NCBI RefSeq assembly: GCF_022846255.1
Contig: NZ_AP025682.1
DNA: 64,000 nt
Strand: one strand, 5' to 3'
Source: Escherichia coli
Lineage (GTDB): Bacteria > Pseudomonadota > Gammaproteobacteria > Enterobacterales > Enterobacteriaceae
Part shown: positions 1 through 64,000 of the stretch, one piece after another
How positions within the stretch are numbered: the stretch's first letter is position 1
How the letters are laid out: every line of letters begins with the position of its first letter
Notes under the pieces: model-generated
Told to the model about the DNA's origin: nothing
The model's database searches: none
The model's input: only the letters and a program-made list of their open reading frames with translations
Made by a program: the position numbers and the translations under genes

Positions 1-749
1 GGTTTTATTCCCAGTGCGCAAAATATGATTTTATTGGCTCACGGCGTGATGGTGGATTTGCCGAATATATTGTCGTTAAGCGAAACAATGTCTTTGCACT
101 ACCTGCGGATATGCCTATTGAGGATGGCGCTTTTATTGAACCGATTACTGTTGGCCTGCATGCGTTCCATTTAGCGCAAGGATGTGAGAATAAAAACGTT
201 ATTATTATTGGTGCCGGAACCATTGGCCTGCTGGCAATTCAGTGCGCTGTCGCGTTGGGAGCAAAGAGTGTGACGGCTATCGACATTAGCTCAGAAAAAC
301 TGGCACTGGCAAAATCTTTCGGTGCGATGCAAACATTTAACAGCCGTGAAATGAGCGCGCCGCAAATACAGGGCGTTTTACGCGATCTGCGCTTTAATCA
401 GCTTATCCTCGAGACGGCTGGCGTCCCGCAAACCGTCGAACTGGCGGTAGAGATTGCCGGTCCTCATGCCCAACTGGCGCTGGTAGGCACGTTGCATCAG
501 GATCTGCATTTAACATCGGCAACGTTTGGCAAAATATTGCGTAAAGAGCTGACGGTTATCGGCAGTTGGATGAACTACTCCAGCCCTTGGCCGGGGCAGG
601 AGTGGGAAACGGCGAGCCGGTTGCTGACAGAACGTAAGTTAAGCCTGGAGCCATTAATCGCTCACCGTGGAAGCTTTGAAAGCTTCGCCCAGGCGGTGCG
701 TGACATCGCTCGTAATGCCATGCCGGGCAAAGTGTTGCTCATTCCCTGA
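1..749 (+). CDS. gatD: galactitol-1-phosphate 5-dehydrogenase (Zn-dependent alcohol dehydrogenase family), 5'-truncated by the window start; frame begins at nt 3
   Basis: The open frame runs from nt 3 with no stop until 749. The translation (FYSQCAKYDFIGSRRDGGFAEYIVVK...GKVLLIP) matches the GatD C-terminal half, including the GAGTIG Rossmann motif. Confidence 0.9.
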   Translation, partial: FYSQCAKYDFIGSRRDGGFAEYIVVKRNNVFALPADMPIEDGAFIEPITVGLHAFHLAQGCENKNVIIIGAGTIGLLAIQCAVALGAKSVTAIDISSEKLALAKSFGAMQTFNSREMSAPQIQGVLRDLRFNQLILETAGVPQTVELAVEIAGPHAQLALVGTLHQDLHLTSATFGKILRKELTVIGSWMNYSSPWPGQEWETASRLLTERKLSLEPLIAHRGSFESFAQAVRDIARNAMPGKVLLIP

Positions 750-754
750 AACCG

Positions 755-785
755 CGGGCCAGCGTGATGCTGGCCCGGTATTGTG
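755..785 (+). terminator. putative intrinsic terminator after gatD (9-bp GC-rich stem cgggccagc/gctggcccg, loop gtgat, then T-containing tail)
   Basis: Perfect inverted repeat immediately 3' of the gatD stop codon, read directly from the sequence. Confidence 0.4.
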
Positions 786-848
786 CAAAACAGATCATTC
801 ACCAATGGTCCCCCTTCGTTTACACTAGCCACAATTGAATATGGGTAA

Positions 849-1628
849 ATGACGATGAATTCATTCGAGCGAAGGAATAAGATCATCCAATTAGTGAATG
901 AACAGGGAACCGTGCTTGTTCAGGATCTGGCGGGAGTATTTGCTGCCTCGGAAGCGACAATCCGTGCCGATTTGCGCTTTCTCGAACAAAAAGGCGTGGT
1001 TACGCGCTTTCATGGCGGTGCGGCGAAAATAATGTCCGGTAATAGTGAAACCGAGACCCAGGAAGTCGGGTTTAAAGAGCGATTTCAGCTCGCCAGCGCG
1101 CCAAAAAACAGAATAGCGCAGGCGGCAGTCAAAATGATCCACGAAGGGATGACCGTTATTCTCGACAGCGGAAGTACGACAATGCTTATCGCCGAAGGAT
1201 TAATGACCGCCAAAAATATCACGGTGATTACCAACAGTCTCCCGGCAGCATTTGCCCTTTCCGAAAATAAAGACATTACTCTGGTCGTCTGCGGTGGGAC
1301 CGTCCGCCATAAAACACGCTCGATGCATGGCTCCATTGCTGAGCGTTCATTGCAGGATATTAATGCCGATTTAATGTTTGTCGGTGCTGATGGTATTGAT
1401 GCGGTTAATGGTATTACGACCTTTAATGAAGGCTATTCGATTAGCGGGGCGATGGTCACAGCCGCAAATAAAGTGATTGCCGTTCTCGATTCATCGAAAT
1501 TTAATCGTCGCGGTTTTAATCAGGTACTGCCAATCGAAAAAATTGACATTATTATTACCGATGATGCTGTGTCTGAGGTGGATAAACTGGCATTGCAGAA
1601 GACACGGGTAAAGTTAATTACGGTGTAG
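849..1628 (+). CDS. gatR: DeoR-family transcriptional repressor of the galactitol operon; appears intact (259 aa)
   Basis: Uninterrupted ORF with an N-terminal DeoR HTH (QDLAGVFAASEATIRADLRFLEQKG) and a C-terminal sugar-phosphate-binding domain, directly downstream of gatD. The start could be 849 or 855. Confidence 0.85.
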   Translation: MTMNSFERRNKIIQLVNEQGTVLVQDLAGVFAASEATIRADLRFLEQKGVVTRFHGGAAKIMSGNSETETQEVGFKERFQLASAPKNRIAQAAVKMIHEGMTVILDSGSTTMLIAEGLMTAKNITVITNSLPAAFALSENKDITLVVCGGTVRHKTRSMHGSIAERSLQDINADLMFVGADGIDAVNGITTFNEGYSISGAMVTAANKVIAVLDSSKFNRRGFNQVLPIEKIDIIITDDAVSEVDKLALQKTRVKLITV

Positions 1629-1640
1629 TATTGTTCTGTA

Positions 1641-1672
1641 TGCCGGATAAGGTGTTTACACCGCATCCGGCA
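1641..1672. repeat. REP-like palindromic element (tgccggataagg...ccgcatccggca)
   Basis: GCCGGATAAGG / CCGCATCCGGC inverted repeat typical of enterobacterial REP sequences, between the convergent gatR and yegS. Confidence 0.5.
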
Positions 1673-1709
1673 TTACGGATTCTCCCTGGTTCAACAGAGA
1701 ATAGTTTGA

Positions 1710-2609
1710 TTAACGCAATAATGGACAATCTGGTGGTAATCGACAACGCAACGCCGCCGGAAGTATTTCAATATGGAAGTTTTGCCCACTCAACGGTTCG
1801 CCATCAAGATTAAAAGTGATTTCGTGTGGGGCTTGTATATCAAACCACGACGAAGCGCCTTCGATAATATTCGGGTTATCTTCGTCAGATTTTAATGTTG
1901 ATACGAGAGCCGGAAGAATTTCATCGCCGGTAAAAATGCGCAGTTGCAGCAAGCCATCGTTAATTAACGCGTTCGGGCACAATTGCTGACCGCCACCGGC
2001 CTGACGCCCGTTACCAATACCAATGACCAGGGCGTCACCTTGCCAGTGAAAGTTTTCACCGCGGATTTCACAACGGTCCGGTTGCAGAGTATCCATGCGC
2101 ATTAAGCCATGAATGATGTAAGAGACGCCACCCAGCGCGGCTTTTAATTTTTCCGGCGTTTCTGTGGTAATACGCGTCCCAAATCCGCCTGTCGCCATAT
2201 TAATAAAACAGGTTTGTTTGTTGACCTGCGCCATATCTATCGCAATGGCGTTACCGGCAATTGCCAGTTTCAGCGCCTTATCCAGTGCCTCAGGAATCCC
2301 TACACTGGTGGCAAAATCATTGGCGGTTCCTAATGGCAAAATTCCCAGCGCGGGTATGTCATCCCCCTCACACTGAATCAACGCCGTAGAAACTTCATTA
2401 ATGGTGCCATCGCCACCACCGGCAATCACCGTTGCGACGCCCAACTTCCGGGCCTCCTCTACATATCGTGCGGCATCGCCTTTCTCCCAGGTGACCCGCA
2501 CATGGATCGTCATTCCTTCCTCACGCAACAGCATAATTGCTTCGCGCAAGGGTAAATTGTCAGTACTTTTGCCATTAAGAATCAGTAAGCTGGCGGGAAA
2601 TTCTGCCAT
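1710..2609 (-). CDS. yegS: lipid kinase YegS (diacylglycerol-kinase-like catalytic domain)
   Basis: 299-aa ORF starting [15 protein letters not shown] with a GGDGT motif; matches my recollection of E. coli YegS. Confidence 0.92.
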
Positions 2610-3023
2610 GATCGTATGTGCCTTTATGATTGGTCTGTAGATAGTGTAGAGCAGAAAAGAAAAGGTAGAGTCAGAACAGGATGAAAGTCGGAGGATAAAA
2701 AGTCAGTTCAAGTATGGAAGATTCAGTGGTTACCACCAGGAGCTTGCAATGGGGACAGCGAATACTAACGGCAGCCACCGATAAATTTCAAAAAAGAGCA
2801 TATACCTAATATTCAACTAAACAGTGGCATCTTCAATATACTATTAAAAATATATTAACCCCCCCATGGGGTTACCCGGAAGGGCATCCGTGTATGTAAT
2901 TCCTACTTATGTAGGAAATGTTGTACAGAACATTTATTATAATCCTATTCAAATATAATAATCATGCCATTATTATATTTAAACACCAGAGCGTGTCGTT
3001 GGTATTTAATGGGGGAAGGTAAG

Positions 3024-3341
3024 ATGAAAAAGATAGCTGCTATATCATTAATTAGTGTTTTTCTTATGTCTGGTTGTGCTGTGCATAATGATGAGACAAG
3101 TATCGGTAAATTTGGCCTTGCATATAAAAGTAATATTCAGCGTAAACTCGATAACCAATACTACACCGAAGCCGAAGCTTCTTTAGCCAGGGGCAGAATT
3201 TCTGGTGCAGAAAATATAGTAAAAAATGATGCAGCTCATTTCTGTGTTACTCAGGGAAAAAAAATGCAGATAGTTGACCTGAAGACAGAAGGTGCAGGAT
3301 TACATGGCGTCGCTCGTCTGACATTCAAATGTGGAGAGTGA
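3024..3341 (+). CDS. yegR: small lipoprotein YegR
   Basis: Start ATG at 3024 preceded by a ggaagg RBS; signal peptide with lipobox (FLMSGC); 105 aa, consistent with YegR. The supplied ORF (2964) has a 20-aa N-terminal extension that I reject. Confidence 0.8.
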   Translation: MKKIAAISLISVFLMSGCAVHNDETSIGKFGLAYKSNIQRKLDNQYYTEAEASLARGRISGAENIVKNDAAHFCVTQGKKMQIVDLKTEGAGLHGVARLTFKCGE

Positions 3342-3498
3342 GAATATTTTTTGGTAAGCGTCAAACATGCGCGTTCTGGCTGTGCGTAACCGGAACCTGT
3401 GCGAGCACGATGCCAATAAGTGAAAGGCATCGTGCTATGAGGGGAGATTCTATCGATGTGGTCAATGGAAGACGGTTACCAGGATACGGCTTATGCAT

Positions 3499-3585
3499 AA
3501 AAAATAAGCCCGTGTAAGGGAGATTACACAGGCTAAGGAGGTGGTTCCTGGTACAGCTAGCATTTTATGGGTTATGTTTTTCAGC
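3499..3585 (-). ncRNA. cyaR: CyaR (RyeE) Hfq-dependent sRNA
   Basis: The reverse complement of 3499-3585 matches the 87-nt CyaR sequence as I recall it (GCTGAAAAACATAACCCATAAAATGCTAGCTGTACCAGGAACCACCTCCTTAGCC...CGGGCTTATTTTTT), including its intrinsic terminator, and lies immediately 3' of yegQ as expected. Confidence 0.85.
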
Positions 3586-3619
3586 GAAACGGATGATAAC
3601 CTTAATAAATGCAGCTGTA

Positions 3620-3635
3620 TGTGATCGGTTTCTAA
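3620..3635 (-). promoter_or_regulatory. putative class II CRP site of the cyaR promoter (TGTGA-N6-TCTAA on plus strand)
   Basis: A TGTGA half-site plus a degenerate partner, centred about 42 bp upstream of the CyaR 5' end; CyaR is known to be CRP-activated. Confidence 0.5.
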
Positions 3636-3669
3636 GAATTTTCCATCCGGGAAAAATAATCGAAATTAA

Positions 3670-5031
3670 TCACTTACCGTGGGGGTTACGCGTGGTTTCC
3701 CCGGAGAAATTACGCATCAGCAGCGCGTAATTTAGCTCAAGATCCTGCGGCACCGGGATCCACACAGTATAACCATCGCCCGGTGCGACCGGCATTGCTT
3801 CGCCTTTGGCGTTTTCCATATGCTCAAGGGTAAAGTTAATGTTCCCTTGCGGCGTCATCAGCTCAAGGCTGTCGCCAACGGAGAATTTATTTTTCACCGC
3901 TACCGCCGCGAGGTCGCCCTTGCGCTCACCGGTAAACTCACCAACAAACTGCTGGCGGTCAGAAACTGAATAACCGTATTCGTAGTTCTGATAATCGTCG
4001 TGAGTATGACGACGCAGGAAACCTTCGGTATAGCCACGATGCGCCAGACCTTCCAGAGTTTCCAGCAGGCTGGTATCGAACGGTTTGCCCGCAGCGGCAT
4101 CATCGATAGCTTTACGGTAAACCTGCGCGGTGCGTGCGCAATAGTAGAAAGATTTGGTACGACCTTCGATTTTCAGCGAATGCACGCCCATTTTGGTCAG
4201 GCGTTCTACATGGGCGATGGCGCGCAGATCTTTCGAGTTCATGATGTAAGTGCCGTGCTCATCTTCAAACGCGGTCATATACTCGCCCGGACGCTGGGCT
4301 TCTTCGATCATAAACACTTTGTCGGTTGGCGCGCCGATACCCAGCGTCGGCTCAACATTTTGCACCGGAATCGGCTCGTACTTGTGTACGATGTTGCCAA
4401 CGTCATCTTCTTTCCCTTCCTGGACGTTGTACTCCCAGCGGCAGGCGTTGGTGCAGGTACCCTGGTTCGGGTCGCGCTTGTTGATATAGCCAGAGAGCAG
4501 GCAGCGACCGGAGTAGGCCATGCACAGCGCGCCGTGAACGAAGATCTCGATCTCCATATCCGGCACCTGATTGCGGATCTCTTCAATCTCTTCCAGCGAC
4601 AGCTCGCGAGAGAGGATCACGCGGGTCAGTCCCATTTGCTGCCAGAATTTCACCGTCGCCCAGTTCACGGCGTTAGCCTGTACCGAGAGATGGATCGGCA
4701 TTTCAGGGAAGTGCTCGCGCACCAGCATAATCAGCCCCGGATCGGACATAATCAGCGCATCCGGCCCCATTTCCACCACCGGTTTCAGGTCACGGATAAA
4801 GGTTTTCAGCTTGGCGTTGTGCGGTGCAATGTTGACCACAACATAAAACTTTTTCCCCAGCGCGTGGGCTTCATTGATGCCGAGCTGAAGATTTTCGTGG
4901 TTGAATTCGTTGTTGCGCACACGCAGGGAGTAACGCGGCTGGCCCGCATAAACAGCATCTGCGCCATAAGCGAAAGCGTAACGCATATTTTTCAGCGTTC
5001 CCGCCGGGGAAAGGAGTTCCGGTTTAAACAT
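3670..5031 (-). CDS. yegQ: peptidase U32-family protein YegQ (TrhP, tRNA ho5U34 hydroxylation)
   Basis: 453-aa ORF with U32 family signatures (MFKPELLSPAG...collagenase-like); length and position as expected for yegQ. Confidence 0.92.
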   Translation of the reverse strand: MFKPELLSPAGTLKNMRYAFAYGADAVYAGQPRYSLRVRNNEFNHENLQLGINEAHALGKKFYVVVNIAPHNAKLKTFIRDLKPVVEMGPDALIMSDPGLIMLVREHFPEMPIHLSVQANAVNWATVKFWQQMGLTRVILSRELSLEEIEEIRNQVPDMEIEIFVHGALCMAYSGRCLLSGYINKRDPNQGTCTNACRWEYNVQEGKEDDVGNIVHKYEPIPVQNVEPTLGIGAPTDKVFMIEEAQRPGEYMTAFEDEHGTYIMNSKDLRAIAHVERLTKMGVHSLKIEGRTKSFYYCARTAQVYRKAIDDAAAGKPFDTSLLETLEGLAHRGYTEGFLRRHTHDDYQNYEYGYSVSDRQQFVGEFTGERKGDLAAVAVKNKFSVGDSLELMTPQGNINFTLEHMENAKGEAMPVAPGDGYTVWIPVPQDLELNYALLMRNFSGETTRNPHGK

Positions 5032-5133
5032 AATTCTCTCGTTCTGATGACAGGTCAGATCCGCTTCACCTGATGAAGCGGTTAGGGGAGTGCCCCCACT
5101 TTAAGGGCGGGCATTGTAGCGCAATCGGCGGGT

Positions 5134-5430
5134 TTAGCTCCAGTGTAAATGTCTGGAGGCGTCCTGGTTTTGGTTAAGGATACGAATGACGATAATTTCC
5201 TCTGGTGATTGCAGGAAATAAATTACGTGGCGTTCAAAAGGAAGAACAAAAATACCTTCGCCTAATTCAGGTCTGGGTGTACCTATATTATTGTTACTCA
5301 GAATCTGGAGAACGTCTGAAAGATGTTCCACATATCTGTCGGCTTGTGGTTCGCCGAAATGGTGATAGCTGTAATACCAGATGCCTTCTAAATCCTCATT
5401 GGCTTTTGGCATGAGTTTTATAGTACGCAC
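5134..5430 (-). CDS. RelE/ParE-superfamily type II toxin (ParE-like)
   Basis: About 92-98 aa; ParE-like segments (EDLEGIWYY..FGEPQADRYVEHL...HVIYFLQSPEEIIVIRIL); directly downstream of, and nearly abutting, an RHH antitoxin ORF. Start is either GTG at 5430 or ATG at 5412. Confidence 0.75.
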   Translation of the reverse strand: MRTIKLMPKANEDLEGIWYYSYHHFGEPQADRYVEHLSDVLQILSNNNIGTPRPELGEGIFVLPFERHVIYFLQSPEEIIVIRILNQNQDASRHLHWS

Positions 5431-5431
5431 A

Positions 5432-5683
5432 TTATTTCCTTATCCCTGCTTTCACCTTCCGTAAAAACGCGTCCTTTTCCCACGGCTGAGCTTCACCACT
5501 ACTCAACCCTTCAGCGAGCATGTCACGTAACGCTTGCAGGCGAGACTCTGCTTGCTTTTCTCGAAGTAAGCGCAGCGACTCACGGATCACTTCGCTTTGG
5601 GTGCGATAGTCGCCGGATTCAATTAAGGACTCGATAAATTCACGCAACTCATCGCCGAGATCAACCGTCATCGTTCTGGCCAT
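5432..5683 (-). CDS. ParD-like (RHH/COG3609) type II antitoxin
   Basis: 83-aa product from ATG at 5683 (MARTMTVDLGDELREFIESLIESGDYRTQSEVIRESLRLLREKQ...); ribbon-helix-helix ParD signature; stop 1 nt before the toxin start. The supplied ORF extends to 5728. Confidence 0.75.
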   Translation of the reverse strand: MARTMTVDLGDELREFIESLIESGDYRTQSEVIRESLRLLREKQAESRLQALRDMLAEGLSSGEAQPWEKDAFLRKVKAGIRK

Positions 5684-5890
5684 TTTACGCCCGCCTGTAA
5701 GTAAAAATCTTACATCAGTGTATTTCATAAACCGGATAGCGTCACGAAAGTATTAGAAGATATTTTGGCATATGAACATGTTCAGGAAGATAAGTATGGG
5801 ATGGTAAACAAAGAAAGCACAACGAGTGCTTGTCAGTGCCCACTATTTTAATGGCGGAGGTTAATCTTAATTATCAATAACTAAGAGTTG

Positions 5891-5929
5891 TTTTGATATA
5901 AAGCCGGACGCCAACAACCCACGCCCGGC
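5891..5929 (-). terminator. putative intrinsic terminator downstream of yegP
   Basis: On the minus strand a GC-rich hairpin (gccgggcg...cgtccggc) followed by TTTATATCAAAA lies immediately 3' of the yegP stop. Confidence 0.5.
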
Positions 5930-5936
5930 ATCGTAA

Positions 5937-6269
5937 TTACGTATTGTCTTTTACCGTCTGACTTGTGCCATTGGCTTTAACGGAGGCAATTCCGGTTTCA
6001 CGAGATTGCGCGGTGGCGTACATCTGGCTGGAGCCGATAATTTGATGATTGGCGGCTTTCAGATTGAAATAGAATTTGCCGTTGCTTGCCGTTTTTTTCT
6101 CATAGCGTTCTTCTTGCGGGCTGTTGCTACGTACCGACGCGATGCCCTTTTCCGCAGAGGCTTTTGAGGTATACAGCTCGCTGGTGAGGATAGTCTCACC
6201 ATTGCCCGCTTTTAGCACAAACCGGAACTGATTATCACTGCTCTTACTGAGTTCAAACCAACCAGCCAT
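5937..6269 (-). CDS. yegP: UPF0339/DUF1508 tandem-repeat small protein YegP
   Basis: 110 aa from ATG at 6269 with a strong RBS (aaggagtcATG); MAGWFELSKSSDNQFRFVLKAGNGE... followed by an internal repeat (KFYFNLKAANHQIIGSSQMY). Confidence 0.85.
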   Translation of the reverse strand: MAGWFELSKSSDNQFRFVLKAGNGETILTSELYTSKASAEKGIASVRSNSPQEERYEKKTASNGKFYFNLKAANHQIIGSSQMYATAQSRETGIASVKANGTSQTVKDNT

Positions 6270-6448
6270 AATGACTCCTTGATTGAAATTGCGTATCGAA
6301 AACAGCATCTAAAGGTACTGTTTGCCAATTAAAGTATGAGCGATTTTCTGGTGCCTGCCAGGGCGGAGAGATAATGTCAGTTTGCTGACCATGCGTGGGA
6401 TAATGTTGCCGGATCTGGTCTGAAGGCCATCTCCGGCAGGTAAAAATG

Positions 6449-7171
6449 TTAAACGATGCGGCAGGCATCGGCTTCCCAGCGGTAACCGACGCCGTAAACG
6501 GCGCGGATAAATGACTGTTCGGCGTCGAGAGATTCCAGCTTGCGGCGCAGGTTTTTAATGTGGCTGTCGATGGTACGGTCAGTTACCACGCGGTAGTCGT
6601 CATAAAGATGGTTCAGCAACTGCTCGCGGGAGAACACTTTTCCTGGTTCATGAGAGAGCGTTTTCAGCAGACGAAATTCTGCAGGCGTCAGGTCAAGCAT
6701 TTTACCGCGCCATGAAGCCTGAAAACGACCTTCGTCGATAATCAACGGGCTTTCAGCATCCTGTTGCTGCAACTCACGCTGCGGTTTGCAACGGCGCAAA
6801 ATGGTTTTGACGCGCGCTACCACTTCCCGTGGGCTGTACGGTTTGCAGATGTAGTCATCTGCGCCAATCTCCAGCCCGAGCAGGCGGTCGATCTCTTCGA
6901 TTTTTGCTGTCACCATCACGATCGGAATGTCAGAAAAACGACGAATCTCCCGACACAACGTCAGGCCATCGGTGCCAGGGAGCATCAGATCCAACAGGAT
7001 CAGATCCGGTGGTGTCTGGCGCACATATGGCAGTACCTGATCGCCGTGGCTGATAAGCGTCGGCGCATAGCTCGCAGCACGCAGATAATCAATGAGTAAC
7101 TGTCCCAGCTTCGGTTCATCTTCCACGATCAAAATACGCGGTGTGTTTTCGTCGATTGGTAACTCGGTCAT
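6449..7171 (-). CDS. baeR: OmpR-family response regulator BaeR
   Basis: 240 aa; receiver domain ([11 protein letters not shown]...[11 protein letters not shown]) plus winged-helix output domain; overlaps the baeS stop. Confidence 0.95.
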
Positions 7172-8571
7172 ACTTCTCTCTGTAAATCCCGTTCCAGCGG
7201 TAACTCTACTGTAATGCTTACCCCGCCAAAAGGCGAATGGGCAGCAATAATGCGACCATTATGTGCTTCAACAATGTTCAGGCAAATCGCCAGCCCCAGC
7301 CCGGAACCGCCGCTGGCTCGGTTGCGGGAGCCTTCGGTGCGATAAAAACGTTCAAACAATTTTTGTAGCTGATCGTCACTGACGCCCGGCGCGCTGTCGG
7401 CAAAGGTCAGGCGCACCGTTTTGTCGTGCTGCTCGGCAGAGATTATCAGGCTACCGCCGCTGTCAGTGTAGCGCAGGCTGTTTTCCAGTAAGTTATTGAA
7501 TAACTGCATTAAACGGTCGCGATCGCCAAATACGGTAATACTGTCTGGCAGGGAAAATTGCAGTTTCAGGCCACGGCTGGCGAATCGTTCGCGAAATGCG
7601 CCGCCCGCCACTTCCAGCAGTGGGATCAAATCTACCGGTGCTTTTTGATAGGCGAGAGCGCCTTCATCAGACATCGACAACTGATGGAGATCGTCAACCA
7701 GTTTGGTCAGTGTACCGACCTCCGCCTGTAAAGACGCCACCGTCTCCGGCGTGAATTTACGCACGCCATCCTGAATGGCTTCCAGTTCACCGCGCAGCAC
7801 CGCTAATGGCGTACGCAGTTCGTGAGAAATATCGGCCATAAAATCGCGCCGCATTTGCTGGTTTTTCTCCAGCGTGCTGGCAAGCTGGTTGAAGTCTTGC
7901 GCCAGTTTGCCCAATTCATCTTCACTGGTGGGCGTCACGCGAGTAGTGAAATCGCCCGCTGCCAGTTTGTGTGTACCGTCCACCAGTCGTTTGACCGGAG
8001 CCAGCAAACCGCGCGCCAGTGGGAATGTCGCCAGCGCCGCTAACAAGGTAGATAAAGCGACAATCAGCCAACTGGTTTGCCTCTGTTGTCTGTCAAAATT
8101 GATATCGGTATTGCGGGTCAGTCGTTCAACAGGGGAGGCGATCACCGCACCCACTTCCGCCCCATTGACCATAATGGGCCGCCGTGTGCCGTCTGGTGGA
8201 ATCGGTGCTCGCGGGCCAACCAGCACTTTGTTGTTTTGATCAACCACCCAGAATTGCGTGCGCCAACCGTGTGGCGGCATACCGGGGCCGGGCTTATCTT
8301 CGTTGTTATCATGCTCCAGCGAACGTAGGATCTGAAATACAAAGCGATCGTTATTACGCAGGAAGCGCCAGTTCCCGTGCTGGGCGTACTGCTCACCAAG
8401 CGCATCGCCGAGCATTTGCAGCCGTTGTTCATTACCATGCTTGATGTAATCAATAAAGCCACGCTCAAAACTGATACGCACCGCCCAGTGCATACTGATC
8501 AGCAAGACAATGCAGGTGGCGAAAATCGCCAGAAACAGTTTGCCGGTAATACCGGGTCGCCAGAACTTCAT
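7168..8571 (-). CDS. baeS: envelope-stress sensor histidine kinase BaeS
   Basis: 467 aa; two transmembrane segments, HAMP, H-box ([11 protein letters not shown]) and HATPase domain. Confidence 0.95.
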
Positions 8572-9983
8572 TGCGCGCTCCTTTTTCGCCGCGAAATAGC
8601 GACATTTTGATGCGTATCGTTCGGCACTCTGGCAAAGATGAACGCCGGAAGGGCGATGATAAACGCCATGCTAAGCCAGGTGTACATAAAGACGGTTTGT
8701 GTGGTGCCGCTGTCGACGCTGACATGCTGTGAACCAAAAAGTCCCAGCAACAGCCCGGCGATAGTGACGCCGATACTCATCGACAATTGCATAATCATCG
8801 ACAGCAGGCTGTTTCCGCTGCTCGCCAGATTGTCCGGGAGATCTTTCAGCGTCAGGGTGTTCATGGAGGAGAAACGCGTTGAGTTGACCATTCCTTGTAA
8901 AAACAGGACGAACGGTAAAACGTAGTACCAGCCCAGCAGCGCGGTGGTCATAAACAACATGGTGACCAGCGACAGACCCAGCGTGGTCGCTACCAGTACC
9001 CGACGATAACCAAAGCGATTCACCACCTGTACCACAATTCGCTTCATTCCCATGCTGCCAAGCACCATCGGGATCATCATCAGTCCGGCATGAAAAGGCG
9101 AGAAACCGAGGCCAATTTGCAGGAAAACCGGCGTCATAAAGGGCAACATGCCGCTACCGATACGTCCGGCAAAGCTCCCCGCCAGGCCCAGTGAAAAGGT
9201 ACGAGTGCGGAACAGTTTCAGACTGAAAAGAGCGCGGTTGTTATTTCTGGCGTGCAGCAGATAAAGCACCAGTGCCACCACACCAACTGTGACCAGGCCA
9301 GCAATCGCCAGCGGCGATAAACCTGTACCTTTACTGCCGTCCAGCGCCAGGGTTAATACCGCCATGCCAACCGCCAGCAATAAAAAGCCGGAGAGATCAA
9401 AGCACCGCGTCTGCATGGTGTAGTTCGGCATTAACATCAGTGTGGCGATCGCGCCAATAATCCCCACCGGAATGTTGATCAAAAAGATCCAGTGCCACGA
9501 TGCGTACTCCACCAGCAGACCGCCGAGCGCCGGGCCAAGCAGCGGCCCGACCTGACCGGGCAGCGTGACAAAGGTCATCGCCGCCATATATTGCTCGCGC
9601 GGTACGATTTTCATCACCGTCAACCTACCGACCGGCACCATCATCGCGCCGCCAACGCCCTGTAACGCGCGTGCCAGCAACAGTTCGTTCAGCGTGCCGG
9701 AAAGCGCGCAAAACAGTGAACCGAGAGTAAACAGCACGATGGCGGTAAAGAAAATATTGCGCACGCCGACTTTGTCCGCCAGCCAGCCGCTGGCGGGCAG
9801 CATCACCGCCACGGTCAGTACATAAGAGACAATGACCATGTGCATATGCAACGGACTTTCCCCGAGGCTTTGCGCCATTGAGGGAAGCGCGGTGTTAACG
9901 ATGGTGGTGTCCAGCGACTGCATAAAGAAGCCGAAAGCCACAATCCACAATTGCCAGCGGGTGCTGTCGGGAAGATCTGTCAT
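8568..9983 (-). CDS. mdtD: MFS transporter MdtD
   Basis: 471 aa, 14-TM major facilitator profile; overlaps the baeS start by 4 nt. Confidence 0.93.
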
Positions 9984-12900
9984 TTACTCGGTTACCGCTT
10001 GTTTAGGTTTACGCGAAAAACGCAGCCGCAGACGGTCGAAAAAGAGATACACCACCGGCGTGGTATACAGCGTCAGAAGCTGGCTCATGACCAGACCGCC
10101 GACAATGGTGATCCCCAATGGTTGGCGCAACTCCGAGCCGTCACCGCCCGACAATACCAGCGGTAGCGCACCAAACAGCGCCGCCAGGGTAGTCATCATA
10201 ATCGGGCGAAAACGCAGCAGACAGGCCTGGAAAATAGCTTCCTGCGGCGTCAGGTTACCGTGCCGTTGGGCTTCAAGCGCAAAATCGACCATCATAATGG
10301 CGTTTTTCTTCACGATGCCGATTAATAACATGATCCCTATCAGCGCAATTAGGCTGAACGGGGCATTGAACAGCTCCAGCGCCAACAGCGCTCCGACGCC
10401 CGCCGAGGGTAGGGTGGAGAGAATCGTCAGTGGATGCACATAACTCTCGTAAAGGATACCCAGTACGATATATACCGTGGCGATGGCGGCGATAATCAGG
10501 ATCACCTGTGAGTTCATCGTCTCCTGGAACACTTGCGCTGTTCCGGCAAAACTGCCGCGCACCGTCGAAGGCACACCAAGCTGGGTCATTGCGCGATCGA
10601 TCGCCGCACTGGCGTCCGAGAGCGATTTCCCGGTCGGCAGGTTGAACGAAATGGTCGAGGCCGCCGATAATCCCTGATGATTCACCGACAGTGGAGCGTT
10701 CGCCGGTTGCCATTTAGCGAAATACGACAGCGGGATCGCTTTTCCTTCGTTATTGATAACGAACATTTTTTCCAGTGCACTGATGTCCTGGGTATAGCGC
10801 GGATCCACTTCCATCACCACTTTGTACTGGTTCATCGGCTGGTAAATGGTCGAGATTTGCCGCTGACCGAAGGCGTTATTTAACAGGCTGTTGGCGGCTT
10901 GCACGTCAATTCCCAATCGCGCCATAGTGTCGCGATCGTAAATAAGGTTCATCTCCGCGCCATTATCTTCCTGATCGGAGTTAACATCAGCCAGCTCTGG
11001 CAATGTCGCCAGTTTTTTGCGGATTTTCGGCTCCCATTCGCGCAGTGCCGCCAGGTCGTCGGATAACAACGTGTACTGGTAACTGGCGTTAGCCTGACGT
11101 CCGCCAACGCGAATATCCTGTACCGCCATCAGGAACAGATTCGCTCCCGGTTCTTTCGCCAGTTTTTTACGCAAGCGATCGATAATCTGTTGGGCCGTTT
11201 CGCTCCGCTCGCCGCGTGGTTTAAGGGTGATAAACATCATTCCACTGTTCACCCGTGAACCGCCGGTAAAGCCGGTGACATTATCCACCGCCGGATCGTC
11301 ACGGATAATTTTCATGAAGTCCTGCAACTTACCGCGCATCGCCTGAAACGAAATACTCTGGTCAGCCTGTATCCCGCCCATCAGTACGCCGGTATCCTGC
11401 TCCGGGAAGAAGGTTTTCGGGATCGAGATATACAGCCAGATATTCAGCGCAATGGTGCCAAGCAGCACCACGCCCACCAGACGGGTATGATTGAGCACCC
11501 ATTTCAGCGACTTGCCATAGCCTTGTTGCAGGGCTACCAACATGCGACCAAAGCCACGCAGTCGCTTTTGCTCGCGCGGCTTGCTGGCTTTTAGCATCCA
11601 GCCGCACATCATCGGCGTTAACGTCAGGGAAACCAGCAGCGAAATACCAATGGCGACAGAAAGCGTCACGGCAAACTCGCGTAACAGGCGACCCGGCAAT
11701 CCGCCCATCAACAGCAGCGGCAGGAACACCGCCACCAGTGACAGACTCATCGACAGCACTGTAAAGCCGACTTCACGAGTACCTTGCAGCGCGGCCTGTA
11801 GCGGTTTCATCCCCGCCTCCAGATGACGGGCAATGTTTTCCAGCACCACGATGGCGTCATCCACCACAAAGCCAGTGGCGATGGTGAGCGCCATTAACGA
11901 AAGATTATTGAGACTGAAACCACACAGGTACATCGCCGCAAACGTACCAATCAGCGAAACCGGCACCGCAACGGCGGGAATAATGGTGGCGCGACCCGAA
12001 CGCAGGAACAAAAACACCACCAGAATCACCAGTGCAACTGAGATTACCAGCGTCTGCTCAACCTCTTCCAGCGACGCGCGGATAGTAGGGGAGCGATCCT
12101 GGGCAATTTGCAGATCAATTGCTGCCGGGATGGTGGATTGTAATTCCGGCAGACGGGCGCGGATGCTGTCTACCGTCTGGATAATATTGGCTTCCGGCAG
12201 CTTGCGGATCATCAGCAAAATAGCCGGTTTGGCGTTGGTCATCCCGGCGTTACGTACATCTTGTACAGAGTCGGTCACCGTCGCCACATCGCCCAGACGA
12301 ACCGCGCCGCCGTTGTTGTAATGAATAATCAGCGGCTGATATTCAGCGGCGGTTTTCAGTTCATCGTTAGTCTGGATCTGCCAGCGGTGAGTACCATCTT
12401 CCAGCGCCCCCTGCGGTTTACGCACGTTGGCATTGCTGATGGCGGTGCGTACGTCGTCCAGCGAGACGCCCTGATTAAACAGCGCCTGCGGATTCAGCCC
12501 GACGCGTACGGCGGGCAGCGAGCTGCCGCCAACATCGACATCACCGACACCGTCGATTTGCGAAATCGTCGGAGCCAGCTGTGTCGAGGCGAAATCGTAC
12601 AGTTCACCCTGCGAATAAGTATCGGATGTCAGCGTGAGGATCATAATTGGCGCATCCGACGGGTTCGCTTTGCGATAGGTCGGACGGCTGGGCATCCCGC
12701 TGGGTAGCAGACTTTGCGCGGCGTTGATCGCCGCCTGCACATCGCGCGCTGCGCCGTTGATATCCCGGTCAAAATCAAACTGCAAAATAATGCGCGTGCT
12801 GCCGAGCGAACTGCTGGAGGTCATTTCGCTGACTCCGGCAATGCGCCCAAGTGAGCGCTCCAGCGGCGTGGCAACGGAAGACGCCATTGTTTCTGGTGAC

Positions 12901-13061
12901 GCACCGGGCAGCGAGGCGCTGACCATGATCACCGGAAAATCGACCTGCGGCAGCGGGGCGACTGGCAGCATACGGAAACCCAGTATGCCGCACAGGGTAA
13001 TGGCGACCGACAGTAAAATCGTCGCCACCGGGCGGTAAATGAAGAGGGCAAAAAACTTCAC
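9984..13061 (-). CDS. mdtC: RND multidrug efflux pump subunit MdtC
   Basis: 1025 aa AcrB-like RND transporter ([25 protein letters not shown]). Confidence 0.95.
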
Positions 13062-16000
13062 TTACGCCTCCTCTTCATGACGGGCAAAGCGGCTTTTGGT
13101 CCACAATGCCAGACGGTCGAACAGCAGATAAATCACCGGCGTGGTAAACAGCGTCAGCACCTGGCTGACAATCAGACCGCCGACCATGCCGATACCTAAC
13201 GGACGACGCAGTTCCGCGCCGACCCCGGTACTCAACATCAGCGGCAGCGCACCAAGCAGAGCCGCCAGAGTGGTCATCAGGATCGGACGAAAACGCAACA
13301 GACAAGCCTGGTAAATAGCTTCGCGCGGCGACATGCCTTGCTCGCGCTCAGCAGCCAGCGCGAAGTCGATCATCATGATGGCGTTCTTCTTCACGATACC
13401 GATCAGCAAAATAATGCCGATAATGGCAATCACATCCAGTTCGCTACCGGCAATCATTAACGCCAGCAGCGCGCCGACCCCTGCGGTGGGTAGCGTCGAG
13501 AGAATGGTGATCGGGTGAATAAAGCTCTCGTACAGAATGCCGAGCACGATATACATCGCCACCACCGCCGCGACAATCAGCCAGACAGTGCTGCCCAGCG
13601 CTGACTGGAAGGCGAGGGTGCTGCCCTGGAACTGCGTGGTGATATCCACCGGCAGATTCAGCGTCTTCTCTGTGTCCATAATCGCTTGCACCGCATCGCC
13701 CAGCGAATAGTTATCCGGCACGTTAAAGGAGATAGTCGTTACCGGGAACTGATCCAGATGGTTGATGGAAAGCGGCGCAAAACGCTGCTCAATTTTGGCA
13801 ATTGAGCTTAACGGCACCACGCCACCGTCGCTGCTGGTCAGGCGAATGGTATCCAGCGCCGCGAGGCCTGGGGTATTTTCGGTGTTGTGTTCCAGTACCA
13901 CGCGATACTGGTTAGCCTGAGTATAAATAGTGGAAATCAGTCGCTGACCAAACGCGTTGTACAGGGCGTTATCGACATCCGCCATGCTGATCCCTAGGCG
14001 GCTGGCGCTGTCCCTGTCGACATTGACATACGCCACCAGCCCTTTGTCCTGCCAGTCGCTGGAGACATCAGAAAGCTGTGGCAGCTGCTGGAGTTTTTCC
14101 ATCAACTGTGGCACCCAGGTACTGAGCGCATCCAGTGACGTGGCCTGCAAGGTAAACTGGTACTGGGTGCGGCTGACCTGAGTATCAATAGTCAGGTCCT
14201 GCGTTGGTTGCAGGAAGAGATCGACGCCCGGCACTTTATCTACCGCCGTTTGCAGACGGGCGATGACTTTTTGCACCCGGTCATCTCGTTCATCCAGTGG
14301 TTTGAGATTGATCTGTAAACGCGCACTGTTCAGCGACGGGTTAGTGCCATCAACGCCAACAAATGAGGTCAAACTTTGCACTGCCGGATCCTGCAAAATC
14401 ACGTCCGCGACCTGGCGTTGCCGCTGGGCCATATTCGCAAAGGAGCTGGATTGCGGTGCCTGCAAAGTGCCCTGAATAATGCCGTTGTCCTGCACCGGGA
14501 AGAAACCTTTCGGAATGAACACCCACAGCAGCACGCTAAGCAGCAGCGTGCTGAGCGCCACGCTTAAGGTCAGCCACGGATGATTCAGCACTTTCGCCAG
14601 CCCACGACCATAGGCGGCGATTATCCTGTCGAACATTTTCTCCGAGGCACGGGAGAAGCGGTTCTGTTTACGCAGCGACTCCTGGCTGAGCATCCGCGCG
14701 CACATCATCGGTGTCAGGGTCAGCGACACCACCGCCGAGATCAAAATCGCGACTGCCAGGGTAATAGCAAATTCGCGGAACAGTCGCCCGACGATATCGC
14801 CCATAAACAGCAGGGGGATCAACACCGCAATCAGCGAGAAGGTCAGCGAGATAATGGTAAAGCCGATTTCACCCGCGCCTTTGAGCGCCGCCGCCAACGG
14901 TTTTTCGCCTTTTTCGATATAGCGGGAAATATTTTCGATCACCACGATGGCGTCATCGACCACGAATCCGGTGGCGATAGTTAACGCCATCAGCGTCAGG
15001 TTATTGATTGAAAAATCGAGAAACACCATGACCGCAAAGGTGCCAATTAACGACAGCGGTACAGCAACACCGGGAATGATGGTCGCCGGAATATTGCGCA
15101 AAAACAGGTAGATAATCATGACTACCAGCGCGATAGCCATCATCAGCTCAAACTGGGTATCGTCGACCGATGCGCGGATATTGGTGGTACGGTCAGAAAG
15201 TACCGTCACCTTCACCGATTTCGGCAGACTCTCGGTGAGCTGTGGTAGCATCTGCCGGATGCTGTCGGCGGTGGAGATAATGTTAGCACCGGGCTGGCGC
15301 TGGACATTCATCACAATGGCCTGTTCTTTGTTCGCCCATGCGCCGAGCCAGCTGTTTTCTGCTCCTTGCTCTACAGTAGCGACATCGCCCAGACGAATTG
15401 GTGCGCCGTTCTGGTAGGCGATGATTAGCTGGCGATACTCTTCGGCGGATTGCATCTGGTCGTTAGCGGAAAGCGTGACCGCGCGGGAAGGGCCGTCGAG
15501 GCTACCTTTTGCCGAGTTAACGTTAGCGCCGGTAATAGCGGTGCGTACGGTTTCGCTGGTCAGGCCGAGGGCGGCAATCGCCTGAGCGTTAAGTTTGACG
15601 CGAACAGCCGGACGCTGGCCGCCGGAAAGTGTGACCAGCCCTACGCCGGAAATCTGCGAGATTTTCTGCGCGACGCGGGTTTCCACCATATCTTCCACCT
15701 GGGTCATCGGCATGGCGGTTGAGGTGACGGCGAGCGTCATGATCGGTGGATCTGCCGGGTTCACTTTGCTGTAAACCGGCGGGTTAGGCAGATCGCTCGG
15801 TAGCAGGTTAGTGGCAGCGTTAATCGCGGCCTGCACTTCCTGCTCGGCGACATCCAGCGGCAATGTTAGCTGGAACTGTAAAGTGATAACTGACGCACCG
15901 CCGGAACTTTGCGACGACATCTGTTTCAGGCCAGACATCTGCCCGAACTGGCGTTCGAGCGGCGCGGTAACGGCAGAGGTCATGACATCCGGGCTTGCAC

Positions 16001-16184
16001 CTGGATAAAGCGTGACCACCTGAATGGTTGGATAGTCCACTTCCGGCAGCGCCGAAACGGGCAGGGCGCGATAACCGATAATCCCGGCGAGTAAGATCGC
16101 CACCATCAGCAGCGTGGTGGCGACAGGACGCATAATAAACAGGCGCGACGGGCCGCCTGTGCTGCTCGGGGGTAACACCTGCAT
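13062..16184 (-). CDS. mdtB: RND multidrug efflux pump subunit MdtB
   Basis: 1040 aa AcrB-like RND transporter, paralogous to the adjacent MdtC. Confidence 0.95.
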
Positions 16185-17431
16185 CAGGAGCGCGCTCCTT
16201 TTTTCGCGTATTCGCGGCTGGTGGCTTTATCTTCCGGGGTAGTGGCGCTCTGGGCTTCCACGACTTCCACTTTCGCCCCTTCGGTCAGGCGATCAATGCC
16301 GTCCGTCACTACGCGGTCGCCCGCAGAAATACCTGCACGGATCACCACTTTCTGACTGTCCTGAATGCCCGGTGTCACCAGATGTTTGCTGACTTTGTTT
16401 TCGCTATTCAGTACCCAGACAAAATGGCCTTCGTTGCCCATTTGCAGTGCGGCGGTGGGGATCACCACGGCGTTTTGTTCGGTATCGACTAACATGCGAG
16501 CGTTAACAAACTGATTAGGGAAAAGCGCATCATCCTGATTATTAAAGCGAGCTTTCACTTTAATCGTACCGGTAGTGGCATCGATTTGGTTATCGAGACT
16601 TAACAGCGTGCCTTCACTTAACTTCTTCGAGTTGGTGCGATCCCAGGCTTCTACCACCAGCGGTTTTCCGGCTTTTTGCGCCTGTACAACGGTGGCGATA
16701 TCGCTTTCCGGCAGAGTAAAGACCAGATCGATAGGATGCGTCTGGGTGATCACCACAATCCCGGTGGTGTCGCCACTGGAGATTTGGTTACCAACATCAA
16801 CCTGCTTGAGACCAACGCGACCATCAACTGGTGCGGTGATACGGCTCCAGTCGAGTTGCAGCTGTGCGCTGGCGACGCTTGCTTCATCAGCCTTAATGGT
16901 ACCTTCGGTTTCACTGACCAGCGCTTGTTGGGCATCCAGTTCCTGACGAGATACGAGATTGGTTTTTGCCAGTTGTTGATAACGCGCCAGGTCACGGCGG
17001 GCGTTGGCGAGCGTGGCTTTATCTTTTGCCAGTTGGCCCTGGGCTTGTGCTAATGCAACTTTGAACTGGCTTGGGTCAATTTCTGCCAGTAAATCGCCTG
17101 CTTTGACCTGCTGGCCTTCCTGGAAATGTAACGCCATCAGTTGACCGTCCACGCGGCTGCGCACCGTAACAGTATTAGCGGCGGTAATGGTGCCAAGCCC
17201 GGTGAGGTAACGCGGAACAGCCTGTTCTACTGCGGTCGCCGCCTGAACCGGAGCTAATGGGCCGGCACGCATACCACGGCGACCACCCGCTGGCGATTGC
17301 TGCGCTTGTTTCGTCGCCCCAGGGGCTGCACTCTGGGAGTCATTGCGGCCTTGCCAGAACCAGAATGCGGCGATGGCGGCGATAACCACCACGATTACGA
17401 TTACCCAACGGGATTTATAACTGCCTTTCAT
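16184..17431 (-). CDS. mdtA: RND efflux membrane fusion (periplasmic adaptor) protein MdtA
   Basis: 415 aa from ATG at 17431 ([16 protein letters not shown]...). The supplied ORF start at 17578 adds 49 residues upstream that I reject. Confidence 0.9.
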
Positions 17432-17484
17432 CGTTAAGAGTTTCTCTTCCTGAAACGTTTCGCGGAATGATACTAGTGTAGCCA

Positions 17485-17502
17485 GCCAATAAGGGAGAAA
17501 AA
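17485..17502 (-). promoter_or_regulatory. putative BaeR box upstream of mdtA (TTTTTCTCCCTTATTGGC on minus strand)
   Basis: Close match to the recalled BaeR consensus TTTTTCTCCATDATTGGC, about 55-70 bp upstream of the mdtA start. Confidence 0.45.
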
Positions 17503-17669
17503 TGGAGGAATTATGAAACACTGTCGGGAATCGTCTGAATGACGGGCACATTTGCGAGCACGCATCCAGTAATAACACATGAAACTATTTTATCTACGCG
17601 TTAGCGATAGACTGCTTGCATGGCGAAAGGAGATAAGCCGACGATTTCAGCGGGACGCTGAAACGGAAA

Positions 17670-17815
17670 AGCCCCTCCCGAGGAAGGGGCCTTAAATAAG
17701 GAAAGGGTCATGATGAAGTGGATCATCATCGTGGTGCTCTTAGTGATTAGCTACCCAGCATACTAAGACTACCAGGGCGGGGGAAACCCCGCTCTACCCT
17801 CACTCCTGAAAGTAT
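17670..17815 (-). ncRNA. sibA: SibA-like antisense sRNA (type I antitoxin); ends approximate
   Basis: The minus strand carries an intrinsic terminator (aaggcccc-ttcctcggga-ggggctt + TTTTCCGTTT) at about 17675-17704, antisense to and fully overlapping the ibs ORF. The 5' end is not determinable from sequence. Confidence 0.5.
17710..17766 (+). CDS. ibsA: Ibs-family hydrophobic toxic peptide, 18 aa (MMKWIIIVVLLVISYPAY)
   Basis: Translated directly from the sequence; RBS aaggaaagg upstream; characteristic Ibs peptide. Confidence 0.7.
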   Translation: MMKWIIIVVLLVISYPAY

Positions 17816-17994
17816 GCCTTCACGGTCCAATTGTCAATCCGCAGACTTTGCAGTCTGCGATCCTGCCAGCAAATATTCTTTGCGAGTCGTTACGCAATAA
17901 TCACACTTGAAACTATTTTATCCGCAAGTCAGCGATAGACTGCATACAGGGCGAAAGGAGGTAAGCCGAAGATTTCAGCGGGACGCTGAAACGG

Positions 17995-18140
17995 GAAAGC
18001 CCCTCCCGAGGAAGGGGCCTTAAATAAGGAAAGGGTCATGATGAAGCTACTCATCATCGTGGTGCTCTTAGTCATTAGCTGGCCAGCTTACTAAGACTAC
18101 CAGGGCGGGGGAAACCCCGCTCTACCCTCACTCCTGAAAT
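17995..18140 (-). ncRNA. sibB: SibB-like antisense sRNA (type I antitoxin); ends approximate
   Basis: Second copy of the same terminator hairpin on the minus strand at about 17997-18022, antisense to the second ibs ORF. Confidence 0.5.
18038..18094 (+). CDS. ibsB: Ibs-family hydrophobic toxic peptide, 18 aa (MMKLLIIVVLLVISWPAY)
   Basis: Translated directly from the sequence; second repeat unit. Confidence 0.7.
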   Translation: MMKLLIIVVLLVISWPAY

Positions 18141-18311
18141 TATGTCACTCCGCCCTTAGTGTCAATCGACGGCTCTCCGTTCTTGCGAGGCGAATAGCAA
18201 AATTTTCTGCGCCGCCGGGCCTAATTCTGAAAGTTTCTTCGTTTGCTCTTATTTCATTATTGCAATCGGTATGATACCGGACCTCAATAATTCTCTAAGA
18301 AAGGATTTCTT

Positions 18312-18971
18312 ATGAGCGAACAAATCACGTTTGCCACCAGCGATTTTGCCAGTAACCCGGAACCACGTTGCCCCTGCATTTTGCTGCTGGATGTTTCTGG
18401 CTCGATGAGCGGCAGACCCATTAATGAACTTAACGCCGGATTGGTTACCTTTCGCGATGAGCTGCTTGCCGACCCGCTGGCCTTAAAAAGAGTGGAACTC
18501 GGTATTGTGACGTTCGGCCCAGTGCATGTGGAACAACCCTTTACCAGCGCCGCTAATTTTTTCCCGCCCATCCTGTTTGCCCATGGGGATACACCAATGG
18601 GCGCCGCCATTACCAAAGCCCTGAATATGGTTGAGGAGCGCAAACGTGAGTATCGCGCCAATGGTATTTCCTATTATCGTCCGTGGATTTTCCTGATTAC
18701 CGATGGCGCACCAACCGATGAGTGGCAGGCTGCTGCCAACAAGGTGTTTCAGGGGGAAGAAGATAAGAAGTTTGCCTTCTTTTCCATCGGTGTTCAGGGG
18801 GCGGATATGAAGACGCTGGCCCAAATCAGCGTTCGTCAGCCTTTGCCATTGCAGGGATTACAATTCCGTGAACTGTTTAGCTGGTTATCCAGTTCGCTGC
18901 GTTCGGTTTCCCGCTCCACGCCGGGAACGGAAGTTGTGCTGGAAGCGCCAAAAGGCTGGACGTCAGTGTGA
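18312..18971 (+). CDS. yegL: von Willebrand factor A (TerY-like) domain protein YegL
   Basis: 219 aa; MIDAS motif DVSGSMSG in a VWA fold; first gene of a three-gene operon. Confidence 0.9.
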
Positions 18972-19729
18972 GCTGGCGTCTGGTCTATGCATCAACCGTT
19001 GGAACGTCGCACATCAGCGCGGACTTGCCTTGCCAGGATGCCTGCCAGATGCAGGTTGCCTGGTTAAATGACCAGCAGCCATTATTGTCGGTATTTGTCG
19101 CTGATGGCGCAGGCAGTGTCTCGCAGGGTGGCGAAGGTGCGATGCTCGCCGTCAATGAAGCGATGGCTTATATGTCGCAAAAAGTGCAGGGCGGGGAATT
19201 GGGGCTTAATGATGTCCTCGCAACGGACATTGTGCTGACCATTCGTCAGCGACTTTTTGCCGAGGCGGAAGCCAAAGAATTAGCGGTTCGCGATTTTGCC
19301 TGCACGTTTTTGGGATTGATTTCATCAGCTAATGGCACCTTGATTATGCAGATTGGCGATGGCGGCGTGGTGGTAGATTTGGGTCACGGTTTGCAACTGC
19401 CGCTCACGCCGATGGTGGGGGAATATGCCAATATGACGCACTTCATTACCGATGACGATGCTGTTTCCAGACTGGAAACTTACACCAGTACTGAGCGTGC
19501 GCATAAAGTTGCAGCATTTACGGATGGTATTCAGCGACTGGCGTTAAATATGCTGGATAATTCTCCGCATGTGCCTTTCTTTACCCCGTTTTTCAATGGA
19601 CTGGCGTCAGCAACGCAGGAACAACTCGATTTATTACCTGAATTGTTAAAGCAGTTTTTGTCCAGCCCGACGGTAAACGAGCGTACCGATGATGATAAAA
19701 CGTTGGCACTGGCGCTGTGGTTACCATGA
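18968..19729 (+). CDS. yegK: PP2C-family Ser/Thr protein phosphatase YegK (PphC)
   Basis: 253 aa; GTG start overlaps the yegL stop (GTGA); PP2C-like motifs (FVADGAGS..., IGDGG). Confidence 0.88.
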
Positions 19730-21666
19730 AACCCACTTTATATACTGCTACTGGTGAGTGCGTTACGCCTGGCCGTGAACTGGGCAAAGGCGGTGAAGGT
19801 GCGGTTTATGATATCGAGGAGTTTGCCGATAGCGTCGCCAAGATTTATCACACGCCGCCACCCGCCTTAAAACAGGACAAACTTGCCTTTATGGCTGCGA
19901 CAGCTGACGCGCAGTTGTTGAATTATGTCGCCTGGCCGCAGGCAACGCTTCACGGTGGACGAGGCGGAAAAGTTATCGGTTTTATGATGCCAAAAGTTTC
20001 TGGTAAAGAACCGATTCATATGATCTATAGCCCGGCACATCGTCGCCAGAGTTACCCTCATTGTGCGTGGGATTTTCTACTCTATGTTGCGCGCAATATT
20101 GCTTCATCTTTTGCTACTGTTCATGAGCACGGGCACGTCGTGGGTGACGTAAACCAGAACAGCTTTATGGTAGGTCGCGACAGCAAAGTGGTGTTGATTG
20201 ATAGCGACTCCTTTCAGATTAATGCCAATGGTACACTGCATTTATGCGAAGTCGGCGTGTCGCATTTTACGCCGCCAGAGCTGCAAACCATGCCATCATT
20301 TGTCGGCTTTGAACGCACAGAAAATCACGATAATTTTGGCCTTGCGTTGCTGATATTTCACATCTTGTTTGGTGGGCGGCATCCTTATTCCGGTGTACCG
20401 CTTATCTCTGATGCGGGTAATGCGCTGGAGACGGATATTGCCCATTTCCGTTATGCCTACGCGTCAGATAATCAGCGACGTGGTTTAAAACCGCCGCCAC
20501 GATCGATTCCGCTGTCGATGTTACCGGGCGATGTTGAAGCCATGTTTCAGCAGGCATTCACGGAAAGTGGCGTGGCAACCGGGCGTCCGACGGCAAAAGC
20601 GTGGGTAGCGGCACTTGATTTACTACGCCAACAGTTAAAGAAATGTACCGTTTCGGCAATGCATGTTTACCCCGCTCATTTGACTGACTGCCCGTGGTGT
20701 GCGCTGGATAATCAAGGCGTTATCTATTTTATTGATCTCGGCGAAGAGGTCATTACCACCGGCGGTGATTTTGTGCTGGCGAGAGTCTGGGCGATGGTGA
20801 TGGCGTCAGTAGCACCGCCAGCATTGCAATTACCATTACCCGATCATTTCCAACCGACTGGCAGGCCGCTTCCTTTAGGCCTGTTAAGGCGTGAATACAT
20901 CATTCTGATTGAGATCGCACTGTCAGCGTTATCGCTGCTGCTTTGCGGCCTTCAGACAGAACCACGTTATATTATTTTGGTTCCTGTGCTGTCGGCTATC
21001 TGGATTATTGGCAGCCTGACAAGCAAAGCGTACAAAGCAGAAATCCAGCAACGCCGTGAGGCGTTTAATCGTGCGAAAATGGACTATGACCATTTAGTCA
21101 GCCAGATCCAACAGTTGGGCGGGCTGGAAGGTTTTATCGCCAAACGGACGATGCTCGAAAAAATGAAGGACGAAATTCTTGGGTTACCGGAAGAAGAAAA
21201 GCGCGATCTGGCAGCACTTCAGGACACCGCAAGGGAACGGCAGAAGCAGAAGTTTCTGGAGGGATTTTTTATTGATGTTGCCTCTATTCCCGGCGTTGGC
21301 CCTGCGCGTAAAGCGGCGTTACGGTCCTTTGGTATTGAAACAGCAGCGGATGTTACCCGACGGAGCGTTAAGCAAGTGAAAGGTTTTGGTGATCATCTGA
21401 CCCAGGCGGTTATCGACTGGAAAGCGAGCTGTGAACGCCGTTTTTTGTTCAGGCCGAACGAAGCGGTAACGCCTGCAGACAGACAAGCGGTAATGGCAAA
21501 AATGGCCGCCAAACGACATCGGCTGGAATCGGCGCTGACTGTCGGTGCGACAGAGTTGCAGCGATTCCGCCTTCATGCTCCAGCACGGACCATGCCGTTG
21601 ATGGAACCGCTACGTCAGGCGGCAGAAAAACTGGCTCAGGCGCAGGCTGATTTAAGCCGTTGCTGA
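19726..21666 (+). CDS. yegI: eukaryotic-like Ser/Thr protein kinase YegI with C-terminal transmembrane, coiled-coil and helix-hairpin-helix regions
   Basis: ATG at 19726 overlaps the yegK stop (ATGA). Gly-rich loop LGKGGEGAVY, a VAIK-like lysine (VAKIY) and a catalytic-loop-like VGDVNQNS; predicted TM helices (IILIEIALSALSLLLCGL, ILVPVLSAIWIIGSL) and an HhH-like IPGVGPARKAALRSFGI. Confidence 0.88.
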   Translation: MKPTLYTATGECVTPGRELGKGGEGAVYDIEEFADSVAKIYHTPPPALKQDKLAFMAATADAQLLNYVAWPQATLHGGRGGKVIGFMMPKVSGKEPIHMIYSPAHRRQSYPHCAWDFLLYVARNIASSFATVHEHGHVVGDVNQNSFMVGRDSKVVLIDSDSFQINANGTLHLCEVGVSHFTPPELQTMPSFVGFERTENHDNFGLALLIFHILFGGRHPYSGVPLISDAGNALETDIAHFRYAYASDNQRRGLKPPPRSIPLSMLPGDVEAMFQQAFTESGVATGRPTAKAWVAALDLLRQQLKKCTVSAMHVYPAHLTDCPWCALDNQGVIYFIDLGEEVITTGGDFVLARVWAMVMASVAPPALQLPLPDHFQPTGRPLPLGLLRREYIILIEIALSALSLLLCGLQTEPRYIILVPVLSAIWIIGSLTSKAYKAEIQQRREAFNRAKMDYDHLVSQIQQLGGLEGFIAKRTMLEKMKDEILGLPEEEKRDLAALQDTARERQKQKFLEGFFIDVASIPGVGPARKAALRSFGIETAADVTRRSVKQVKGFGDHLTQAVIDWKASCERRFLFRPNEAVTPADRQAVMAKMAAKRHRLESALTVGATELQRFRLHAPARTMPLMEPLRQAAEKLAQAQADLSRC

Positions 21667-21678
21667 GCCAGTTTTCAA

Positions 21679-23031
21679 TTAACGAAACACCACTTCCGCC
21701 CAGCGTGCCAGCCCGGCGGTGACGGAGCCAAAGTCATCGCCACCTGCAATCGGAATGCCCGGCAACTGTTCTGTCAGCGCTTTTTTAATCAGCGGTGAAC
21801 GGGCGCTACCGCCGGTCAGATAGATAACATCCGGTTTTTCCTGGGCGTTATCCAGCGCCAGTTGCACCTGTTCCAGAATCCGCGCCAGTGGCTGGTTGAG
21901 GGCGCTTTCCAGCCCTTGCTGGCTAATCAGCGTAGCCAGTTCATCGCTGATAAACGGCAGTGAGGCGCGGGTTTCCGCTACGCTTGAAAGCGCAATTTTG
22001 CTCTCTTCTGCGCTACGTACCAGGCGATAGCTTAAACGCTGACGCCAGACTTTCTGTAACAGGGCCACTTTTTCCGGTTCGCGGGCATCGCGTACCAGAT
22101 CGTTAAGCAGACGACCGTTGGCACTACTGTAGAAATCACTTTGCGCAGGTACGTCGTTGATGGCAACCGCATTCCACCACGGCAGAATCGGCAGGGCGAT
22201 GCCTTTTTCGGTTTCGCCACCCATGCCCAGTAACGGCATCAGGTTCTTAAACGCCAGTGCGATATCCAGATCGTTACCACCAATACGGCAACCACTGTGA
22301 CCCAGCAGGCTGGCTTCACGATCGAGACGCGAACGCCACTGCGGCCCCATCAGCAGCAATGAACAGTCAGTCGTACCACCGCCGATATCCACCACCAGCA
22401 CCCGTTTTTCTTCCTGCAAGGTGGCTTCGTAATCCAGCCCAGCCGCCACCGGCTCGTACTGGAATACCACGTCCTTAAACCCGGCACGCTTCGCTGCGCG
22501 CTCCAGAATCCCTTGTGCCTGGGCGTTTGCTTCATCGCCGCCCAGCCCCTGGAAGTTGATCGGGCGACCAATCACCGCCTGGGTAATTGCCTCCGGCAAT
22601 TGCGCCTGCGCCTGCTGGCGAATGTGCAACATCATTGCGCAGACCAGATCCTCAAACAGCGCTACCTGCTGCGGTTTTAAGCCGCTGGCACCGAGGAACG
22701 ATTTTGGTGATTTCACAAACCACACTTCTTCTGGATCATCAATGTACTGTGCCAGTGAGGAAAGACCGAACTGCACGCTTTTCGCCGTAACATCGATATC
22801 TTCTTCGCGGTTATAACGAATCGCCCGACGCAGCAGCGCCTGCGTTTCATCGTCGTCTGCCGGAACATCATGATAGCGGTACAGCCATTCGCTTACCGCT
22901 TCACGCGTTGGCGCGCAAAGCATTGAAGGCAGCAGCGTGCTGTCGTTTTCCATTTTCAGTAATTGCGGCTTACCGTCGCGCATGACCGCCACTGAACAGT
23001 TTGCTGTACCGTAATCAAAACCAATAAACAC
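21679..23031 (-). CDS. yegD: Hsp70/actin-fold ATPase family protein YegD
   Basis: 450 aa from GTG at 23031 (MFIGFDYGTANCSVAVM...), DnaK-like phosphate-binding motifs; convergent with yegI. The supplied ORF adds 21 N-terminal residues that I reject. Confidence 0.88.
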   Translation of the reverse strand: MFIGFDYGTANCSVAVMRDGKPQLLKMENDSTLLPSMLCAPTREAVSEWLYRYHDVPADDDETQALLRRAIRYNREEDIDVTAKSVQFGLSSLAQYIDDPEEVWFVKSPKSFLGASGLKPQQVALFEDLVCAMMLHIRQQAQAQLPEAITQAVIGRPINFQGLGGDEANAQAQGILERAAKRAGFKDVVFQYEPVAAGLDYEATLQEEKRVLVVDIGGGTTDCSLLLMGPQWRSRLDREASLLGHSGCRIGGNDLDIALAFKNLMPLLGMGGETEKGIALPILPWWNAVAINDVPAQSDFYSSANGRLLNDLVRDAREPEKVALLQKVWRQRLSYRLVRSAEESKIALSSVAETRASLPFISDELATLISQQGLESALNQPLARILEQVQLALDNAQEKPDVIYLTGGSARSPLIKKALTEQLPGIPIAGGDDFGSVTAGLARWAEVVFR

Positions 23032-23104
23032 GAAATAATCCCCATGCCGGTGAAGAAGGGGCGAGACTTTAGCGAAATGTTGCCGTCGCGACAACCGGAA
23101 TATG

Positions 23105-23117
23105 AAAGCAAAGCGTA
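23105..23117 (+). promoter_or_regulatory. putative Ada box in the alkA promoter (AAAGCAAAGCGTA)
   Basis: Resembles the Ada recognition sequence (AAAGCGCA-type) about 50 bp upstream of the alkA start; alkA is a known Ada regulon member. Confidence 0.35.
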
Positions 23118-23164
23118 GCGTCTGAATAACGTTTATGCTGAAAGCGGATTAAAAAGGAGATGCG

Positions 23165-24013
23165 ATGTATACCCTGAACTGGCAGCCGCCATATGACTGG
23201 TCGTGGATGTTGGGATTTCTCGCCGCCCGTGCGGTGAGCGGTGTGGAAACGGTTGCGGACGATTATTATGCCCGTAGTCTGGCGATGGGCGAATATCGCG
23301 GCGTGGTGACTGCTATTCCGGATATAGCCAGCCATACTCTGCACATAAATTTAAGTGCAGGTTTAGAACCTGTTGCCGCTGAGTGTCTGGCGAAAATGAG
23401 CCGCCTGTTTGATTTGCAATGTAACCCGCAGATTGTTAACGGTGCGTTGGGCAAGTTAGGCGCGGCGCGGCCCGGATTGCGTTTACCCGGCAGTGTTGAT
23501 GCTTTTGAGCAGGGCGTGCGGGCGATTTTAGGCCAACTGGTGAGCGTGGCGATGGCGGCAAAATTGACCGCCAGAGTGGCACAGCTTTATGGCGAAAGGC
23601 TGGATGATTTTCCGGATTATGTCTGCTTCCCCACGCCTCAGCGGCTGGCAGCAGCAGATCCGCAGGCATTAAAAGCGTTAGGTATGCCGTTGAAACGGGC
23701 AGAGGCGCTGATTCATCTGGCAAATGCGGCGCTGGAGGGCACCTTACCAATGACAATACCGGGCGATGTGGAGCAGGCGATGAAAACGCTGCAAACTTTT
23801 CCGGGTATCGGGCGCTGGACGGCGAATTATTTCGCCTTGCGCGGCTGGCAGGCGAAAGATGTTTTCCTGCCGGATGATTATCTGATTAAACAGCGATTTC
23901 CGGGAATGACACCGGCACAAATCCGCCGTTATGCCGAACGCTGGAAGCCCTTGCGTTCTTATGCGCTGTTGCATATCTGGTATACGGAAGGCTGGCAACC
24001 AGACGAAGCATGA
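23165..24013 (+). CDS. alkA: 3-methyladenine DNA glycosylase II
   Basis: 282 aa, MYTLNWQPPYDWSWMLGFLAARAV...; HhH-GPD glycosylase; matches AlkA. Confidence 0.95.
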   Translation: MYTLNWQPPYDWSWMLGFLAARAVSGVETVADDYYARSLAMGEYRGVVTAIPDIASHTLHINLSAGLEPVAAECLAKMSRLFDLQCNPQIVNGALGKLGAARPGLRLPGSVDAFEQGVRAILGQLVSVAMAAKLTARVAQLYGERLDDFPDYVCFPTPQRLAAADPQALKALGMPLKRAEALIHLANAALEGTLPMTIPGDVEQAMKTLQTFPGIGRWTANYFALRGWQAKDVFLPDDYLIKQRFPGMTPAQIRRYAERWKPLRSYALLHIWYTEGWQPDEA

Positions 24014-24021
24014 CGTTGGTC

Positions 24022-24105
24022 GCCGGATGCGGTGCGAGCGCCTTATCCGGCCTGGGGAATGAGCGATTTGTAGGCATGATAAGACGCGTTAGCGTCGCAT
24101 CAGGC
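24022..24105. repeat. BIME: two REP palindromes in opposite orientation
   Basis: gccggatgcggtgcgagcgccttatccggc and gtaggcatgataagacgcgttagcgtcgcatcaggc between the convergent alkA and dgcE. Confidence 0.6.
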
Positions 24106-24121
24106 AATGGGCAACGCTCCC

Positions 24122-27100
24122 TCAGTTAATCGCGAAATAACTGCTATTCACCAGCAAATCCAGTGGTTGGGCATCGGCAATCATATCGCCATAAATCAGA
24201 TCGACGCCGATGCCAGAAAGCGTATCCATCACCAGGGGTAAAACTACTGGCCCGGCGATGGTCTTCATCCCGAGCCGCTGAGCGTGCCCCTGAATGATCG
24301 TAATCAGCATCTCATCCATCAAATTTCCCTGCACATTGGCGCATAACTCACCATCAAGTAGCAGGTAATCTGCCATATTCGCTTTCAGCGAGTTGAAGAT
24401 TTGCAGATCGCGGCCCACCTGACTGAATACGATCCGACATCCCGCCAGCCGCAGTTTTTGCACGCTTTCTGCGTGATCTAAAATCGCGTCTGCCGGAATA
24501 ATCAGATGTAATAACCGTGGGGGTAGAGGGCTATTTTCCAGCTGCTCAATTAGTTCATTCACCAGCGTGGCGCTACTCAAACCGGCAACGGAAAGGGGGA
24601 GGGCGATACTTAAGCCTTTACTGGCAATCGCTTTTGCGGCCTGCTGGAAAAAATCGTGGAATACCCGTCGGTCAAGAGCATGGCTAAGTGCCGGATCGCT
24701 GAAGCTACGACGAAATGTTTGTTCATCAATAATCTCGCCTTCGCAACTCCAGAGCTTAAGTGAAATCAGCCACAAATTACGTGCTTCCGGGATCCGCGGC
24801 GAAGCGACACCGTGGGCGATCATCATCAACTGATTTTCTTTAATCATCCGCCACTGTTCATCAAGCGATATCGCCGCCCGTTCGCTATGTGTGGCAGCTT
24901 GCTGCGGTTCGTAAATCGTCACCCGGCCCCGTCCACCATTTTTGGAGGCATAACAGGCGATATCAGCCTGCGACATCACTTCAGCTGCCTGATGATTGTT
25001 GTCATCAATCAAGGTAATCCCGGCACTGGCACCTACCCGATGTACTCGTCCTTCCCAGATAAAGTGATAGTCATTAACGGCGCTGATAATGCGTGTAGCG
25101 ATAAAACGCGCACTTTCGACATTACAGTCTGGCAGCAGCAGACCAAATTCATCGCCACCGAGTCGCGCCAGCACGTCGCTGGAGCGCAGCATACTCAGCA
25201 TCAATGACGCCAGTTCGCGCAACAAAGCGTCGCCAGCGGCGTGCCCGGCGCTGTCATTCACCGCTTTAAAGCGATCAAGATCGATAAACACCAGTGCATG
25301 TCGCTGATGTGTACTGTTTACCGTTTGCAGCAGGATGCGTAGTTGCTTCTCAAAACTGGCGCGATTGGCGAGATGCGTCAGTGCATCATGGGAGGCGCTG
25401 TAGCTCAGCTGGCGCAGCATTTTACGTGATTCGGTGACGTCCTGAATCACCAGAACCGAGCCTATATTGCTGCCGTCCAGAGTACTTAACGGCGTAATAC
25501 TGTAATGCACGTCGTAGCTGCCGCCGCTTCGGCAGTGCAACACCACATCTTGTTCAATCGCGGAACGTGAGGTGTCGGCACTGTAAATGTTCTCCATTAA
25601 TGGTCCGTTGTCGCCAAAAGTAATATGCAACACCGTCAGGAGCGGAACACCTAACGCTTCTTCCTGCGTCCAGCCGCTCATCTTCTCCGCCACCGGATTC
25701 ATAAAGGTAATTTTCATTGCCATATCAATACAGACCACGGCTTCGCCGATGGAATCAAGCGTAATGTGCAGGCGCTCTTTTTCCTGAAACAATGCCTCGT
25801 TAAGCTGTTTCACTTCGGTCATATCCATATTAATGCCGAGCAGGCGTTCGACTTCGCCTTCTTTATTCAGTACCCGGTTGGCGAGGGCGCGGATATGGCG
25901 AATGCCGTCTTTCACGGTAATGCGAAATTCCAGTTTAAAGGGAGAGCGTGATTGCAATGAATCGCGAATCACTTTTTCGGCGTGCTGGCGATCTTCCGGC
26001 AGTACGCACTCGTACCACACCTGCCAGTTCGGTTTGATATGCGGAGGAATTTCATACAGCTCGAACATCCGCTTATCCCAGCTAAAAATATTCGGCTTTA
26101 GCTCCCACTCCCAGATGCCAATCCCGCCCGCTTCGTTAGCCAGCGTGATGCGCTCCATCAGTTGCTGGTTCACCTGTTCGGTGCGTTTTAGCTCGTTAAT
26201 GTCTTCAATCTGAGCGATAAAATAGAGCGGCGTACCATCGGTGTGGCGCACCAGTGAGACGGCAAGCAACGCCCAGACAACATCGCCATTGCGGTTGTAG
26301 TAGCGTTTTTCCATTGAATAGGTGTTTATTTCACCGCTGATCAGCTTTTCAACCTGTTGCAGATCTTTATTGAGATCCTCCGGCCAGGTCAGTTGCTGAA
26401 AGGTGAGTCCGCGCAGCTCTTCCTGACTGTAACCGAGAAACTGGCAGAGTGCTTTGTTGGATTGCAGCCATTGTCCCTCGGTGCCCACTAATGCCATGCC
26501 GATGGCGGAATATTCCATGGCATTACGAAAACGGGTTTCGCTTTCGGAAATGTGTTTGCGTTCCGCACGAAAGGCATACATCACCATGGTCATGATGTTG
26601 GCGGGCAGCAGGATCAGCAAAAACGGTAGCCACGGCATATGGCTCATCAGGTATGTACGCGGCGTAGCAAGCAGGGAGGGATCCGCGGCCATCATCAGTG
26701 ACACCATCATCACCGTGGTAAGGAAGATCAAAAAGGCTTCCATTCGTGGCAGGCGCACGGCGCTCCACATCAACAGCACAATAATGAAAGTAAAAGGCCA
26801 CGGCAGATACAGCATCGAAAGCCAGCTTAACGTCAGTGTGATGGCTAACGTGAGCAGCGACTCAAAAAGCAACCGTGGGTTGCGATGGCGCAGCAGATAG
26901 TGTGGTTTAAATAACAATCCCAGCGGCACCAGTGCCAGTGCGCCGATGGATTCTGACAGTACCCATATCAAAAATGCCCTGAGAGGATCGTCTCCGGGCG
27001 TCAGCAGGACAACCAGAACACCCCCCAACAGAGGCGGAATAATGGCGCTGCCGAGTGCCAGACGCAGCCAGTCAGCCAGATTTTGCAAGGGGTTATACCA

Positions 27101-27439
27101 CGGCAGCAATTTACGTAGCAGCACTGCCCCGACCACGGCTTCAACAATATTGATGGTCGTCCAGGTCATGTTCAGCGAGCTGGTGGAAAAAAGCAGGATG
27201 GATGCGGCGATATTTCCCAGCGAGCAGCTCAGCGCAATTCCCGGCCACATGCGCCCGGCATGGCGATAAAACGCCACCATCATGATGGACGTCGGGAACC
27301 ACAGTGGGGCGAGTTGGGTGCCAAACTGCGAAAGCTCAAGTGAGAAAAGGGTGAAGATAAACGAGACTAAACCTAAACTGACCAGGTGAAGCAGCGGGTG
27401 GGGCAGGGCAATTAATACATGCTGTGATTGTTTGCTCAT
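24122..27439 (-). CDS. dgcE: membrane-anchored diguanylate cyclase DgcE (YegE): MASE1 - PAS - GGDEF - degenerate EAL
   Basis: 1105 aa; N-terminal multi-TM region, PAS segments, GGDEF motif (RLGGDEFGLLL), C-terminal EAL-like domain. Confidence 0.92.
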   Translation of the reverse strand: MSKQSQHVLIALPHPLLHLVSLGLVSFIFTLFSLELSQFGTQLAPLWFPTSIMMVAFYRHAGRMWPGIALSCSLGNIAASILLFSTSSLNMTWTTINIVEAVVGAVLLRKLLPWYNPLQNLADWLRLALGSAIIPPLLGGVLVVLLTPGDDPLRAFLIWVLSESIGALALVPLGLLFKPHYLLRHRNPRLLFESLLTLAITLTLSWLSMLYLPWPFTFIIVLLMWSAVRLPRMEAFLIFLTTVMMVSLMMAADPSLLATPRTYLMSHMPWLPFLLILLPANIMTMVMYAFRAERKHISESETRFRNAMEYSAIGMALVGTEGQWLQSNKALCQFLGYSQEELRGLTFQQLTWPEDLNKDLQQVEKLISGEINTYSMEKRYYNRNGDVVWALLAVSLVRHTDGTPLYFIAQIEDINELKRTEQVNQQLMERITLANEAGGIGIWEWELKPNIFSWDKRMFELYEIPPHIKPNWQVWYECVLPEDRQHAEKVIRDSLQSRSPFKLEFRITVKDGIRHIRALANRVLNKEGEVERLLGINMDMTEVKQLNEALFQEKERLHITLDSIGEAVVCIDMAMKITFMNPVAEKMSGWTQEEALGVPLLTVLHITFGDNGPLMENIYSADTSRSAIEQDVVLHCRSGGSYDVHYSITPLSTLDGSNIGSVLVIQDVTESRKMLRQLSYSASHDALTHLANRASFEKQLRILLQTVNSTHQRHALVFIDLDRFKAVNDSAGHAAGDALLRELASLMLSMLRSSDVLARLGGDEFGLLLPDCNVESARFIATRIISAVNDYHFIWEGRVHRVGASAGITLIDDNNHQAAEVMSQADIACYASKNGGRGRVTIYEPQQAATHSERAAISLDEQWRMIKENQLMMIAHGVASPRIPEARNLWLISLKLWSCEGEIIDEQTFRRSFSDPALSHALDRRVFHDFFQQAAKAIASKGLSIALPLSVAGLSSATLVNELIEQLENSPLPPRLLHLIIPADAILDHAESVQKLRLAGCRIVFSQVGRDLQIFNSLKANMADYLLLDGELCANVQGNLMDEMLITIIQGHAQRLGMKTIAGPVVLPLVMDTLSGIGVDLIYGDMIADAQPLDLLVNSSYFAIN

Positions 27440-27756
27440 TACCGCTTTATCCGCAAGGCCAGGTCGCCAGTATTCGTTTCTGTGTTTATGCTAGTACAAA
27501 AGTTTTACATTTTATATGCGAATTGCTCATAAAGTGACGTAAAGGCGGATAATTTGCGCAACTGCGTATAACATTTTTTACCTTGTATAAAACTGATCAA
27601 CGTAATTTGCCACCGGGAATTCTTCGTCAACAATTAACTCTGAGCGCGCGGCAACGCTATTCGACTGGTATCAGGCGGATGAAATCCCTATAATTGCCGC
27701 GTTTGGCGCTTCGTCGCCCCCTTCCTAACATCCAGGTTAATCAGGTCGCTAAATAT

Positions 27757-28398
27757 ATGACTGATCAGTCTCATCAGTGCGTCATTATCGGTATCGCTGG
27801 CGCATCGGCTTCCGGCAAGAGTCTTATTGCCAGTACCCTTTATCGTGAATTACGTGAGCAAGTCGGTGATGAACACATCGGCGTAATTCCCGAAGACTGC
27901 TATTACAAAGATCAAAGCCATCTGTCGATGGAAGAACGCGTTAAGACCAACTACGACCATCCCAGCGCGATGGATCACAGCCTGCTGCTTGAGCATTTAC
28001 AAGCGTTGAAACGCGGCTCGGCAATTGACCTGCCGGTTTACAGCTATGTTGAACATACGCGTATGAAAGAAACGGTGACGGTTGAGCCGAAGAAGGTCAT
28101 CATTCTCGAAGGCATTTTGTTGCTGACGGATGCGCGTTTGCGTGACGAACTTAACTTCTCCATTTTCGTTGATACCCCGCTGGATATCTGCCTGATGCGC
28201 CGCATCAAGCGTGACGTTAACGAGCGTGGGCGTTCAATGGATTCAGTGATGGCGCAATATCAAAAAACCGTGCGTCCGATGTTCCTGCAATTCATTGAGC
28301 CTTCTAAACAATATGCGGACATTATCGTGCCGCGCGGCGGGAAAAACCGCATCGCCATCGATATATTGAAAGCGAAAATAAGTCAGTTCTTTGAATAA
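27757..28398 (+). CDS. udk: uridine/cytidine kinase
   Basis: 213 aa from ATG at 27757 ([23 protein letters not shown]-loop). The supplied ORF start at 27694 is an upstream extension. Confidence 0.95.
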
Positions 28399-28489
28399 GC
28401 TTGATAAATTGTGTACCGTTCAGTGATAACCTGGTATGCCCTTGACGTAATTGGCGTTAAGGGAGTGATGCGCGAAAGGAGAAAATGCC

Positions 28490-29071
28490 ATGCGTCTGTG
28501 TGACCGAGATATTGAAGCCTGGCTTGATGAAGGCCGTTTGTCGATCAACCCACGTCCGCCAGTGGAGCGTATTAACGGCGCGACGGTGGATGTGCGCCTG
28601 GGCAATAAATTTCGTACCTTCCGTGGTCACACGGCTGCGTTTATCGATCTGAGCGGTCCCAAAGATGAAGTGAGCGCCGCGCTTGACCGCGTGATGAGCG
28701 ATGAGATCGTACTCGATGAAAGCGAGGCGTTTTATCTTCACCCAGGAGAGCTGGCGCTGGCGGTGACGCTGGAGTCGGTGACGCTGCCAGCCGATCTGGT
28801 GGGATGGCTGGACGGTCGTTCCTCACTGGCGCGTCTGGGGCTTATGGTGCACGTCACCGCGCACCGTATCGATCCGGGCTGGTCTGGCTGTATTGTGCTG
28901 GAGTTCTACAACTCCGGTAAGCTGCCGCTGGCGCTGCGTCCGGGCATGTTAATTGGTGCGCTGAGCTTTGAGCCGCTTTCCGGCCCGGCGGCGCGACCTT
29001 ACAACCGCCGTGAAGATGCGAAATATCGCAACCAGCAGGGCGCGGTAGCCAGTCGAATCGATAAAGACTAA
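28490..29071 (+). CDS. dcd: dCTP deaminase
   Basis: 193 aa, [23 protein letters not shown]...; dUTPase-like fold. Confidence 0.95.
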
Positions 29072-29092
29072 TTCAGGCCCATTGAGGATACC

Positions 29093-30946
29093 ATGAGACG
29101 ATTTCTGACGACGCTGATGATACTCCTGGTCGTGCTGGTGGCCGGGTTATCTGCGTTAGTGTTGCTGGTGAATCCGAATGATTTCCGCGACTATATGGTC
29201 AAGCAAGTTGCTGCACGTAGCGGTTATCAATTGCAGCTCGACGGGCCACTGCGTTGGCACGTCTGGCCGCAGCTTAGTATCCTCTCCGGGCGAATGTCTC
29301 TCACTGCCCAGGGCGCGAGCCAGCCACTGGTTCGCGCAGACAACATGCGTCTGGACGTGGCGCTTTTACCACTGCTGAGTCATCAACTGAGCGTTAAGCA
29401 GGTGATGCTAAAAGGGGCAGTGATCCAACTGACGCCGCAGACGGAAGCGGTGCGCAGTGAAGACGCTCCGGTTGCACCGCGCGACAATACCTTGCCGGAT
29501 CTGTCAGACGATCGCGGATGGTCGTTTGATATATCCAGTCTTAAGGTGGCGGACAGCGTGCTGGTGTTCCAGCATGAAGATGACGAGCAGGTGACAATCC
29601 GCAATATCCGCCTGCAAATGGAACAAGATCCCCAACATCGTGGCTCATTTGAGTTTTCCGGGCGGGTTAATCGCGATCAGCGCGATCTCACGATATCCCT
29701 TAACGGTACGGTGGATGCTTCTGATTATCCGCATGATTTAACGGCGGCTATTGAACAAATTAACTGGCAGTTGCAGGGTGCCGATTTACCAAAACAAGGT
29801 ATTCAGGGGCAGGGGAGTTTCCAGGTCCAGTGGCAGGAGTCACATAAACGCCTTTCATTTAACCAAATTAGTTTGACCGCCAATGACAGTACGCTGAGCG
29901 GGCAAGCACAGGTCACGTTGACAGAGAAACCGGAATGGCAGCTGAGACTGCAATTCCCGCAACTGAATCTTGACAACCTCATCCCCCTTAATGAAACAGC
30001 GAATGGTGAGAACGGTGCCGCGCAGCAAGGGCAGAGCCAATCAACGTTGCCGCGCCCGGTCATTTCTTCGCGTATTGATGAACCGGCCTATCAGGGACTG
30101 CAAGGCTTTACGGCTGATATTTTGTTGCAGGCCAGTAACGTGCGCTGGCGCGGAATGAATTTTACAGATGTTGCCACGCAAATGACCAACAAGTCGGGTT
30201 TGCTGGAAATTACTCAACTGCAGGGCAAACTTAACGGTGGACAGGTTTCACTGCCGGGCACGCTGGACGCGACATCAATAAATCCGCGGATAAACTTCCA
30301 GCCACGGCTGGAAAACGTTGAGATTGGCACCATTCTGAAGGCGTTTAACTATCCGATTTCGTTGACCGGAGAGATGTCACTGGCTGGTGATTTCTCCGGT
30401 GCTGACATAGATGCCGACGCATTCCGCCACAACTGGCAAGGACAGGCACATGTCGAAATGACCGACACACGCATGGAAGGGATGAACTTCCAGCAGATGA
30501 TTCAGCAAGCGGTAGAACGTAATGGTGGTGATGTGAAGGCCGCTGAAAACTTCGATAACGTGACGCGTCTTGACCGCTTTACCACCGATTTGACGTTGAA
30601 GGATGGCGTCGTGACGTTAAACGACATGCAAGGTCAATCGCCAGTGCTGGCGCTGACAGGGGAAGGCATGTTGAATCTGGCAGATCAAACCTGTGACACC
30701 CAGTTTGATATTCGGGTCGTGGGTGGCTGGAACGGGGAAAGCAAACTGATTGATTTCCTCAAAGAAACGCCAGTACCGCTGCGGGTTTATGGCAACTGGC
30801 AGCAACTTAATTACAGCCTGCAAGTGGATCAGTTACTGCGTAAACATCTACAGGATGAAGCAAAACGCCGTCTTAACGACTGGGCCGAGCGGAATAAAGA
30901 TTCCCGCAATGGCAAAGATGTGAAGAAGTTGCTGGAGAAGATGTAG
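29093..30946 (+). CDS. asmA: outer-membrane assembly protein AsmA (AsmA-like lipid-transport family)
   Basis: 617 aa with an N-terminal membrane anchor (LMILLVVLVAGLSALVLLV); downstream of dcd as in E. coli. Confidence 0.92.
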   Translation: MRRFLTTLMILLVVLVAGLSALVLLVNPNDFRDYMVKQVAARSGYQLQLDGPLRWHVWPQLSILSGRMSLTAQGASQPLVRADNMRLDVALLPLLSHQLSVKQVMLKGAVIQLTPQTEAVRSEDAPVAPRDNTLPDLSDDRGWSFDISSLKVADSVLVFQHEDDEQVTIRNIRLQMEQDPQHRGSFEFSGRVNRDQRDLTISLNGTVDASDYPHDLTAAIEQINWQLQGADLPKQGIQGQGSFQVQWQESHKRLSFNQISLTANDSTLSGQAQVTLTEKPEWQLRLQFPQLNLDNLIPLNETANGENGAAQQGQSQSTLPRPVISSRIDEPAYQGLQGFTADILLQASNVRWRGMNFTDVATQMTNKSGLLEITQLQGKLNGGQVSLPGTLDATSINPRINFQPRLENVEIGTILKAFNYPISLTGEMSLAGDFSGADIDADAFRHNWQGQAHVEMTDTRMEGMNFQQMIQQAVERNGGDVKAAENFDNVTRLDRFTTDLTLKDGVVTLNDMQGQSPVLALTGEGMLNLADQTCDTQFDIRVVGGWNGESKLIDFLKETPVPLRVYGNWQQLNYSLQVDQLLRKHLQDEAKRRLNDWAERNKDSRNGKDVKKLLEKM

Positions 30947-30966
30947 GTTACCAGGTGACCTGTCCT

Positions 30967-31007
30967 GTAGGCCTGATAAGACGCGTAAAGCGTCGCATCA
31001 GGCCTAC
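30967..31007. repeat. REP palindrome (gtaggcctgataagacgcg...cgtcgcatcaggcctac)
   Basis: Perfect REP-type inverted repeat between the convergent asmA and yegH. Confidence 0.6.
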
Positions 31008-31013
31008 ATGCCA

Positions 31014-32597
31014 TCACACCTCGTACTCCATCTCGCCATCCTTATGCAGCGGAATAATCTGTACCTTCTGCACGCGATGGCTTTCCACCTGCAACGTTTT
31101 AAGCAAATAATTCCCCACCTGAACTTCTTCGCCAGGTTTTGGAATACGTTGCAAATATTCCATCAATAGCCCGGCAATGGTGTGATATTCACGTTTTTCA
31201 TCCAGCGGCAACGGCACATATTGCACCAGATCTTCCAGCGGCATATGACCATTCGCCGTCCAGGAACCGTCCGCATTCTTCTGAATATCATGGCGGGCGT
31301 CGATCTCTTCCACTTCGTTCGGTAAGTTACCGGCAATGGTTTCAGTGACGTCACTTAATGTCACAATCCCTTCCACCGAGCCAAACTCATCCACCACAAA
31401 AGCAAAGTGTGTGCGGGCATTACGGAACTGCTCCAGGGCAGGTAACAACGGCAAGGTTTCCGGGAACACCAGCGGCTGACGAATCAACACCCGCAGGTTG
31501 AGCGGTTCGCCGCGCAGTGACTGTTGTAACAGGTCGATAACGTGAACAACACCGAGCAAATCTTCTGCGTCATCGCCATCAGTAACAACAAGCCGCGTAT
31601 GCTGATTTCGCTCCAGTAACTGGCGGATCTCGTCTTCCGGCGCGTTGAGATCGATATGCTCAATATCGTGGCGCGACGTCATAATGCTGCTGACGGTACG
31701 CTGGTTAAGATTAAGTACCCGCTCAATCATCCGCCGTTCCTGCGGATTAAAGATCTGCTGGTTACCATGATCCACCAGCATGGACGCGGTTTCGGCGTCC
31801 AGTTCCGCATCTTCTTTTTGCCCGCTAAGCAGGCGCATTACCGCTTCGGTAGTCCGCTGGCGCAGTGTCTGGTTAGCGGAAAGAAAACGTCGCCGGTTAA
31901 AGATAGCCAACTGATTGAGTGCCTCGATCATCACCGAGAAACCAATGGCAGCGTACAGGTAGCCTTTCGGAATGACGAAGCCGAAACCTTCCGCCACCAG
32001 GCTAAAGCCAATCATCAACAGGAAGCTTAAGCAGAGAATAACGATCGTCGGGTGACTGTTAACGAACTGGGTTAACGGCTTGCTGGCCATCAACATCAGG
32101 CTGATAGCGATAACCACGGCGGCCATCATGACCAGTAAATGGTCGACCATCCCGACGGCGGTAATCACCGAGTCGAGTGAGAAGATGGCGTCCAGTACCA
32201 CAATTTGTGTCACCACCCCCCAGAACTTCGCACCTTTGCGTTGGGTGGGGTTATTGCTGTCTTTCCCTTCCAGCCGTTCGTTCAGCTCCATCGTGGCTTT
32301 GAACAACAGGAAGAAACCACCAAACAGCATGATTAAGTCGCGGGCGCTAAAGGTAAACGAGCGGAAGCTGAACAGTGGTTGAGTCAGGGTGACCAGCCAG
32401 GAGATTGACGCCAGCAGTAACAGGCGCATTAACATCGCCAGCAGGAGCCCGGTAACCCGTGCGCGGTCGCGCTGCTTAGGCGGTAGTTTTTCGGCGAGGA
32501 TGGCAATAAAGACCAGGTTATCAATGCCGAGGACCAGTTCGATCACAATCAGCGTGATTAATCCAGCCCAGATAGACGGATCGGCAATCCATTCCAT
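31014..32597 (-). CDS. yegH: TerC-family membrane protein with CBS pair and CorC/HlyC-type transporter-associated domain (YegH)
   Basis: 527 aa from ATG at 32597 ([33 protein letters not shown]...). The supplied ORF start at 32663 is an extension. Confidence 0.88.
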
Positions 32598-33038
32598 AGT
32601 AAGTACAAAACCTATTCGTTGTATGACAAATGTCACAATTCGATCATGGATAAATCGGGGCAAAAATGCAATGTTGCAGCACTATTTATCTCATATTATT
32701 TGAGGGTTATAACTTCACATTATCCCCGAATTATAAGTGGTAATAATAAAGCGTTATTTAAGAAATATCGCATGTGGAGACGCCATATTAAATATTGTCA
32801 ACCTAAAGAAACTCCTAAAAACCATATTGAATGACACTTAATATAATTCTTAAAAATAGCCAATTGCCGAATTGTTACCTTGCCTGCTATTCCGTTAGCT
32901 GTAACACTTCCTCCTGCATTATTGGAGAGCCAATATTCAATTACCATAATGTCACCTTATATTCGGAAATTAATTTCCGCAATAACCCTTTCTCATCAAC
33001 GACTGTATGCAGAGAGGGTTTGAAAAATTAAACTAAAT

Positions 33039-33077
33039 CAGTGTGTTGGTAGCTAAAAAGCCAGGGGCGGTAGCGTG
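33039..33077 (+). promoter_or_regulatory. JUMPstart element with ops site (GGCGGTAGCGTG at 33066-33077) in the colanic acid operon leader
   Basis: Exact ops consensus GGCGGTAGnnTG preceded by GGTAGC, about 180 bp upstream of wza; the RfaH-dependent anti-termination signal known for cps operons. Confidence 0.75.
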
Positions 33078-33255
33078 TCTGGATGCCTGAAAGACCAGTC
33101 TGAATTATTCTGTCAATAGCCTGCGGATGAAATCAATTTTTTTAGGACTGATGCCAGTTAAATTTTTATTCAATTAACTGCAAGGTAAATGTGCATGGCG
33201 ACATTGCTATTAATAGTGCACAGGATAATTACTCTGCCAAAGTGATAAATAAACA

Positions 33256-34395
33256 ATGATGAAATCCAAAATGAAATTGATGCCATTATTGGTGTCAGTA
33301 ACCTTGATAAGCGGTTGCACAGTACTTCCGGGCAGCAATATGTCGACGATGGGGAAAGACGTCATCAAACAGCAGGACGCTGATTTCGACCTCGACAAAA
33401 TGGTGAATGTTTATCCGTTAACCCCGCGCCTGATTGATCAATTACGCCCACGACCCAACGTAGCGCGCCCCAATATGACGCTGGAAAGTGAGATCGCGAA
33501 TTACCAGTATCGCGTCGGGCCGGGGGACGTTCTTAATGTCACCGTCTGGGATCACCCGGAACTCACCACGCCAGCCGGTCAGTACCGCAGCTCCAGCGAC
33601 ACCGGCAACTGGGTACAGCCTGACGGCACCATGTTCTACCCGTATATCGGCAAGGTTCACGTCGTGGGGAAAACGCTCGCTGAAATCCGCAGTGATATTA
33701 CCGGGCGCTTAGCGACGTACATCTCTGACCCGCAGGTGGACGTTAATATCGCCGCCTTCCGCTCGCAAAAAGCCTATATCTCCGGTCAGGTGAATAAATC
33801 CGGTCAACAGGCGATTACCAACGTGCCTCTGACCATTCTCGACGCTATCAACGCCGCAGGTGGCCTGACCGACACCGCTGACTGGCGCAACGTGGTGCTA
33901 ACACACAATGGTCGTGAAGAGCGCATTTCTTTGCAGGCGCTGATGCAAAACGGCGACCTCAATCAGAACCGACTGCTTTACCCCGGCGATATTCTTTACG
34001 TGCCACGTAATGATGATCTGAAAGTGTTTGTGATGGGTGAAGTGAAGAAACAGAGCACCCTGAAAATGGACTTTAGCGGCATGACCCTGACTGAAGCCCT
34101 GGGCAATGCTGAAGGCATCGACATGACCACCTCCAACGCCAGCGGCATCTTTGTCATTCGTCCGCTGAAAGGCGAGAGCGGGCGTAACGGCAAGATTGCC
34201 AATATCTACCAGCTGGATATGTCCGATGCGACGTCGCTGGTAATGGCGACAGAATTCCGCCTGCAACCTTATGACGTGGTGTATGTCACCACCGCCCCGG
34301 TATCCCGCTGGAACCGTCTGATCAATCAGTTGCTGCCAACTATTAGCGGTGTCCGTTACATGACGGATACAGCCAGCGACATTCATAACTGGTAA
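33256..34395 (+). CDS. wza: outer-membrane polysaccharide export lipoprotein Wza
   Basis: 379 aa; lipoprotein signal (LISGC); first gene of the colanic acid cluster. Confidence 0.95.
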
Positions 34396-34400
34396 TCGTC

Positions 34401-34844
34401 ATGTTTAACAACATTTTAGTTGTCTGTGTCGGCAATATTTGCCGTTCCCCGACGGCGGAACGCTTACTGCAACGTTATCACCCGGAGCTGAAAGTGGAGT
34501 CCGCTGGACTCGGCGCGCTGGTCGGTAAGGGCGCTGACCCTACTGCTATCAGCGTCGCCGCAGAACATCAACTGTCTCTGGAAGGTCACTGTGCACGGCA
34601 AATCAGCCGTCGCCTGTGTCGCAACTACGACCTGATTTTGACCATGGAAAAGCGCCATATCGAACGCTTATGCGAGATGGCACCTGAGATGCGCGGCAAA
34701 GTGATGCTGTTTGGTCACTGGGATAACGAATGTGAAATCCCCGATCCGTATCGCAAAAGCCGGGAAACGTTTGCAGCGGTGTACACATTACTTGAACGGT
34801 CTGCCCGCCAGTGGGCGCAGGCATTGAACGCAGAGCAGGTATAA
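34401..34844 (+). CDS. wzb: low-molecular-weight protein-tyrosine phosphatase Wzb
   Basis: 147 aa; CX5R P-loop (VCVGNICRSP). Confidence 0.95.
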   Translation: MFNNILVVCVGNICRSPTAERLLQRYHPELKVESAGLGALVGKGADPTAISVAAEHQLSLEGHCARQISRRLCRNYDLILTMEKRHIERLCEMAPEMRGKVMLFGHWDNECEIPDPYRKSRETFAAVYTLLERSARQWAQALNAEQV

Positions 34845-34846
34845 GA

Positions 34847-37009
34847 ATGACAGAAAAAGTAAAACAACATGCCGCTCCGGTAACGGGCAGTGATGAAATC
34901 GATATTGGTCGCCTGGTCGGCACCGTCATTGAAGCGCGCTGGTGGGTGATTGGCATCACCGCTGTATTTGCCCTCTGTTCCGTGGTTTACACTTTCTTCG
35001 CCACGCCGATTTATAGTGCCGACGCACTGGTACAAATCGAGCAAAACAGTGGCAATTCGTTAGTGCAGGACATTGGTTCGGCATTAGCCAACAAACCGCC
35101 AGCATCGGACGCCGAGATCCAGTTGATTCGTTCGCGTCTGGTGCTTGGTAAAACGGTGGACGATCTCGACCTCGATATTGCGGTGAGCAAAAACACGTTC
35201 CCGATTTTCGGTGCGGGCTGGGATCGCCTGATGGGACGTCAGAACGAGACGGTGAAAGTGACCACCTTTAACCGCCCGAAAGAGATGGCGGATCGGGTGT
35301 TTACGCTTAATGTGCTTGATGACAAAAACTACACCCTGAGCAGTGATGGCGGCTTTAGCGCCCGTGGGCAAGCGGGCCAGATGCTGAAAAAAGAAGGCGT
35401 CACGCTGATGGTTGAAGCTATTCACGCCAGCCCGGGGAGTGAGTTTACCGTCACCAAATACTCCACGCTGGGGATGATCAACCAACTGCAAAACAGCCTG
35501 ACGGTAACGGAGAACGGCAAAGACGCAGGCGTACTGAGCTTGACTTATACCGGTGAAGATCGCGAACAGATCCGCGACATTCTTAACAGCATCGCCCGTA
35601 ACTATCAGGAGCAAAATATTGAGCGCAAATCGGCGGAAGCGTCGAAAAGCCTCGCCTTCCTCGCGCAACAGTTGCCGGAAGTACGTAGCCGCCTTGATGT
35701 TGCCGAAAACAAACTGAATGCCTTCCGTCAGGATAAAGATTCTGTTGATCTGCCGCTGGAAGCAAAAGCGGTGCTCGATTCGATGGTGAACATCGACGCG
35801 CAGTTGAACGAACTGACCTTTAAAGAGGCGGAAATCTCCAAGCTGTACACCAAAGTTCATCCGGCGTACCGCACGCTGCTGGAGAAACGGCAGGCGCTGG
35901 AAGACGAAAAAGCCAAACTTAATGGTCGCGTAACGGCGATGCCGAAAACCCAGCAGGAAATTGTCCGTCTGACCCGCGATGTCGAGTCTGGGCAGCAGGT
36001 CTATATGCAACTGCTGAATAAAGAGCAGGAGCTGAAAATCACCGAAGCCAGCACCGTCGGCGATGTGCGCATTGTTGACCCGGCAATCACCCAGCCAGGT
36101 GTACTGAAACCGAAGAAAGGGCTGATTATCCTTGGGGCGATTATCCTTGGCCTGATGCTCTCTATCGTGGGTGTGCTGCTGCGCTCGTTGTTTAATCGCG
36201 GTATCGAAAGCCCGCAGGTGCTGGAAGAACACGGTATCAGCGTCTATGCCAGCATCCCGCTGTCGGAGTGGCAGAAAGCGCGCGATAGCGTCAAAACCAT
36301 CAAAGGGATTAAACGCTATAAACAGAGCCAGCTACTGGCGGTGGGGAATCCAACCGATCTGGCGATTGAAGCCATCCGTAGTCTGCGTACCAGTCTGCAC
36401 TTCGCGATGATGCAGGCACAGAACAATGTGTTGATGATGACCGGGGTTAGCCCGTCAATCGGTAAAACCTTTGTCTGCGCCAACCTGGCGGCGGTGATTA
36501 GCCAGACCAATAAACGGGTGTTGTTGATCGACTGCGATATGCGCAAAGGCTACACCCACGAGCTGTTGGGCACTAATAACGTTAATGGCCTGTCGGAAAT
36601 TCTGATTGGTCAGGGCGATATTACTACCGCTGCTAAACCGACCTCTATTGCCAAATTTGATCTGATCCCGCGCGGTCAGGTTCCGCCAAATCCTTCTGAA
36701 CTGTTGATGAGCGAACGTTTTGCCGAACTGGTGAACTGGGCGAGTAAAAACTACGACCTGGTGTTGATTGATACGCCGCCGATTCTGGCAGTGACCGATG
36801 CGGCAATTGTTGGTCGTCATGTCGGAACCACGTTGATGGTGGCGCGTTATGCAGTCAACACATTGAAAGAAGTGGAAACCAGTCTGAGCCGCTTTGAGCA
36901 AAACGGTATTCCGGTGAAAGGGGTGATTCTGAACTCCATCTTCCGCCGCGCCAGCGCATATCAGGATTATGGCTATTACGAATACGAATATAAGTCGGAC
37001 GCGAAATAA
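34847..37009 (+). CDS. wzc: tyrosine autokinase / polysaccharide co-polymerase Wzc
   Basis: 720 aa from ATG at 34847 (MTEKVKQHAAP...); Walker A (SPSIGKT); C-terminal Tyr-rich tail (YQDYGYYEYEYKSDAK). Confidence 0.93.
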   Translation: MTEKVKQHAAPVTGSDEIDIGRLVGTVIEARWWVIGITAVFALCSVVYTFFATPIYSADALVQIEQNSGNSLVQDIGSALANKPPASDAEIQLIRSRLVLGKTVDDLDLDIAVSKNTFPIFGAGWDRLMGRQNETVKVTTFNRPKEMADRVFTLNVLDDKNYTLSSDGGFSARGQAGQMLKKEGVTLMVEAIHASPGSEFTVTKYSTLGMINQLQNSLTVTENGKDAGVLSLTYTGEDREQIRDILNSIARNYQEQNIERKSAEASKSLAFLAQQLPEVRSRLDVAENKLNAFRQDKDSVDLPLEAKAVLDSMVNIDAQLNELTFKEAEISKLYTKVHPAYRTLLEKRQALEDEKAKLNGRVTAMPKTQQEIVRLTRDVESGQQVYMQLLNKEQELKITEASTVGDVRIVDPAITQPGVLKPKKGLIILGAIILGLMLSIVGVLLRSLFNRGIESPQVLEEHGISVYASIPLSEWQKARDSVKTIKGIKRYKQSQLLAVGNPTDLAIEAIRSLRTSLHFAMMQAQNNVLMMTGVSPSIGKTFVCANLAAVISQTNKRVLLIDCDMRKGYTHELLGTNNVNGLSEILIGQGDITTAAKPTSIAKFDLIPRGQVPPNPSELLMSERFAELVNWASKNYDLVLIDTPPILAVTDAAIVGRHVGTTLMVARYAVNTLKEVETSLSRFEQNGIPVKGVILNSIFRRASAYQDYGYYEYEYKSDAK

Positions 37010-37047
37010 CGAGGCCGGTTGCCCGATACCTGCATTCGCACCGCCCC

Positions 37048-37084
37048 GTAGGCCGGATAAGGCGTTCACGCCGCATCCGGCAAG
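37048..37084. repeat. REP palindrome between wzc and wcaA
   Basis: gtaggccggataaggcgttcacgccgcatccggcaag. Confidence 0.55.
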
Positions 37085-37115
37085 CAAACCAGCTCATAAG
37101 CCGGGAGAACAACCT

Positions 37116-37955
37116 ATGAAAGACAATCCGCTGATTTCAATCTATATGCCGACCTGGAACCGCCAACAACTGGCGATTCGGGCGATAAAATCGGTCCTGC
37201 GCCAGGACTACAGTAACTGGGAGATGATCATCGTGGATGATTGCTCCACCTCCTGGGAACAACTCCAACAGTACGTCACCGCCCTCAACGATCCGCGTAT
37301 CACTTACATTCACAACGACATTAACAGCGGAGCGTGCGCGGTACGTAACCAGGCGATTATGCTGGCGCAAGGGGAATACATCACCGGGATCGATGATGAT
37401 GATGAATGGACACCCAACCGCCTGAGCGTCTTCCTCGCCCATAAACAGCAACTGGTCACAAACGCCTTTTTGTACGCTAACGACTACGTTTGCCAGGGCG
37501 AAGTCTATTCCCAACCGGCAAGTTTGCCGCTGTATCCCAAATCGCCGTATTCACGCCGCCTGTTTTACAAACGCAATATCATTGGCAATCAGGTCTTTAC
37601 CTGGGCGTGGCGTTTCAAAGAGTGCTTGTTCGATACCGAACTGAAAGCGGCACAGGATTACGACATCTTCCTGCGGATGGTGGTGGAGTACGGCGAACCG
37701 TGGAAAGTAGAAGAGGCGACGCAGATCCTGCATATCAATCACGGCGAAATGCAGATCACCTCGTCACCGAAAAAATTCTCCGGATACTTCCACTTTTACC
37801 GCAAGCACAAAGACAAATTCGACCGCGCCAGCAAAAAATATCAGCTGTTTACCCTCTACCAGATCCGCAATAAACGCATGACCTGGCGCACTTTGCTGAC
37901 GCTGCTGTCGGTGCGTAACGGCAAACGTCTGGCTGATGGTATTCGGGGGCGCTAA
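37116..37955 (+). CDS. wcaA: colanic acid glycosyltransferase WcaA (GT2 family)
   Basis: 279 aa from ATG at 37116 (MKDNPLISIYMPTWNRQQ...); GT-A DxD motif (DDDDEW). Confidence 0.9.
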   Translation: MKDNPLISIYMPTWNRQQLAIRAIKSVLRQDYSNWEMIIVDDCSTSWEQLQQYVTALNDPRITYIHNDINSGACAVRNQAIMLAQGEYITGIDDDDEWTPNRLSVFLAHKQQLVTNAFLYANDYVCQGEVYSQPASLPLYPKSPYSRRLFYKRNIIGNQVFTWAWRFKECLFDTELKAAQDYDIFLRMVVEYGEPWKVEEATQILHINHGEMQITSSPKKFSGYFHFYRKHKDKFDRASKKYQLFTLYQIRNKRMTWRTLLTLLSVRNGKRLADGIRGR

Positions 37956-37957
37956 AG

Positions 37958-38446
37958 ATGCTGGAAGATCTGCGCGCCAACAGCTGGAGTTTACGCCCGT
38001 GCTGCATGGTTCTCGCCTATCGCGCTGCTCATTTTTGTTCGGTGTGGCGCAAAAAGAACGTCCTCAACAATCTTTGGGCGGCCCCGCTGCTGGTGCTGTA
38101 TCGCATTATCACCGAATGCTTTTTCGGTTATGAAATCCAGGCCGCCGCGACCATTGGCCGACGCTTTACTATCCATCACGGTTACGCCGTAGTGATCAAT
38201 AAAAACGTGGTAGCGGGGGATGATTTCACCATTCGTCACGGCGTCACTATCGGCAATCGTGGTGCCGATAACATGGCATGTCCACACATTGGCAACGGCG
38301 TCGAACTCGGTGCCAACGTCATTATTCTTGGTGATATCACGATTGGTAACAACGTCACCGTGGGCGCGGGCAGCGTGGTGCTCGACTCTGTCCCGGACAA
38401 CGCGCTGGTGGTGGGAGAAAAAGCGCGAGTGAAGGTAATTAAATGA
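37958..38446 (+). CDS. wcaB: colanic acid acetyltransferase WcaB (hexapeptide-repeat family)
   Basis: 162 aa; left-handed beta-helix hexapeptide repeats. Confidence 0.9.
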   Translation: MLEDLRANSWSLRPCCMVLAYRAAHFCSVWRKKNVLNNLWAAPLLVLYRIITECFFGYEIQAAATIGRRFTIHHGYAVVINKNVVAGDDFTIRHGVTIGNRGADNMACPHIGNGVELGANVIILGDITIGNNVTVGAGSVVLDSVPDNALVVGEKARVKVIK

Positions 38447-39660
38447 ATATTCTGCAATTTAATGTGCGACTGGCGGAAGGCGGGGCAGCAGGTGTGGCGT
38501 TAGATCTCCACCAGCGCGCGCTGCAACAGGGGCTGGCGTCACATTTTGTCTACGGCTACGGCAAAGGCGGCAAAGAGAGCGTCAGCCATCAGAACTATCC
38601 GCAGGTCATCAAACATACGCCACGGATGACCGCGATGGCGAACATTGCGTTGTTTCGTCTGCTTAATCGCGATCTGTTCGGCAATTTCAATGAGTTATAT
38701 CGCACCATTACTCGCACACCGGGCCCGGTGGTTCTGCATTTTCATGTGCTGCACAGCTACTGGTTGAATCTTAAGAGCGTGGTGCGCTTTTGCGAAAAAG
38801 TGAAAAACCATAAACCGGATGTCACTCTGGTCTGGACGCTACACGACCATTGGAGCGTTACCGGACGCTGCGCCTTTACCGACGGTTGCGAAGGCTGGAA
38901 AACGGGCTGCCAGAAATGCCCGACCTTAAATAACTATCCACCGGTAAAGATTGATCGCGCGCACCAGCTGGTGGCGGGCAAACGGCAGTTATTTCGCGAG
39001 ATGCTGGCGCTGGGCTGTCAGTTTATTTCCCCCAGCCAGCATGTGGCTGATGCTTTCAATAGTCTGTACGGTCCAGGGCGTTGCCGGATTATCAATAATG
39101 GCATTGATATGGCAACCGAAGCGATTCTGGCGGACTTGCCTCCGGTGCGCGAAACTCAGGGCAAGCCGAAAATCGCGGTGGTAGCGCATGACCTGCGTTA
39201 CGACGGCAAGACTAACCAGCAACTGGTGCGTGAGATGATGGCGCTGGGCGACAAAATCGAACTACATACCTTCGGTAAGTTCTCGCCGTTCACCGCTGGC
39301 AACGTGGTTAATCACGGCTTTGAAACTGACAAGCGCAAGTTGATGAGCGCGCTCAATCAGATGGATGCGCTGGTATTCAGTTCTCGCGTCGATAACTACC
39401 CACTGATTTTGTGTGAGGCGCTATCGATTGGTGTGCCGGTGATTGCCACCCATAGCGATGCGGCGCGGGAAGTGCTGCAAAAATCCGGTGGTAAAACCGT
39501 CAGCGAAGAAGATGTGCTGCAACTGGTGCAGTTAAGCAAACCGGAAATCGCACAGGCGATATTTGGTACCACGCTGGCTGAGTTCAGCCAGCGCAGCCGC
39601 GCCGCCTACAGTGGACAACAGATGCTGGAGGAGTATGTCAACTTCTATCAGAATCTGTAG
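38443..39660 (+). CDS. wcaC: colanic acid glycosyltransferase WcaC (GT4 family)
   Basis: 405 aa; position and length match wcaC. Confidence 0.9.
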   Translation: MNILQFNVRLAEGGAAGVALDLHQRALQQGLASHFVYGYGKGGKESVSHQNYPQVIKHTPRMTAMANIALFRLLNRDLFGNFNELYRTITRTPGPVVLHFHVLHSYWLNLKSVVRFCEKVKNHKPDVTLVWTLHDHWSVTGRCAFTDGCEGWKTGCQKCPTLNNYPPVKIDRAHQLVAGKRQLFREMLALGCQFISPSQHVADAFNSLYGPGRCRIINNGIDMATEAILADLPPVRETQGKPKIAVVAHDLRYDGKTNQQLVREMMALGDKIELHTFGKFSPFTAGNVVNHGFETDKRKLMSALNQMDALVFSSRVDNYPLILCEALSIGVPVIATHSDAAREVLQKSGGKTVSEEDVLQLVQLSKPEIAQAIFGTTLAEFSQRSRAAYSGQQMLEEYVNFYQNL

Positions 39661-40855
39661 CTACCTGCTGCTGCCGCTGATCTACCTGCTGGTTAACGTT
39701 AAAATCGCCCAGCTTGGCGAAAGTTTCCCCATCACCATCGTCACTTTTTTACCTGTCTTGTTACTGCTGTTTTTAGAGCGCATCAGCGTTAAAAAATTGA
39801 TGATTGCCTTAGGGATTGGCGCGGGGCTCACGGCGTTTAACTACCTGTTTGGTCAGTCGTTGGATGCCAGTAAATATGTCACTTCAACCATGCTGTTTGT
39901 CTATATTGTGATCATTATTGGCATGGTGTGGAGTATTCGCTTTAAAACGATTTCTCCACACAACCATCGCAAGATATTACGTTTCTTTTATCTGGTGGTC
40001 GGGCTGGTGGTGGTGCTGGCGGCGGTGGAGATGGCGCAAATTATCCTCACCGGCGGTAGCAGTATTATGGAGTCGATTTCGAAATATCTGATTTACAGCA
40101 ACAGCTATGTGCTGAATTTCATTAAATTTGGCGGCAAGCGCACGACAGCACTTTATTTCGAACCGGCATTTTTCGCTCTGGCATTAATCTCAATTTGGCT
40201 CAGCATCAAACAGTTTGGTATCAAAACGCCTAAAACCGATGCTATGATTCTCGCAGGGATAATATTATCCGGATCGTTTTCAGGGGTTATGACCTTTATC
40301 CTGTTTTATTTGCTGGAGTGGGCATTTCAATATCTGAATAAAGAGGCGATTAAGAAAAAGTTACCGTTAGCATTGATTTCTCTGGCTGTATTCCTGGTTG
40401 GTGTGGTAATCGCGTTCCCTTATATTTCCACCCGTCTGGGCGATTTAGGTACAGAAGGATCGTCATCGTATTATCGTATTGTCGGTCCGCTGGTGATGGT
40501 CGGTTATTCTTTAACCCATATTGACGGTGTAGTCAGATTTGGCTCACTTTATGAATATGTCGCATCATTCGGAATATTTAACGGTGCGGATGTCGGAAAA
40601 ACCATAGACAATGGTTTGTATCTGCTGATTATTTATTTTTCCTGGTTCGCGGTGCTTTTATCACTGTGGTACATGGGGAAAGTGATAAAAATGATGATCA
40701 ACGCTTTTGGTGATAACCGCAATTTTCGCGTGCAATTATATCTTTTTACTCCGGTATCGCTGTTTTTTACCGGTTCGATATTTAGCCCGGAATATGCATT
40801 TTTAATCGTCTGTCCGTTTATTTTGCGAAAAGCGTTAAATATACACCCTAAATAA
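39635..40855 (+). CDS. wcaD: colanic acid polymerase WcaD (Wzy-like)
   Basis: About 406 aa, polytopic membrane protein, visibly AT-richer than its neighbours. Start chosen at ATG 39635 (MSTSIRICSYLLLP); uncertain by a few codons. Confidence 0.85.
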   Translation: MSTSIRICSYLLLPLIYLLVNVKIAQLGESFPITIVTFLPVLLLLFLERISVKKLMIALGIGAGLTAFNYLFGQSLDASKYVTSTMLFVYIVIIIGMVWSIRFKTISPHNHRKILRFFYLVVGLVVVLAAVEMAQIILTGGSSIMESISKYLIYSNSYVLNFIKFGGKRTTALYFEPAFFALALISIWLSIKQFGIKTPKTDAMILAGIILSGSFSGVMTFILFYLLEWAFQYLNKEAIKKKLPLALISLAVFLVGVVIAFPYISTRLGDLGTEGSSSYYRIVGPLVMVGYSLTHIDGVVRFGSLYEYVASFGIFNGADVGKTIDNGLYLLIIYFSWFAVLLSLWYMGKVIKMMINAFGDNRNFRVQLYLFTPVSLFFTGSIFSPEYAFLIVCPFILRKALNIHPK

Positions 40856-40890
40856 TTCGAGTTGCAGGAAGTGGGTGAGCGAGGAAAACC

Positions 40891-40922
<32 letters not shown>

Positions 40923-40935
40923 TACGAGGTAAAAC

Positions 40936-41682
40936 ATGTTGCTTAGCATAATCACTGTCGCGTTTCGTAACCTCGAAGGAATAGTCAAAACACACGCCTC
41001 GCTGGCGCATCTGGCGCAGGCGGACGATATCAGCTTCGAATGGATTGTTGTTGATGGCGGTTCCAACGACGGCACCCGTGAGTATCTGGAAAATCTCAAT
41101 GGTATCTATAACCTACGCTTTGTCAGCGAGCCAGATAACGGTATCTACGACGCCATGAACAAAGGTATTGAAATGGCGCAAGGCAAGTTCGCGCTGTTTC
41201 TCAATTCAGGCGATATTTTTCATCAGGATGCCGCAAATTTTGTCCGTAAGTTAAAAATGCAAAAAGATAACGTGATGATCACCGGCGATGCGCTGCTGGA
41301 TTTTGGCGACGGGCATAAAATTAAACGTAGCGCCAAACCGGGTTGGTATATTTATCACAGCCTGCCCGCCAGTCATCAGGCGATATTTTTCCCGGTATCC
41401 GGCTTGAAAAAATGGCGTTATGACCTGGAATATAAAGTTTCTTCCGATTACGCGCTGGCGGCCAAAATGTATAAAGCTGGTTATGCATTTAGAAAACTCA
41501 ATGGCCTGGTGTCTGAATTTTCTATGGGTGGGGTATCAACCACCAATAATATGGAATTGTGTGCTGACGCCAAAAAAGTCCAAAGGCAGATATTACATGT
41601 GCCTGGCTTCTGGGCTGAATTATCCTGGCATTTACGCCAACGTACTACCTCAAAGACGAAAGCCTTATATAACAAAAGCTGA
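40936..41682 (+). CDS. wcaE: colanic acid glycosyltransferase WcaE (GT2 family)
   Basis: 248 aa, [15 protein letters not shown]... Confidence 0.9.
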
Positions 41683-41697
41683 ATATAAGGGAAAACG

Positions 41698-42246
41698 ATG
41701 CAAGATTTAAGCGGTTTCTCGGTACCGAAAGGGTTCCGGGGCAGCAATGCTATTAAAGTGCAATTGTGGTGGGCGGTACAGGCAACAATATTTGCCTGGT
41801 CGCCACAAGTATTGTATCGCTGGCGGGCTTTTTTATTACGTTTATTCGGCGCAAAAATAGGAAAAAACGTAGTTATTCGTCCGTCAGTAAAAATTACCTA
41901 TCCGTGGAAATTAACTTTAGGTGATTACGCGTGGGTCGGCGATGAGGTCAATTTATATACCCTAGGTGAAATAACCATTGGCGCACATTCGGTGATATCG
42001 CAAAAAAGTTATTTATGCACCGGGAGCCACGACCATGCAAGTCAACATTTCACCATTAACGCCACGCCTATTGTGATAGGCGAGAAATGCTGGCTGGCGA
42101 CAGATGTTTTTGTTGCCCCTGGCGTCACGATCGGCAACGGCACCGTCGTGGGTGCGCGAAGCAGTGTTTTTAAATCGCTTCCGGCAAATGTGGTTTGCCG
42201 GGGGAACCCCGCAGTGGTGATACGCAAACGCGTTGAAACTGAATAA
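41698..42246 (+). CDS. wcaF: colanic acid acetyltransferase WcaF (hexapeptide-repeat family)
   Basis: 182 aa; hexapeptide repeats. Confidence 0.9.
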   Translation: MQDLSGFSVPKGFRGSNAIKVQLWWAVQATIFAWSPQVLYRWRAFLLRLFGAKIGKNVVIRPSVKITYPWKLTLGDYAWVGDEVNLYTLGEITIGAHSVISQKSYLCTGSHDHASQHFTINATPIVIGEKCWLATDVFVAPGVTIGNGTVVGARSSVFKSLPANVVCRGNPAVVIRKRVETE

Positions 42247-42272
42247 ATTCAAAAAATACAGAGGAATAAGAC

Positions 42273-43394
42273 ATGTCAAAAGTCGCTCTCATCACCGGTG
42301 TAACCGGACAAGACGGTTCTTACCTGGCAGAGTTTCTGCTGGAAAAAGGTTACGAGGTGCATGGTATTAAGCGTCGCGCATCGTCATTCAACACCGAGCG
42401 CGTGGATCACATTTATCAGGATCCGCACACCTGCAACCCGAAATTCCATCTGCATTATGGCGACCTGAGTGATACCTCCAACCTGACGCGCATTTTGCGT
42501 GAAGTACAGCCGGATGAAGTGTACAACCTGGGGGCAATGAGCCACGTTGCGGTTTCTTTTGAGTCACCGGAATATACCGCAGACGTTGATGCGATGGGTA
42601 CGCTGCGTCTGCTGGAGGCGATCCGCTTCCTCGGTCTGGAAAAGAAAACCCGTTTCTATCAGGCTTCCACCTCTGAACTGTATGGTCTGGTGCAGGAAAT
42701 TCCGCAGAAAGAAACCACGCCGTTCTATCCACGCTCTCCGTATGCGGTCGCCAAACTGTACGCCTACTGGATCACCGTTAACTACCGCGAATCCTACGGC
42801 ATGTACGCCTGTAACGGTATTCTCTTCAACCATGAATCCCCGCGCCGCGGCGAAACCTTCGTTACCCGCAAAATCACCCGCGCAATCGCCAACATCGCCC
42901 AGGGGCTGGAATCGTGCCTGTACCTCGGCAATATGGATTCCCTGCGTGACTGGGGCCATGCCAAAGACTACGTAAAAATGCAGTGGATGATGCTGCAACA
43001 GGAACAACCGGAAGATTTCGTTATTGCCACCGGCGTTCAGTACTCCGTACGTCAGTTCGTGGAAATGGCGGCAGCACAACTGGGCATCAAACTGCGCTTT
43101 GAAGGTACGGGCGTTGAAGAGAAGGGCATTGTGGTTTCCGTCACCGGGCATGACGCGCCGGGCGTTAAACCGGGCGATGTAATTATCGCCGTTGACCCGC
43201 GTTACTTCCGTCCGGCTGAAGTTGAAACGCTGCTCGGCGACCCGACCAAAGCACACGAAAAGCTGGGCTGGAAACCGGAAATCACCCTCAGAGAAATGGT
43301 ATCTGAAATGGTGGCTAATGACCTTGAAGCAGCGAAAAAACACTCTCTGCTGAAATCTCACGGCTACGACGTGGCGATCGCGCTGGAGTCATAA
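42273..43394 (+). CDS. gmd: GDP-mannose 4,6-dehydratase
   Basis: 373 aa, [31 protein letters not shown]... Confidence 0.95.
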
Positions 43395-43396
43395 GC

Positions 43397-44362
43397 ATGA
43401 GTAAACAACGCATTTTTATCGCTGGCCATCGCGGGATGGTCGGTTCTGCCATCAGGCGGCAGCTCGAACAGCGCGGTGATGTGGAACTGGTATTACGCAC
43501 CCGCGACGAACTGAACCTGCTGGACAGCCGCGCGGTGCATGATTTCTTTGCCAGCGAGCGCATTGACCAGGTCTATCTGGCGGCGGCGAAAGTAGGCGGC
43601 ATTGTTGCCAACAACACATATCCGGCAGATTTCATCTACCAGAACATGATGATTGAGAGCAACATCATTCACGCCGCGCATCAGAACGACGTCAACAAAC
43701 TGCTGTTTCTCGGATCGTCCTGTATCTACCCAAAACTGGCAAAACAGCCGATGGTAGAAAGCGAGCTGTTACAGGGCACGCTGGAGCCGACCAACGAGCC
43801 ATACGCCATTGCCAAAATCGCCGGGATCAAACTGTGCGAATCTTACAACCGCCAGTACGGACGCGATTACCGCTCTGTCATGCCGACCAACCTGTACGGG
43901 CCGCACGACAACTTCCATCCGAGTAATTCGCATGTGATCCCTGCATTGCTGCGTCGCTTCCACGAGGCGACGGCACAGAATGCACCGGACGTGGTGGTGT
44001 GGGGCAGCGGTACACCGATGCGCGAATTTCTGCACGTCGATGATATGGCGGCGGCGAGCATTCATGTGATGGAGCTGGCGCACGAAGTCTGGCTGGAGAA
44101 CACCCAACCGATGCTGTCGCACATTAACGTCGGCACGGGCGTTGACTGCACTATCCGCGAGCTGGCGCAAACCATCGCCAAAGTGGTGGGTTACAAAGGT
44201 CGGGTGGTTTTTGATGCCAGTAAACCGGATGGTACGCCGCGCAAACTGCTGGATGTGACGCGGTTGCATCAGCTTGGCTGGTATCACGAAATTTCACTGG
44301 AAGCGGGGCTTGCCAGCACTTACCAGTGGTTCCTTGAGAATCAAGACCGCTTTCGGGGGTAA
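43397..44362 (+). CDS. fcl: GDP-L-fucose synthase (GDP-4-keto-6-deoxymannose 3,5-epimerase/4-reductase)
   Basis: 321 aa, [19 protein letters not shown]... Confidence 0.95.
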
Positions 44363-44844
44363 TGATGTTTTTACGTCAGGAAGACTTTGCCACGGTAGTG
44401 CGCTCCACACCGCTTGTCTCTCTCGACTTTATTGTTGAGAACAGTCGCGGCGAGTTTCTGCTTGGCAAAAGAACCAACCGCCCGGCGCAGGGTTACTGGT
44501 TTGTGCCGGGAGGGCGCGTGCAGAAAGACGAAACGCTGGAAGCCGCATTTGAGCGGCTGACGATGGCGGAACTGGGGCTGCGTCTGCCGATAACAGCAGG
44601 CCAGTTTTACGGTGTCTGGCAGCACTTTTATGACGATAACTTCTCCGGCACGGATTTTACCACTCACTATGTGGTGCTCGGTTTTCGCTTCAGAGTAGCG
44701 GAAGAAGAGCTGTTACTGCCGGATGAGCAGCATGACGATTACCGCTGGCTGACGCCGGACGCGTTGCTCGCCAGTAACGATGTTCACGCTAACAGCCGCG
44801 CCTATTTTCTCGCTGAGAAGCGTGCCGGAGTACCCGGATTATGA
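44362..44844 (+). CDS. gmm: GDP-mannose mannosyl hydrolase (Nudix)
   Basis: About 160 aa with a Nudix fold; start overlaps the fcl stop. Confidence 0.9.
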
Positions 44845-46064
44845 AAATACTGGTCTACGGCATTAACTACTCGCCGGAGTTAACCGGCATCGGCAAATAC
44901 ACCGGAGAGATGGTTGAATGGCTGGCGGCGCAAGGTCATGAGGTGCGGGTTATTACCGCACCGCCTTACTACCCGCAGTGGCAGGTGGGCGAGAACTATT
45001 CCGCCTGGCGGTACAAACGGGAAGAGGGGGCCGCCACGGTGTGGCGCTGCCCGCTGTACGTGCCAAAACAGCCGAGCACCCTGAAACGCCTGTTGCATCT
45101 CGGCAGTTTTGCCGTCAGCAGTTTTTTCCCGTTGATGGCGCAACGTCGCTGGAAGCCGGATCGCATTATCGGCGTAGTGCCAACGCTGTTTTGCACGCCA
45201 GGAATGCGCCTGCTGGCGAAACTGTCTGGTGCGCGCACGGTGCTCCATATTCAGGATTACGAAGTGGACGCCATGCTGGGGCTGGGCCTTGCCGGAAAAG
45301 GTAAAGGCGGCAAAGTGGCACAGCTGGCAACGGCGTTCGAACGTAGCGGACTGCATAACGTCGATAACGTCTCCACGATTTCGCGTTCGATGATGAATAA
45401 AGCTATCGAAAAAGGCGTGGCGGCGGAAAACGTCATCTTCTTCCCCAATTGGTCGGAAATCGCCCGTTTTCAACATGTTGCAGACGCCGATGTTGACGCC
45501 CTTCGTAACCAGCTTGGCCTGCCGGATAACAAAAAAATCATTCTTTACTCCGGCAATATTGGTGAAAAGCAGGGACTGGAAAACGTTATTGAAGCTGCCG
45601 ATCGCCTGCGCGATGAACCGCTGATTTTTGCCATTGTCGGGCAGGGCGGCGGCAAAGCGCGGCTGGAAAAAATGGCGCAGCAGCGTGGACTGCGCAACAT
45701 GCAATTTTTTCCGCTGCAATCGTATGACGCTTTACCCGCACTGCTGAAGATGGGGGATTGCCATCTGGTGGTGCAAAAACGCGGCGCGGCAGATGCCGTA
45801 TTGCCGTCGAAACTGACCAATATTCTGGCGGTAGGCGGTAACGCGGTGATTACCGCAGAAGCCCACACAGAACTGGGGCAGCTTTGCGAAACCTTTCCGG
45901 GCATTGCGGTTTGCGTGGAACCGGAATCGGTCGAGGCGCTGGTGGCGGGGATTCGTCAGGCGTTCCTGCTGCCCAAACACAACACGGTGGCACGTGAATA
46001 TGCCGAACGCACGCTCGATAAAGAGAACGTGTTACGTCAATTTATAAATGATATTCGGGGATAA
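44841..46064 (+). CDS. wcaI: colanic acid glycosyltransferase WcaI (GT4 family)
   Basis: 407 aa, [24 protein letters not shown]... Confidence 0.9.
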
Positions 46065-46066
46065 TT

Positions 46067-47503
46067 ATGGCGCAGTCGAAACTCTATCCAGTTGTGATGG
46101 CAGGTGGCTCCGGTAGCCGCTTATGGCCGCTTTCCCGCGTACTTTACCCCAAGCAGTTTTTATGCCTGAAAGGCGATCTCACCATGCTGCAAACCACCAT
46201 CTGCCGCCTGAACGGCGTGGAGTGCGAAAGCCCGGTGGTGATTTGCAATGAGCAGCACCGCTTTATTGTCGCGGAACAGCTGCGTCAACTGAATAAACTC
46301 ACCGAGAACATTATTCTCGAACCGGCAGGGCGTAACACTGCACCGGCCATTGCGCTGGCGGCGCTGGCGGCAAAACGTCATAGCCCGGAGAGCGACCCGT
46401 TAATGCTGGTCTTGGCGGCGGATCATGTGATTGCCGACGAAGACGCGTTCCGTGCCGCCGTGCGTAATGCCATGCCGTATGCCGAAGCGGGTAAGCTGGT
46501 CACCTTCGGCATTGTGCCGGATCTACCTGAAACCGGATATGGCTATATTCGTCGCGGTGAAGTGTCGGCGGGCGAGCAGGATACGGTGGCCTTTGAAGTG
46601 GCGCAGTTTGTCGAAAAACCGAATCTGGAAACCGCTCAGGCCTATGTGGCAAGCGGCGAATATTACTGGAACAGCGGTATGTTCCTGTTCCGTGCCGGAC
46701 GCTATCTCGAAGAACTGAAAAAATATCGCCCGGATATTCTCGATGCCTGCGAAAAAGCGATGAGCGCCGTCGATCCGGATCTCGATTTTATTCGTGTGGA
46801 TGAAGAAGCGTTTCTGGCCTGCCCGGAAGAGTCGGTGGATTACGCGGTCATGGAACGCACGGCAGATGCCGTTGTGGTGCCGATGGATGCAGGCTGGAGC
46901 GATGTCGGCTCCTGGTCCTCTTTATGGGAGATCAGCGCCCACACCGCCGAGGGCAACGTTTGCCATGGCGATGTGATTAATCACAAAACTGAAAACAGCT
47001 ATGTGTATGCCGAATCTGGCCTGGTCACCACCGTCGGGGTGAAAGATTTGGTGGTAGTGCAGACCAAAGATGCGGTGCTGATTGCCGACCGTAATGCGGT
47101 GCAGGATGTGAAAAAAGTGGTCGAGCAGATCAAAGCTGATGGTCGCCATGAGCATCGGGTGCATCGCGAAGTGTATCGTCCGTGGGGCAAATATGACTCT
47201 ATCGACGCGGGCGACCGCTATCAGGTGAAACGCATCACCGTGAAACCGGGCGAAGGCTTGTCAGTACAGATGCACCATCACCGCGCGGAACACTGGGTAG
47301 TGGTCGCGGGAACGGCAAAAGTCACTATTGACGGTGATATCAAACTGCTTGGTGAAAACGAGTCCATTTATATTCCGCTGGGGGCGACGCACTGCCTGGA
47401 AAACCCGGGGAAAATTCCGCTCGATTTAATTGAAGTGCGCTCCGGCTCTTATCTCGAAGAGGATGATGTGGTGCGCTTCGCGGATCGCTACGGACGGGTG
47501 TAG
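46067..47503 (+). CDS. manC: mannose-1-phosphate guanylyltransferase (CpsB/ManC)
   Basis: 478 aa; nucleotidyltransferase ([11 protein letters not shown]) plus C-terminal cupin domain. Confidence 0.95.
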
Positions 47504-47603
47504 CCGTTGAATAATCAACCGGATTAATTCTCCGGTAAATAACGAAAAAACAAAATTGGCCGTTTCGGTCAGGGCCAACTATTGCCTGAAAAAGGGTAAC
47601 GAC

Positions 47604-48974
47604 ATGAAAAAATTAACCTGCTTTAAAGCCTATGATATTCGCGGGAAATTAGGCGAAGAACTGAATGAAGATATCGCCTGGCGCATTGGTCGCGCCTATG
47701 GCGAATTTCTCAAACCGAAAACCATTGTGTTAGGCTGTGATGTCCGCCTCACCAGCGAAACCTTAAAACTGGCGCTGGCGAAAGGTTTACAGGATGCGGG
47801 CGTCGATGTGCTGGATATTGGCATGTCCGGCACCGAAGAGATCTATTTCGCCACGTTCCATCTCGGCGTGGATGGTGGCATTGAAGTTACCGCCAGCCAT
47901 AACCCGATGGATTACAACGGCATGAAGCTGGTGCGCGAGGGGGCCCGCCCGATCAGCGGTGATACCGGACTGCGCGATGTCCAGCGTCTGGCAGAAGCCA
48001 ACGACTTCCCTCCCGTTGATGAAACCAAACGCGGTCGCTATCAGCAAATCAATCTGCGTGACGCTTACGTTGATCACCTGTTCGGTTATATCAACGTCAA
48101 AAACCTCACGCCGCTCAAGCTGGTGATCAACTCCGGGAACGGCGCAGCGGGTCCGGTGGTGGACGCCATCGAAGCCCGCTTTAACGCCCTCGGCGCACCT
48201 GTGGAATTGATCAAAGTGCACAACACGCCGGACGGCAATTTCCCCAACGGTATTCCTAACCCGCTGCTGCCAGAATGTCGCGACGACACTCGCAATGCGG
48301 TCATTAAACACGGCGCGGATATGGGCATTGCCTTTGATGGCGATTTTGACCGCTGTTTCCTGTTTGACGAAAAAGGGCAGTTTATCGAGGGTTACTACAT
48401 TGTCGGTTTGCTGGCAGAAGCGTTCCTCGAAAAAAATCCCGGCGCGAAGATCATCCACGATCCACGTCTCTCCTGGAACACCGTTGATGTGGTGACTGCC
48501 GCAGGTGGCACGCCGGTAATGTCGAAAACCGGACACGCCTTTATTAAAGAACGTATGCGCAAGGAAGACGCCATCTACGGTGGCGAAATGAGCGCCCACC
48601 ATTACTTCCGTGATTTCGCTTACTGCGACAGCGGCATGATCCCATGGCTGCTGGTGGCCGAACTGGTGTGCCTGAAAGGAAAAACGCTGGGCGAACTGGT
48701 GCGCGACCGGATGGCAGCGTTTCCGGCAAGCGGTGAGATCAACAGCAAACTGGCGCAACCCGTTGAGGCGATTAACCGCGTCGAACAGCATTTTAGCCGT
48801 GAGGCGCTGGCGGTGGATCGCACCGATGGCATCAGTATGACCTTTGCCGACTGGCGCTTTAATCTGCGCTCCTCCAACACCGAACCGGTGGTGCGGTTGA
48901 ATGTGGAATCGCGCGGTGACGTGCCGCTGATGGAAGCGCGAACGCGAACTCTGCTGACGTTGCTGAACGAGTAA
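47604..48974 (+). CDS. manB: phosphomannomutase (CpsG/ManB)
   Basis: 456 aa from ATG at 47604 ([14 protein letters not shown]...); active-site TASHNP motif. Confidence 0.95.
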
Positions 48975-48985
48975 TGTCGGATCTT

Positions 48986-49010
48986 CCCTTACCCCACTGC
49001 GGGTAAGGGG
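48986..49010 (+). terminator. stem-loop between manB and wcaJ (cccttacccc-actgc-gggtaagggg); possible intra-operon attenuator or RNA-processing hairpin
   Basis: Perfect 9-10 bp inverted repeat read from the sequence; no clear U-tract, so function is uncertain. Confidence 0.3.
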
Positions 49011-49028
49011 CTAATAACAGGAACAACG

Positions 49029-50423
49029 ATGACAAATCTAAAAAAGCGCGAGCGAGCGAAAACCAATGCATCGTTAATCTCTATGGTGCAACGCTTTTCA
49101 GATATCACCATCATGTTTGCCGGACTATGGCTGGTTTGCGAAGTGAGCGGACTGTCATTCCTCTACATGCACCTGTTGGTGGCGCTGATTACGCTGGTGG
49201 TGTTCCAGATGCTGGGCGGCATCACCGATTTTTATCGCTCATGGCGCGGTGTTCGGGCATCGACAGAATTTGCTCTGTTGCTACAAAACTGGACGTTAAG
49301 CGTGATTTTCAGCGCCGGACTGGTGGCGTTTAACAATGATTTCGACACGCAACTGAAAATCTGGCTGGCGTGGTATGGACTGACCAGCATCGGACTGGTG
49401 GTTTGCCGTTCGTGTATTCGCATTGGGGCGGGCTGGCTGCGTAATCATGGCTATAACAAACGCATGGTCGCCGTAGCGGGGGATTTAGCCGCCGGACAAA
49501 TGCTGATGGAAAGCTTCCGTAATCAGCCGTGGTTAGGGTTTGAAGTGGTGGGCGTTTACCACGACCCGAAACCGGGCGGCGTTTCTAACGACTGGGCGGG
49601 CAATCTGCAACAACTGGTCGAGGATGCGAAAGCGGGCAAGATTCATAACGTCTATATCGCGATGCAGATGTGCGACGGCGCGCGAGTGAAAAAACTGGTC
49701 CATCAACTGGCGGACACCACCTGTTCGGTGCTGCTGATCCCCGATGTCTTTACCTTCAACATTCTCCATTCCCGTCTCGAAGAGATGAACGGCGTACCGG
49801 TGGTGCCGCTGTATGACACGCCGCTTTCCGGGGTTAACCGCCTGCTAAAACGTGCGGAAGATATTGTGCTGGCGACGCTTATTCTGCTGCTGATCTCCCC
49901 GGTGCTGTGCTGTATTGCGCTGGCGGTAAAACTCAGTTCACCAGGACCGGTTATTTTCCGCCAGACTCGCTATGGCATGGATGGCAAGCCGATCAAAGTG
50001 TGGAAGTTCCGTTCGATGAAAGTGATGGAGAACGACAAAGTGGTGACCCAGGCGACGCAGAACGATCCGCGCGTCACCAAAGTGGGGAACTTTCTGCGCC
50101 GCACCTCGCTGGATGAATTGCCGCAGTTTATCAATGTGCTGACCGGGGGGATGTCGATTGTCGGTCCACGTCCGCACGCGGTGGCGCATAACGAACAGTA
50201 TCGCCAGCTCATTGAAGGCTACATGCTGCGCCATAAAGTGAAACCGGGCATTACCGGTTGGGCGCAGATTAACGGCTGGCGCGGCGAAACCGACACGCTG
50301 GAGAAAATGGAAAAACGCGTCGAGTTCGACCTTGAGTACATCCGCGAATGGAGCGTCTGGTTCGATATCAAAATCGTTTTCCTGACGGTATTCAAGGGCT
50401 TCGTTAACAAAGCGGCATATTGA
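49029..50423 (+). CDS. wcaJ: undecaprenyl-phosphate glucose phosphotransferase WcaJ (initiating transferase)
   Basis: 464 aa; polyisoprenyl-phosphate hexose-1-phosphate transferase C-terminal domain (PGITGWAQINGWRGETD). Confidence 0.93.
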   Translation: MTNLKKRERAKTNASLISMVQRFSDITIMFAGLWLVCEVSGLSFLYMHLLVALITLVVFQMLGGITDFYRSWRGVRASTEFALLLQNWTLSVIFSAGLVAFNNDFDTQLKIWLAWYGLTSIGLVVCRSCIRIGAGWLRNHGYNKRMVAVAGDLAAGQMLMESFRNQPWLGFEVVGVYHDPKPGGVSNDWAGNLQQLVEDAKAGKIHNVYIAMQMCDGARVKKLVHQLADTTCSVLLIPDVFTFNILHSRLEEMNGVPVVPLYDTPLSGVNRLLKRAEDIVLATLILLLISPVLCCIALAVKLSSPGPVIFRQTRYGMDGKPIKVWKFRSMKVMENDKVVTQATQNDPRVTKVGNFLRRTSLDELPQFINVLTGGMSIVGPRPHAVAHNEQYRQLIEGYMLRHKVKPGITGWAQINGWRGETDTLEKMEKRVEFDLEYIREWSVWFDIKIVFLTVFKGFVNKAAY

Positions 50424-50424
50424 T

Positions 50425-51903
50425 ATGAGCTTACGTGAAAAAACCATCAGCGGCGCGAAGTGGTCGGCGATTGCCACGGTGATCATCATCGGCCTCGGGC
50501 TGGTGCAAATGACCGTGCTGGCGCGGATTATCGACAACCACCAGTTCGGTTTGCTGACTGTGTCGCTGGTGATTATCGCGTTGGCAGATACACTTTCTGA
50601 CTTCGGTATCGCTAACTCGATTATTCAGCGAAAAGAAATCAGCCACCTTGAACTCACCACGCTGTACTGGCTGAACGTTGGGCTGGGGCTTGTGGTGTGC
50701 GTGGCGGTGTTTTTGTTGAGTGATCTCATCGGTGACGTGCTGAATAACCCGGACCTGGCACCGTTGATTAAAACATTGTCGCTGGCGTTTGTGGTGATCC
50801 CCCACGGGCAGCAGTTCCGCGCGTTGATGCAAAAAGAGCTGGAGTTCAACAAAATCGGCATGATCGAAACCAGCGCGGTGCTGGCGGGCTTCACTTTTAC
50901 GGTGGTTAGCGCCCATTTCTGGCCACTGGCGATGACCGCGATCCTCGGTTATCTGGTCAATAGTGCGGTAAGAACGCTGCTGTTTGGCTACTTTGGTCGC
51001 AAAATTTATCGCCCCGGTCTGCATTTCTCGCTGGCGTCGGTGGCACCGAACTTACGCTTTGGTGCCTGGCTGACGGCGGACAGCATCATCAACTATCTCA
51101 ATACCAACCTTTCAACGCTGGTGCTGGCGCGTATTCTCGGCGCGGGCGTGGCAGGGGGATACAACCTGGCGTACAACGTGGCCGTTGTGCCGCCGATGAA
51201 GCTGAACCCAATCATCACCCGCGTGTTGTTTCCGGCATTTGCCAAAATTCAGGACGACACCGAAAAGCTGCGCGTTAACTTCTACAAGCTGCTGTCGGTA
51301 GTGGGGATTATCAACTTTCCGGCGCTGCTGGGGCTGATGGTGGTGTCGAATAACTTTGTACCGCTGGTCTTTGGTGAGAAGTGGAACAGCATTATTCCGG
51401 TGCTGCAATTGCTGTGTGTGGTGGGGCTGCTGCGCTCAGTGGGGAACCCGATTGGTTCGCTGCTGATGGCGAAAGCGCGGGTCGATATCAGCTTTAAATT
51501 CAACGTATTCAAAACCTTTCTGTTTATTCCGGCGATTGTTATTGGTGGGCAGATGGCGGGCGCAATCGGCGTCACGCTTGGCTTCCTGCTGGTGCAGATT
51601 ATCAACACCATTCTGAGCTATTTCGTGATGATTAAACCGGTTCTTGGTTCCAGTTATCGCCAGTACATCCTGAGTTTGTGGCTGCCGTTTTACCTCTCGC
51701 TGCCGACGCTGGTGGTTAGTTCTGCGCTGGGCATTGTGCTGAAAGGGCAACTGGCGCTGGGGATGCTGCTGGCGGTGCAAATAACCGCGGGCGTGCTGGC
51801 GTTTGTGGTGATGATTGTGCTGTCACGCCATCCGCTGGTAGTGGAAGTGAAGCGTCAGTTTTGTCGCAGCGAAAAAATGAAAATGCTTTTACGGGCGGGG
51901 TGA
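50425..51903 (+). CDS. wzxC: colanic acid repeat-unit flippase WzxC
   Basis: 492 aa polytopic membrane protein of the Wzx/MOP family. Confidence 0.92.
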   Translation: MSLREKTISGAKWSAIATVIIIGLGLVQMTVLARIIDNHQFGLLTVSLVIIALADTLSDFGIANSIIQRKEISHLELTTLYWLNVGLGLVVCVAVFLLSDLIGDVLNNPDLAPLIKTLSLAFVVIPHGQQFRALMQKELEFNKIGMIETSAVLAGFTFTVVSAHFWPLAMTAILGYLVNSAVRTLLFGYFGRKIYRPGLHFSLASVAPNLRFGAWLTADSIINYLNTNLSTLVLARILGAGVAGGYNLAYNVAVVPPMKLNPIITRVLFPAFAKIQDDTEKLRVNFYKLLSVVGIINFPALLGLMVVSNNFVPLVFGEKWNSIIPVLQLLCVVGLLRSVGNPIGSLLMAKARVDISFKFNVFKTFLFIPAIVIGGQMAGAIGVTLGFLLVQIINTILSYFVMIKPVLGSSYRQYILSLWLPFYLSLPTLVVSSALGIVLKGQLALGMLLAVQITAGVLAFVVMIVLSRHPLVVEVKRQFCRSEKMKMLLRAG

Positions 51904-51975
51904 ATGGCTGTTTTCGGTTCCGGCAACGAACACAACAAACATAGCCTCACCTGGCATCAAATTTATGAGGAAAAA

Positions 51976-53256
51976 ATGAAATTACTTATTCTGGGCAACC
52001 ACACTTGCGGCAATCGCGGCGACAGCGCCATCTTGCGCGGCTTACTTGATGCCATCAACATCCTCAATCCACACGCCGAAGTGGACGTGATGAGTCGCTA
52101 TCCGGTCAGTTCTTCCTGGCTGCTCAACCGTCCGGTAATGGGCGATCCGCTGTTCCTGCAAATGAAACAACACAACAGCGCGGCGGGCGTGGTTGGGCGC
52201 GTTAAAAAAGTTCTCCGTCGCCGCTACCAGCACCAGGTATTGCTCTCACGCGTCACCGACACTGGCAAGCTGCGTAATATCGCCATCGCCCAGGGATTCA
52301 CCGACTTCGTGCGCCTGCTGTCAGGTTACGACGCCATTATTCAGGTCGGCGGATCGTTTTTTGTCGATCTCTACGGCGTTCCGCAGTTTGAACATGCGCT
52401 TTGCACGTTTATGGCGAAAAAGCCGCTGTTTATGATTGGTCACAGCGTCGGCCCGTTCCAGGATGAGCAATTTAACCAACTGGCGAACTACGTATTCGGT
52501 CACTGCGACGCGCTGATCCTGCGCGAATCGGTCAGCCTTGAACTGATGAAACGCAGCAATATCACCACCGCAAAAGTCGAACATGGCGTCGATACCGCGT
52601 GGCTGGTCGATCACCACACCGAAGACTTCACCGCCAGCTATGCCGTTCAACACTGGCTGGACGTTGCCGCACAACAGAAAACGGTGGCCATTACCCTGCG
52701 CGAACTGGCACCGTTTGACAAACGTCTCGGCACCACCCAACAAGCGTATGAAAAAGCCTTTGCCGGGGTGGTCAATCGCATTCTCGATGAAGGGTATCAG
52801 GTGATTGCGCTCTCCACCTGTACGGGCATCGACAGCTATAACAAAGACGACCGCATGGTGGCGCTCAATCTGCGCCAGCACATCAGCGATCCTGCCCGTT
52901 ACCACGTAGTGATGGATGAACTCAACGATCTGGAAATGGGCAAAATTCTCGGTGCCTGTGAACTCACCGTTGGTACGCGCCTGCACTCTGCCATTATCTC
53001 GATGAACTTTGCCACTCCGGCGATTGCCATCAACTACGAACATAAATCCGCCGGGATCATGCAACAACTGGGGCTACCAGAGATGGCAATTGATATCCGT
53101 CATTTATTAGACGGCAGCCTGCAAGCGATGGTTGCGGATACCTTAGGTCAGCTTCCGGCGCTGAACGCACGACTTAACGAAGCTGTCAGTCGCGAACGTC
53201 AGACGGGAATGCAGATGGTGAAATCTGTGCTTGAACGCATCGGGGAGGCAAAATGA
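51976..53256 (+). CDS. wcaK: colanic acid pyruvyl transferase WcaK
   Basis: 426 aa from ATG at 51976 (MKLLILGNHTCGNRGD...). The supplied ORF start at 51904 is an extension. Confidence 0.9.
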   Translation: MKLLILGNHTCGNRGDSAILRGLLDAINILNPHAEVDVMSRYPVSSSWLLNRPVMGDPLFLQMKQHNSAAGVVGRVKKVLRRRYQHQVLLSRVTDTGKLRNIAIAQGFTDFVRLLSGYDAIIQVGGSFFVDLYGVPQFEHALCTFMAKKPLFMIGHSVGPFQDEQFNQLANYVFGHCDALILRESVSLELMKRSNITTAKVEHGVDTAWLVDHHTEDFTASYAVQHWLDVAAQQKTVAITLRELAPFDKRLGTTQQAYEKAFAGVVNRILDEGYQVIALSTCTGIDSYNKDDRMVALNLRQHISDPARYHVVMDELNDLEMGKILGACELTVGTRLHSAIISMNFATPAIAINYEHKSAGIMQQLGLPEMAIDIRHLLDGSLQAMVADTLGQLPALNARLNEAVSRERQTGMQMVKSVLERIGEAK

Positions 53257-54473
53257 AGGTCGGCTTCTTTTTACTGAAATTTCCGTTGTCGTCGGAAACC
53301 TTCGTCCTCAATCAAATTACCGCGTTTATTGATATGGGCTTTGAAGTGGAGATTGTCGCGCTGCAAAAAGGCGACACACAAAACACCCACGCGGCATGGA
53401 CGAAATACAACCTTGCCGCCAGAACCCGCTGGTTACAGGACGAACCTGCGGGCAAAGTGGCGAAACTGCGCCACCGCGCCAGCCAGACCTTACGCGGCAT
53501 TCATCGTAAAAATACCTGGCAGGCGCTCAACCTCAAACGCTATGGTGCTGAGTCGCGGAACCTGATTTTGTCTGCCATTTGCGGTAAGGTCGCAACACCG
53601 TTTCATGCCGATGTCTTTATCGCTCATTTTGGCCCTGCGGGGGTAACCGCAGCAAAACTACGCGAACTGGGTGTCATTCGCGGCAAAATTGCCACTATCT
53701 TCCACGGTATTGATATCTCCAGTCGGGAGGTGCTCAACCACTACACTCCCGAATATCAGCAACTGTTCCGCCGTGGCGACCTGATGCTACCGATCAGCGA
53801 TCTGTGGGCCGGAAGGCTGCAAAAAATGGGATGCCCGAGGGAAAAAATCGCCGTATCGCGCATGGGCGTGGACATGACGCGCTTTAGCCCGCGTCCGGTG
53901 AAAGCGCCCGCAACACCGCTGGAAATCATTTCCGTCGCACGCTTAACCGAGAAAAAAGGCCTGCATGTGGCGATTGAAGCCTGCCGTCAGTTGAAAGAGC
54001 AGGGCGTGGCATTTCGCTATCGCATCCTCGGCATTGGTCCGTGGGAACGACGCCTGCGCACCCTCATCGAACAATATCAACTGGAAGATGTGGTGGAGAT
54101 GCCGGGCTTTAAACCGAGCCACGAAGTGAAAGCGATGCTAGACGACGCGGATGTCTTCCTGTTGCCATCGGTTACAGGTGCGGATGGCGATATGGAAGGT
54201 ATTCCGGTGGCGCTGATGGAAGCGATGGCGGTCGGTATTCCGGTGGTTTCTACTCTGCATAGCGGAATTCCTGAACTGGTGGAGGCCGATAAATCCGGCT
54301 GGTTGGTGCCTGAGAACGATGCTCGCGCACTGGCGCAACGACTGGCGGCGTTTAGCCAACTGGACACCGACGAACTGGCTCCGGTCGTCAAACGTGCTCG
54401 CGAAAAAGTCGAACACGATTTTAACCAGCAGGTGATCAATCGAGAACTCGCCAGCTTGCTGCAGGCTTTATAG
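53253..54473 (+). CDS. wcaL: colanic acid glycosyltransferase WcaL (GT4 family)
   Basis: 406 aa, [22 protein letters not shown]... Confidence 0.9.
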
Positions 54474-54483
54474 AGGAGAACGC

Positions 54484-55878
54484 ATGCCATTTAAAAAACT
54501 CTCCCGACGCACGTTCCTGACGGCAAGCTCGGTGCTTGCCTTCCTCCATACGCCTTTCGCCCGTGCAATTCCCGCTCAACAAAGCGTTAACATTAACGAC
54601 TACAACCCTCACGACTGGATCGCCTCATTTAAACAAGCCTTCAGCGAAGGGCAAACGGTCGTCGTGCCTGCCGGATTGGTTTGTGACAATATCAACACTG
54701 GCATCTTCATTCCTTCTGGCAAAACGTTACACATCCTCGGAAGCCTGCGCGGCAACGGTAGAGGGCGATTTGTCTTACAGGACGGCAGCCAGGTGACAGG
54801 GGAGGAGGGCGGCAGTATGCATAACATCACCCTGGATGTGCGTGGTTCTGACTGCACCATCAAAGGGCTGGTGATGAGCGGCTTTGGCCCGGTGACGCAG
54901 ATCTATATCGGCGGCAAAAACAAACGGGTCATGCACAACCTGACCATCGATAACCTGACCGTTAGCCACGCTAATTACGCCATCTTACGCCAGGGATTTC
55001 ATAACCAGATAATCGGTGCCAACATCACCAACTGTAAGTTCAGCGACTTACAGGGCGACGCTATTGAATGGAACGTGGCGATTAACGACAGTGATATTTT
55101 GATATCCGACCATCTCATTGAGCGCATTAACTGTACCAACGGCAAAATCAACTGGGGCATCGGCATAGGTCTTGCGGGAAGCACTTATGATAACAACTAC
55201 CCGGAAGACCAGGCAGTGAAAAACTTTGTCGTGGCGAATATCACGGGATCGGATTGTCGGCAACTGATCCATGTTGAAAATGGTAAACATTTTGTTATTC
55301 GTAATATCAAAGCCCGTAATATCACGCCGGATTTCAGTAAGAAAGCAGGTATTGATAACGCCACAGTTGCTATTTATGGTTGTGACAACTTTGTGATTGA
55401 TAATATTGAAATGATTAATAGTGCCGGGATGTTAATCGGCTATGGGGTAATTAAAGGCAAATATCTCTCGATACCGCAGAATTTCCGAGTGAATGATATT
55501 CAACTGGATAATACTCATCTTGCTTATAAATTGCGCGGCATTCAAATCTCCGCCGGGAATGCTGTCTCCTTTGTGGCGCTGACTAACATTGAGATGAAGC
55601 GTGCGTCGCTTGAGCTACACAACAAACCGCAACATCTTTTTATGCGCAATATCAATGTGATGCAGGAATCCTCAGTTGGACCCGCATTGAGCATGAACTT
55701 TGACATGCGCAAAGACGTTCGAGGCGTTTTTATGGCGAAAAAAGAAACACTGCTGTCTCTTGCAAATGTTCATGCGGTGAATGAAAAAGGACAAAGCTCC
55801 GTCGATATCGACAGGATTAATCACCATATTGTTAATGTGGCAAAGATTAACTTTAGATTGCCGGAACGGAGAGAGTAG
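54484..55878 (+). CDS. wcaM: colanic acid biosynthesis protein WcaM (secreted beta-helix-like protein)
   Basis: 464 aa with an N-terminal signal peptide; last gene of the cluster. Confidence 0.88.
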
Positions 55879-56052
55879 ATTTGCGACCATTCCTGGAAAA
55901 ATGGAGCCATACTTAGGAACAATGCTACTGCAATCCACAACGAAGCGGCGTAACATCACAAGTAATTCAGTAATCAATTCAGGGTAATTGATGCTGGCGA
56001 AAAAAATCGAACAAGCTATAATTCAGCAACCATTTTACAGGTGGATGAAATA

Positions 56053-56946
56053 ATGACGAATTTAAAAGCAGTTATTCCTGTAGCGGGTCTTGGGATGCAT
56101 ATGTTGCCTGCCACTAAGGCGATTCCCAAAGAGATGCTACCGATCGTCGACAAGCCAATGATTCAGTACATCGTTGACGAGATTGTGGCTGCAGGGATCA
56201 AAGAAATCCTCCTGGTAACTCACGCTTCCAAGAACGCGGTCGAAAACCACTTCGACACCTCTTATGAATTAGAATCTCTCCTTGAACAGCGCGTGAAGCG
56301 TCAACTGCTGGCGGAAGTACAGTCCATTTGCCCGCCGGGCGTGACAATTATGAACGTGCGTCAGGGCGAACCTTTAGGTTTGGGCCACTCCATTTTATGT
56401 GCACGACCTGCCATTGGTGACAATCCATTTGTCGTGGTGCTGCCAGACGTTGTGATCGACGACGCCAGCGCCGACCCGCTGCGCTACAACCTTGCTGCCA
56501 TGATTGCGCGCTTCAACGAAACGGGCCGCAGCCAGGTGCTGGCAAAACGTATGCCGGGTGACCTCTCTGAATACTCTGTCATCCAGACCAAAGAGCCGCT
56601 GGACCGCGAAGGTAAAGTCAGCCGCATTGTTGAATTCATCGAAAAACCGGATCAGCCGCAGACGCTGGACTCAGACATCATGGCCGTTGGTCGCTATGTG
56701 CTTTCTGCCGATATTTGGCCGGAACTTGAACGCACTCAGCCTGGTGCATGGGGGCGTATTCAGCTGACTGATGCCATTGCCGAACTGGCGAAAAAACAGT
56801 CCGTTGATGCCATGCTGATGACCGGCGACAGCTACGACTGCGGTAAAAAAATGGGTTATATGCAAGCGTTCGTGAAGTATGGACTACGCAACCTCAAAGA
56901 AGGGGCGAAGTTCCGTAAAGGGATTGAGAAGCTGTTAAGCGAATAA
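56053..56946 (+). CDS. galF: UTP-glucose-1-phosphate uridylyltransferase regulatory subunit GalF
   Basis: 297 aa from ATG at 56053 ([32 protein letters not shown]...). Confidence 0.93.
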
Positions 56947-57204
56947 TGAAAATCTGACCGGATGTAACGGTTGATAAGAAAATTATAACGGCAGTGAAGA
57001 TTAGCGGCGAAAGTAATTTGTTGCGAATTTTCCTGCCGTTGTTTTATATAAACAATCAGAATAACAACGACTTAGCAATAGGATTTTAGTCAAAGTTTTC
57101 CAGGATTTTCCTTGTTTCCAGAGCGGATTGGTAAGACAATTAGCGCTTGAATTTTTCGAGTTAAGCGCGAGTGGGTAACGCTCGTCACATCGTAGGAATG
57201 CATG

Positions 57205-57243
57205 CAGTGCTCTGGTAGCTGTAAAGCCAGGGGCGGTAGCGTG
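57205..57243 (+). promoter_or_regulatory. JUMPstart element with ops site (GGCGGTAGCGTG at 57232-57243) in the O-antigen operon leader
   Basis: Exact ops consensus preceded by GGTAGC, about 75 bp upstream of rmlB; the same 30-nt core (agccaggggcggtagcgtg) as the cps leader copy. Confidence 0.75.
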
Positions 57244-57318
57244 CATTAATACCTCTATTAATCAAACTGAGAGCCGCTTATTTCACAGCATGCTCTGAAG
57301 TAATATGGAATAAATTAA

Positions 57319-58404
57319 GTGAAGATACTTGTTACTGGGGGCGCAGGATTTATTGGTTCTGCTGTAGTTCGTCACATTATAAATAATACGCAGGATAGTG
57401 TTGTTAATGTCGATAAATTAACGTACGCCGGAAACCTGGAATCACTTGCTGATGTTTCTGACTCTGAACGCTATGTTTTTGAACATGCGGATATTTGCGA
57501 TGCTGCTGCAATGGCGCGGATTTTTGCTCAGCATCAGCCGGATGCAGTGATGCACCTGGCTGCTGAAAGCCATGTGGATCGTTCAATTACAGGCCCTGCG
57601 GCATTTATTGAAACCAATATTGTTGGTACTTATGTCCTTTTGGAAGCGGCTCGCAATTACTGGTCTGCTCTTGATGGCGACAAGAAAAATAGCTTCCGTT
57701 TTCATCATATTTCTACTGACGAAGTCTATGGTGATTTGCCTCATCCTGACGAAGTAAATAATAAAGAACAATTACCCCTCTTTACTGAGACGACAGCTTA
57801 CGCGCCTAGTAGTCCTTATTCCGCATCAAAAGCATCCAGCGATCATTTAGTCCGCGCGTGGAAACGTACCTATGGTTTACCGACTATTGTGACTAACTGT
57901 TCGAATAACTACGGTCCTTATCACTTTCCGGAAAAATTGATTCCACTAGTAATTCTTAATGCTCTGGAAGGTAAGGCATTACCTATTTATGGCAAAGGGG
58001 ATCAAATTCGTGACTGGCTGTATGTTGAAGATCATGCGCGTGCGTTATATACCGTAGTTACTGAAGGTCAAGCGGGTGAAACCTATAACATTGGCGGACA
58101 CAACGAAAAGAAAAACATCGATGTTGTGCTGACTATTTGTGATTTGTTGGACGAGATAGTCCCGAAAGAGAAATCTTATCGTGAGCAAATTACTTATGTT
58201 GCTGATCGCCCAGGGCATGATCGCCGTTATGCGATTGATGCTGAGAAGATTGGTCGCGAATTGGGATGGAAACCACAGGAAACGTTTGAGAGTGGGATTC
58301 GTAAAACGGTGGAATGGTATTTGGCTAATGCAAAATGGGTTGATAATGTGAAAAGTGGTGCCTATCAATCGTGGATTGAACAGAACTATGAGGGCCGCCA
58401 GTAA
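57319..58404 (+). CDS. rmlB: dTDP-glucose 4,6-dehydratase
   Basis: 361 aa, GTG start, (M)[20 protein letters not shown]...; SDR family. Confidence 0.93.
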
Positions 58405-59303
58405 TGAATATCCTCCTTTTTGGCAAAACAGGGCAGGTAGGTTGGGAACTACAGCGTGCTCTGGCACCTCTGGGTAATTTGATTGCTCTTGATGTTCACT
58501 CCACTGATTACTGTGGTGATTTTAGTAACCCTGAAGGTGTGGCTGAAACAGTCAAAAGAATTCGACCTGATGTTATTGTTAATGCTGCGGCTCACACCGC
58601 AGTAGATAAGGCTGAGTCAGAACCCGAATTTGCACAATTACTCAATGCGACTAGCGTTGAATCAATTGCAAAAGCGGCAAATGAAGTTGGGGCTTGGGTA
58701 ATTCATTACTCAACTGACTACGTATTCCCTGGAAATGGCGACACGCCATGGCTGGAGATGGATGCAACCGCACCGCTAAATGTTTACGGTGAAACCAAGT
58801 TAGCTGGAGAAAAAGCATTACAAGAGCATTGTGCGAAGCACCTAATTTTCCGTACCAGCTGGGTCTATGCAGGTAAAGGAAATAATTTCGCCAAAACGAT
58901 GTTGCGTCTGGCAAAAGAGCGTGAAGAACTAGCCGTTATTAATGATCAGTTTGGTGCGCCAACAGGTGCTGAACTGCTGGCTGATTGTACGGCACATGCC
59001 ATTCGTGTCGCACTGAATAAACCGGATGTCGCAGGCTTGTACCATTTGGTAGCCAGTGGTACCACAACCTGGTACGATTATGCTGCGCTGGTTTTTGAAG
59101 AGGCGCGCAATGCAGGCATTCCTCTTGCACTCAACAAGCTCAACGCAGTACCAACAACTGCCTATCCTACACCAGCTCGTCGTCCACATAACTCTCGCCT
59201 TAATACAGAAAAATTTCAGCAGAATTTTGCGCTTGTATTGCCTGACTGGCAGGTTGGTGTGAAACGCATGCTCAACGAATTATTTACGACTACAGCAATT
59301 TAA
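58404..59303 (+). CDS. rmlD: dTDP-4-dehydrorhamnose reductase
   Basis: 299 aa, [20 protein letters not shown]... Confidence 0.93.
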   Translation: MNILLFGKTGQVGWELQRALAPLGNLIALDVHSTDYCGDFSNPEGVAETVKRIRPDVIVNAAAHTAVDKAESEPEFAQLLNATSVESIAKAANEVGAWVIHYSTDYVFPGNGDTPWLEMDATAPLNVYGETKLAGEKALQEHCAKHLIFRTSWVYAGKGNNFAKTMLRLAKEREELAVINDQFGAPTGAELLADCTAHAIRVALNKPDVAGLYHLVASGTTTWYDYAALVFEEARNAGIPLALNKLNAVPTTAYPTPARRPHNSRLNTEKFQQNFALVLPDWQVGVKRMLNELFTTTAI

Positions 59304-59360
59304 TAGTTTTTGCATCTTGTTCGTGATGGTGGAGCAAGATGAATTAAAAGGAATGATGAA

Positions 59361-60239
59361 ATGAAAACGCGTAAAGGTATTATTTTAGCGGGTGGTTCTG
59401 GTACTCGTCTTTATCCTGTGACTATGGTCGTCAGTAAACAGCTATTACCTATATATGATAAACCGATGATCTATTATCCGCTTTCTACACTGATGTTAGC
59501 GGGTATTCGCGATATTCTGATTATTAGTACGCCACAGGATACTCCTCGTTTTCAACAACTGCTGGGTGACGGTAGCCAGTGGGGCCTGAATCTTCAGTAC
59601 AAAGTGCAACCGAGTCCGGATGGTCTTGCGCAGGCATTTATTATCGGTGAAGAGTTTATTGGTGGTGATGATTGTGCTTTGGTACTTGGTGATAATATCT
59701 TCTACGGTCACGACCTGCCTAAGTTAATGGATGCCGCTGTTAACAAAGAAAGTGGTGCAACGGTATTTGCCTATCACGTTAATGATCCTGAACGCTATGG
59801 TGTCGTTGAGTTTGATAAAAACGGTACGGCGATCAGCCTGGAAGAAAAACCGCTACAACCAAAAAGTAATTATGCGGTAACCGGGCTTTATTTTTATGAT
59901 AACGACGTTGTCGAAATGGCGAAAAATCTTAAGCCTTCTGCCCGCGGTGAACTGGAAATTACCGATATTAACCGTATCTATATGGAACAAGGGCGTTTAT
60001 CTGTTGCCATGATGGGGCGTGGTTATGCGTGGTTAGACACGGGGACACATCAGAGCCTGATTGAGGCAAGCAACTTTATTGCAACAATTGAAGAGCGTCA
60101 GGGGCTGAAAGTTTCCTGCCCGGAAGAAATTGCTTACCGTAAAGGGTTTGTTGATGCTGAGCAGGTGAAAGTATTAGCTGAACCTCTGAAAAAAAATGCT
60201 TATGGTCAGTATCTGCTGAAAATGATTAAAGGTTATTAA
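59361..60239 (+). CDS. rmlA: glucose-1-phosphate thymidylyltransferase
   Basis: 292 aa, [21 protein letters not shown]... Confidence 0.95.
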
Positions 60240-60243
60240 TAAA

Positions 60244-60792
60244 ATGAACGTAATTAAAACAGAAATTCCTGATGTACTGATTTTTGAACCGAAAGTTTTT
60301 GGTGATGAGCGTGGTTTCTTTTTTGAGAGCTTTAACCAGAAGGTTTTTGAGGAAGCTGTAGGCCGCAAAGTTGAATTTGTTCAGGATAACCATTCGAAGT
60401 CTAGTAAAGGTGTTTTACGCGGGCTGCATTATCAGTTGGAACCTTATGCACAAGGAAAATTGGTGCGTTGCGTTGTCGGTGAAGTTTTTGACGTAGCTGT
60501 TGATATTCGTAAATCGTCATCGACTTTTGGCAAATGGGTTGGGGTGAATTTATCTGCTGAGAATAAGCGGCAATTGTGGATTCCTGAGGGATTTGCACAT
60601 GGTTTTTTAGTGCTGAGTGAGACGGCGGAGTTTTTGTATAAGACGACAAATTATTATCATCCTCAGAGTGATAGAGGAATAAAATGGGATGATCCAAGTA
60701 TCAATATTTCATGGCCAGTCGATTCACAAGTGCTGCTATCAGCTAAAGATAATAAGCATCCTCCATTAACAAAGATTGAAATGTATAGTTAA
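60244..60792 (+). CDS. rmlC: dTDP-4-dehydrorhamnose 3,5-epimerase
   Basis: 182 aa cupin-fold RmlC (…GLHYQLEPYAQGKLVRCVVGEVFDVAVDIRK…). Confidence 0.93.
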   Translation: MNVIKTEIPDVLIFEPKVFGDERGFFFESFNQKVFEEAVGRKVEFVQDNHSKSSKGVLRGLHYQLEPYAQGKLVRCVVGEVFDVAVDIRKSSSTFGKWVGVNLSAENKRQLWIPEGFAHGFLVLSETAEFLYKTTNYYHPQSDRGIKWDDPSINISWPVDSQVLLSAKDNKHPPLTKIEMYS

Positions 60793-60823
60793 GATCACGA
60801 TAAATCTTGGAAGGGTTGCAAAA

Positions 60824-62062
60824 TTGAATAAAATAGTGAGCAAAAGTGAAATAAGGAACGTAATCCACAATGCTGGCTATATGATGATTACTCAGATAGC
60901 TTTATATGTTGCACCATTATTTATACTGAGTTATCTGTTAAAAACACTGGGGGTTGCACAGTTTGGTAATTATGCCTTAATACTATCAATCGTTGCATAT
61001 TTACAGATTATAACGGATTATGGTTTTTCTTTTAGTGCAAGTCGTGCGATCTCACAGAATAGAGAGGACAAAGAATATATATCAAAAATTTATCTGTCAA
61101 CTATGACTATCAAGTTGGCGATATGCGCTTTCTTATTCTTATTGCTCATGCTATTTTTAAATCTTTTGCCTGTGCAAGCTGAATTAAAACAAGGAATATT
61201 ATATGGATATCTTCTTGTAATAGGAAATACTTTCCAACCACAATGGTTTTTCCAAGGTATCGAAAAATTAAAAATCATAGCCCTTTCTAATGTTATATCA
61301 AGATGCGCCGCGTGTTTACTTGTATTTATCTATGTGAGGAATAGCGAGGATTTACAAAAAGCACTTTTAGTACAGTCACTTCCATTAGTAATTTCTGCGA
61401 TTGGATTAAATATATTTATATTGAAATATATCAATATTATTTTTCCGGAAAAAAAATTATTTAAGGTAATTTTAAAAGAAGGTAAGGATTTTTTTCTTGC
61501 ATCACTTTATTCTGTTATTCTCAATAATAGTGGCATTTTTCTATTAGGGATTTTTACTAATCCTGTTATTGTTGGTGTATATGCCGCCGCTGAAAAGATA
61601 GTCAAGGCCGTATTGTCGCTATTTACACCACTGACGCAAGCTATATATCCTTATAATTGTCGTAAGTTTTCACTATCCGTATTTGACGGCATTGAGGCAG
61701 CAAAAAAAACTGGTATACCAATTATAATTTTAGCATTTATAGCTGCTGTTATCGTTGCAATTACCTTACCTGTTGCAATCGACTATCTTAATTTTCCAAA
61801 AGAAACAATTTTTGTAGGTCAAATATTAAGTGCATGGATCTTTTTTGGTGTTCTTAATAATGTATTCGGCATTCAGATATTGAGTGCATCAGGAAGAAGT
61901 AAAATATATAGTAGGATGGTATTCGTATCAGCGCTTATAACATTACTTTTGATTACTCTATTATTGCAGTTTTGTAACGCCACTGGAGTGGCATGTGCAA
62001 TATTATTGGGTGAAATGTTCTTATCAATATTGTTACTTAAGCGATATAAAAAAATAATTTAA
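60824..62062 (+). CDS. wzx: O-antigen flippase Wzx (start codon uncertain: TTG at 60824 or ATG at 60881)
   Basis: Very AT-rich, polytopic membrane protein of about 395-410 aa directly after rmlC. The supplied ORF begins at 60776, overlapping rmlC. A ggaagg RBS precedes TTG 60824. Confidence 0.75.
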   Translation: MNKIVSKSEIRNVIHNAGYMMITQIALYVAPLFILSYLLKTLGVAQFGNYALILSIVAYLQIITDYGFSFSASRAISQNREDKEYISKIYLSTMTIKLAICAFLFLLLMLFLNLLPVQAELKQGILYGYLLVIGNTFQPQWFFQGIEKLKIIALSNVISRCAACLLVFIYVRNSEDLQKALLVQSLPLVISAIGLNIFILKYINIIFPEKKLFKVILKEGKDFFLASLYSVILNNSGIFLLGIFTNPVIVGVYAAAEKIVKAVLSLFTPLTQAIYPYNCRKFSLSVFDGIEAAKKTGIPIIILAFIAAVIVAITLPVAIDYLNFPKETIFVGQILSAWIFFGVLNNVFGIQILSASGRSKIYSRMVFVSALITLLLITLLLQFCNATGVACAILLGEMFLSILLLKRYKKII

Positions 62063-62071
62063 GGAATAGTT

Positions 62072-63199
62072 ATGAAGAAGTTATTATTAGTGTTCGGTAC
62101 TAGGCCTGAAGCAATAAAGATGGCCTCTATCATTGAATTATTAAAAAAAGATTGTAGATTCGAATATAAAATATGTGTGACAGGCCAACATAAAGAGATG
62201 CTTGATCAAGTTATGCAAGTATTTGATGTTAAACCTGATTATAATTTACGGATTATGCAGCCTGGGCAAACATTAGTATCTGTAGCAACAAATATACTCT
62301 CACGGTTAAGTGAAGTTTTAATTATAGAAAAGCCAGATATTATACTTGTGCATGGGGATACAACGACTACCCTTGCTGCTACTTTAGCTGGGTATTACCA
62401 CCAAATAAAAGTTTGTCATGTGGAAGCAGGATTAAGAACAGGGGATATTTACTCTCCTTGGCCTGAAGAGGGCAATCGTAAAGTTACAGGGGCATTAGCA
62501 TGTATTCATTTCGCCCCAACAGAGAGATCAAAAGATAATCTCCTGAGGGAGGGGGTCAAAGTAAATAATATATTTGTAACGGGTAATACCGTCATCGACT
62601 CTTTATTTATTGCAAAAGATATCATAGATAATGACCCTAATATAAAGAACGCTTTACATAATAAATTTAATTTTCTTGATAAAAGCCGACGAGTAGTACT
62701 TATAACAGGTCATCGAAGAGAAAATTTCGGGAAAGGTTTTGAAGATATATGCTTTGCAATAAAGGAATTAGCTTTCATTTATCCTAATGTAGATTTTATT
62801 TATCCGGTGCATCTTAATCCCAATGTAATGGAACCAGTACATCGTATATTAGATAATATATGTAATATTTACCTTATTGAGCCCTTGGATTATTTGCCTT
62901 TTGTTTATTTAATGAATGAGTCATATTTAATATTGACTGATTCAGGGGGGATACAAGAAGAAGCGCCTTCGTTAGGTAAACCGGTTTTGGTTATGCGTGA
63001 TACTACTGAACGCCCTGAGGCGGTTGAGGCTGGTACTGTTGTATTAGTGGGGACTTCTAAGATAAAAATAGTAAATAAAGTAACGGAGCTATTAAACAAT
63101 GCTGATATCTACAATGCTATGTCTCTGTTACATAATCCATATGGCGATGGAACAGCTGCTCAAAAAATTCTTAATGTGCTCGCCCAAGAGCTAATTTAA
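62072..63199 (+). CDS. UDP-N-acetylglucosamine 2-epimerase (non-hydrolysing, WecB/MnaA-like)
   Basis: 375 aa, MKKLLLVFGTRPEAIKMASII... and the HVEAGLRT and DSGGIQEEAPSLGKPVLVMRDTTERPE motifs typical of the WecB family. Confidence 0.85.
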   Translation: MKKLLLVFGTRPEAIKMASIIELLKKDCRFEYKICVTGQHKEMLDQVMQVFDVKPDYNLRIMQPGQTLVSVATNILSRLSEVLIIEKPDIILVHGDTTTTLAATLAGYYHQIKVCHVEAGLRTGDIYSPWPEEGNRKVTGALACIHFAPTERSKDNLLREGVKVNNIFVTGNTVIDSLFIAKDIIDNDPNIKNALHNKFNFLDKSRRVVLITGHRRENFGKGFEDICFAIKELAFIYPNVDFIYPVHLNPNVMEPVHRILDNICNIYLIEPLDYLPFVYLMNESYLILTDSGGIQEEAPSLGKPVLVMRDTTERPEAVEAGTVVLVGTSKIKIVNKVTELLNNADIYNAMSLLHNPYGDGTAAQKILNVLAQELI

Positions 63200-63213
63200 T
63201 TTAAGCTAAAAAT

Positions 63214-64000
63214 ATGTTATTAATTATTGCTGATTATCCAAACGAAATGAATATGCGCGAGGGAGCTATGCAACGAATAGATGCGATAGACTCTCTCATT
63301 CGAGATCGCAAGCGAGTGTATTTGAATATTTCATTCAAAAAGCATCTAGTTCGCTCAAATAGTTCCTTTAATAATGTTATAGTTGAAAATCTAAATGCAA
63401 TTATTCACAGAAACATCATAAAACAGTACATGCAAAAATCAACAACTATATATGTTCATTCTGTTTATAATTTATTAAAGGTTATAACGCTCATTGATCT
63501 AAAAAAAACAATTCTTGATATACATGGTGTTGTACCGGAAGAACTTTTGGCAGATAATAAAAAATTACTTAGTAAAGTATATAACATGGTGGAAAAAAAA
63601 GGTGTCCTTGGATGCAAAAAATTAATACACGTCAGTACAGAAATGCAAAAACACTATGAAGCAAAATATGGAGTAAACTTGGCTGAAAGGTCAATAGTGC
63701 TCCCGATTTTTGAATATAAAAATATAACCCAATCGCAAAACAAATGGACAGAAAATAAAATACGAAGTATCTATCTTGGAGGATTACAAACATGGCAAAA
63801 TATTGATAAAATGATTCAAATTTGTGATGACACAGTGATAAACAATGAAGCAGGTAAGTATGAATTCAACTTTTTCATCCCACAGAGTAACTTGGAAGGG
63901 TTTATAGATAAATATTCGTTAAAATTACATAATATCAATGCTAATGCATCTACGCTATCACGTGATGAAGTAATTCCCTTTCTAAAAGAATGTCATATTG
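63214..64000 (+). CDS. putative O-antigen glycosyltransferase-like protein, 3'-truncated by the window end
   Basis: Open frame from ATG 63214 to the window end (262 codons, no stop; translated by hand: MLLIIADYPNEMNMREGAMQRIDAIDS...). AT-rich, in the O-antigen cluster; family not assignable without a search. Confidence 0.5.
   Translation, partial: MLLIIADYPNEMNMREGAMQRIDAIDSLIRDRKRVYLNISFKKHLVRSNSSFNNVIVENLNAIIHRNIIKQYMQKSTTIYVHSVYNLLKVITLIDLKKTILDIHGVVPEELLADNKKLLSKVYNMVEKKGVLGCKKLIHVSTEMQKHYEAKYGVNLAERSIVLPIFEYKNITQSQNKWTENKIRSIYLGGLQTWQNIDKMIQICDDTVINNEAGKYEFNFFIPQSNLEGFIDKYSLKLHNINANASTLSRDEVIPFLKECHI

Follow-up and report, generated by a model that had tools for sequence, protein, structure and literature searches.

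The yegL-pphC-yegI cassette of Escherichia coli: a near-universal VWA-phosphatase-kinase operon with TerY-P-triad-like architecture

INTRODUCTION

What role does an operon that joins a VWA protein, a PP2C phosphatase, and a Ser/Thr kinase play in Escherichia coli? We address this question for yegL-pphC-yegI (yegLKI) as it occurs in a 64,000-nucleotide stretch of E. coli DNA (hereafter, the window, to which all coordinates refer). The operon has been described before: RefSeq names the genes, and the same genes and their enzymes were characterized by Rajagopalan, Nagle & Dworkin (J Bacteriol 2018) and Rajagopalan & Dworkin (FEBS Lett 2020; preprints 10.1101/303594 and 10.1101/819920). The finding thus re-identifies annotated, characterized genes, and the statement of an earlier note on this DNA that their function in E. 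coli is unknown is correct as to physiology, while the enzymes themselves are characterized. What is new here is the near-universality of the cassette and the purifying selection on it in E. coli, its distant and plasmid-borne counterparts, and the occurrence of the full triad in 10 of 10 independent contexts.

RESULTS

Three genes chained by stop/start overlaps

In the window, the three genes follow each other on the plus strand, as do all features given below unless stated otherwise: yegL (18312..18971, 219 aa), pphC, also called yegK (18968..19729, 253 aa, GTG start), and yegI (19726..21666, 646 aa counted from its ATG). RefSeq has identical boundaries; in the program-made list of open reading frames, yegI opens with a GTG 9 nt upstream of the ATG at 19726. 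The genes are chained exactly as the earlier note had claimed, by a GTGA overlap between yegL and pphC (18968..18971), a 4-nt overlap that is also annotated in RefSeq E. coli, and by an ATGA overlap between pphC and yegI (19726..19729), which was already reported for REL606 and O157:H7 (10.1101/819920). A Shine-Dalgarno-like AAGGA (18301..18305) lies 6 nt 5′ of the yegL ATG, and a search of the region upstream of yegL (18166-18311) found no sigma-70 consensus promoter. The neighbors that the note had named, Sib repeats and a convergent yegD, were both found: two SIB_RNA matches lie on the minus strand at 17695-17837 and 18023-18165, and yegD occupies 21679-23028 (NF008673, 805 bits).

The translational coupling that the note had read from this layout holds up insofar as the overlaps are real in the window, but it is not species-wide: an AT-rich insertion, yegJ, separates pphC from yegI in 1934 of 5426 complete E. 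coli genomes (~36%), K-12-type strains included, where it replaces the ATGA overlap. The layout in the window is of the compact B-strain/REL606 type, without the yegJ insertion of K-12. Insertions of IS1 are also seen in the region of the yegJ site among E. coli genomes. Beyond the species, the 4-nt VWA/PP2C overlap was present in 6/7 distant homologous cassettes and the PP2C/kinase overlap in two of the seven, the remaining ones having gaps of 7-15 nt. Since the overlaps recur in cassettes whose DNA has far diverged, the chaining of the genes is conserved rather than due to chance.

A complete MIDAS motif in YegL and a PP2C profile match in PphC

The note had assigned the first two products to a VWA protein with a MIDAS motif and a PP2C phosphatase, and profile searches bore out both assignments. 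YegL matches Pfam VWA (E = 1.1e-9) and VWA_2 (E = 6.7e-7), and its DxSxS motif (D27-V-S29-G-S31; 18390..18404) is invariant in eight homologs, as are T94 and D131; the MIDAS motif is complete. By tblastn, YegL is 29-36% identical to "TerY-C metal binding"/VWA proteins of ter operons on plasmids (E = 1e-11 to 3e-17), in alignments that cover 55-75% of its length and keep the MIDAS motif. Of the three cassette proteins, YegL is also the best conserved (59-85% identity). Near its C terminus lies a Ser-rich segment (18885..18920), a candidate phospho-acceptor, in which cassettes of distant bacteria share four invariant serines (S193, S195, S200, and S202). PphC matches PF13672 (PP2C_2) with E = 8.1e-52, residues 11-220 aligning to positions 1-204 of the 209-position model, so that the alignment spans the catalytic core with its metal-binding Asp. 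The protein is known as a Mn-dependent PP2C phosphatase that dephosphorylates YegI, and D46N was made as the catalytic mutant of PphC (10.1101/303594).

An atypical Hanks-type kinase with further domains

The third assignment, of YegI to the Hanks-type kinases, stood in its glycine loop, lysine, and fold, but not in its profile match or its catalytic motifs. The kinase domain (aa 1-300; 19726..20625) carries a glycine loop (G20-x-G22-x-x-G25) and K39, which are invariant or nearly so in 66 homologs, and D141, N143, D159, D161, and S162, which are invariant in the same set. Family-wide in these homologs, the catalytic loop reads VGDVNQNS (with D141) in place of HRD, and DSDS in place of DFG, departures that were already noted in 10.1101/819920; the atypical VGD and DSD motifs, K39, D141, and S162 of the window protein are identical to those of the published YegI. 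Pfam Pkinase (PF00069) gave no match to the window YegI at E ≤ 10 and did match 27 of 32 relatives with mutual identities of about 31-42%. As a Foldseek query, the AlphaFold (AF2) model of YegI (pLDDT 93.7) retrieved >1900 PDB kinase chains (E ≤ 1e-3), with a probability of 1.00 for PknB, Aurora, BRAF, and others, and a TM score of 0.71 for PknB. YegI has been shown to be an active Ser/Thr kinase that prefers Mn over Mg and autophosphorylates on activation-loop serines (10.1101/819920). On the basis of the predicted fold, the Pkinase matches of its relatives, and this published biochemistry, YegI is an atypical Hanks-type Ser/Thr kinase.

Directly after the kinase domain, YegI has a predicted CHCC zinc knuckle (C307, H313, C322, C325; 20644..20700), modeled as a β-hairpin followed by a helix. 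All four residues are invariant in the 66 homologs and in the set of 32, from which we infer that the site would bind zinc; HMM and structure searches with this region returned no zinc ribbon match, and more domains come after it. Hydropathy maxima mark a transmembrane hairpin (aa 391-409 and 415-433; 20896..21024), in line with the experimental two-pass inner-membrane topology with both termini in the cytoplasm (10.1101/819920). It is followed by long, cytoplasmic, coiled-coil-like helices (aa 434-500; 21025..21225), for which DSSP of the AF2 model gives helices at 418-465, 467-485, and 487-500. The C-terminal region then holds two helix-hairpin-helix motifs within one five-helix (HhH)2 domain (aa 502-575; 21229..21450), a fold from which nucleic-acid binding can be predicted, and the model ends in a long helix (aa 583-645; 21472..21660).

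Near-universal presence and purifying selection in E. coli

The cassette is present in 5402 of the 5426 complete E. coli genomes, at one fixed chromosomal site, and is kept intact in >99% of E. coli genomes. The window allele is identical to that of no complete RefSeq E. coli genome (best DNA match, 97.8-98.2%), and its proteins are 98% (YegL), 94% (PphC), and 96% (YegI) identical to those of a K-12-like strain. Values of dN/dS for the three genes were 0.04-0.17, both within E. coli and against Klebsiella, comparable to flanking housekeeping genes, which indicates that the genes are maintained under purifying selection. Orthologs of the Salmonella/Citrobacter type, expected at 64-90% identity, were absent from the best matches. 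Expression of the genes is barely detectable under laboratory conditions (10.1101/303594, 10.1101/819920). Mutations in yegI recur in the long-term evolution experiment (LTEE; 10.1101/303594), and overproduction of either YegL or YegI places it among the DNA-damage-up proteins (10.1101/354589).

The triad in distant bacteria and on plasmids

Cassettes of the 219/253/646-aa type, compact and often overlapping, were found across Proteobacteria, Firmicute-like contigs, and plasmids, the latter including conjugative plasmids and mega-plasmids; the family comprises 3245 clusters at 50% identity (E ≤ 1e-30). As regards conservation of the triad and its neighbors, a check that the earlier note had named, the three genes stay together in 10/10 independent contexts (kinase identity, 35-63%), often near restriction, Abi, or BREX-type genes. 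An eleventh contig, which ends inside the upstream open reading frame, was left out of this count. The Klebsiella cassette lies at an unrelated locus adjoining GmrSD, type I RM, SymE, and BrnA; one distant cassette is flanked by BrxR, JetB, ScoMcrA, and a SLFN-type helicase, another by AbiH, a KAP NTPase, and Tn7-like genes, and a further one by GmrSD, HsdR, HsdS, and Abi_C. A Mrr_cat gene and a PLD/DrmC-like gene each stand beside one distant cassette. Neighbors are thus commonly restriction, Abi, BREX, or Wadjet-type genes, a defense neighborhood that is anecdotal at about six informative chromosomal contexts; on plasmids, the cassettes lie in backbone or DNA-processing regions, not in classical defense islands. 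Neither terZABCDE nor other ter genes occurred in the window neighborhood or in the 10 homologous contexts.

Likeness to TerY-P triads and to other kinase-phosphatase pairs

The earlier note had matched the operon to the predicted "TerY-P triad" (Anantharaman, Iyer & Aravind 2012). The match stands at the level of architecture, with a MIDAS-bearing VWA protein, an adjacent PP2C, and an adjacent Ser/Thr kinase all present in yegLKI and with a YegL that resembles ter-operon TerY; it fails for the PADLOC models that represent the validated TerY-P system. As summarized in PMC11090510 and PMC4978471, the operon of the triad likewise encodes a TerY-like VWA protein together with a PP2C and a Ser/Thr kinase. 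The summary in PMC11090510 places a zinc ribbon directly after the kinase domain, where YegI has the invariant CHCC of its predicted zinc knuckle, and triad and yegLKI-type cassettes share an association with restriction and DNA-processing genes. Unlike the triad as summarized there, YegI adds a transmembrane hairpin, a coiled coil, and the (HhH)2 domain, and yegLKI lies outside CoCoNuT/McrBC or ter operons, at a fixed core locus in Escherichia.

Activity against phages has been shown for one TerY-P-type triad (PMC7699616, PMC11090510), and this validated system (Gao et al. 2020; E. coli G3/10 homolog SG205) has the same gene order and domain logic as yegLKI. The G3/10 kinase and YegI also have in common a noncanonical GDxxxxN catalytic loop, with LIDxD where DFG would stand. 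With the PADLOC models, YegL reached 12.6 bits for TerY (E = 0.017), and PphC and YegI gave no match to the PP2C and STK_OB models, whereas the G3/10 proteins, used as positive control, scored 573 (TerY), 358 (PP2C), and 878 bits (STK_OB). Pairwise BLASTP of the yegLKI proteins against the G3/10 TerY-P proteins was marginal or null. The G3/10 PP2C, unlike PphC, has no PF13672 match; the G3/10 kinase has a C-terminal OB-fold region (weak DUF6991/OB signals) and no membrane anchor, in contrast to the transmembrane hairpin, coiled coil, and (HhH)2 domain of YegI; and the G3/10 genes are spaced by 7-13 nt where those of yegLKI overlap. The G3/10-type system occurs in 4/5426 E. coli genomes, next to type I RM, compared to 5402 for yegLKI. 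Given the unmatched PADLOC models, the marginal or null BLASTP pairs, and a YegI without OB fold, we rejected membership in the validated TerY-P anti-phage family.

Other relatives are more partial. TerY/TerX of plasmid ter operons are VWA proteins with a MIDAS like YegL (29-36% identity), but YegL lacks their "TerY-C" metal-binding extension, is unlinked to terZABCDE, and has a kinase and a phosphatase as partners. The pairs PknB/PstP and PrkC/PrpC combine a kinase fold with a PP2C partner that dephosphorylates the autophosphorylated kinase, as in YegI/PphC; unlike such Hanks kinase/PP2C pairs, YegI has VGD for HRD, DSD for DFG, and an obligatory VWA partner gene. PD-T4-6 (Stk2-like) and the kinase region of Mokosh MkoA show weak HMM similarity to YegI near the catalytic loop, at 14-19 bits, far below family level. 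Compared to PknB/PrkC-type and defense kinases, YegI is without extracellular PASTA or another sensor domain, and both its termini are cytoplasmic.

DISCUSSION

On balance, we lean toward reading yegL-pphC-yegI as a self-contained Ser/Thr phospho-switch of the TerY-P-triad type, which would most likely serve in conflict or stress. In such a switch, PphC would hold YegI dephosphorylated and hence off, while the MIDAS metal site of YegL would bind a trigger or partner. YegL may act either as an adaptor that activates YegI or as a YegI substrate via its invariant Ser-rich tail, and the (HhH)2 domain may bring the membrane-tethered kinase beside DNA that is, for instance, incoming or damaged. With the phosphatase out-competed, YegI would phosphorylate host or invader proteins, which would lead to growth arrest or to a block of the phage or plasmid; the stop/start overlaps may fix the ratio in which the three proteins are made. 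The recurrent yegI mutations in the LTEE and the DNA-damage-up scores on overproduction would fit a costly, normally silent module with a link to DNA.

Several observations count against a conflict role. A near-universal core locus, present in 5402 of 5426 genomes, is atypical for defense systems; K-12, whose yegLKI is split by yegJ, serves as a phage-sensitive host for assaying other defense systems; laboratory expression is barely detectable; and the PADLOC TerY-P models do not recognize the cassette. In the literature searched, we found no report of a phage, plasmid, or stress phenotype of yegLKI, nor any phage link. A bolder version of the conflict reading, which we put forward tentatively and consider possible rather than probable, is that yegLKI-type cassettes form a distinct, widespread anti-phage/anti-plasmid family (about 3200 clusters at 50% identity) that defense finders miss, in which the membrane-tethered kinase would sense invading or damaged DNA via (HhH)2 and the MIDAS protein and trigger a phosphorylation-dependent arrest; Escherichia would then be unusual in having one copy fixed as a silent core immune module. 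A reading that we consider less likely than the conflict or stress switch is that the cassette was domesticated in Escherichia for housekeeping signaling, with reversible Ser/Thr phosphorylation of host proteins (in stationary phase, the envelope, or DNA repair) and no conflict role. The single fixed site, a dN/dS like that of neighboring housekeeping genes, and the lack of a PADLOC defense match for YegL or PphC agree with it, and the beneficial LTEE mutations in yegI imply a physiological effect without phage. It sits poorly with the best matches, which include no homolog at the Salmonella/Citrobacter ortholog level, with the tolerance of the operon-disrupting yegJ insertion in 36% of genomes, and with a cassette that laboratory strains can do without and keep essentially silent. 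The Klebsiella copy at an unrelated locus near GmrSD and type I RM furthermore indicates that the cassette moves horizontally rather than belonging to an ancient housekeeping set.

Two other explanations appear improbable. If the YegL MIDAS sensed a metal or oxyanion and switched the kinase/phosphatase pair, the cassette would mount a response to chemical stress of the tellurite type, a role first put forward for Ter-associated TerY-P triads. YegL is indeed closer to ter-operon TerY (E down to 3e-17) than to the validated defense TerY, YegI prefers Mn, and a metal-sensing phosphorylation switch is among the hypotheses summarized in PMC11090510; against this stand the absence of ter genes from the window neighborhood and all 10 homologous contexts, neighbors that are nucleic-acid-targeting defense or plasmid DNA-processing genes instead of metal resistance genes, and the DNA-binding type of the (HhH)2 domain at the YegI C terminus. 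About as improbable is a cryptic relic, a horizontally acquired, silent cassette without current function that is heading for loss in E. coli. Expression undetected under standard conditions, the lack of a consensus sigma-70 promoter 5′ of yegL, the yegJ split in 1934 genomes together with the IS1 insertions, and the benefit of yegI mutations in the LTEE would suit a relic, but the cassette is intact in >99% of genomes, with dN/dS of 0.04-0.17 both within the species and relative to Klebsiella, none of its catalytic, MIDAS, or zinc-knuckle residues is lost, and its proteins show enzymatic activity once purified.

E. coli has very few Hanks-kinase/PP2C pairs, of which YegI/PphC is one, and the cassette offers clear experimental handles: the MIDAS residues and Ser-rich tail of YegL, the CHCC knuckle and (HhH)2 domain of YegI, and the compact versus yegJ-split alleles. 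If the defense or DNA-sensing reading is true, almost every E. coli would carry an unrecognized, normally silent immune or stress module that PADLOC does not flag, which would bear on phage-susceptibility assays, on the yegI mutations of the LTEE, and on the DNA-damage phenotype of overexpression.

Results

The three genes of the cassette lie on the plus strand as open reading frames of 219 aa (yegL, 18312-18971), 253 aa with a GTG start (pphC, also named yegK, 18968-19729), and 646 aa counted from its ATG (yegI, 19726-21666), with boundaries identical to those in the E. coli RefSeq annotation. Both overlaps that the earlier note had read off the DNA were recovered at the same coordinates in the ORFs and the sequence: a GTGA that joins the yegL stop to the pphC start (18968-18971) and an ATGA that joins the pphC stop to the yegI start (19726-19729). 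Among the three genes, yegL alone is preceded by a good Shine-Dalgarno sequence (AAGGA, 18301-18305), which fits coupled translation of pphC and yegI. Promoter and terminator scans at the locus returned nothing above shuffle expectation. In seven homologous cassettes with proteins 34-85% identical, the 4-nt VWA/PP2C overlap was kept in six, and the PP2C/kinase junction was a 4-nt overlap in two and a gap of 7-15 nt in the other five. Recurrence of the overlaps in such diverged cassettes indicates that the arrangement is conserved and not accidental.

The neighbors that had been named were also present. Convergent yegD lies 12 nt past the yegI stop, and the interval from mdtA to yegL holds two full-length Sib antitoxin RNAs in tandem (minus strand, 17695-17837 and 18023-18165; Rfam RF00113, 137 and 141 bits). 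Opposite to Sib, the ORFs for the Ibs toxins are shorter than the 20-aa minimum of our ORF tool. The mechanically called mdtA ORF (16184-17578, minus strand) runs for 464 aa from a GTG at 17578, compared with 415 aa for RefSeq MdtA, and its extra 49 codons are probably untranslated.

Pfam searches placed YegL among VWA proteins (VWA, 1.1e-9, plus VWA_2) and YegK among PP2C phosphatases (PF13672, PP2C_2, 8e-52), as had been proposed. The MIDAS site of YegL is complete (D27, S29, S31, T94, and D131) and invariant in eight homologs; in its Ser-rich tail, S193, S195, S200, and S202 are likewise invariant among distant cassettes. Against plasmids, tblastn aligned YegL with the VWA proteins TerY and TerX of tellurite-resistance operons at 29-36% identity (best E 3e-17), which justifies the label "TerY-like." The Hanks-type assignment of YegI held for the glycine loop, K39, and the kinase fold, but not for a Pfam Pkinase match: the sole Pfam match was HHH_5 at residues 515-551. 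Its catalytic loop weakly matched lanthionine-synthetase kinase domains and the defense kinases PD-T4-6 and MkoA, and its AlphaFold model (66 homologs; pLDDT 93.7, pTM 0.80) matched more than 1900 PDB kinase chains, including PknB at a TM score of 0.71. Of 32 more distant members of the family, 27 passed Pkinase. Invariant in the alignment are the glycine loop, K39, D141, N143, and D159-x-D161-S162, with VGD in place of HRD and DSD in place of DFG. Beyond the kinase domain, YegI has a C307/H313/C322/C325 knuckle that is invariant among homologs, long helices, and a hydrophobic hairpin (residues 391-409 and 415-433). Relatives with the same kinase-plus-knuckle core carry a different C-terminal module, SH3 or TPR, and these swaps suggest that the C terminus is the targeting or sensing part of the protein.

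Much of this had a published basis. In RefSeq the genes already carry names and products: yegL encodes a vWA domain-containing protein, pphC the protein-serine/threonine phosphatase PphC, and yegI the protein kinase YegI. Autophosphorylated YegI is dephosphorylated by PphC, a PP2C-like phosphatase that depends on Mn (Rajagopalan, Nagle & Dworkin, J Bacteriol 2018; 10.1101/303594); the same study described the locus difference between B and K strains. YegI is an active kinase that lacks conserved motifs, autophosphorylates on S153, S160, and S162, and spans the inner membrane twice with both termini in the cytoplasm (Rajagopalan & Dworkin, FEBS Lett 2020; 10.1101/819920); the four-nucleotide ATGA overlap was reported there for REL606 and O157:H7. 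According to these two papers, the genes are robustly expressed under no condition, and neither a substrate nor a role in physiology has been established. The weak expression was confirmed in 2026 in RNA Biology, in a paper that also studied YegJ. The operon observation and most of the annotation were already known, and the earlier note had re-described characterized genes and a published comparative-genomics concept; its reading of the sequence was accurate and its interpretation reasonable.

Nearly all E. coli carry the cassette (5402 of 5426 complete genomes), as a single copy on the chromosome. Between the window and a K-12-like strain, dN/dS was 0.044 for yegL, 0.17 for pphC, and 0.10 for yegI, next to 0.02 and 0.08 for the flanking mdtA and yegD, and similar values were obtained against Klebsiella. 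A second state of the locus was set by yegJ, carried by 1934 of the 5426 genomes (36%). In the K-12-like strain, an intergenic yegJ segment of 725 nt and 37.7% GC (5419-6143 of locus L001) replaces window positions 19721-19769; it encodes, on the opposite strand, a 153-aa product with a signal-peptide-like N terminus, and it alters the PphC C terminus from ...ALWLP to ...ALWAE as well as the first ~15 residues of YegI. Some copies of the segment are also disrupted by IS1. Given this frequency, the coupled three-gene operon is the majority state and not that of K-12: translational coupling, as earlier described, applies to most E. coli and to all distant relatives, but fails in K-12, where yegJ splits the cassette.

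Compared with complete RefSeq E. coli genomes, the yeg locus (13062-24100) was at best 97.8-98.2% identical, to B2-type strains (NU14 and APEC O18 among them), with mdtB reaching 99.6% in other strains. Together with a dS of 0.12-0.23 against the K-12-like strain in all five genes tested, these identities indicate that the window stems from a lineage or mosaic with no exact counterpart in that collection.

Clustered at 50% identity, the YegI family extends to 9675 representatives under an E<=1e-3 cutoff and to 3245 under E<=1e-30, the best 150 being mostly full-length (about 640-660 aa). Among the best hits, the nearest relatives outside Escherichia were 58-63% identical (Klebsiella spallanzanii, K. 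aerogenes, Piscinibacter, and Chromobacterium), and the range of 64-90%, expected of vertical Salmonella and Citrobacter orthologs, was empty. Conservation of the triad, a check that the earlier note had proposed, was borne out in all 10 contexts examined, amid unrelated flanks; an eleventh contig, which ends inside the upstream ORF, is outside this count. In Piscinibacter the flanks encode NYN/OST-HTH, SLFN-type helicase, MazG-like, ScoMcrA, HIT, SNase, BrxR, and JetB proteins; in Klebsiella, BrnA, GmrSD, SymE, and a type I RM system, with the same immediate neighbors at a second Klebsiella place; and in Chromobacterium, AbiH, a KAP NTPase, and Tn7-like TniQ/TniB. Three metagenomic contigs carry a PLD/DrmC-like nuclease, Mrr_cat, and GmrSD with HsdR, Abi_C, and HsdS, respectively. 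The remaining contexts are plasmids: pQBR103 (plasmid backbone and DNA-processing genes), a Methylocystis plasmid (HipA and conjugation genes), and a Cupriavidus plasmid (H-NS-family, J-domain, and Tn3 transposase genes). YegI homologs occurred in 83 plasmid records, with megaplasmids of Agrobacterium, Rhizobium, and Pseudomonas among them. Across cassettes, YegL evolved slowest (59-85% identity, versus 34-64% for PphC and 36-63% for YegI).

We rejected a phage-borne cassette, as 50,697 phage records yielded a single weak YegI-like match. The families phrog_28389, phrog_37072, and phrog_37888 match the three window proteins nearly end to end (498-1526 bits) and are probably host chromosomal genes caught in prophage predictions. 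The Hsp70-like yegD was likewise rejected as a part of the system, since none of the 10 homologous contexts contains it. On the Cupriavidus oxalaticus plasmid (7865-10251 of locus L013), a J-domain protein and a 311-aa ORF lie convergent, 14 nt past the kinase stop, a position that recalls yegD in E. coli; a chaperone gene occurs there in no other context, the 311-aa ORF showed no similarity to YegD, PADLOC gave no matches, and the likeness is probably a coincidence. The Pseudomonas megaplasmid pQBR103 encodes, ~6.6 kb downstream of its triad, a separate 740-aa "helix-hairpin-helix domain-containing protein" (17543-19765 of locus L011), close to HU, RNase HII, and UmuD/Y-polymerase genes.

The earlier note had matched the arrangement of the cassette to the TerY-P triad, a concept that, as relayed in PMC11090510 and PMC4978471, joins a TerY-like VWA protein, a PP2C phosphatase, and a Ser/Thr kinase in a hypothesized metal-sensing phospho-switch (Anantharaman et al. 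2012). In classical triads, by these accounts, the kinase domain is followed by a zinc-binding element, of which the knuckle of YegI, at the corresponding place, may be a counterpart. Protection against T7-like phages was shown for a TerY-P-like system whose kinase has an OB fold, as outlined in PMC7699616 and PMC11090510 (Gao et al. 2020). As a control we used the homolog of that system in E. coli G3/10, traced through the supplement of 10.1101/2022.08.27.505566 and BLAST. PADLOC recognized the control (TerY 573, PP2C 358, and STK_OB 878 bits), but among the window proteins it gave only 12.6 bits for YegL (E=0.017) and no match for PphC or YegI. The NCBIfam library was uninformative here, with no TerY-P model match for either the window proteins or the control. 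In pairwise BLASTP between the systems, the VWA proteins (E=0.009) and the kinases (E=0.025) gave marginal local matches, that of the kinases centered on a common GDxxxxN / LIDxD catalytic region, and the phosphatases gave none; unlike PphC, the G3/10 phosphatase has no PF13672 match. Of 5426 complete E. coli genomes, 4 carry the G3/10-type system, adjoining type I RM, whereas 5402 carry yegLKI. On the PADLOC and BLASTP results we rejected direct assignment to TerY-P: yegLKI is a TerY-P triad in layout, so that the architecture part of the reading stands, but it falls outside the validated defense family as currently modeled. The RefSeq label at the G3/10 locus (7001-10260 of L006) reads "TerY-P anti-phage system ..."; the searched NCBIfam release held no corresponding model for the G3/10 VWA protein or phosphatase, and the name therefore comes from another evidence source.

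Discussion

YegI autophosphorylation is reversed by PphC, and YegI is membrane-anchored with its catalytic and C-terminal domains in the cytoplasm. We propose that PphC would act as a brake on YegI, and that YegL, via its MIDAS site and Ser-rich tail, may serve as a sensor, adaptor, or substrate. Through its (HhH)2 domain, YegI could be brought to nucleic acid lying at the membrane; once activated, it might phosphorylate host or invader proteins and so bring about arrest or exclusion of the invader.

We lean, by a modest margin, toward yegLKI being a conflict or stress module. This reading fits the genomic neighborhoods, the plasmid carriage, and the horizontal distribution of the cassette; it also fits the phenotype of a genome-wide overproduction screen, in which YegL and YegI were each strong "DNA-damage-up" proteins (10.1101/354589), and the fitness cost suggested by yegI mutations that recur in the long-term evolution experiment (10.1101/303594). 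The link to that experiment comes from a statement in the latter paper and from a literature match to the typographic form "yegl"; a search pairing the gene with the experiment was negative. The main rival, a domesticated housekeeping role in signaling in Escherichia, draws on the core-genome status of the cassette and on the absence of any reported defense phenotype; we regard it as a distinctly less probable alternative, though one to be taken seriously. Sensing of metal or tellurite, for which the triad concept offers a precedent, seems improbable to us, and a cryptic relic marginally more so, as the low dN/dS values point to purifying selection on the cassette and argue against decay. For a conflict or stress module as for its rivals, the comparative data do not answer the question of physiological function but sharpen it into testable predictions.

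Follow-up and report, generated by a model that had tools for sequence, protein, structure and literature searches.

Known systems

PphC and YegI are a recently characterised pair of a PP2C-type phosphatase and a eukaryotic-like kinase in E. coli, and PphC dephosphorylates YegI in vitro when the REL606 and K-12 proteins are used (bioRxiv 10.1101/303594). The difference between REL606 and MG1655 at their locus has been described and its regulatory effects predicted (Rajagopalan, Nagle and Dworkin, J Bacteriol 2018, bioRxiv 10.1101/303594). The genes meet in an ATGA overlap in REL606 and O157:H7 that is disrupted by yegJ in K strains (Rajagopalan and Dworkin, FEBS Lett 2020, bioRxiv 10.1101/819920), and Göpel et al. 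2026 repeat the distinction between K-12 and B strains, which is already known. Farther afield, Kaur, Burroughs, Iyer and Aravind (2020, eLife, PMC7159879) noted triads of a vWA protein, a PP2C phosphatase and a Ser/Thr kinase beside actinobacterial GAP1-N2 GTPase systems.

We analysed a 64 kb stretch of E. coli DNA (the window) that contains the yegL-pphC-yegI operon. It resembles the operon of REL606 and O157:H7 in its genes, their order, the ATGA overlap and the lack of yegJ, and departs from it by allelic differences only; at this locus the nearest complete genomes differ from the window by 2-5%. K-12 MG1655 has the same flanks (mdtA, ibs, yegD, alkA) and orthologous yegL, pphC and yegI at about 95% identity, but it holds 785 nt where the window holds 50 nt, has yegJ, and has altered PphC and YegI termini. 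The eLife triads share with the window the three domain types in adjacent genes, while the GAP1-N2 GTPase context is theirs. Superficieibacter electus is the reverse case, with a DUF2314 orthologue of YegJ (75% amino acid identity) but no operon, where the window has the operon but no yegJ.

What is new here is the species-wide frequency of the two forms, the polarity of the change as read from 79 listed outgroup loci, the single origin and the age of the yegJ allele, the nature of the junction as a replacement that includes both protein termini, the placing of the yegI promoter inside the insert, and the finding of yegJ in the same gap in Superficieibacter. For those who work on PphC and YegI, the K-12 arrangement is the minority form and very likely the derived one, and the K-12 kinase differs in its N-terminus and very probably has its own promoter, while the coupled three-gene form, found across bacterial phyla, is very likely ancestral. 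In other respects the difference is an ordinary gene-content polymorphism, in a part of the chromosome where recombination is frequent.

The operon in the window

Three genes follow one another on a single strand, vWA first, then PP2C, then kinase, with the domain content VWA, PP2C_2 and YegI-type kinase and with the stop/start overlap ATGA as in E. coli B and O157. The first, yegL (18312-18971, + strand), was taken from the list of open reading frames and encodes a 219 aa vWA-domain protein (Pfam VWA, E = 4e-10) whose RefSeq homologue is named yegL. Its stop overlaps the pphC start in GTGA at 18968-18971 (+), read in the sequence ..CAGTGTGAGCTGG.., and BCE049 and K-12 are annotated likewise. 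The second, pphC (also called yegK; 18968-19729, +), encodes a 253 aa PP2C-like Ser/Thr phosphatase (Pfam PP2C_2, E = 7e-52) identical to PphC of E. coli, WP_137501234.1. The third, yegI (19726-21666, +), encodes a eukaryotic-like Ser/Thr kinase of 646 aa (648 aa in K-12) identical to the E. coli protein kinase YegI WP_137501233.1; the longest open reading frame containing it is 19717-21666 (+), and the 646 aa are counted from the ATG.

A sequence-only reading of this DNA had stated that yegK runs directly into yegI with a 4-nt overlap and that no yegJ-like gene stands between them, and both statements are correct. The ATGA overlap occupies 19726-19729 (+), the yegI ATG being at 19726-19728 and the pphC stop TGA at 19727-19729, and the junction reads ...CTGTGGTTACCATGAAACCC...; the same 4-nt overlap is annotated in BCE049. 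No YegJ-like sequence was found in the whole 64 kb by tblastn with K-12 YegJ (best E = 1.8), and blastn of the K-12 insert against the window gave a single 14-nt chance match. Nor does the window have an opposite-strand DUF2314 gene between pphC and yegI or the termini typical of K-12-type alleles (YegI beginning MKTNIKVF..., PphC ending W(A/T)E); its PphC ends WLP.

The locus is flanked by mdtB and mdtA on the left and by yegD and alkA on the right. Coordinates of the nearest neighbours are those of the longest open reading frames: mdtA at 16184-17578 (-), identified by tblastn and from the annotation of homologous loci, whose annotated 415-aa form would end near 17431, and yegD at 21679-23094 (-), whose annotated 450-aa form would end near 23031.

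Pfam gave no Pkinase match in YegI (19726-21663), just a sub-threshold HHH_5 match at residues 515-551, in line with the description of YegI as being without several conserved kinase residues (bioRxiv 10.1101/819920). We also scanned YegL, PphC, YegI and YegJ with PADLOC-DB 2.0. YegL, PphC and YegJ had no match at all, YegI had weak generic kinase-domain matches (MkoA, E = 6e-5; PD-T4-6, E = 2e-4), and no catalogued anti-phage system was recognised in the four proteins, so membership in a defence system was rejected. The YegI family is thinly covered by profile libraries (Pfam, PADLOC).

The K-12 junction

The same reading had placed a small, oppositely oriented yegJ in this neighbourhood of K-12, and it is indeed there. 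In the K-12 locus (L001) the last position of pphC is 3234 and the first of yegI is 3960; between them yegJ occupies 3299-3760 of the opposite strand, so that the direct overlap is missing. The idea built on this, an uninterrupted three-gene operon here and an insertion-bearing one in K-12, is supported by the alignment with two refinements: the K-12 segment is a replacement, and it is not specific to K-12. Identity between window and K-12 runs up to the TGG codon of PphC W251 and comes back at GGC CGT GAA of the YegI motif GRELGKGGEG. Between these points the window has a 50-nt junction segment (19721-19770, +), which comprises the last two pphC codons, the stop and the first 15 yegI codons, and K-12-type genomes have 785 nt with yegJ (L001 3226-4010) instead. 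Since 785 nt stand opposite 50 nt, this is a replacement and no clean insertion.

Both proteins are touched by the exchange. PphC ends WAE in K-12 and WLP in the window, at equal length, so that the last two residues differ. The first 15-17 residues of YegI are changed, the K-12 N-terminus being MKTNIKVFTSTGELTTL (648 versus 646 aa overall).

The K-12 segment consists of a hairpin, yegJ on the opposite strand, an AT-rich spacer and the different 5′ end of yegI. Its GC content is 37.7%, below the roughly 51% of yegL, pphC and yegI, and falls to 29% both in the spacer between yegJ and yegI and in the first 51 nt of K-12 yegI. The hairpin lies between the convergent stops of pphC and yegJ and has a perfect 11-bp stem (dG -21.5 kcal/mol); it is without a T-run, and a scan of the insert for intrinsic terminators found none. 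A repeat search at the insert ends (L001 3226 and 4010) found no terminal inverted repeats and no target-site duplication, the only inverted pair (21 nt, 71%) being weak and away from the ends, and there is no transposase or integrase in the insert, where yegJ is the sole gene.

K-12 YegJ is a 153-aa DUF2314 protein, and its hydrophobic N-terminus MKKILLMLSLLFFTTAGFS reads like a signal peptide. An RNase E two-hybrid study (PMC13232886) lists YegJ as cytosolic, and the clones recovered there encode residues 16-153, with most of the N-terminal peptide gone; the reported interaction with RNase E may therefore not reflect the native compartment.

Frequency in E. coli

We sampled 5,426 complete E. 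coli genomes, of which 5,417 have the locus. A 111-nt probe of the window junction, with a match of at least 80% of its length counted as a direct junction, identified 3,471 genomes, so that the window junction is no assembly quirk. The K-12 insert was found in 1,934 genomes, always in single copy and always chromosomal. Together the two classes account for 5,405 genomes, which makes this a clean two-state polymorphism at about 64% versus 36%. O157:H7 and B strains belong to the direct class. The yegJ class includes, beyond K-12, an ETEC O6:H16 strain, an O15:H18 strain named ST69, LY180, and isolates from poultry, pig, wildlife and water. The statement of Göpel et al. 2026 that yegJ occurs in K strains only is contradicted by these 1,934 genomes.

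A few individual loci deserve mention. Strain EM18-18-42 (NZ_CP063473.1) has an IS1 inside yegJ; strain ET5 (NZ_CP101014.1) matched only 16% of a 4-kb query and apparently lacks yegL-pphC-yegI; in BCE049, yegD is a pseudogene (L002 5180-6532); and in one locus described below (L096) yegI is rearranged, with a 364-nt inverted piece.

The ancestral arrangement

An outgroup scan was made with PphC, taking one genome per species, and 79 loci were examined among the matches listed; E. albertii, E. marmotae and E. ruysiae are not among these listed loci. Wherever a listed locus has all three genes, they are vWA, PP2C and kinase on one strand, and this triad was found in Proteobacteria, Planctomycetes, Acidobacteria, Chloroflexi, Firmicutes, Cyanobacteria, Actinobacteria, Verrucomicrobia and Bacteroidetes. 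No YegJ or DUF2314 homologue is present in any of the 79 listed vWA-PP2C-kinase loci of other genomes. For the large majority of them, the kinase starts about -26 to +11 nt from the end of the phosphatase gene. Larger gaps occur in L030, L062, L065 and L075 (about 57-80 nt) and in the partial locus L068 (359 nt), and none of these holds yegJ. In a Melainabacteria MAG (L067 5784-6977) a same-strand gene for a 397-aa TPR-repeat protein lies between PP2C and kinase, an independent interruption at the same junction that, unlike yegJ, is co-oriented with the operon.

Closer to E. coli, the direct junction occurs in the context mdtA-yegL-pphC-yegI-yegD in four non-coli representatives of the Escherichia lineage, MOD1-EC7003, E1V33, E. 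whittamii and strain E69 (L003, L004, L005 and L027), the last of which was deposited as E. coli yet recovered as a separate species representative. L003 and L004 have the ATGA overlap and a junction nearly identical to that of the window, and L005 and L027 have the equivalent overlap GTGA. Klebsiella spallanzanii, whose operon is elsewhere in the genome, has ATGA at this junction too.

With no yegJ in the 79 listed outgroup loci and the kinase close to the phosphatase in nearly all of them, the window layout comes out as ancestral, for the gene cassette as well as for the Escherichia locus, and that of K-12 as derived. We consider it highly probable, for our explanation taken as a whole, that the window has the ancestral and majority architecture and that the yegJ form is a derived one that arose once and is old.

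Homologues of YegJ outside E. coli bear on two alternatives. The closest non-coli YegJ proteins (75-76% identity) are from Superficieibacter electus and a related metagenome contig. In both, yegJ occupies the gap between yegD and mdtA and is oriented towards these two genes as it is in K-12, and yegL, pphC and yegI are missing there. It may be, then, that yegJ is an old resident of the yegD-mdtA gap rather than a foreign gene. These two loci were rejected as donors of the spacer or of the yegI 5′ end, DNA similarity stopping at the yegJ coding sequence. On paper, neither a single insertion nor an inversion nor a circular integration turns a yegD-yegJ-mdtA ancestor into the K-12 layout. Two divergent YegJ proteins labelled E. 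coli (P0094 and P0023, about 80% identity) were set aside, as the assemblies that encode them proved to be full of frameshifts and to have the usual K-12 layout.

Between yegJ and mdtA, Superficieibacter electus (L082 6914-11261) has genes with Pfam matches of the type VI effector/immunity kind (Tle3_C, Tli3, SUKH, Imm52); the related metagenome contig (L083) lacks them. With gene content differing between the two, the yegD-mdtA gap looks like a variable island site.

If yegJ were a functional fourth member of the module, strains without it would be incomplete. We regard this as unlikely: a kinase or PP2C gene is nearby in none of six contexts of YegJ homologues outside E. coli, so that a conserved linkage was rejected and yegJ is no conserved partner of the kinase module, a DUF2314 gene is present in none of the 79 listed triad loci, and two thirds of E. 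coli do without yegJ.

Still less probable, in our estimate, is a deletion origin of the window, in which yegJ would be ancestral between pphC and yegI and would have been lost here and in two thirds of the species. The occurrence of yegJ in the same gap and relative orientation in Superficieibacter electus and the metagenome contig would fit such a history, as would the differences of 4-7% between E. coli yegJ alleles, which mark them as old, and the presence of yegJ in loci whose PphC is labelled E. fergusonii. A deletion is, however, unable to create the 50 nt that the window holds and K-12 lacks, which excludes this origin of the window form; moreover, the same or an equivalent overlap is found in L003, L004, L005 and L027, with ATGA in Klebsiella spallanzanii, and yegJ interrupts none of the 79 listed family loci.

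Age and origin of the yegJ allele

Returning to the explanation we prefer, with the window layout ancestral and the yegJ form derived, we compared five yegJ alleles (K-12, LS45, ST69, LY180 and A39). Their left and right junctions are identical, and the divergence between them is 4-7% for the insert as a whole and reaches 12% in the spacer. Identical junctions in five diverse alleles indicate a single origin, and the divergence of the insert indicates that the allele is old. The flanks tell a different story: window pphC is closest to that of the yegJ-bearing LS45, at 1.3% divergence, and is 4.7% diverged from that of K-12 and 2.5% from that of BCE049, which has the direct junction. Flanking alleles are thus unlinked to the junction state, and recombination has shuffled the flanks right up to the breakpoints.

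The weakest alternative, to which we give almost no credence, is a recent mobile-element or cassette insertion confined to the K-12 laboratory lineage, since the low GC of the K-12 insert and the report of yegJ in K strains only (Göpel et al. 2026) are set against a segment present in 1,934 of 5,426 complete genomes of diverse sources, alleles up to 7% apart, and 50 nt of host sequence replaced, not duplicated, with no transposase, terminal inverted repeat or target-site duplication.

NCBI labels the PphC of three further loci (L094-L096) as E. fergusonii, and these loci have the yegJ form. The complete E. coli genome nearest to them matches at 96.2%; they diverge from K-12 about equally in insert and flanks (4.5-5.7% in coding parts), and their hosts are probably E. 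fergusonii.

The start of K-12 yegI carries its own record. In this 5′ stretch the DNA of K-12 and window is 41-47% different. The 12 residues of K-12 YegI that precede the conserved glycine, KVFTSTGELTTL, nevertheless score 10.8 bits on a position-specific matrix of the family built from 59 non-Escherichia homologues, for which shuffles served as the null (-18.5 +/- 7.5); this score was reached by 5 of 20,000 shuffles and by no 12-mer in any frame of the insert. The first 17 codons of K-12 yegI are divergent, then, but family-typical. At the other end, PphC homologues commonly end two residues past the conserved W, and the two E. coli forms follow this pattern. Each breakpoint falls exactly on the best-conserved motif of its side of the junction, one at the end of PphC and the other, GRELGKGGEG, near the start of YegI.

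Because the breakpoints coincide with the most conserved motifs, we propose with moderate confidence that a diverged relative with yegJ already in its operon contributed the segment by homologous exchange into E. coli, with crossovers in these motifs. This introgression step would draw on two things, the positions of the breakpoints and the 17 N-terminal codons. No donor with pphC-yegJ-yegI was found outside E. coli and the probable E. fergusonii group. It is possible, if somewhat doubtful, that the yegJ form did not arise by insertion within E. coli but is an ancient second haplotype of the pphC/yegI junction, acquired by homologous exchange from a lower-GC, unsampled relative with yegJ in its operon, and that it persists at a frequency of about one third across E. 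coli lineages and probably in E. fergusonii. Were this so, the kinase studied in the laboratory in K-12 would have a foreign N-terminus and a foreign promoter, marked H-NS in a published table, and the long-lived two-allele state may reflect selection on the tightness of coupling between kinase and phosphatase.

Predicted expression consequences

In the window, yegL, pphC and yegI would be co-transcribed and translationally coupled, because their stop and start codons overlap (GTGA, ATGA); Rajagopalan and Dworkin draw the conclusion of co-transcription from the same ATGA overlap (bioRxiv 10.1101/819920). In K-12, a convergent gene and a hairpin stand downstream of pphC, and the coupling by overlap is lost.

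A genomic SELEX table (gSELEX; Shimada et al. 2014, PMC3946193) gives sigma-70 promoters for K-12 yegI and yegJ, both in the spacer and flagged HNS. The yegI promoter, TTGTTA-18-TATAAC, maps to L001 3915-3944, which lies within the insert and leaves 15 nt to the ATG, so that in K-12 yegI is very probably transcribed from a promoter of its own with a very short leader. A consensus scan likewise recovered the table's yegJ promoter, ATGATA-17-TACAAT. In K-12-type strains, yegI would then be uncoupled from yegL-pphC and driven by its own promoter, marked H-NS. The sequence-only reading had suggested that the difference would change how the K-12 genes are co-regulated, and altered co-regulation relative to the window is plausible, as the coupling is lost and a sigma-70 promoter for yegI lies inside the insert. 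Transcripts of pphC were undetected under any condition in one study (bioRxiv 10.1101/303594), and little or no expression of the locus was seen in another (Göpel et al. 2026).

Strain lineage and pphC diversity

Even the closest of the 5,426 complete E. coli genomes are only about 98% identical to the window, both for 24 kb (25000-49000; colanic-acid region, dgcE, asmA) and for the 4-kb yeg locus (18000-22000). The exact matches of PphC and YegI to E. coli RefSeq proteins show that the window is E. coli despite these values. Either the strain comes from a lineage with few sequenced members, or recombination is especially frequent in this region. One of the accessions matching the two window proteins carries the locus tag TRECRb50_17250.

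The pphC gene is unusually polymorphic, with pairwise DNA divergence of 1.3-7.1% among E. coli strains (the window, K-12 and the loci L090-L093). In strain E69 it is 18-20% diverged, against about 6-8% in yegL, yegI and yegD, and a pphC so much more diverged than its neighbours indicates a mosaic locus. Naming in RefSeq is uneven as well, some alleles being called 'PphC' and others just 'PP2C family'.

What the first reader, a model, noticed from the sequence alone, without database searches (positions are those of the whole stretch)
19726..21666. YegI couples an atypical kinase domain to a Cys motif, two TM helices, a coiled coil and a helix-hairpin-helix
Read directly from the translation: after the kinase core comes CTVSAMHVYPAHLTDCPWC (a possible metal-binding knuckle), then two hydrophobic helices (IILIEIALSALSLLLCGL and ILVPVLSAIWIIGSL), a charged coiled-coil stretch, and IPGVGPARKAALRSFGIETAADV, which looks like an HhH nucleic-acid-binding motif. 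A membrane-anchored kinase with a possible DNA-binding tail is unusual and hints at nucleic-acid sensing.
Basis: seen in the sequence. Interest (0 to 1): 0.5.

Follow-up and report, generated by a model that had tools for sequence, protein, structure and literature searches.

The report
YegI membrane kinase with HhH tail
This gene is the Escherichia coli Ser/Thr kinase YegI, whose kinase activity, two membrane helices and helix-hairpin-helix tail are already published or in databases, so the reading is correct but not new; only the job of the DNA-binding-type tail is still unknown.

Summary
Window 19726-21666 (+) encodes a 646-aa protein 97% identical to E. coli YegI. It is the last gene of a translationally coupled yegL (vWA)-pphC (PP2C)-yegI operon found in 5416 of 5426 complete E. 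coli genomes.

- a divergent Hanks kinase;
- an invariant C-x5-H-x8-CPWC (CHCC) metal motif;
- a two-helix membrane hairpin;
- a long helical region;

Covariation shows the "coiled coil" is an antiparallel two-helix stalk (residues 434-511 against 583-645) with (HhH)2 at its tip.

The architecture is not unusual or new. Kinase activity and the N-in/C-in topology were shown experimentally (Rajagopalan & Dworkin 2020). COG4248 and NCBI already name the kinase-plus-HhH combination. The family has more than 3000 clusters at 50% identity, in bacteria and methanogenic archaea.

The vWA-PP2C-kinase order held in 80 of 80 testable loci, with no fourth conserved gene. That makes it a TerY-P-like phosphorylation triad.

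Nucleic-acid sensing remains plausible but untested. A SAM-like protein-interaction role is a serious rival.

The parts
18312..18971 (+). yegL: vWA-domain protein with an intact DxSxS MIDAS motif (DVSGS). First gene of the triad. Its stop overlaps the pphC start (GTGA).
   Evidence: Pfam VWA E = 1.1e-9 and VWA_2 E = 6.7e-7. ORF. Annotated yegL in E. coli genomes.
18968..19729 (+). pphC (yegK): PP2C-type Ser/Thr phosphatase. Second gene of the triad. Its stop overlaps the yegI start (ATGA). There is no yegJ insertion here, so this is the non-K-12 arrangement.
   Evidence: Pfam PP2C_2 E = 8.1e-52. PphC dephosphorylates autophosphorylated YegI in vitro (bioRxiv 10.1101/303594).
19726..21666 (+). 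yegI: the whole 646-aa ORF plus its stop codon.
   Evidence: Translation. 97% identity over 100% of the length to NCBI 'protein kinase YegI'. AlphaFold2 mean pLDDT 94.4, pTM 0.80.
19726..20631 (+). Divergent Hanks-type kinase domain, aa 1-302. P-loop GKGGEG at 20-25, Lys39, catalytic loop VGDVNQNS at 139-146, and DSDS at 159-162 in place of DFG.
   Evidence: Foldseek matches to PknB, Aurora, BRAF and similar kinases, TM-score about 0.6-0.73 normalised to the target. Pfam Pkinase hits 72 of 90 relatives but not this sequence. K39, D141, N143, D159, D161 and S162 are invariant. Kinase activity is published.
20635..20712 (+). CHCC metal-binding knuckle, aa 304-329 (C307-x5-H313-x8-C322-P-W-C325). 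A beta-hairpin followed by a helix N-terminus, which looks treble-clef-like.
   Evidence: C307, H313, C322, W324 and C325 are invariant in 90 of 90 relatives and H318 is not. The same spacing appears in nearly all 150 representatives. DSSP on the model gives strands 304-306 and 314-316 and helix 323-329.
20776..20805 (+). Conserved amphipathic linker helix, aa 351-360 (W355 nearly invariant). It may dock on the (HhH)2 domain.
   Evidence: AlphaFold2 helix 351-360. Covarying pairs 358-554, 356-563 and 357-607. This is suggestive only.
20890..20952 (+). Transmembrane helix 1, aa 389-409.
   Evidence: Kyte-Doolittle peak 2.31. AlphaFold2 helix 389-408. PhoA-LacZ fusions are cytoplasmic at residue 390 and periplasmic at 414.
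20968..21024 (+). Transmembrane helix 2, aa 415-433. It runs on without a break into the stalk helix.
   Evidence: Kyte-Doolittle peak 1.94. AlphaFold2 helix 418-465. Fusions are periplasmic or in-membrane at 432 and cytoplasmic at 439.
21025..21258 (+). Ascending stalk helix, aa 434-511. Charged, with single-residue kinks at 466, 486 and 501.
   Evidence: AlphaFold2 pLDDT 96-98. Antiparallel covariation with aa 583-645: 16 of the top 20 inter-helix pairs have i+j = 1078-1093, against 4.1 expected.
21268..21441 (+). (HhH)2 domain, aa 515-572. Hairpin 1 is GVGPARK (523-529) and hairpin 2 is GFG (553-555). The domain is cytoplasmic.
21472..21660 (+). Descending C-terminal stalk helix, aa 583-645. 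It returns toward the membrane face and carries the published autophosphorylation sites S602 and S644.
   Evidence: AlphaFold2 helix 583-645. Covariation. Phosphosites from bioRxiv 10.1101/819920.

Best explanation
This is YegI, the kinase of a self-contained three-gene phosphorylation switch: YegL (vWA), PphC (PP2C) and YegI. The switch has the architecture of a TerY-P triad.

Shown, here or in the literature:
- YegI is an active, Mn2+-preferring Ser kinase.
- It autophosphorylates in its activation loop (S162 is essential) with second-order kinetics.
- PphC dephosphorylates it.
- It sits in the inner membrane through a helical hairpin, with both ends in the cytoplasm.

Inferred from structure prediction and covariation:
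- TM2 continues into a long helix that pairs antiparallel with the C-terminal helix. Together they form a stalk carrying an (HhH)2 domain at its far end.
- The kinase and its invariant CHCC knuckle are joined to TM1 by a linker that appears to run along the stalk. This would place the kinase-proximal helix 351-360 beside the (HhH)2 domain.

Proposed mechanism, not shown:
- The (HhH)2 domain, possibly together with the Zn knuckle, binds nucleic-acid backbone without sequence specificity.
- Binding concentrates or reorients membrane-tethered YegI molecules so that they trans-autophosphorylate and then phosphorylate targets.
- Candidate targets are YegL, PphC or unknown proteins.
- PphC resets the switch.
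- The vWA MIDAS site provides the input or output protein contact.

The physiological role is most likely a stress or invader-DNA response, as proposed for TerY-P modules.

The confidence of 0.5 applies to the proposed nucleic-acid-binding mechanism. The identity as YegI, the kinase, the membrane hairpin and the triad are near certain.
For: Identity and operon:
- 97% identity to YegI.
- The locus is annotated yegL-pphC-yegI in 5416 of 5426 complete E. coli genomes.
- The start and stop codons of adjacent genes overlap.

Biochemistry and topology come from the literature.

Domains:
- Kinase fold.
- CHCC motif invariant in 90 of 90 relatives.
- HHH_5 hit.
- Family-profile hits only to HhH modules of DNA or RNA enzymes.
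- Both GhG hairpins and R528/K529 are conserved. Net charge of the domain is positive in 77% of members.
- The (HhH)2 block is as conserved as the kinase.

Stalk:
- AlphaFold2 pLDDT 94.4 and pTM 0.80.
- Antiparallel covariation, P about 2e-8.

Triad:
- vWA, then PP2C, then kinase in 80 of 80 loci that have enough upstream sequence.
- No other conserved neighbour.
- In variants where (HhH)2 precedes the membrane segment, it stays on the kinase side (L005).

Link to nucleic acids or defence:
- TerY-P kinases carry a Zn ribbon or an OB fold at the same position, and one such module defends against T7-like phages.
- One homologue sits among defence-type genes: BrxR, JetB, a SLFN-type helicase and a ScoMcrA-type nuclease.
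- Overproducing YegI or YegL raises endogenous DNA damage.
Against: - No experiment shows that YegI binds DNA or RNA.
- HhH sequence scores are marginal: E = 7.6e-4 for this protein, and only 4 of 90 relatives reach E <= 1e-3.
- PADLOC models for TerY-P do not recognise the three proteins. TerY against YegL gives only E = 0.017, and PphC gives nothing.
- The locus is core in E. coli rather than in a variable defence island.
- Published work found no condition that gives robust expression of the locus: pphC transcription was not observed, and yegI was detected only at very low levels in stationary phase.
- The DNA-damage-up screen also scored many membrane proteins, including the neighbours MdtA and MdtB, so it is not specific.
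- I could not inspect model coordinates. The juxtaposition of kinase and (HhH)2 rests on a few covarying pairs.
Confidence: 0.5

Rival explanations
1. The C-terminal (HhH)2/SAM-like domain is a protein-protein module and not a nucleic-acid binder. It would either oligomerise YegI to give the dimerisation-dependent activation, or dock YegL or PphC onto the kinase. The membrane hairpin would only localise the switch.
For: - YegI activation is second order in enzyme concentration.
- Covarying pairs link the domain to the kinase-proximal helix 351-360.
- HhH sequence scores are marginal.
Against: - Both Gly-hydrophobic-Gly hairpins and the basic pair R528/K529 are conserved across phyla. That signature belongs to backbone-binding HhH motifs. 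My recollection is that SAM domains lack it; I did not test this.
- Every sequence-profile hit with E below 1 is an HhH module of a nucleic-acid enzyme or a ribosomal protein.
Confidence: 0.3
2. YegI is mainly a membrane or envelope-stress sensor. The TM hairpin would detect a perturbation such as depolarisation, lipid change or phage penetration and pass it down the antiparallel stalk to the kinase, much as HAMP or chemoreceptor stalks do. The (HhH)2 domain would serve only as a structural cap for the stalk.
For: - TM2 is continuous with the stalk helix, and the stalk pairing is strongly supported.
- There is no extracytoplasmic sensor domain; the periplasmic loop is only about 5 residues.
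- Some relatives add periplasmic modules after an extra TM segment, such as SH3_3 or TPR, which suggests envelope inputs.
Against: - The TM segments are the least conserved part of the protein in sequence (about 1.0 bit per column). The (HhH)2 block is as conserved as the catalytic domain (2.46 bits per column). A mere cap should not be under that much constraint.
- Hairpin glycines and basic residues are specifically conserved.
Confidence: 0.15
3. The motifs are chance resemblances in a poorly conserved C-terminal extension and have no function.
For: This sequence gives no Pfam kinase hit and only a marginal HHH_5 hit.
Against: - End-to-end conservation down to 32-35% identity in bacteria and archaea.
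- Invariant CHCC residues and conserved hairpins.
- pLDDT of 94.
- Covariation consistent with the predicted fold.
Confidence: 0.01

Closest known systems
[quoted passage not shown]
   Same: It is the same protein: 97% identity over the full length, in the same yegL-pphC-yegI locus. The published kinase activity, autophosphorylation sites and two-pass topology map onto the same residues.
   Different: Only allelic differences. This window has the B-strain or pathogen arrangement, without yegJ between pphC and yegI. The characterisation papers do not discuss the Zn motif, the stalk or the (HhH)2 domain.
TerY-P (TerY-phosphorylation) triad of Anantharaman, Iyer & Aravind 2012; the TerY-P anti-phage system of Gao et al. 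2020
   Same: - A three-gene module of a vWA protein, a PP2C phosphatase and a Ser/Thr kinase.
- The kinase carries a small Zn-binding element, or a nucleic-acid-type domain, C-terminal to the catalytic domain.
- The module is self-contained and found in varied genomic contexts.
   Different: - YegI adds a membrane hairpin, an antiparallel stalk and an (HhH)2 domain in place of an OB fold.
- PADLOC TerY-P models do not recognise the proteins.
- There are no ter genes, no McrBC/CoCoNuT genes and no conserved DNA-processing neighbours.
- No anti-phage activity has been shown for yegLKI.
Membrane Hanks-type bacterial kinases such as M. tuberculosis PknB and B. subtilis PrkC
   Same: Bilobal kinase fold (PknB is among the top Foldseek hits). 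Activation by autophosphorylation with a partner PP2C phosphatase. Membrane anchored.
   Different: - PknB and PrkC have one TM helix and extracellular PASTA sensor domains. YegI has a hairpin and no extracytoplasmic domain.
- YegI replaces HRD with VGD and DFG with DSD.
- It has cytoplasmic Zn and (HhH)2 modules.
(HhH)2 domains of the SAM-like fold: Rad51 N-terminal domain, UvrC C-terminus, Hel308 domain 5, PolX, RNA polymerase alpha C-terminal domain
   Different: Here the domain sits at the tip of a membrane-anchored helical stalk in a protein kinase. Its ligand is unknown.

Membership tests
Protein kinase YegI / COG4248 | Full-length sequence identity to E. coli YegI and the same locus | tested here: met
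   97% identity over 100% of the length. Locus annotated yegL-pphC-yegI in 5416 of 5426 genomes.
Hanks-type (eukaryotic-like) Ser/Thr kinase | Bilobal protein-kinase fold | tested here: met
   AlphaFold2 model with pLDDT 94. Foldseek E about 1e-7 to CaMKII, PknB, BRAF and Aurora, TM-score up to 0.73 normalised to the target.
Hanks-type (eukaryotic-like) Ser/Thr kinase | Match to Pfam Pkinase (PF00069) | tested here: inconclusive
   This sequence gives no hit at E <= 10, but 72 of 90 full-length relatives hit at E <= 1e-3.
Hanks-type (eukaryotic-like) Ser/Thr kinase | Canonical catalytic motifs (VAIK Lys, HRD, DFG, catalytic-loop Asn) | tested here: inconclusive
   K39, D141 and D159 are present and invariant. 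HRD is VGD, DFG is DSD, and the canonical Asn position is Ser146, although N143 is invariant. The literature reports 7 of 10 conserved residues and an active enzyme.
Hanks-type (eukaryotic-like) Ser/Thr kinase | Phosphotransfer activity | not testable with these tools
   Published: autophosphorylation on Ser, Mn2+ preferred over Mg2+, staurosporine-sensitive.
TerY-P triad | vWA, PP2C and Ser/Thr kinase encoded together in one operon | tested here: met
   Window: VWA E = 1.1e-9 and PP2C_2 E = 8e-52, with overlapping start and stop codons. Relatives: 80 of 80 loci.
TerY-P triad | Recognition by the PADLOC TerY-P models | tested here: not met
   TerY model PDLC02224 against YegL gives E = 0.017 (12.6 bits). 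PphC gives no hit. The kinase gives only weak MkoA and PD-T4-6 hits.
TerY-P triad | Kinase fused C-terminally to a Zn ribbon or an OB fold | tested here: met
   An invariant CHCC motif lies directly after the kinase domain. No OB fold; an (HhH)2 domain is present instead. The feature is defined.
TerY-P triad | Association with ter genes or DNA-processing or restriction modules | tested here: not met
   No conserved neighbour beyond the triad in 87 loci. The window's neighbours are mdtA, sib RNAs, yegD and alkA. One locus of the 87 lies in a defence-type neighbourhood.
TerY-P triad | Anti-phage or tellurite-resistance phenotype | not testable with these tools
   I found no report for yegLKI in the searched literature.
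(HhH)2 domain (SAM-like fold) | Two consecutive helix-hairpin-helix motifs with Gly-hydrophobic-Gly hairpins | tested here: met
   GVG at 523-525 and GFG at 553-555. Conservation: G525 84/90, G553 85/90, G555 86/90.
(HhH)2 domain (SAM-like fold) | HMM or profile match to HhH families | tested here: met
   HHH_5 E = 7.6e-4, covering only model positions 1-37 of 57. Family profile against PDB sequences: L32e (HhH)2 1.4e-3, Pol IV 4.5e-3, UvrC 0.05. These scores are marginal but all point the same way.
(HhH)2 domain (SAM-like fold) | Fold similarity to solved (HhH)2 domains | tested here: met
(HhH)2 domain (SAM-like fold) | Non-sequence-specific nucleic-acid binding | not testable with these tools
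   Needs gel-shift or anisotropy measurements.
Zinc knuckle / treble-clef-like finger | Four conserved Cys/His ligands with the right spacing and secondary structure | tested here: met
   C307, H313, C322 and C325 in 90 of 90 relatives. Beta-hairpin at 304-316, with the CPWC at the helix N-terminus, 323-329.
Zinc knuckle / treble-clef-like finger | Bound metal | not testable with these tools
   Needs ICP-MS or PAR assay, or a solved structure.
Two-pass inner-membrane protein | Two TM helices, N-in/C-in | tested here: met
   Hydropathy peaks 2.31 and 1.94. AlphaFold2 helices. Conserved hydrophobic block in 87 of 90 relatives. PhoA-LacZ fusions in the literature.
Coiled coil | Paired amphipathic helices | tested here: met
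   Antiparallel covariation between aa 434-511 and 583-645: 16 of the top 20 pairs on one antidiagonal, P about 2e-8, with the band chosen after seeing the data. I did not run a classical heptad predictor. Intra- and intermolecular pairing cannot be told apart.

The most novel reading that the evidence does not exclude
YegL-PphC-YegI is a membrane-anchored innate-immune or stress switch, core to E. coli, that detects nucleic acid at the inner face of the membrane. The nucleic acid could be incoming phage or plasmid DNA, or a displaced nucleoid. The (HhH)2 tip and the Zn knuckle next to the kinase would do the detecting. DNA binding would cluster YegI and trigger trans-autophosphorylation and an as yet unknown output. 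This would be a third, HhH-bearing branch of TerY-P systems, spread by horizontal transfer as far as methanogenic archaea.
Probability: 0.15. Interest if true: 0.7.

Novelty: already known. Interest (0 to 1): 0.3.

Why it matters
YegI is one of the few eukaryotic-like Ser/Thr kinases in E. coli, and its stimulus and substrates are unknown. The literature also reports that yegI mutations recur in long-term evolution experiments.

Published characterisation stopped at the kinase domain and the membrane topology. It did not address the C-terminal half. That half turns out to be as conserved as the catalytic domain, and it is predicted to form a stalk presenting an (HhH)2 domain beside the kinase.

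This gives a concrete, cheap experiment: test whether nucleic acid binds the tail and changes kinase activity. If it does, a long-standing orphan signalling system in the best-studied bacterium would gain an input. TerY-P-type triads generally would gain a mechanistic model.

As a scan finding, though, it restates existing annotation.

Tried and rejected
- PADLOC search for TerY-P membership: only sub-threshold hits. I therefore do not file the locus as a recognised TerY-P system, only as one with the same architecture.
- PHROG hits (phrog_37888, 37072, 28389) match the three proteins end to end with huge scores and have no annotated function. I read them as host genes swept into prophage predictions, not as evidence of phage origin. 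I did not verify this.
- Sequence search of the PDB with the full-family profile: no solved relative, only weak kinase and HhH hits.
- The founding TerY-P paper (PMC4104200) is not held in the library. Its content is cited second-hand, through.
- A first neighbourhood count with my own crude ORF caller gave false 'missing' vWA and PP2C genes. I replaced it with six-frame HMM searches.
- Search for a fourth conserved gene: none. The next most common neighbour is a lineage-specific TetR-like gene in 8 loci. yegD is adjacent only in Escherichia, so I rejected it as a system component.
- The first-reader idea that H318 belongs to the metal site: rejected, since it is conserved in only 31 of 90 relatives.
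- A classical coiled-coil predictor was not available, and model coordinates cannot be inspected. I used covariation instead.
- The promoter and terminator scan of the locus gave nothing above the shuffled expectation.
Full report
**1. What is at the coordinates**

Window 19726-21666 (+) is an uninterrupted ORF of 646 codons plus a stop. The mechanical ORF list starts it at a GTG 9 nt upstream.

Two ORFs on the same strand precede it, and their ends overlap the next start:
- 18312-18971, whose stop overlaps a GTG start;
- 18968-19729, whose stop overlaps the ATG at 19726.

Pfam identifies the two upstream proteins as a von Willebrand A domain (VWA, E = 1.1e-9) and a PP2C phosphatase (PP2C_2, E = 8.1e-52).

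Megablast against complete E. coli genomes finds the 3.4-kb stretch in 5416 of 5426 genomes at 90-99% identity. It is annotated there as yegL, pphC and yegI. The protein is 97% identical over its full length to NCBI 'protein kinase YegI'. The window is therefore Escherichia chromosome. The neighbours are mdtA upstream and yegD, alkA and yegE downstream. It has the arrangement without yegJ, as described for B strains and pathogens.

**2. Checking the observation**

These are not chance features.

A phmmer scan of 1.84 billion cluster representatives gave 9675 hits at E <= 1e-3 and 3245 at E <= 1e-30. Most of the best 150 are 640-660 aa long and align from residue about 5 to about 644 at 35-51% identity.

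In an alignment of 90 diverse full-length members (32-63% identity to the query), the invariant columns include:
- the kinase residues K39, D141, N143, D159, D161, S162, E185 and D202;
- the motif residues C307, H313, C322, W324 and C325;
- L532, A540 and W565 in the tail.

H318 is conserved in only 31 of 90 sequences. The metal site is therefore C-x5-H-x8-C-P-W-C (CHCC).

Per-column information is 2.49 bits for the kinase, 2.12 for the Zn region and about 1.0 for the membrane segments, which are conserved only as hydrophobic blocks. It is 1.45 for the helical region, 2.46 for aa 515-572 and 1.74 for the tail. The HhH region is thus as constrained as the catalytic domain.

**3. The individual domains**

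*Kinase.* Pfam gives no kinase hit for this sequence. Even so, 72 of 90 relatives match Pkinase at E <= 1e-3. The AlphaFold2 model (pLDDT 94.4, pTM 0.80) matches Hanks kinases, including PknB, with TM-scores up to 0.73 normalised to the target. 'Atypical kinase' is correct: VGD replaces HRD and DSD replaces DFG.

*Metal motif.* DSSP on the model puts C307 and H313 on a beta-hairpin (strands 304-306 and 314-316). C322 and C325 sit at the start of helix 323-329. That is the layout of a treble-clef-like knuckle. This is an inference, because no metal is modelled.

*Membrane hairpin.* Kyte-Doolittle peaks are 2.31 and 1.94, and the model has helices 389-408 and 418 onward. A hydrophobic block with a median of 37 residues is present in 87 of 90 relatives.

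*HhH.* Pfam HHH_5 matches aa 515-551 at E = 7.6e-4. There is a second hairpin, GFG at 553-555, after the first, GVG at 523-525. The glycines are nearly invariant, and R528/K529 are mostly basic.

A profile of aa 506-586 from 52 relatives was searched against PDB sequences. All hits with E below 1 are HhH modules: haloarchaeal L32e (1.4e-3), Pol IV (4.5e-3), UvrC C-terminus (0.05), Rev1, the Rad51 N-terminal domain and Hel308. Below them come phage Phi92 gp135 (0.92) and ComEA (0.96), both close to chance level.

**4. The 'coiled coil'**

The model shows TM2 continuing as helix 418-465. Helices 467-485, 487-500 and 502-511 follow, separated by single-residue breaks. The (HhH)2 domain comes next, and then one 63-residue helix, 583-645, all at pLDDT 91-98.

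I could not inspect coordinates, so I tested the packing by mean-field direct-coupling analysis. The input was 289 family sequences (206.8 effective) over aa 301-646.

The strongest long-range pairs are 480-600, 477-607, 451-640, 491-590, 473-610 and 494-592. Of the top 20 pairs between the two helices, 16 have i+j between 1078 and 1093, against 4.1 expected (hypergeometric P about 2e-8). The band was chosen after seeing the data.

This is the signature of an antiparallel two-helix pairing along the whole length. The (HhH)2 domain therefore sits at the far end of a stalk, and the C-terminus returns to the membrane face. Pairs 528-558 and 525-555 support the pseudo-symmetric packing of the two HhH motifs.

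Weaker pairs hint at more: 358-554, 356-563, 357-607, 383-443 and 374-477. They suggest that the conserved linker helix 351-360 touches the (HhH)2 domain and that the linker to TM1 runs along the stalk. That would place the kinase and Zn module beside the (HhH)2 domain, consistent with the high pTM. I treat this as suggestive. Covariation cannot separate intra- from intermolecular pairing.

**5. What is already known**

Rajagopalan, Nagle and Dworkin (2018) and Rajagopalan and Dworkin (2020) reported the following:
- PphC is a PP2C-like phosphatase that dephosphorylates YegI.
- YegI is an active Ser kinase that prefers Mn2+ and is inhibited by staurosporine.
- It autophosphorylates on S153, S160, S162, S602 and S644. 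S162 is essential.
- Activation is second order in enzyme concentration.
- PhoA-LacZ fusions are cytoplasmic at residues 340, 390, 439 and 646, and periplasmic or in-membrane at 414 and 432. YegI is therefore a two-pass, N-in/C-in inner-membrane protein.

Those papers do not mention the Zn motif, the helical stalk or HhH.

The kinase-plus-HhH combination is nevertheless old annotation. [quoted passage not shown] NCBI calls many members 'helix-hairpin-helix domain-containing protein', and JGI calls them 'DNA-binding helix-hairpin-helix protein with protein kinase domain'.

**6. Genomic context across the family**

I kept 80 loci. They come from:
- Gamma-, Beta- and Alphaproteobacteria;
- Actinobacteria (Georgenia, Frankia);
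- Planctomycetota, Acidobacteria, Chlorobiaceae, Synergistaceae and Desulfocapsa;
- about a dozen Methanoregula and Methanomicrobiales archaeal assemblies.

Six-frame HMM searches show vWA, then PP2C, then kinase on one strand in all 80 loci that have at least 1500 nt upstream. In 57 loci my strict spacing rule was met. In the other 23 the vWA hit lies immediately upstream but overlaps the over-extended PP2C envelope. Gene calls for six other homologues show the same order.

Clustering of all neighbouring ORFs finds no further conserved partner. The next family occurs in 8 related genomes and is TetR-like. yegD is adjacent only in Escherichia.

The module is thus a self-contained triad that moves between genomes.

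One homologue, in Piscinibacter, sits among defence-type genes: a SLFN-like helicase, MazG-like, ScoMcrA/NOV_C, HIT, SNase, BrxR and JetB. Others sit among housekeeping genes.

Variant architectures keep the (HhH)2 domain on the kinase side of the membrane (kinase-Zn-(HhH)2-TM-SH3_3 in L005). Others add an extra TM segment plus TPR repeats.

**7. Comparison with known systems**

The architecture is that of the TerY-phosphorylation (TerY-P) triad: a vWA protein, a PP2C and a Ser/Thr kinase. In that triad the kinase carries a C-terminal zinc ribbon, or an OB fold in the version Gao et al. 2020 showed to protect against T7-like phages. Authors have speculated that these appendages bind nucleic acid.

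YegI shares the triad and the Zn element directly after the kinase. It adds a membrane hairpin, a stalk and an (HhH)2 domain.

Membership in the recognised defence system is not supported by sequence. PADLOC's TerY model scores YegL at only E = 0.017. PphC has no hit. The kinase has only weak hits to MkoA and PD-T4-6 kinases. I therefore describe it as TerY-P-like in how it is built, not as a demonstrated TerY-P member.

**8. Mechanism and rivals**

The best-supported reading is a reversible phosphorylation switch: YegI autophosphorylates and PphC resets it. The kinase is tethered to the inner membrane, and its conserved cytoplasmic (HhH)2 tip, with the Zn knuckle, binds nucleic-acid backbone. 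Binding would either trigger clustering and trans-autophosphorylation or target the kinase to DNA-associated substrates.

Evidence for a nucleic-acid ligand:
- conservation of both GhG hairpins and the basic pair;
- the best structural and sequence matches, which are to nucleic-acid enzymes;
- the analogy with the OB fold and Zn ribbon of TerY-P kinases.

Circumstantially, overproducing YegI or YegL raises endogenous DNA damage at least 5-fold in a genome-wide screen. So does overproducing many membrane proteins, including the neighbours MdtA and MdtB.

The main rival is a SAM-like protein-interaction or oligomerisation role, supported by the many SAM, NusA and alpha-C-terminal-domain matches. 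A second rival is a membrane-stress sensor in which the stalk transmits and the tip is only structural. The low sequence conservation of the TM segments and the high conservation of the tip argue against that second rival.

Published work found no condition that gives robust expression of the locus. Transcription of pphC was not observed, and yegI was detected only at very low levels in stationary phase. No substrates are known either.

**9. Verdict**

The domain calls are right, 'unusual' is wrong, and nucleic-acid sensing is untested.

The thing itself is a known, named and partly characterised protein with a database-level domain description, so I rate novelty as 'already known'. The residual interest is that the most conserved non-catalytic part of an orphan E. 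coli kinase has never been studied experimentally, and that yields a simple decisive test.

Noticed in passing
window 17695-17837 (-) and 18023-18165 (-): Two full-length Sib RNAs (Rfam RF00113, 137 and 141 bits) lie in the 733-bp mdtA-yegL spacer. From memory these are the antitoxin RNAs of the ibs/sib type I toxin-antitoxin pairs known at this E. coli locus. They occupy the region where a yegL promoter would be expected.
   Followed up: partly
window 18968-18971 and 19726-19729: The three triad genes are coupled by 4-nt overlaps between stop and start (GTGA and ATGA). There is no yegJ between pphC and yegI, so this is the non-K-12 arrangement described for B strains and pathogens.
   Followed up: yes
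window 21679-23094 (-): yegD (Hsp70/actin-fold ATPase; NCBIfam PRK11678, 805 bits) converges on yegI with only 12 nt between the two stop codons. The listed ORF begins 21 codons upstream of where the family model starts. yegD is adjacent to the triad only in Escherichia loci (3 of 87), so it is not a conserved partner.
   Followed up: partly
L049, L060, L063, L064, L066, L068, L070, L074, L081, L082, L084: Full-length YegI-like kinases (34-37% identity) occur in Methanoregula and Methanomicrobiales archaeal assemblies. Those with enough upstream sequence also have the vWA and PP2C genes. This implies inter-domain horizontal transfer of the whole module.
   Followed up: partly
L005 4180-6525 (P0174); L007 1865-4885 (P0146): Variant architectures occur within the same triad. 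One is kinase-Zn-(HhH)2, then a TM segment, then a weak SH3_3 hit. The other is a complete YegI-like protein extended by a further TM segment and faint TPR hits. Several other representatives (P0173, P0195, P0202, P0211, P0247, P0262) also have the HhH pair before the TM segment.
   Followed up: partly
L001 280-12266: In Piscinibacter aquaticus the triad is flanked by defence-type genes: SLFN-g3 helicase, MazG-like, ScoMcrA_N/NOV_C, HIT, SNase, BrxR (WYL) and JetB. This is a possible defence-island context that is not seen in E. coli.
   Followed up: no
window 18312-21666 (proteins against PHROGs): PHROG families 28389, 37072 and 37888 match YegL, PphC and YegI end to end with very high scores and have no annotated function. 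They are probably host genes captured in prophage predictions rather than true phage families.
   Followed up: no
L003 3571-3882 (-); L005 2039-2344 (+): A small DUF4236 (PF14020) gene lies next to the triad in two unrelated loci. It did not reach the 5-locus cut-off of my neighbour-clustering list.
   Followed up: no
window 3502-3587 (-), 33039-33077 (+), 47550-47599 (+), 57205-57243 (+): Other Rfam hits in the window: CyaR/RyeE sRNA, two JUMPstart elements and an algC RNA motif. They are unrelated to the finding.
   Followed up: no

Follow-up and report, generated by a model that had tools for sequence, protein, structure and literature searches.

The window analysed here is a stretch of 64,000 nucleotides (64 kb) of Escherichia coli DNA, in which the genes yegI (plus strand), yegD (minus), alkA (plus) and dgcE (minus) surround the site of interest. 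A sequence-only reading of this DNA had described the yegD and alkA starts as divergent and about 130 bp apart, and this proved correct: the intergenic region (23032-23164) measures 133 bp, it has the same length in K-12 MG1655, and the two sequences differ at four positions (129/133 identical). The gene yegI occupies 19717-21666 of the window; in K-12, b2070-b2072 (yegI, yegJ and pphC) are located just past yegD. ExcludonFinder lists overlaps for dgcE-alkA and for yegD-yegI, and an alkA-yegD overlap is not among them, which agrees with the non-overlapping 5' ends of both transcripts (see below).

Of 5,426 complete E. coli genomes, 5,411 match the 801 bases around the site, at 95-99.6% identity, and in E. 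coli records that are 97-99.6% identical the genes under this match carry the RefSeq names yegD and alkA. The closest relatives of the window are E. coli AR_0077 (99.6% over 801 nt) and Escherichia sp. E1V33 (YegD 99% identical), while the other E. coli records matching the 801 nt are, with two exceptions, at 95-99% identity. Since nearly all matching E. coli records are only 95-99% identical, the window seems to come from a rarely sampled Escherichia lineage.

A scan with YegD, restricted to one genome per species, recovered 80 loci from Enterobacteriaceae (Escherichia, Citrobacter, Salmonella, Klebsiella, Raoultella, Kosakonia, Kluyvera, Lelliottia, Buttiauxella and others). The gene alkA is divergent and adjacent to yegD in 76 of them, mostly at a distance of 132-137 bp. 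We aligned 77 intergenic regions, and the conservation values given here are mean identities to the window. For comparison, third codon positions over the first 40 codons have values of 0.61 in yegD and 0.51 in alkA; neutral-like sites fall between 0.35 and 0.61, and the segments between conserved elements between 0.35 and 0.56. The features of the locus and their conservation are collected in Table 1.

Table 1. Features of the yegD/alkA locus, with positions in the window and mean identity to the window over 77 species
Feature	Position	Strand	Mean identity	Basis or remark
yegD CDS, Hsp70/actin-like ATPase	21679..23031	-		GTG start at 23031; ORF list; 450-aa protein; RefSeq names in near-identical records
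yegD 5' leader, 27 nt	23032..23058	-		start at 23058 (+/-1), SMRT-Cappable-seq
nearly invariant yegD leader block, mRNA +1 to +20, CCCUUCUUCACCGGCAUGGGGA	23039..23058	-	0.95	
yegD Shine-Dalgarno GGGGA, weak	23043-23039	-		inside leader block
yegD -10 TAAAGT	23066..23071	-	1.00	top sigma-70 weight-matrix match on strand, 11.8 bits
yegD promoter spacer			0.45	17 nt, variable
yegD -35 TTGTCG	23089..23094	-	0.88	17-nt spacer to -10
Ada-binding site of alkA promoter	23099..23111	+		pattern match; A/B-box definition PMC4437013, PMC6505713
A box AAT	23099-23101	+	0.96	
Ada-site 6-nt spacer ATGAAA		+	0.90	
B box GCAA	23108-23111	+	0.97	
historical 'Ada box' AAAGCAAAGCGTA	23105..23117	+		sequence; K-12 orthologue
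3' half of historical box, with C/T site	23112-23117	+	0.56	not conserved, near neutral
alkA -35 position, AAGCGT	23111..23116	+		very poor TTGACA match; one base shared with B box
alkA promoter spacer			0.46	
alkA -10 TATGCT	23134..23139	+	0.92	-10 box of Mendoza-Vargas 2009 for known promoter alkAp
alkA transcription start, G	23146	+		Kim 2012, Mendoza-Vargas 2009
alkA leader, 19 nt			0.43	
alkA Shine-Dalgarno AGGAG	23155..23159	+	0.81	read from sequence
alkA CDS, 3-methyladenine DNA glycosylase II, 282 aa	23165..24013	+		ATG at 23165; ORF list; RefSeq names in near-identical records

The Ada site of the alkA promoter

Two independent genome-wide datasets agree in placing the transcription start of alkA 19 nt upstream of its ATG. 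Kim 2012 lists it at 2145583(-), with a 5'UTR of 19 nt and a promoter string ending in ...TATGCTGAAAGCG / ...TTTATGCTGAAAGCG, and Mendoza-Vargas 2009 gives alkA -19 for the known promoter alkAp, with the -10 box TTTATGCT. Ada recognises an A box (AAT) and, after a gap of 6 nt, a B box (GCAA), as defined by He et al. 2005 (cited through PMC4437013 and PMC6505713), and both boxes act as its recognition elements at ada, alkA and aidB (PMC4437013, PMC6505713); an older Ada-box consensus, AAANNAAAGCGCA, is cited in PMC6505713. The only match to AAT-N6-GCAA within the intergenic region is AATATGAAAGCAA at 23099-23111 on the alkA strand, and the same pattern search found none on the yegD strand of this region. 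Because the alkA start maps 19 nt 5' of the ATG in both datasets, the match spans -47 to -35, its B box being nearer to the start than its A box. The resemblance of 23105-23117 to the Ada binding sequence, which had been noticed from the letters of the DNA, is therefore genuine, AAAGCAAAGCGTA being the orthologue of the K-12 alkA Ada box, and comparison with the mapped alkA promoter leaves the site where it had been proposed and not elsewhere.

The Ada-box motif by itself is not above chance. There are 15 copies of AATNNNNNNGCAA in the 64-kb window versus 18.2 expected, and 3 copies of the 13-mer Ada box with at most two mismatches versus 3.5 expected; genome-wide, Booth et al. found the A/B-box motif equally common upstream of unresponsive and responsive genes (PMC6505713). 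One two-mismatch look-alike, CAAGCAAAGCGTA at 21020-21032, lies in the yegI coding sequence and fits these chance numbers. Such a frequency is what would be expected if the match upstream of alkA were also a look-alike devoid of function, but this explanation is so improbable that we consider it refuted by conservation and mapping: the copy at 23099-23111 belongs to the orthologue of a characterised K-12 promoter, it occupies the correct position with respect to the mapped alkA start, and it is conserved at 0.90-0.97 across genera with a fixed spacing to the alkA -10. It is for these reasons (orthology, position and conservation) that we take this copy to be real.

The orthologous K-12 alkAp shares with the window the length of the region, the AAT-N6-GCAA motif, the -10 TATGCT, the start 19 nt before the ATG and the divergent yegD. 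The K-12 box, AAAGCAAAGCGCA, differs from AAAGCAAAGCGTA by a single C->T change at 23116 (-30 of alkA), in the 3' half of the historical box, with C in K-12 and T in the window, and the three further substitutions are all outside mapped elements. Of 5413 E. coli records, 2809 contain the exact 61-mer of the window (23086-23146) and 1504 that of K-12; T at 23116, far from being peculiar to this strain, is the allele found most often in E. coli. The polymorphism looks neutral, since the position also differs among genera. The strict AAT-N6-GCAA motif is kept in 68 of the 77 species, and the alignment shows that only this part of the historical Ada box is under selection. The Ada site of the window is the orthologue of the characterised K-12 alkA site, in a promoter that differs from that of K-12 by one base at a non-conserved position.

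The alkA core promoter is weak. With a simple sigma-70 matrix, the mapped promoter scores 1.3 bits, versus a median of 5.8 bits for the best match per 161-nt window, which is consistent with activator dependence. RNA polymerase alone binds alkA very weakly, and alpha-subunit binding there requires Ada (2014 review, PMC4437013); MNNG strongly induces alkA, and both the binding of Ada and ada-dependent induction are known for the K-12 gene (PMC4437013, PMC6505713). In the window, Ada methylated at Cys38, with the methyl group taken from DNA, would bind 23099-23111 and recruit RNA polymerase, and alkA transcription would then begin at 23146. Binding of Cys38-methylated Ada to the A and B boxes with recruitment of the polymerase is an established mechanism.

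The same A box, 6-nt spacing, B box and orientation to the activated gene are found at the K-12 ada promoter (AAT-TAAAGC-GCAA). The two promoters differ in that the B box of ada lies, by inspection, 2 nt upstream of a TTG-containing hexamer resembling a -35, whereas that of alkA overlaps the -35 position; contacts of the polymerase have been reported to differ between them (PMC4437013). They also differ in their neighbourhood, since the ada promoter region adjoins the end of the co-directional upstream gene ftp, whereas the neighbour of alkA is divergent.

The Ada site of the alkA promoter is already known, so that its presence here is an ordinary finding that confirms the annotation. It has figured in textbook accounts of the E. 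coli adaptive response since the 1980s. The present analysis adds a base-level map of the 133-bp region that combines the published starts of both genes with a footprint from 77 species. In the literature examined, we did not find a description of the yegD promoter at the base level, of selection on AAT-N6-GCAA only, or of how strongly the first 20 nt of the yegD mRNA are conserved.

The yegD promoter and its conserved leader

A transcription start of b2069 (yegD) has been reported by SMRT-Cappable-seq at NC_000913.3 2147647 on the forward strand (PMC6131387 supplement). We converted coordinates as window = 2170705 - K-12 coordinate, and the conversion was checked with dgcE, whose start in the SMRT-Cappable-seq table falls within 1 nt of that of Kim et al. 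once converted. The mapped yegD start (23058) is 8 nt downstream of the last base of the -10. The SMRT-Cappable-seq table has no b2068 (alkA) row between those of b2067 and b2069 (PMC6131387), and Kim et al., working with exponential cells, listed the alkA start and not that of yegD; there is no entry for a yegD start in either the Kim 2012 or the Mendoza-Vargas 2009 dataset.

The score of the yegD promoter (11.8 bits) is above the 95th percentile of the best match per 161-nt window along the 64 kb (9.9 bits). Among the 77 species, 70 have TTGnnn-17-TAAAGT as the top promoter of the yegD strand, and 75 have a TTG-type -35 together with TAAAGT at the position of the yegD promoter. The gene yegD has its own strong and probably self-sufficient sigma-70 promoter, TTGTCG-17-TAAAGT. 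Another candidate that overlaps the A box, TTCAGA-16-CATATT (6.7 bits), was discarded for the lack of conservation of its -35 region and because it is TTGTCG-17-TAAAGT that fits the published start. Sigma-32, sigma-54, sigma-28 and sigma-E were also considered for the conserved yegD block, by eye against their consensus sequences, and none of them fit both elements and spacing. Regarding the regulation of the gene, stationary-phase cells of an EDL933 rpoS mutant have been found to express yegD 14-fold higher (PMC2907692), and RyhB has been reported as its translational activator (PMC4666370).

The conservation upstream of yegD extends into the transcript. The first 20 nt of the mRNA (23039-23058) form a block that exceeds even codon positions 1 and 2 of yegD in conservation. 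A search of the leader against Rfam gave no match even at E = 10; its folding energy is no better than that of shuffled sequences (z = 0.67), with no stable fold, and no second copy of the block was found elsewhere in E. coli genomes, where it is single copy. Pairing of RyhB with the leader was examined and rejected, since the whole-molecule duplex predicted is no better than those obtained with shuffled leaders, and the longest contiguous complementarity (8 nt) lies over the start codon, outside the conserved block. With no convincing pairing between RyhB and the leader, the reported activation of yegD by this RNA is not explained here. The block could contain an anti-Shine-Dalgarno pyrimidine tract (CCCCUUCUUCACC versus GGGGA) that masks the GGGGA, or it could be an operator at +1 to +20. 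Reading the leader by eye, we also noticed an out-of-frame ATG at 23045 (minus strand) that starts a 29-codon ORF (22956-23045) overlapping the yegD start. It is probably not a conserved upstream ORF because the ATG is absent in a few species (L007-L009, L049).

Spacing and natural rearrangements around the Ada site

The B box and the alkA -10 keep a practically fixed distance: of 71 species, 69 have 22 nt and two have 21 nt. On the other side, the yegD -10 is separated from the A box by 27 nt in 58 species, by 28 nt in 5 and by 26 nt in 2; this separation reaches 43 nt in Yokenella by means of a 16-bp insertion and drops to 9 nt in five Enterobacter-like genomes that have an 18-bp deletion. 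In 57 of 68 species the yegD -35 and the A box are 4 bp apart, which could indicate some constraint linking both elements or may merely reflect the rarity of indels in such a short segment.

Several genomes have lost one of the components of the region. In one locus (L038) alkA is absent, and the yegD block and -10 are retained, with TTGCAG at the -35 position. In two Buttiauxella genomes (L077 and L080) the Ada box has been deleted and the yegD promoter retained. In Enterobacter sp. Bisph1 (L062), an A+T-rich insertion of ~1.06 kb (about 1808-3001 of that locus) splits the Ada site; the yegD promoter is kept, including its -35, and the alkA side has GAT-N6-GCAA instead of AAT-N6-GCAA. Considering the spacing data and these natural rearrangements (L038, L077, L080 and L062), the Ada site is held at a rigid distance from the alkA promoter, its coupling to that of yegD is loose, and the yegD promoter does not depend on the site. 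We favour, with a probability of roughly 80%, the reading in which the sequence noticed at 23105-23117 serves the alkA promoter as its Ada operator, so that the site belongs to alkA and yegD is transcribed with no need of Ada.

Other rearrangements concern the fate of alkA or of the control region itself. The Buttiauxella genomes L077, L079 and L080, whose intergenic regions measure 75-111 bp, have either lost the Ada box and the alkA -10 region or no longer hold them in recognisable form; alkA itself is intact and may have lost Ada control in them. In Trabulsiella guamensis (L064), an A+T-rich insertion of ~1.2 kb with small hydrophobic ORFs (about 1676-3001) is located between alkA and yegD. 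A 64-bp segment holding the yegD -10 and -35 and the Ada site is directly duplicated on either side of this insertion, and therefore a copy of the control region stays with each gene. Finally, the 18-bp deletion of the five Enterobacter-like genomes (L026, L030, L032, L035 and L049) removes the usual yegD -35, and the B box takes its position (TTGCTT-16-TAAAGT); in these genomes the A box is altered to GAT or ATT, and binding of Ada would directly overlap the yegD -35.

Possible effects of Ada on yegD

The yegD and alkA promoters are back to back, and their start sites are separated by 88 bp; the 16 bp between their -35 positions are filled by the Ada site. Counted from the yegD start, the A box occupies -41 to -43 and the B box -50 to -53, so the orientation is inverted, with the A box proximal. 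The sequence-only reading had suggested that the alkylation response may also influence the Hsp70-like yegD, and this part of it is unsupported: the gene has its own conserved sigma-70 promoter, the site is inverted, its spacing to the promoter is variable, the promoter survives the loss of the box or of alkA, and yegD does not appear in the lists of genes responding to MMS. Of the features to be expected in a member of the Ada regulon, yegD lacks the activating orientation (B box proximal), a conserved spacing and the co-retention of site and promoter.

The array evidence is weak and comes from the time course of Baek et al. 2009, an old microarray, in which yegD is in none of the six wild-type W3110 up or down lists after MMS, and alkA appears only at the last time point, in the up list of 3.9 h. 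The text of the MNNG tiling-array paper of Booth et al., whose full gene list is separate, does not mention yegD. A literature search found no paper naming yegD together with alkA and Ada.

A single Ada site between two divergent -35 regions, strongly conserved with its 6-nt spacer included, could suggest that methylated Ada activates both genes from the shared site and that YegD is a hidden member of the Ada regulon. This seems very unlikely, since the B box is proximal at both ada and alkA and it is the A box that faces yegD, whose promoter has a good -35, a 17-nt spacer and a start that was mapped without induction. The lack of a conserved spacing to the yegD promoter, the persistence of this promoter in genomes without the box and the absence of yegD from the MMS up lists also stand against it. 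Two outward promoters in a short shared region, with one activator site between their -35 elements, are likewise the layout of the araC/araBAD, malE/malK and ilvY/ilvC class. In these pairs the regulator controls both sides. Unlike them, in alkA/yegD the comparative spacing, the orientation and the array data tie the Ada site to one side.

The two genes might also be coupled through DNA topology, if induced transcription of alkA sent negative supercoils upstream and these aided the opening of the yegD promoter, whose discriminator (CTCGCCC) is G+C rich. The divergent arrangement with close starts and the G+C-rich segment between the yegD -10 and +1 would suit such an effect. Coupling by supercoiling is known at other divergent pairs such as ilvY/ilvC. 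Here, we give it only a very faint chance; yegD is not in the up lists after MMS.

If Ada or alkA has any effect on yegD, mild interference is likelier than co-activation because Ada and the polymerase bound at alkA would reach ~23091 and overlap the yegD -35 (23089-23094), and crowding near this element would lower, not raise, the transcription of yegD. In such a scenario, Ada and the polymerase recruited to alkA would occupy ~23091-23166 and hinder the yegD polymerase through its alpha C-terminal domains or sigma region 4, so that yegD would be repressed under alkylation stress. This is physically plausible given the mere 88 bp that separate the start sites and the position of the Ada site, which occupies -41 to -53 of yegD and is 4 bp from its -35. 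It is also favoured by the Ada requirement for alpha-subunit binding at alkA (PMC4437013) and by the five Enterobacter-like genomes in which the 18-bp deletion puts the B box at the yegD -35. On the other hand, the genes listed as down after MMS do not include yegD (Baek et al. 2009). That the site can be anywhere from 9 to 43 nt away from the yegD promoter with neither element lost also speaks against interference. Moreover, the tether of the alpha C-terminal domains is flexible, and promoters placed back to back at such a distance often fire independently. On balance, repression of yegD by this route seems quite improbable. That the presence of Ada in the 16-bp gap and the firing of alkA measurably change yegD transcription in some way, most likely downwards through crowding of the yegD -35 and the region upstream of it, is unlikely, and for any physiologically meaningful effect of Ada or alkA on yegD we would allow a small chance at most, the greater part of it for interference.

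Were such modulation to occur, YegD, a poorly understood Hsp70 paralogue, and perhaps the neighbouring yegI/pphC kinase-phosphatase cluster, would be linked to the adaptive response to alkylation, which would be a modest advance. In the MMS array of Baek et al., b2070, b2071 and b2072 (yegI, yegJ and pphC) are in the 3.9-h up list with alkA. This list comprises many hundreds of genes, and hence the late induction of these three may be a general late effect.

Follow-up and report, generated by a model that had tools for sequence, protein, structure and literature searches.

The yegH–wza spacer of Escherichia coli: the known colanic-acid promoter and leader, with a conserved second candidate Rcs site

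The spacer between yegH and wza in the window (the whole stretch of 64,000 nucleotides that was analysed) corresponds to the promoter and leader already described for the colanic-acid (cps/wca) operon in E. coli. Because the locus is the same as the K-12 cps promoter and leader, its biology is already known, and the only possibly new elements are an RcsAB-like box close to the promoter (box B) and a further one upstream (box S0), both of which are conserved with fixed spacing. Neither of the two Rcs candidates pointed out in an earlier note on this DNA is the published RcsAB box of wza, which is a third sequence (box A). Box B is probably a second, auxiliary Rcs site, and a perfect palindrome of 16 bp, the other candidate, is not an Rcs operator.

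The spacer comprises positions 32598–33255. Its length of 658 bp is equal to that of the K-12 spacer and of the spacer in E. coli Nissle 1917, to which it is 99.7% identical. In Nissle and K-12, it is flanked by yegH, which encodes a TerC-family membrane protein and is divergent from wza. The wza gene is the first of the colanic-acid cluster, and its ATG is at 33256. The GC content of the spacer is 35.3% vs 50.7% for the whole window. The earlier note had delimited this AT-rich interval of 658 bp exactly. Work on the cps/wza promoter of K-12 was reportedly done by Stout in 1996 and by Wehland and Bernhard in 2000. Relative to K-12, the spacer has approximately 20 substitutions, clustered at 32707–32800 and 32927–33035. 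Apart from one base in the 5′ part of JUMPstart, the two do not differ in boxes A and B, in the promoter block or anywhere from JUMPstart/ops to the ATG. A near match to the spacer was present in 4831 of 5426 complete E. coli genomes. The other 595 had no near match, and in the strain KE51 the match is limited to the first 71 nt. The region may have been replaced or interrupted in these strains, with group 1 capsule loci and IS elements among the possible causes.

For the phylogenetic footprint, we fetched the upstream regions of wza from 80 species of Enterobacteriaceae (Escherichia, Citrobacter, Salmonella and Enterobacter to Kosakonia, Cedecea and Buttiauxella). The window and 74 of these loci were aligned with ops as the anchor, giving 75 sequences. 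The sharply conserved blocks were box A, box B, the promoter block, JUMPstart/ops and three blocks downstream of ops. Positions 32920–33020 were not conserved. The features of the spacer are as follows.

32759–32772, plus strand: box S0, TAAGAAATATCGCA, a putative RcsAB-box-like sequence (matrix score 10.0)
32804–32817, plus strand: box A, TAAAGAAACTCCTA, the published RcsAB box of wza and the single occurrence of this sequence in the window
32839–32852, plus strand TAATATAATTCTTA, minus strand TAAGAATTATATTA: box B, a putative second Rcs site and a candidate of the earlier note
32880–32908, plus strand: predicted core promoter, from a near-invariant block in 75 sequences
32880–32885, plus strand: predicted −35 element TTGCCT, followed by a 17 bp spacer
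32900–32901 (TG) and 32903–32908 (hexamer), plus strand: predicted extended −10 element TG-T-AACACT (TGTAACACT)
32923–32950, plus strand: sigma-70-like match (TGGAGA, 16 bp, CATAAT), 9/12, the sole match of a consensus scan
32964–32979, plus strand: perfect palindrome CGGAAATTAATTTCCG, 16 bp, the only one in the window
33039–33077, plus strand: JUMPstart, Rfam RF01707, model positions 1–38 of 38
33066–33077, plus strand: ops, GGCGGTAGCGTG, exact, at the 3′ end of the JUMPstart match
33078–33255, plus strand: leader downstream of ops, with near-invariant blocks at 33106–33120, 33139–33165 and 33219–33255

The interval had also been described as non-coding, which holds in substance. The NCBI pipeline calls a hypothetical ORF of 49 amino acids on the minus strand (32798–32947; WP_162829205.1 and a variant) in many E. 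coli genomes, and this call spans box A, box B and the promoter. We rejected it as probably spurious, since an ORF of at least 40 amino acids is kept at this place in just 12 of the 75 aligned sequences (the window included); the median length is 8 amino acids. A match to the Rfam family ARRPOF at 32667–32809 was likewise dismissed as chance (15 bits, where the gathering score is 127; E=0.53).

The core promoter was located from a block that is near-invariant in the 75 sequences and consists of CTTGCCTG, a further 12 bases and TTAGCTGyAACAaT. Within it, TTGCCT (the −35 element) and the TG of TGyAACA lie 20 bp apart in 70 of 71 loci. Downstream of the block, both the length and the content of the sequence become variable, and ops follows the −10 element at 151 to 189 bp. 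Agreement of the E. coli promoter with the sigma-70 consensus extends to just 7 of 12 positions, with the TG in addition. From this arrangement we infer that transcription starts at approximately 32914–32918, which would give a leader of approximately 340 nt.

In their Table S1, Fang et al. 2015 (PMC4381331) give box A as the RcsAB box of E. coli wza. The assignment is thus that of a secondary compilation of published boxes, and the reference list of the paper includes Wehland & Bernhard 2000 and Stout 1996. The centre of the box is approximately 105 bp upstream of the predicted start, and the box is 35 bp upstream of box B. It is part of the conserved block TTGTCAAyaTaAAgAAAaTCCTAAAA. Compared with the consensus TaAGaatatTCctA, it matches at 10 of 14 positions and at five of the six strongly conserved ones (T1, A3, G4, T10, C11 and A14), with A in place of G4. 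It consists of one half-site and an A-run (TCCTAAAA). A position weight matrix built from 13 published RcsAB boxes, with wza left out, gave it a score of 9.0, and 52 of the 75 sequences retain a site with a score of at least 7 at its position. The expectation of an Rcs site upstream of wza was correct. However, since TAAAGAAACTCCTA maps to 32804–32817, neither candidate of the earlier note is the published site, and the view that the sequence could not decide between the two is overtaken by this third sequence, which was not among them.

The minus-strand candidate, box B, had been described as TAAGAATTATATTA, with 10 of 14 matches to TAAGAATATTCCTA. The sequence, strand and count are right, but its coordinates are 32839–32852 and not 32838–32851. 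The count is 10 of 14 in either orientation, with five of the six conserved positions matched (the minus strand is without C11 and the plus strand without G4). As a consensus match, this is at chance level: shuffled spacers contained a mean of 1.5 matches of 10/14, and the probability of three or more was 0.21. With at most three mismatches allowed, the spacer gave no match to this consensus. The matrix ranks the box higher. Box B scored 11.2 on the plus strand and 10.6 on the minus strand, above box A and at the top of the spacer; the palindrome had no matrix match. Only 13 positions in the window score at least 9, and boxes B, S0 (10.0) and A make up about a third of them. All three are well below the training sites (9–11 vs 12.4–18.2).

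Box B is the best-conserved element of the promoter across the 75 enterobacterial sequences. A score of at least 7 is kept at its position in 72 of them, within the block CTTAATATwAwTCTTAAAA, and TCTTAAAA is nearly invariant. Its centre is approximately 70 bp upstream of the predicted start, and its spacing is fixed: box A is 34–35 bp away, and the −35 element 24 bp. In box B, an A-run comes after a single canonical half-site (TCTTAAAA), a form that it has in common with box A, with the yjbE box (TCCTAAAA) and with box2 of rcsA (TCCGAAAAA). Of the two halves of an RcsAB box, the right one has been assigned to RcsB (PMC4325325). In addition, TTAATATAATTC occurs both in box B and in what is called the ‘box1’ region at the rcsA promoter; both regions are AT-rich, and by a rough estimate an identity of these 12 nt could arise by chance about once in ten. 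Its conservation, the fixed spacings and the sharing of TTAATATAATTC with rcsA box1 together suggest that box B is probably an auxiliary, promoter-proximal Rcs site. We found no reports of Rcs binding at box B in the literature searched, and a search for the literal sequences of both boxes and of the palindrome returned nothing relevant. The case for binding of RcsA and phosphorylated RcsB at box B is the analogy with rcsA box1. Direct binding is the leading reading of the box, at somewhat less than even odds.

A box-like site scoring at least 9 occurs at the position of box S0 in 56 of the 75 sequences, mostly as TAGGAAATATCGCA, and the number is equal at a threshold of 7. It is approximately 150 bp upstream of the predicted start and 48–49 bp from box A in most loci. 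No report of this sequence, which may be a third Rcs site, was found in the literature searched. The spacing upstream of the promoter is rigid (48–49 bp from S0 to A, 34–35 bp from A to B and 24 bp from B to the −35 element), which we read as a probable protein–DNA assembly, with activator sites upstream of a weak promoter. We propose, tentatively, that box B might be a hitherto undescribed, universally conserved second operator for RcsAB or RcsB, forming a phased array with A and S0 (approximately 70, 105 and 150 bp upstream, respectively) in which B would contact RNA polymerase. If this is true, the textbook view of colanic-acid activation through a single RcsAB box is incomplete. No second box at a spacing of approximately 34 bp was found in the yjbE promoter, so paired boxes are no general rule. 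A direct repeat of 19 nt with 79% identity is also present in the spacer (32775–32793, TGGAGACGCCATATTAAAT; 32923–32941, TGGAGAGCCAATATTCAAT). Its second copy overlaps the Escherichia-only sigma-70-like site, and the repeat is probably due to chance.

Could box B be the operator of wza in its own right? Its matrix score and its conservation, each the highest of the three boxes, favour this, and in a position-by-position count it is closer than box A to the archetypal amsG box TGAGAATAATCTTA. For wza, however, the box listed among the published ones is TAAAGAAACTCCTA, at 32804–32817, and not box B. Mutation of conserved bases of the published wza box reportedly abolished slime production in the work of Wehland and Bernhard in 2000, which also counts against box B as the sole operator. 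We therefore consider it very improbable that TAAGAATTATATTA at 32839–32852 is the RcsAB operator of wza. The minus-strand candidate is strongly conserved (72/75, fixed spacing) and probably functional, and so it stands as a putative second site and not as the published one. The main alternative is that box B is no Rcs site, and that it is bound by another protein that bends or silences DNA, such as IHF, Fis or H-NS, or acts as a phased A/T element. The box is very AT-rich and lies at fixed spacing between the published operator and the −35 element, where a phased A/T element would let RcsAB bound approximately 105 bp upstream reach RNA polymerase. That it carries a single canonical Rcs half-site is in keeping with this reading, as is the 35% GC content of the spacer, since targets of H-NS typically have such a composition. 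On the other side, the conserved core (TCTTAAAA) is an RcsB-type half-site with an A-run, as in box A, the yjbE box and rcsA box2, and the IHF consensus WATCAANNNNTTR was not seen by eye in the sequence on either strand. We regard a role of this kind as rather unlikely and prefer to read box B as an auxiliary Rcs site.

Two further readings concern the variable stretch downstream of the conserved promoter. The sigma-70-like match at 32923–32950 is the best consensus match of the spacer (9/12) and is kept within Escherichia. E. coli transcription could thus begin from this Escherichia-specific site, with a start near 32957, and the block at 32880–32908 would then be a further activator site. 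However, the site is missing from other genera, which still need a promoter, and a single match is fewer than the mean of 3.5 that the same scan gave in shuffled spacers. The block at 32880–32908, by comparison, has an invariant spacing between its −35 and extended −10 elements. A start from 32923–32950 is therefore improbable, and we retain the site as a minor rival only, because it is confined to Escherichia; the promoter at 32880–32908 is preferred.

The palindrome is the second case. The earlier note was right that a perfect palindrome of 16 bp exists; its position is 32964–32979, nine bases to the right of the approximate location (32955–32970) that had been given. Perfect palindromes of this length occurred in 449 of 20000 dinucleotide shuffles of the spacer (2.2%), which makes it mildly unusual. 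Compared with K-12, the strain has A for G at 32969, and this substitution creates the perfect symmetry. An exact 34-mer with the perfect form (A allele) is present in 414 of the 4831 E. coli genomes (approximately 9%). The corresponding 34-mers with G at 32969 are present in 3182 genomes (C flank) and 981 genomes (T flank, the K-12 type), so that the asymmetric form CGGAAGTTAATTTCCG is carried by at least 4163 of 4831 genomes (at least 86%); the perfect palindrome with the T flank had no exact match among the E. coli genomes. Among nine aligned E. coli, the window and Nissle have the perfect form and seven have CGGAAGTTAATTTCCG (K-12, BL21, O157:H7 and four others). Further differences at this place are seen in E. 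whittamii and in a divergent E. coli. In other genera, the sequence is unrelated and of different length, and the palindrome is missing outside Escherichia. It lies past the conserved promoter and within the transcribed leader, where the spacer is least conserved. The RNA hairpin it would form (approximately +49 to +64) has a predicted energy of −6.6 kcal mol−1, compared with −4.9 to −2.0 kcal mol−1 for the common alleles.

As an operator of a dimeric regulator, be it Rcs or a repressor acting just past the start, the palindrome has in its favour that it is the sole perfect one of its length in the window, rare in spacer shuffles, and that its halves resemble IclR-type half-sites (GGAAAT/ATTTCC). 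Neither the symmetry nor the sequence is kept up among strains and related species as such an operator would require. The symmetry-breaking G predominates in E. coli, the sequences of E. whittamii and the other genera are unrelated at this place, and the palindrome is unlike an RcsAB box. The lack of conservation that the earlier note had itself named among its grounds for refutation is seen in most E. coli as well as in other genera. We reject the IclR-type and other operator readings for this lack of conservation and give an operator here hardly any credence. The palindrome is probably a neutral or near-neutral, lineage-specific variant with no conserved function. A second and stronger hairpin in the variable leader appears in the predicted minimum-energy fold at 32984–33020 (AACCCTTTCT ... 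AGAGAGGGTT, arms of 10 nt). It is present in Escherichia only, and both arms are altered in Escherichia relatives.

Downstream of the variable stretch, the spacer matches JUMPstart (Rfam RF01707; gathering score 35) over the full length of the model, at 53.8 bits and E=3.3e-11. This match and the identity of the locus bear out the description of a colanic-acid leader with JUMPstart/ops. JUMPstart is said to go back to Hobbs and Reeves in 1994. The position given earlier for ops, 33066–33077, is exact and falls within the full JUMPstart match. On the non-template (sense) strand, GGCGGTAGCGTG agrees with the 12-mer GGCGGTAGnnTG and has the same sense as wza. The ops element is the loading site of RfaH on the non-template strand. 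Here it is 190 nt upstream of the wza ATG and approximately 150 nt downstream of the conserved promoter block, and 75 of the 80 fetched loci have it, with at most one mismatch, approximately 190 nt ahead of the wza start. JUMPstart/ops is accordingly placed in the leader of a long polysaccharide operon, with the extent of that leader resting on the predicted start. The pairs of the JUMPstart hairpin at 33046–33064 are kept in all 36 sequences folded. Control by JUMPstart and RfaH, as well as activation by Rcs, has been stated for the colanic-acid operon (PMC9976346; PMC3673037).

The stretch from ops to the ATG has a near-fixed length of approximately 190 nt across genera and contains the three near-invariant blocks. 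No recognisable Shine–Dalgarno sequence precedes the wza ATG at 33256. Such a lack fits RfaH-dependent operons, in which RfaH also aids ribosome recruitment, and the two may be linked at wza. A riboswitch-like or otherwise structured leader was considered and rejected. Beyond the JUMPstart hairpin, RNAalifold on 36 sequences returned just two short helices, neither of which showed covariation; the fold of the whole E. coli leader was no better than that of shuffled sequences (z=−1.2). The blocks downstream of ops contain GGA motifs (UAGGAC and ACAGGAU). At 33141–33148, within a conserved leader block (block E), there is an inverted half-site with an A-run, TTTTAGGA, the minus strand of which is TCCTAAAA; this copy is approximately 230 nt downstream of the predicted start, and the full 14-mer has a matrix score of just 4.0. 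An IS1 insertion between ops and the wza ATG enhanced a colanic-acid phenotype (PMC8117528), and the abstract listing of a CsrA study in EPEC mentions colanic acid (PMC6333774).

Taken together, control of the operon very probably proceeds in two stages, with Rcs-activated initiation followed by RfaH-dependent elongation. The action of RcsAB at box A and the dependence on RfaH are taken from the literature; positions, conservation, spacings and the Rfam match were computed here. In the first stage, phosphorylated RcsB and RcsA would bind upstream and activate the weak sigma-70 promoter at 32880–32908. They would do so at the published operator, box A (32804–32817, approximately 105 bp upstream of the predicted start), with box B as a putative second, promoter-proximal site approximately 70 bp upstream and S0 perhaps as a third at approximately 150 bp; both the start and the binding at B and S0 are deductions of ours. 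Boxes A and B each combine one good half-site (TCCTA and TCTTA, respectively) and an A-run with one degenerate half, which fits a need for the RcsA–RcsB heterodimer. In the second stage, RNA polymerase would read the leader of approximately 340 nt, pause at ops and load RfaH. RfaH would then carry transcription through the operon of 20 genes and would also assist the recruitment of ribosomes to wza, which has no Shine–Dalgarno sequence. The palindrome would contribute at most a weak RNA hairpin in the fast-evolving first third of the leader.

The part of the spacer adjoining yegH has sites of its own. CRP and PhoB sites are located at 32621–32648, where ATGACAAtTGTCACAATTCGATCATGGATAA is conserved in many genera. 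The CRP site TATGAcaaatgTCACA, centred at K-12 position 2137873, is from a Footprint-seq preprint (PMC12871828), and the PhoB ChIP-seq site TGTCACAATTCGATCATG is at K-12 position 2137862 (PMC10294691). These sites presumably belong to the control of yegH and not of wza.

The region is a textbook case of Rcs-activated, RfaH-dependent capsule expression, and our analysis has little import beyond annotation. What it provides are exact coordinates for JUMPstart/ops, for the likely promoter and for the RcsAB box that has been published; the recognition of the palindrome as a minority allele without conservation; and the flagging of one further Rcs-like box, or perhaps two, with deep conservation and fixed spacing. 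This is relevant to models of Rcs activation and to the engineering of colanic-acid and fucosyl-sugar production from this promoter, and is of specialist interest.

Among known Rcs targets, the rcsA promoter offers the closest comparison in our material. Two RcsAB boxes (box1 and box2) are reported approximately 170 bp upstream of the rcsA start, with box1 overlapping TGAATTGCCATTAATATA (PMC11879457). In K-12, the rcsA box1 region reads CCATTAATATAATTCCGT, against CTTAATATAATTCTTA at wza box B, and it is 33 bp from the classical rcsA box TAAGGATTATCCGA. With box B of wza taken as putative, both operators are far upstream and consist of two boxes approximately 33–35 bp apart. In both, one box is of the type TAAGG/TAAAG...TCC(G/T)A-AAAA and the other contains TTAATATAATTC. 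The order of the two types relative to the promoter is reversed between rcsA and wza.

The downstream half of the spacer compares with other RfaH-dependent leaders (rfb/O-antigen, rfa, kps, hly and tra). The 39-bp JUMPstart, the small hairpin and the 12-nt ops are alike in these and in wza, and ops is likewise on the non-template strand in the long 5′ leader of a long operon. No difference from these leaders was found; in wza, the stretch of approximately 190 nt from ops to the ATG is unusually conserved across genera in both length and sequence.
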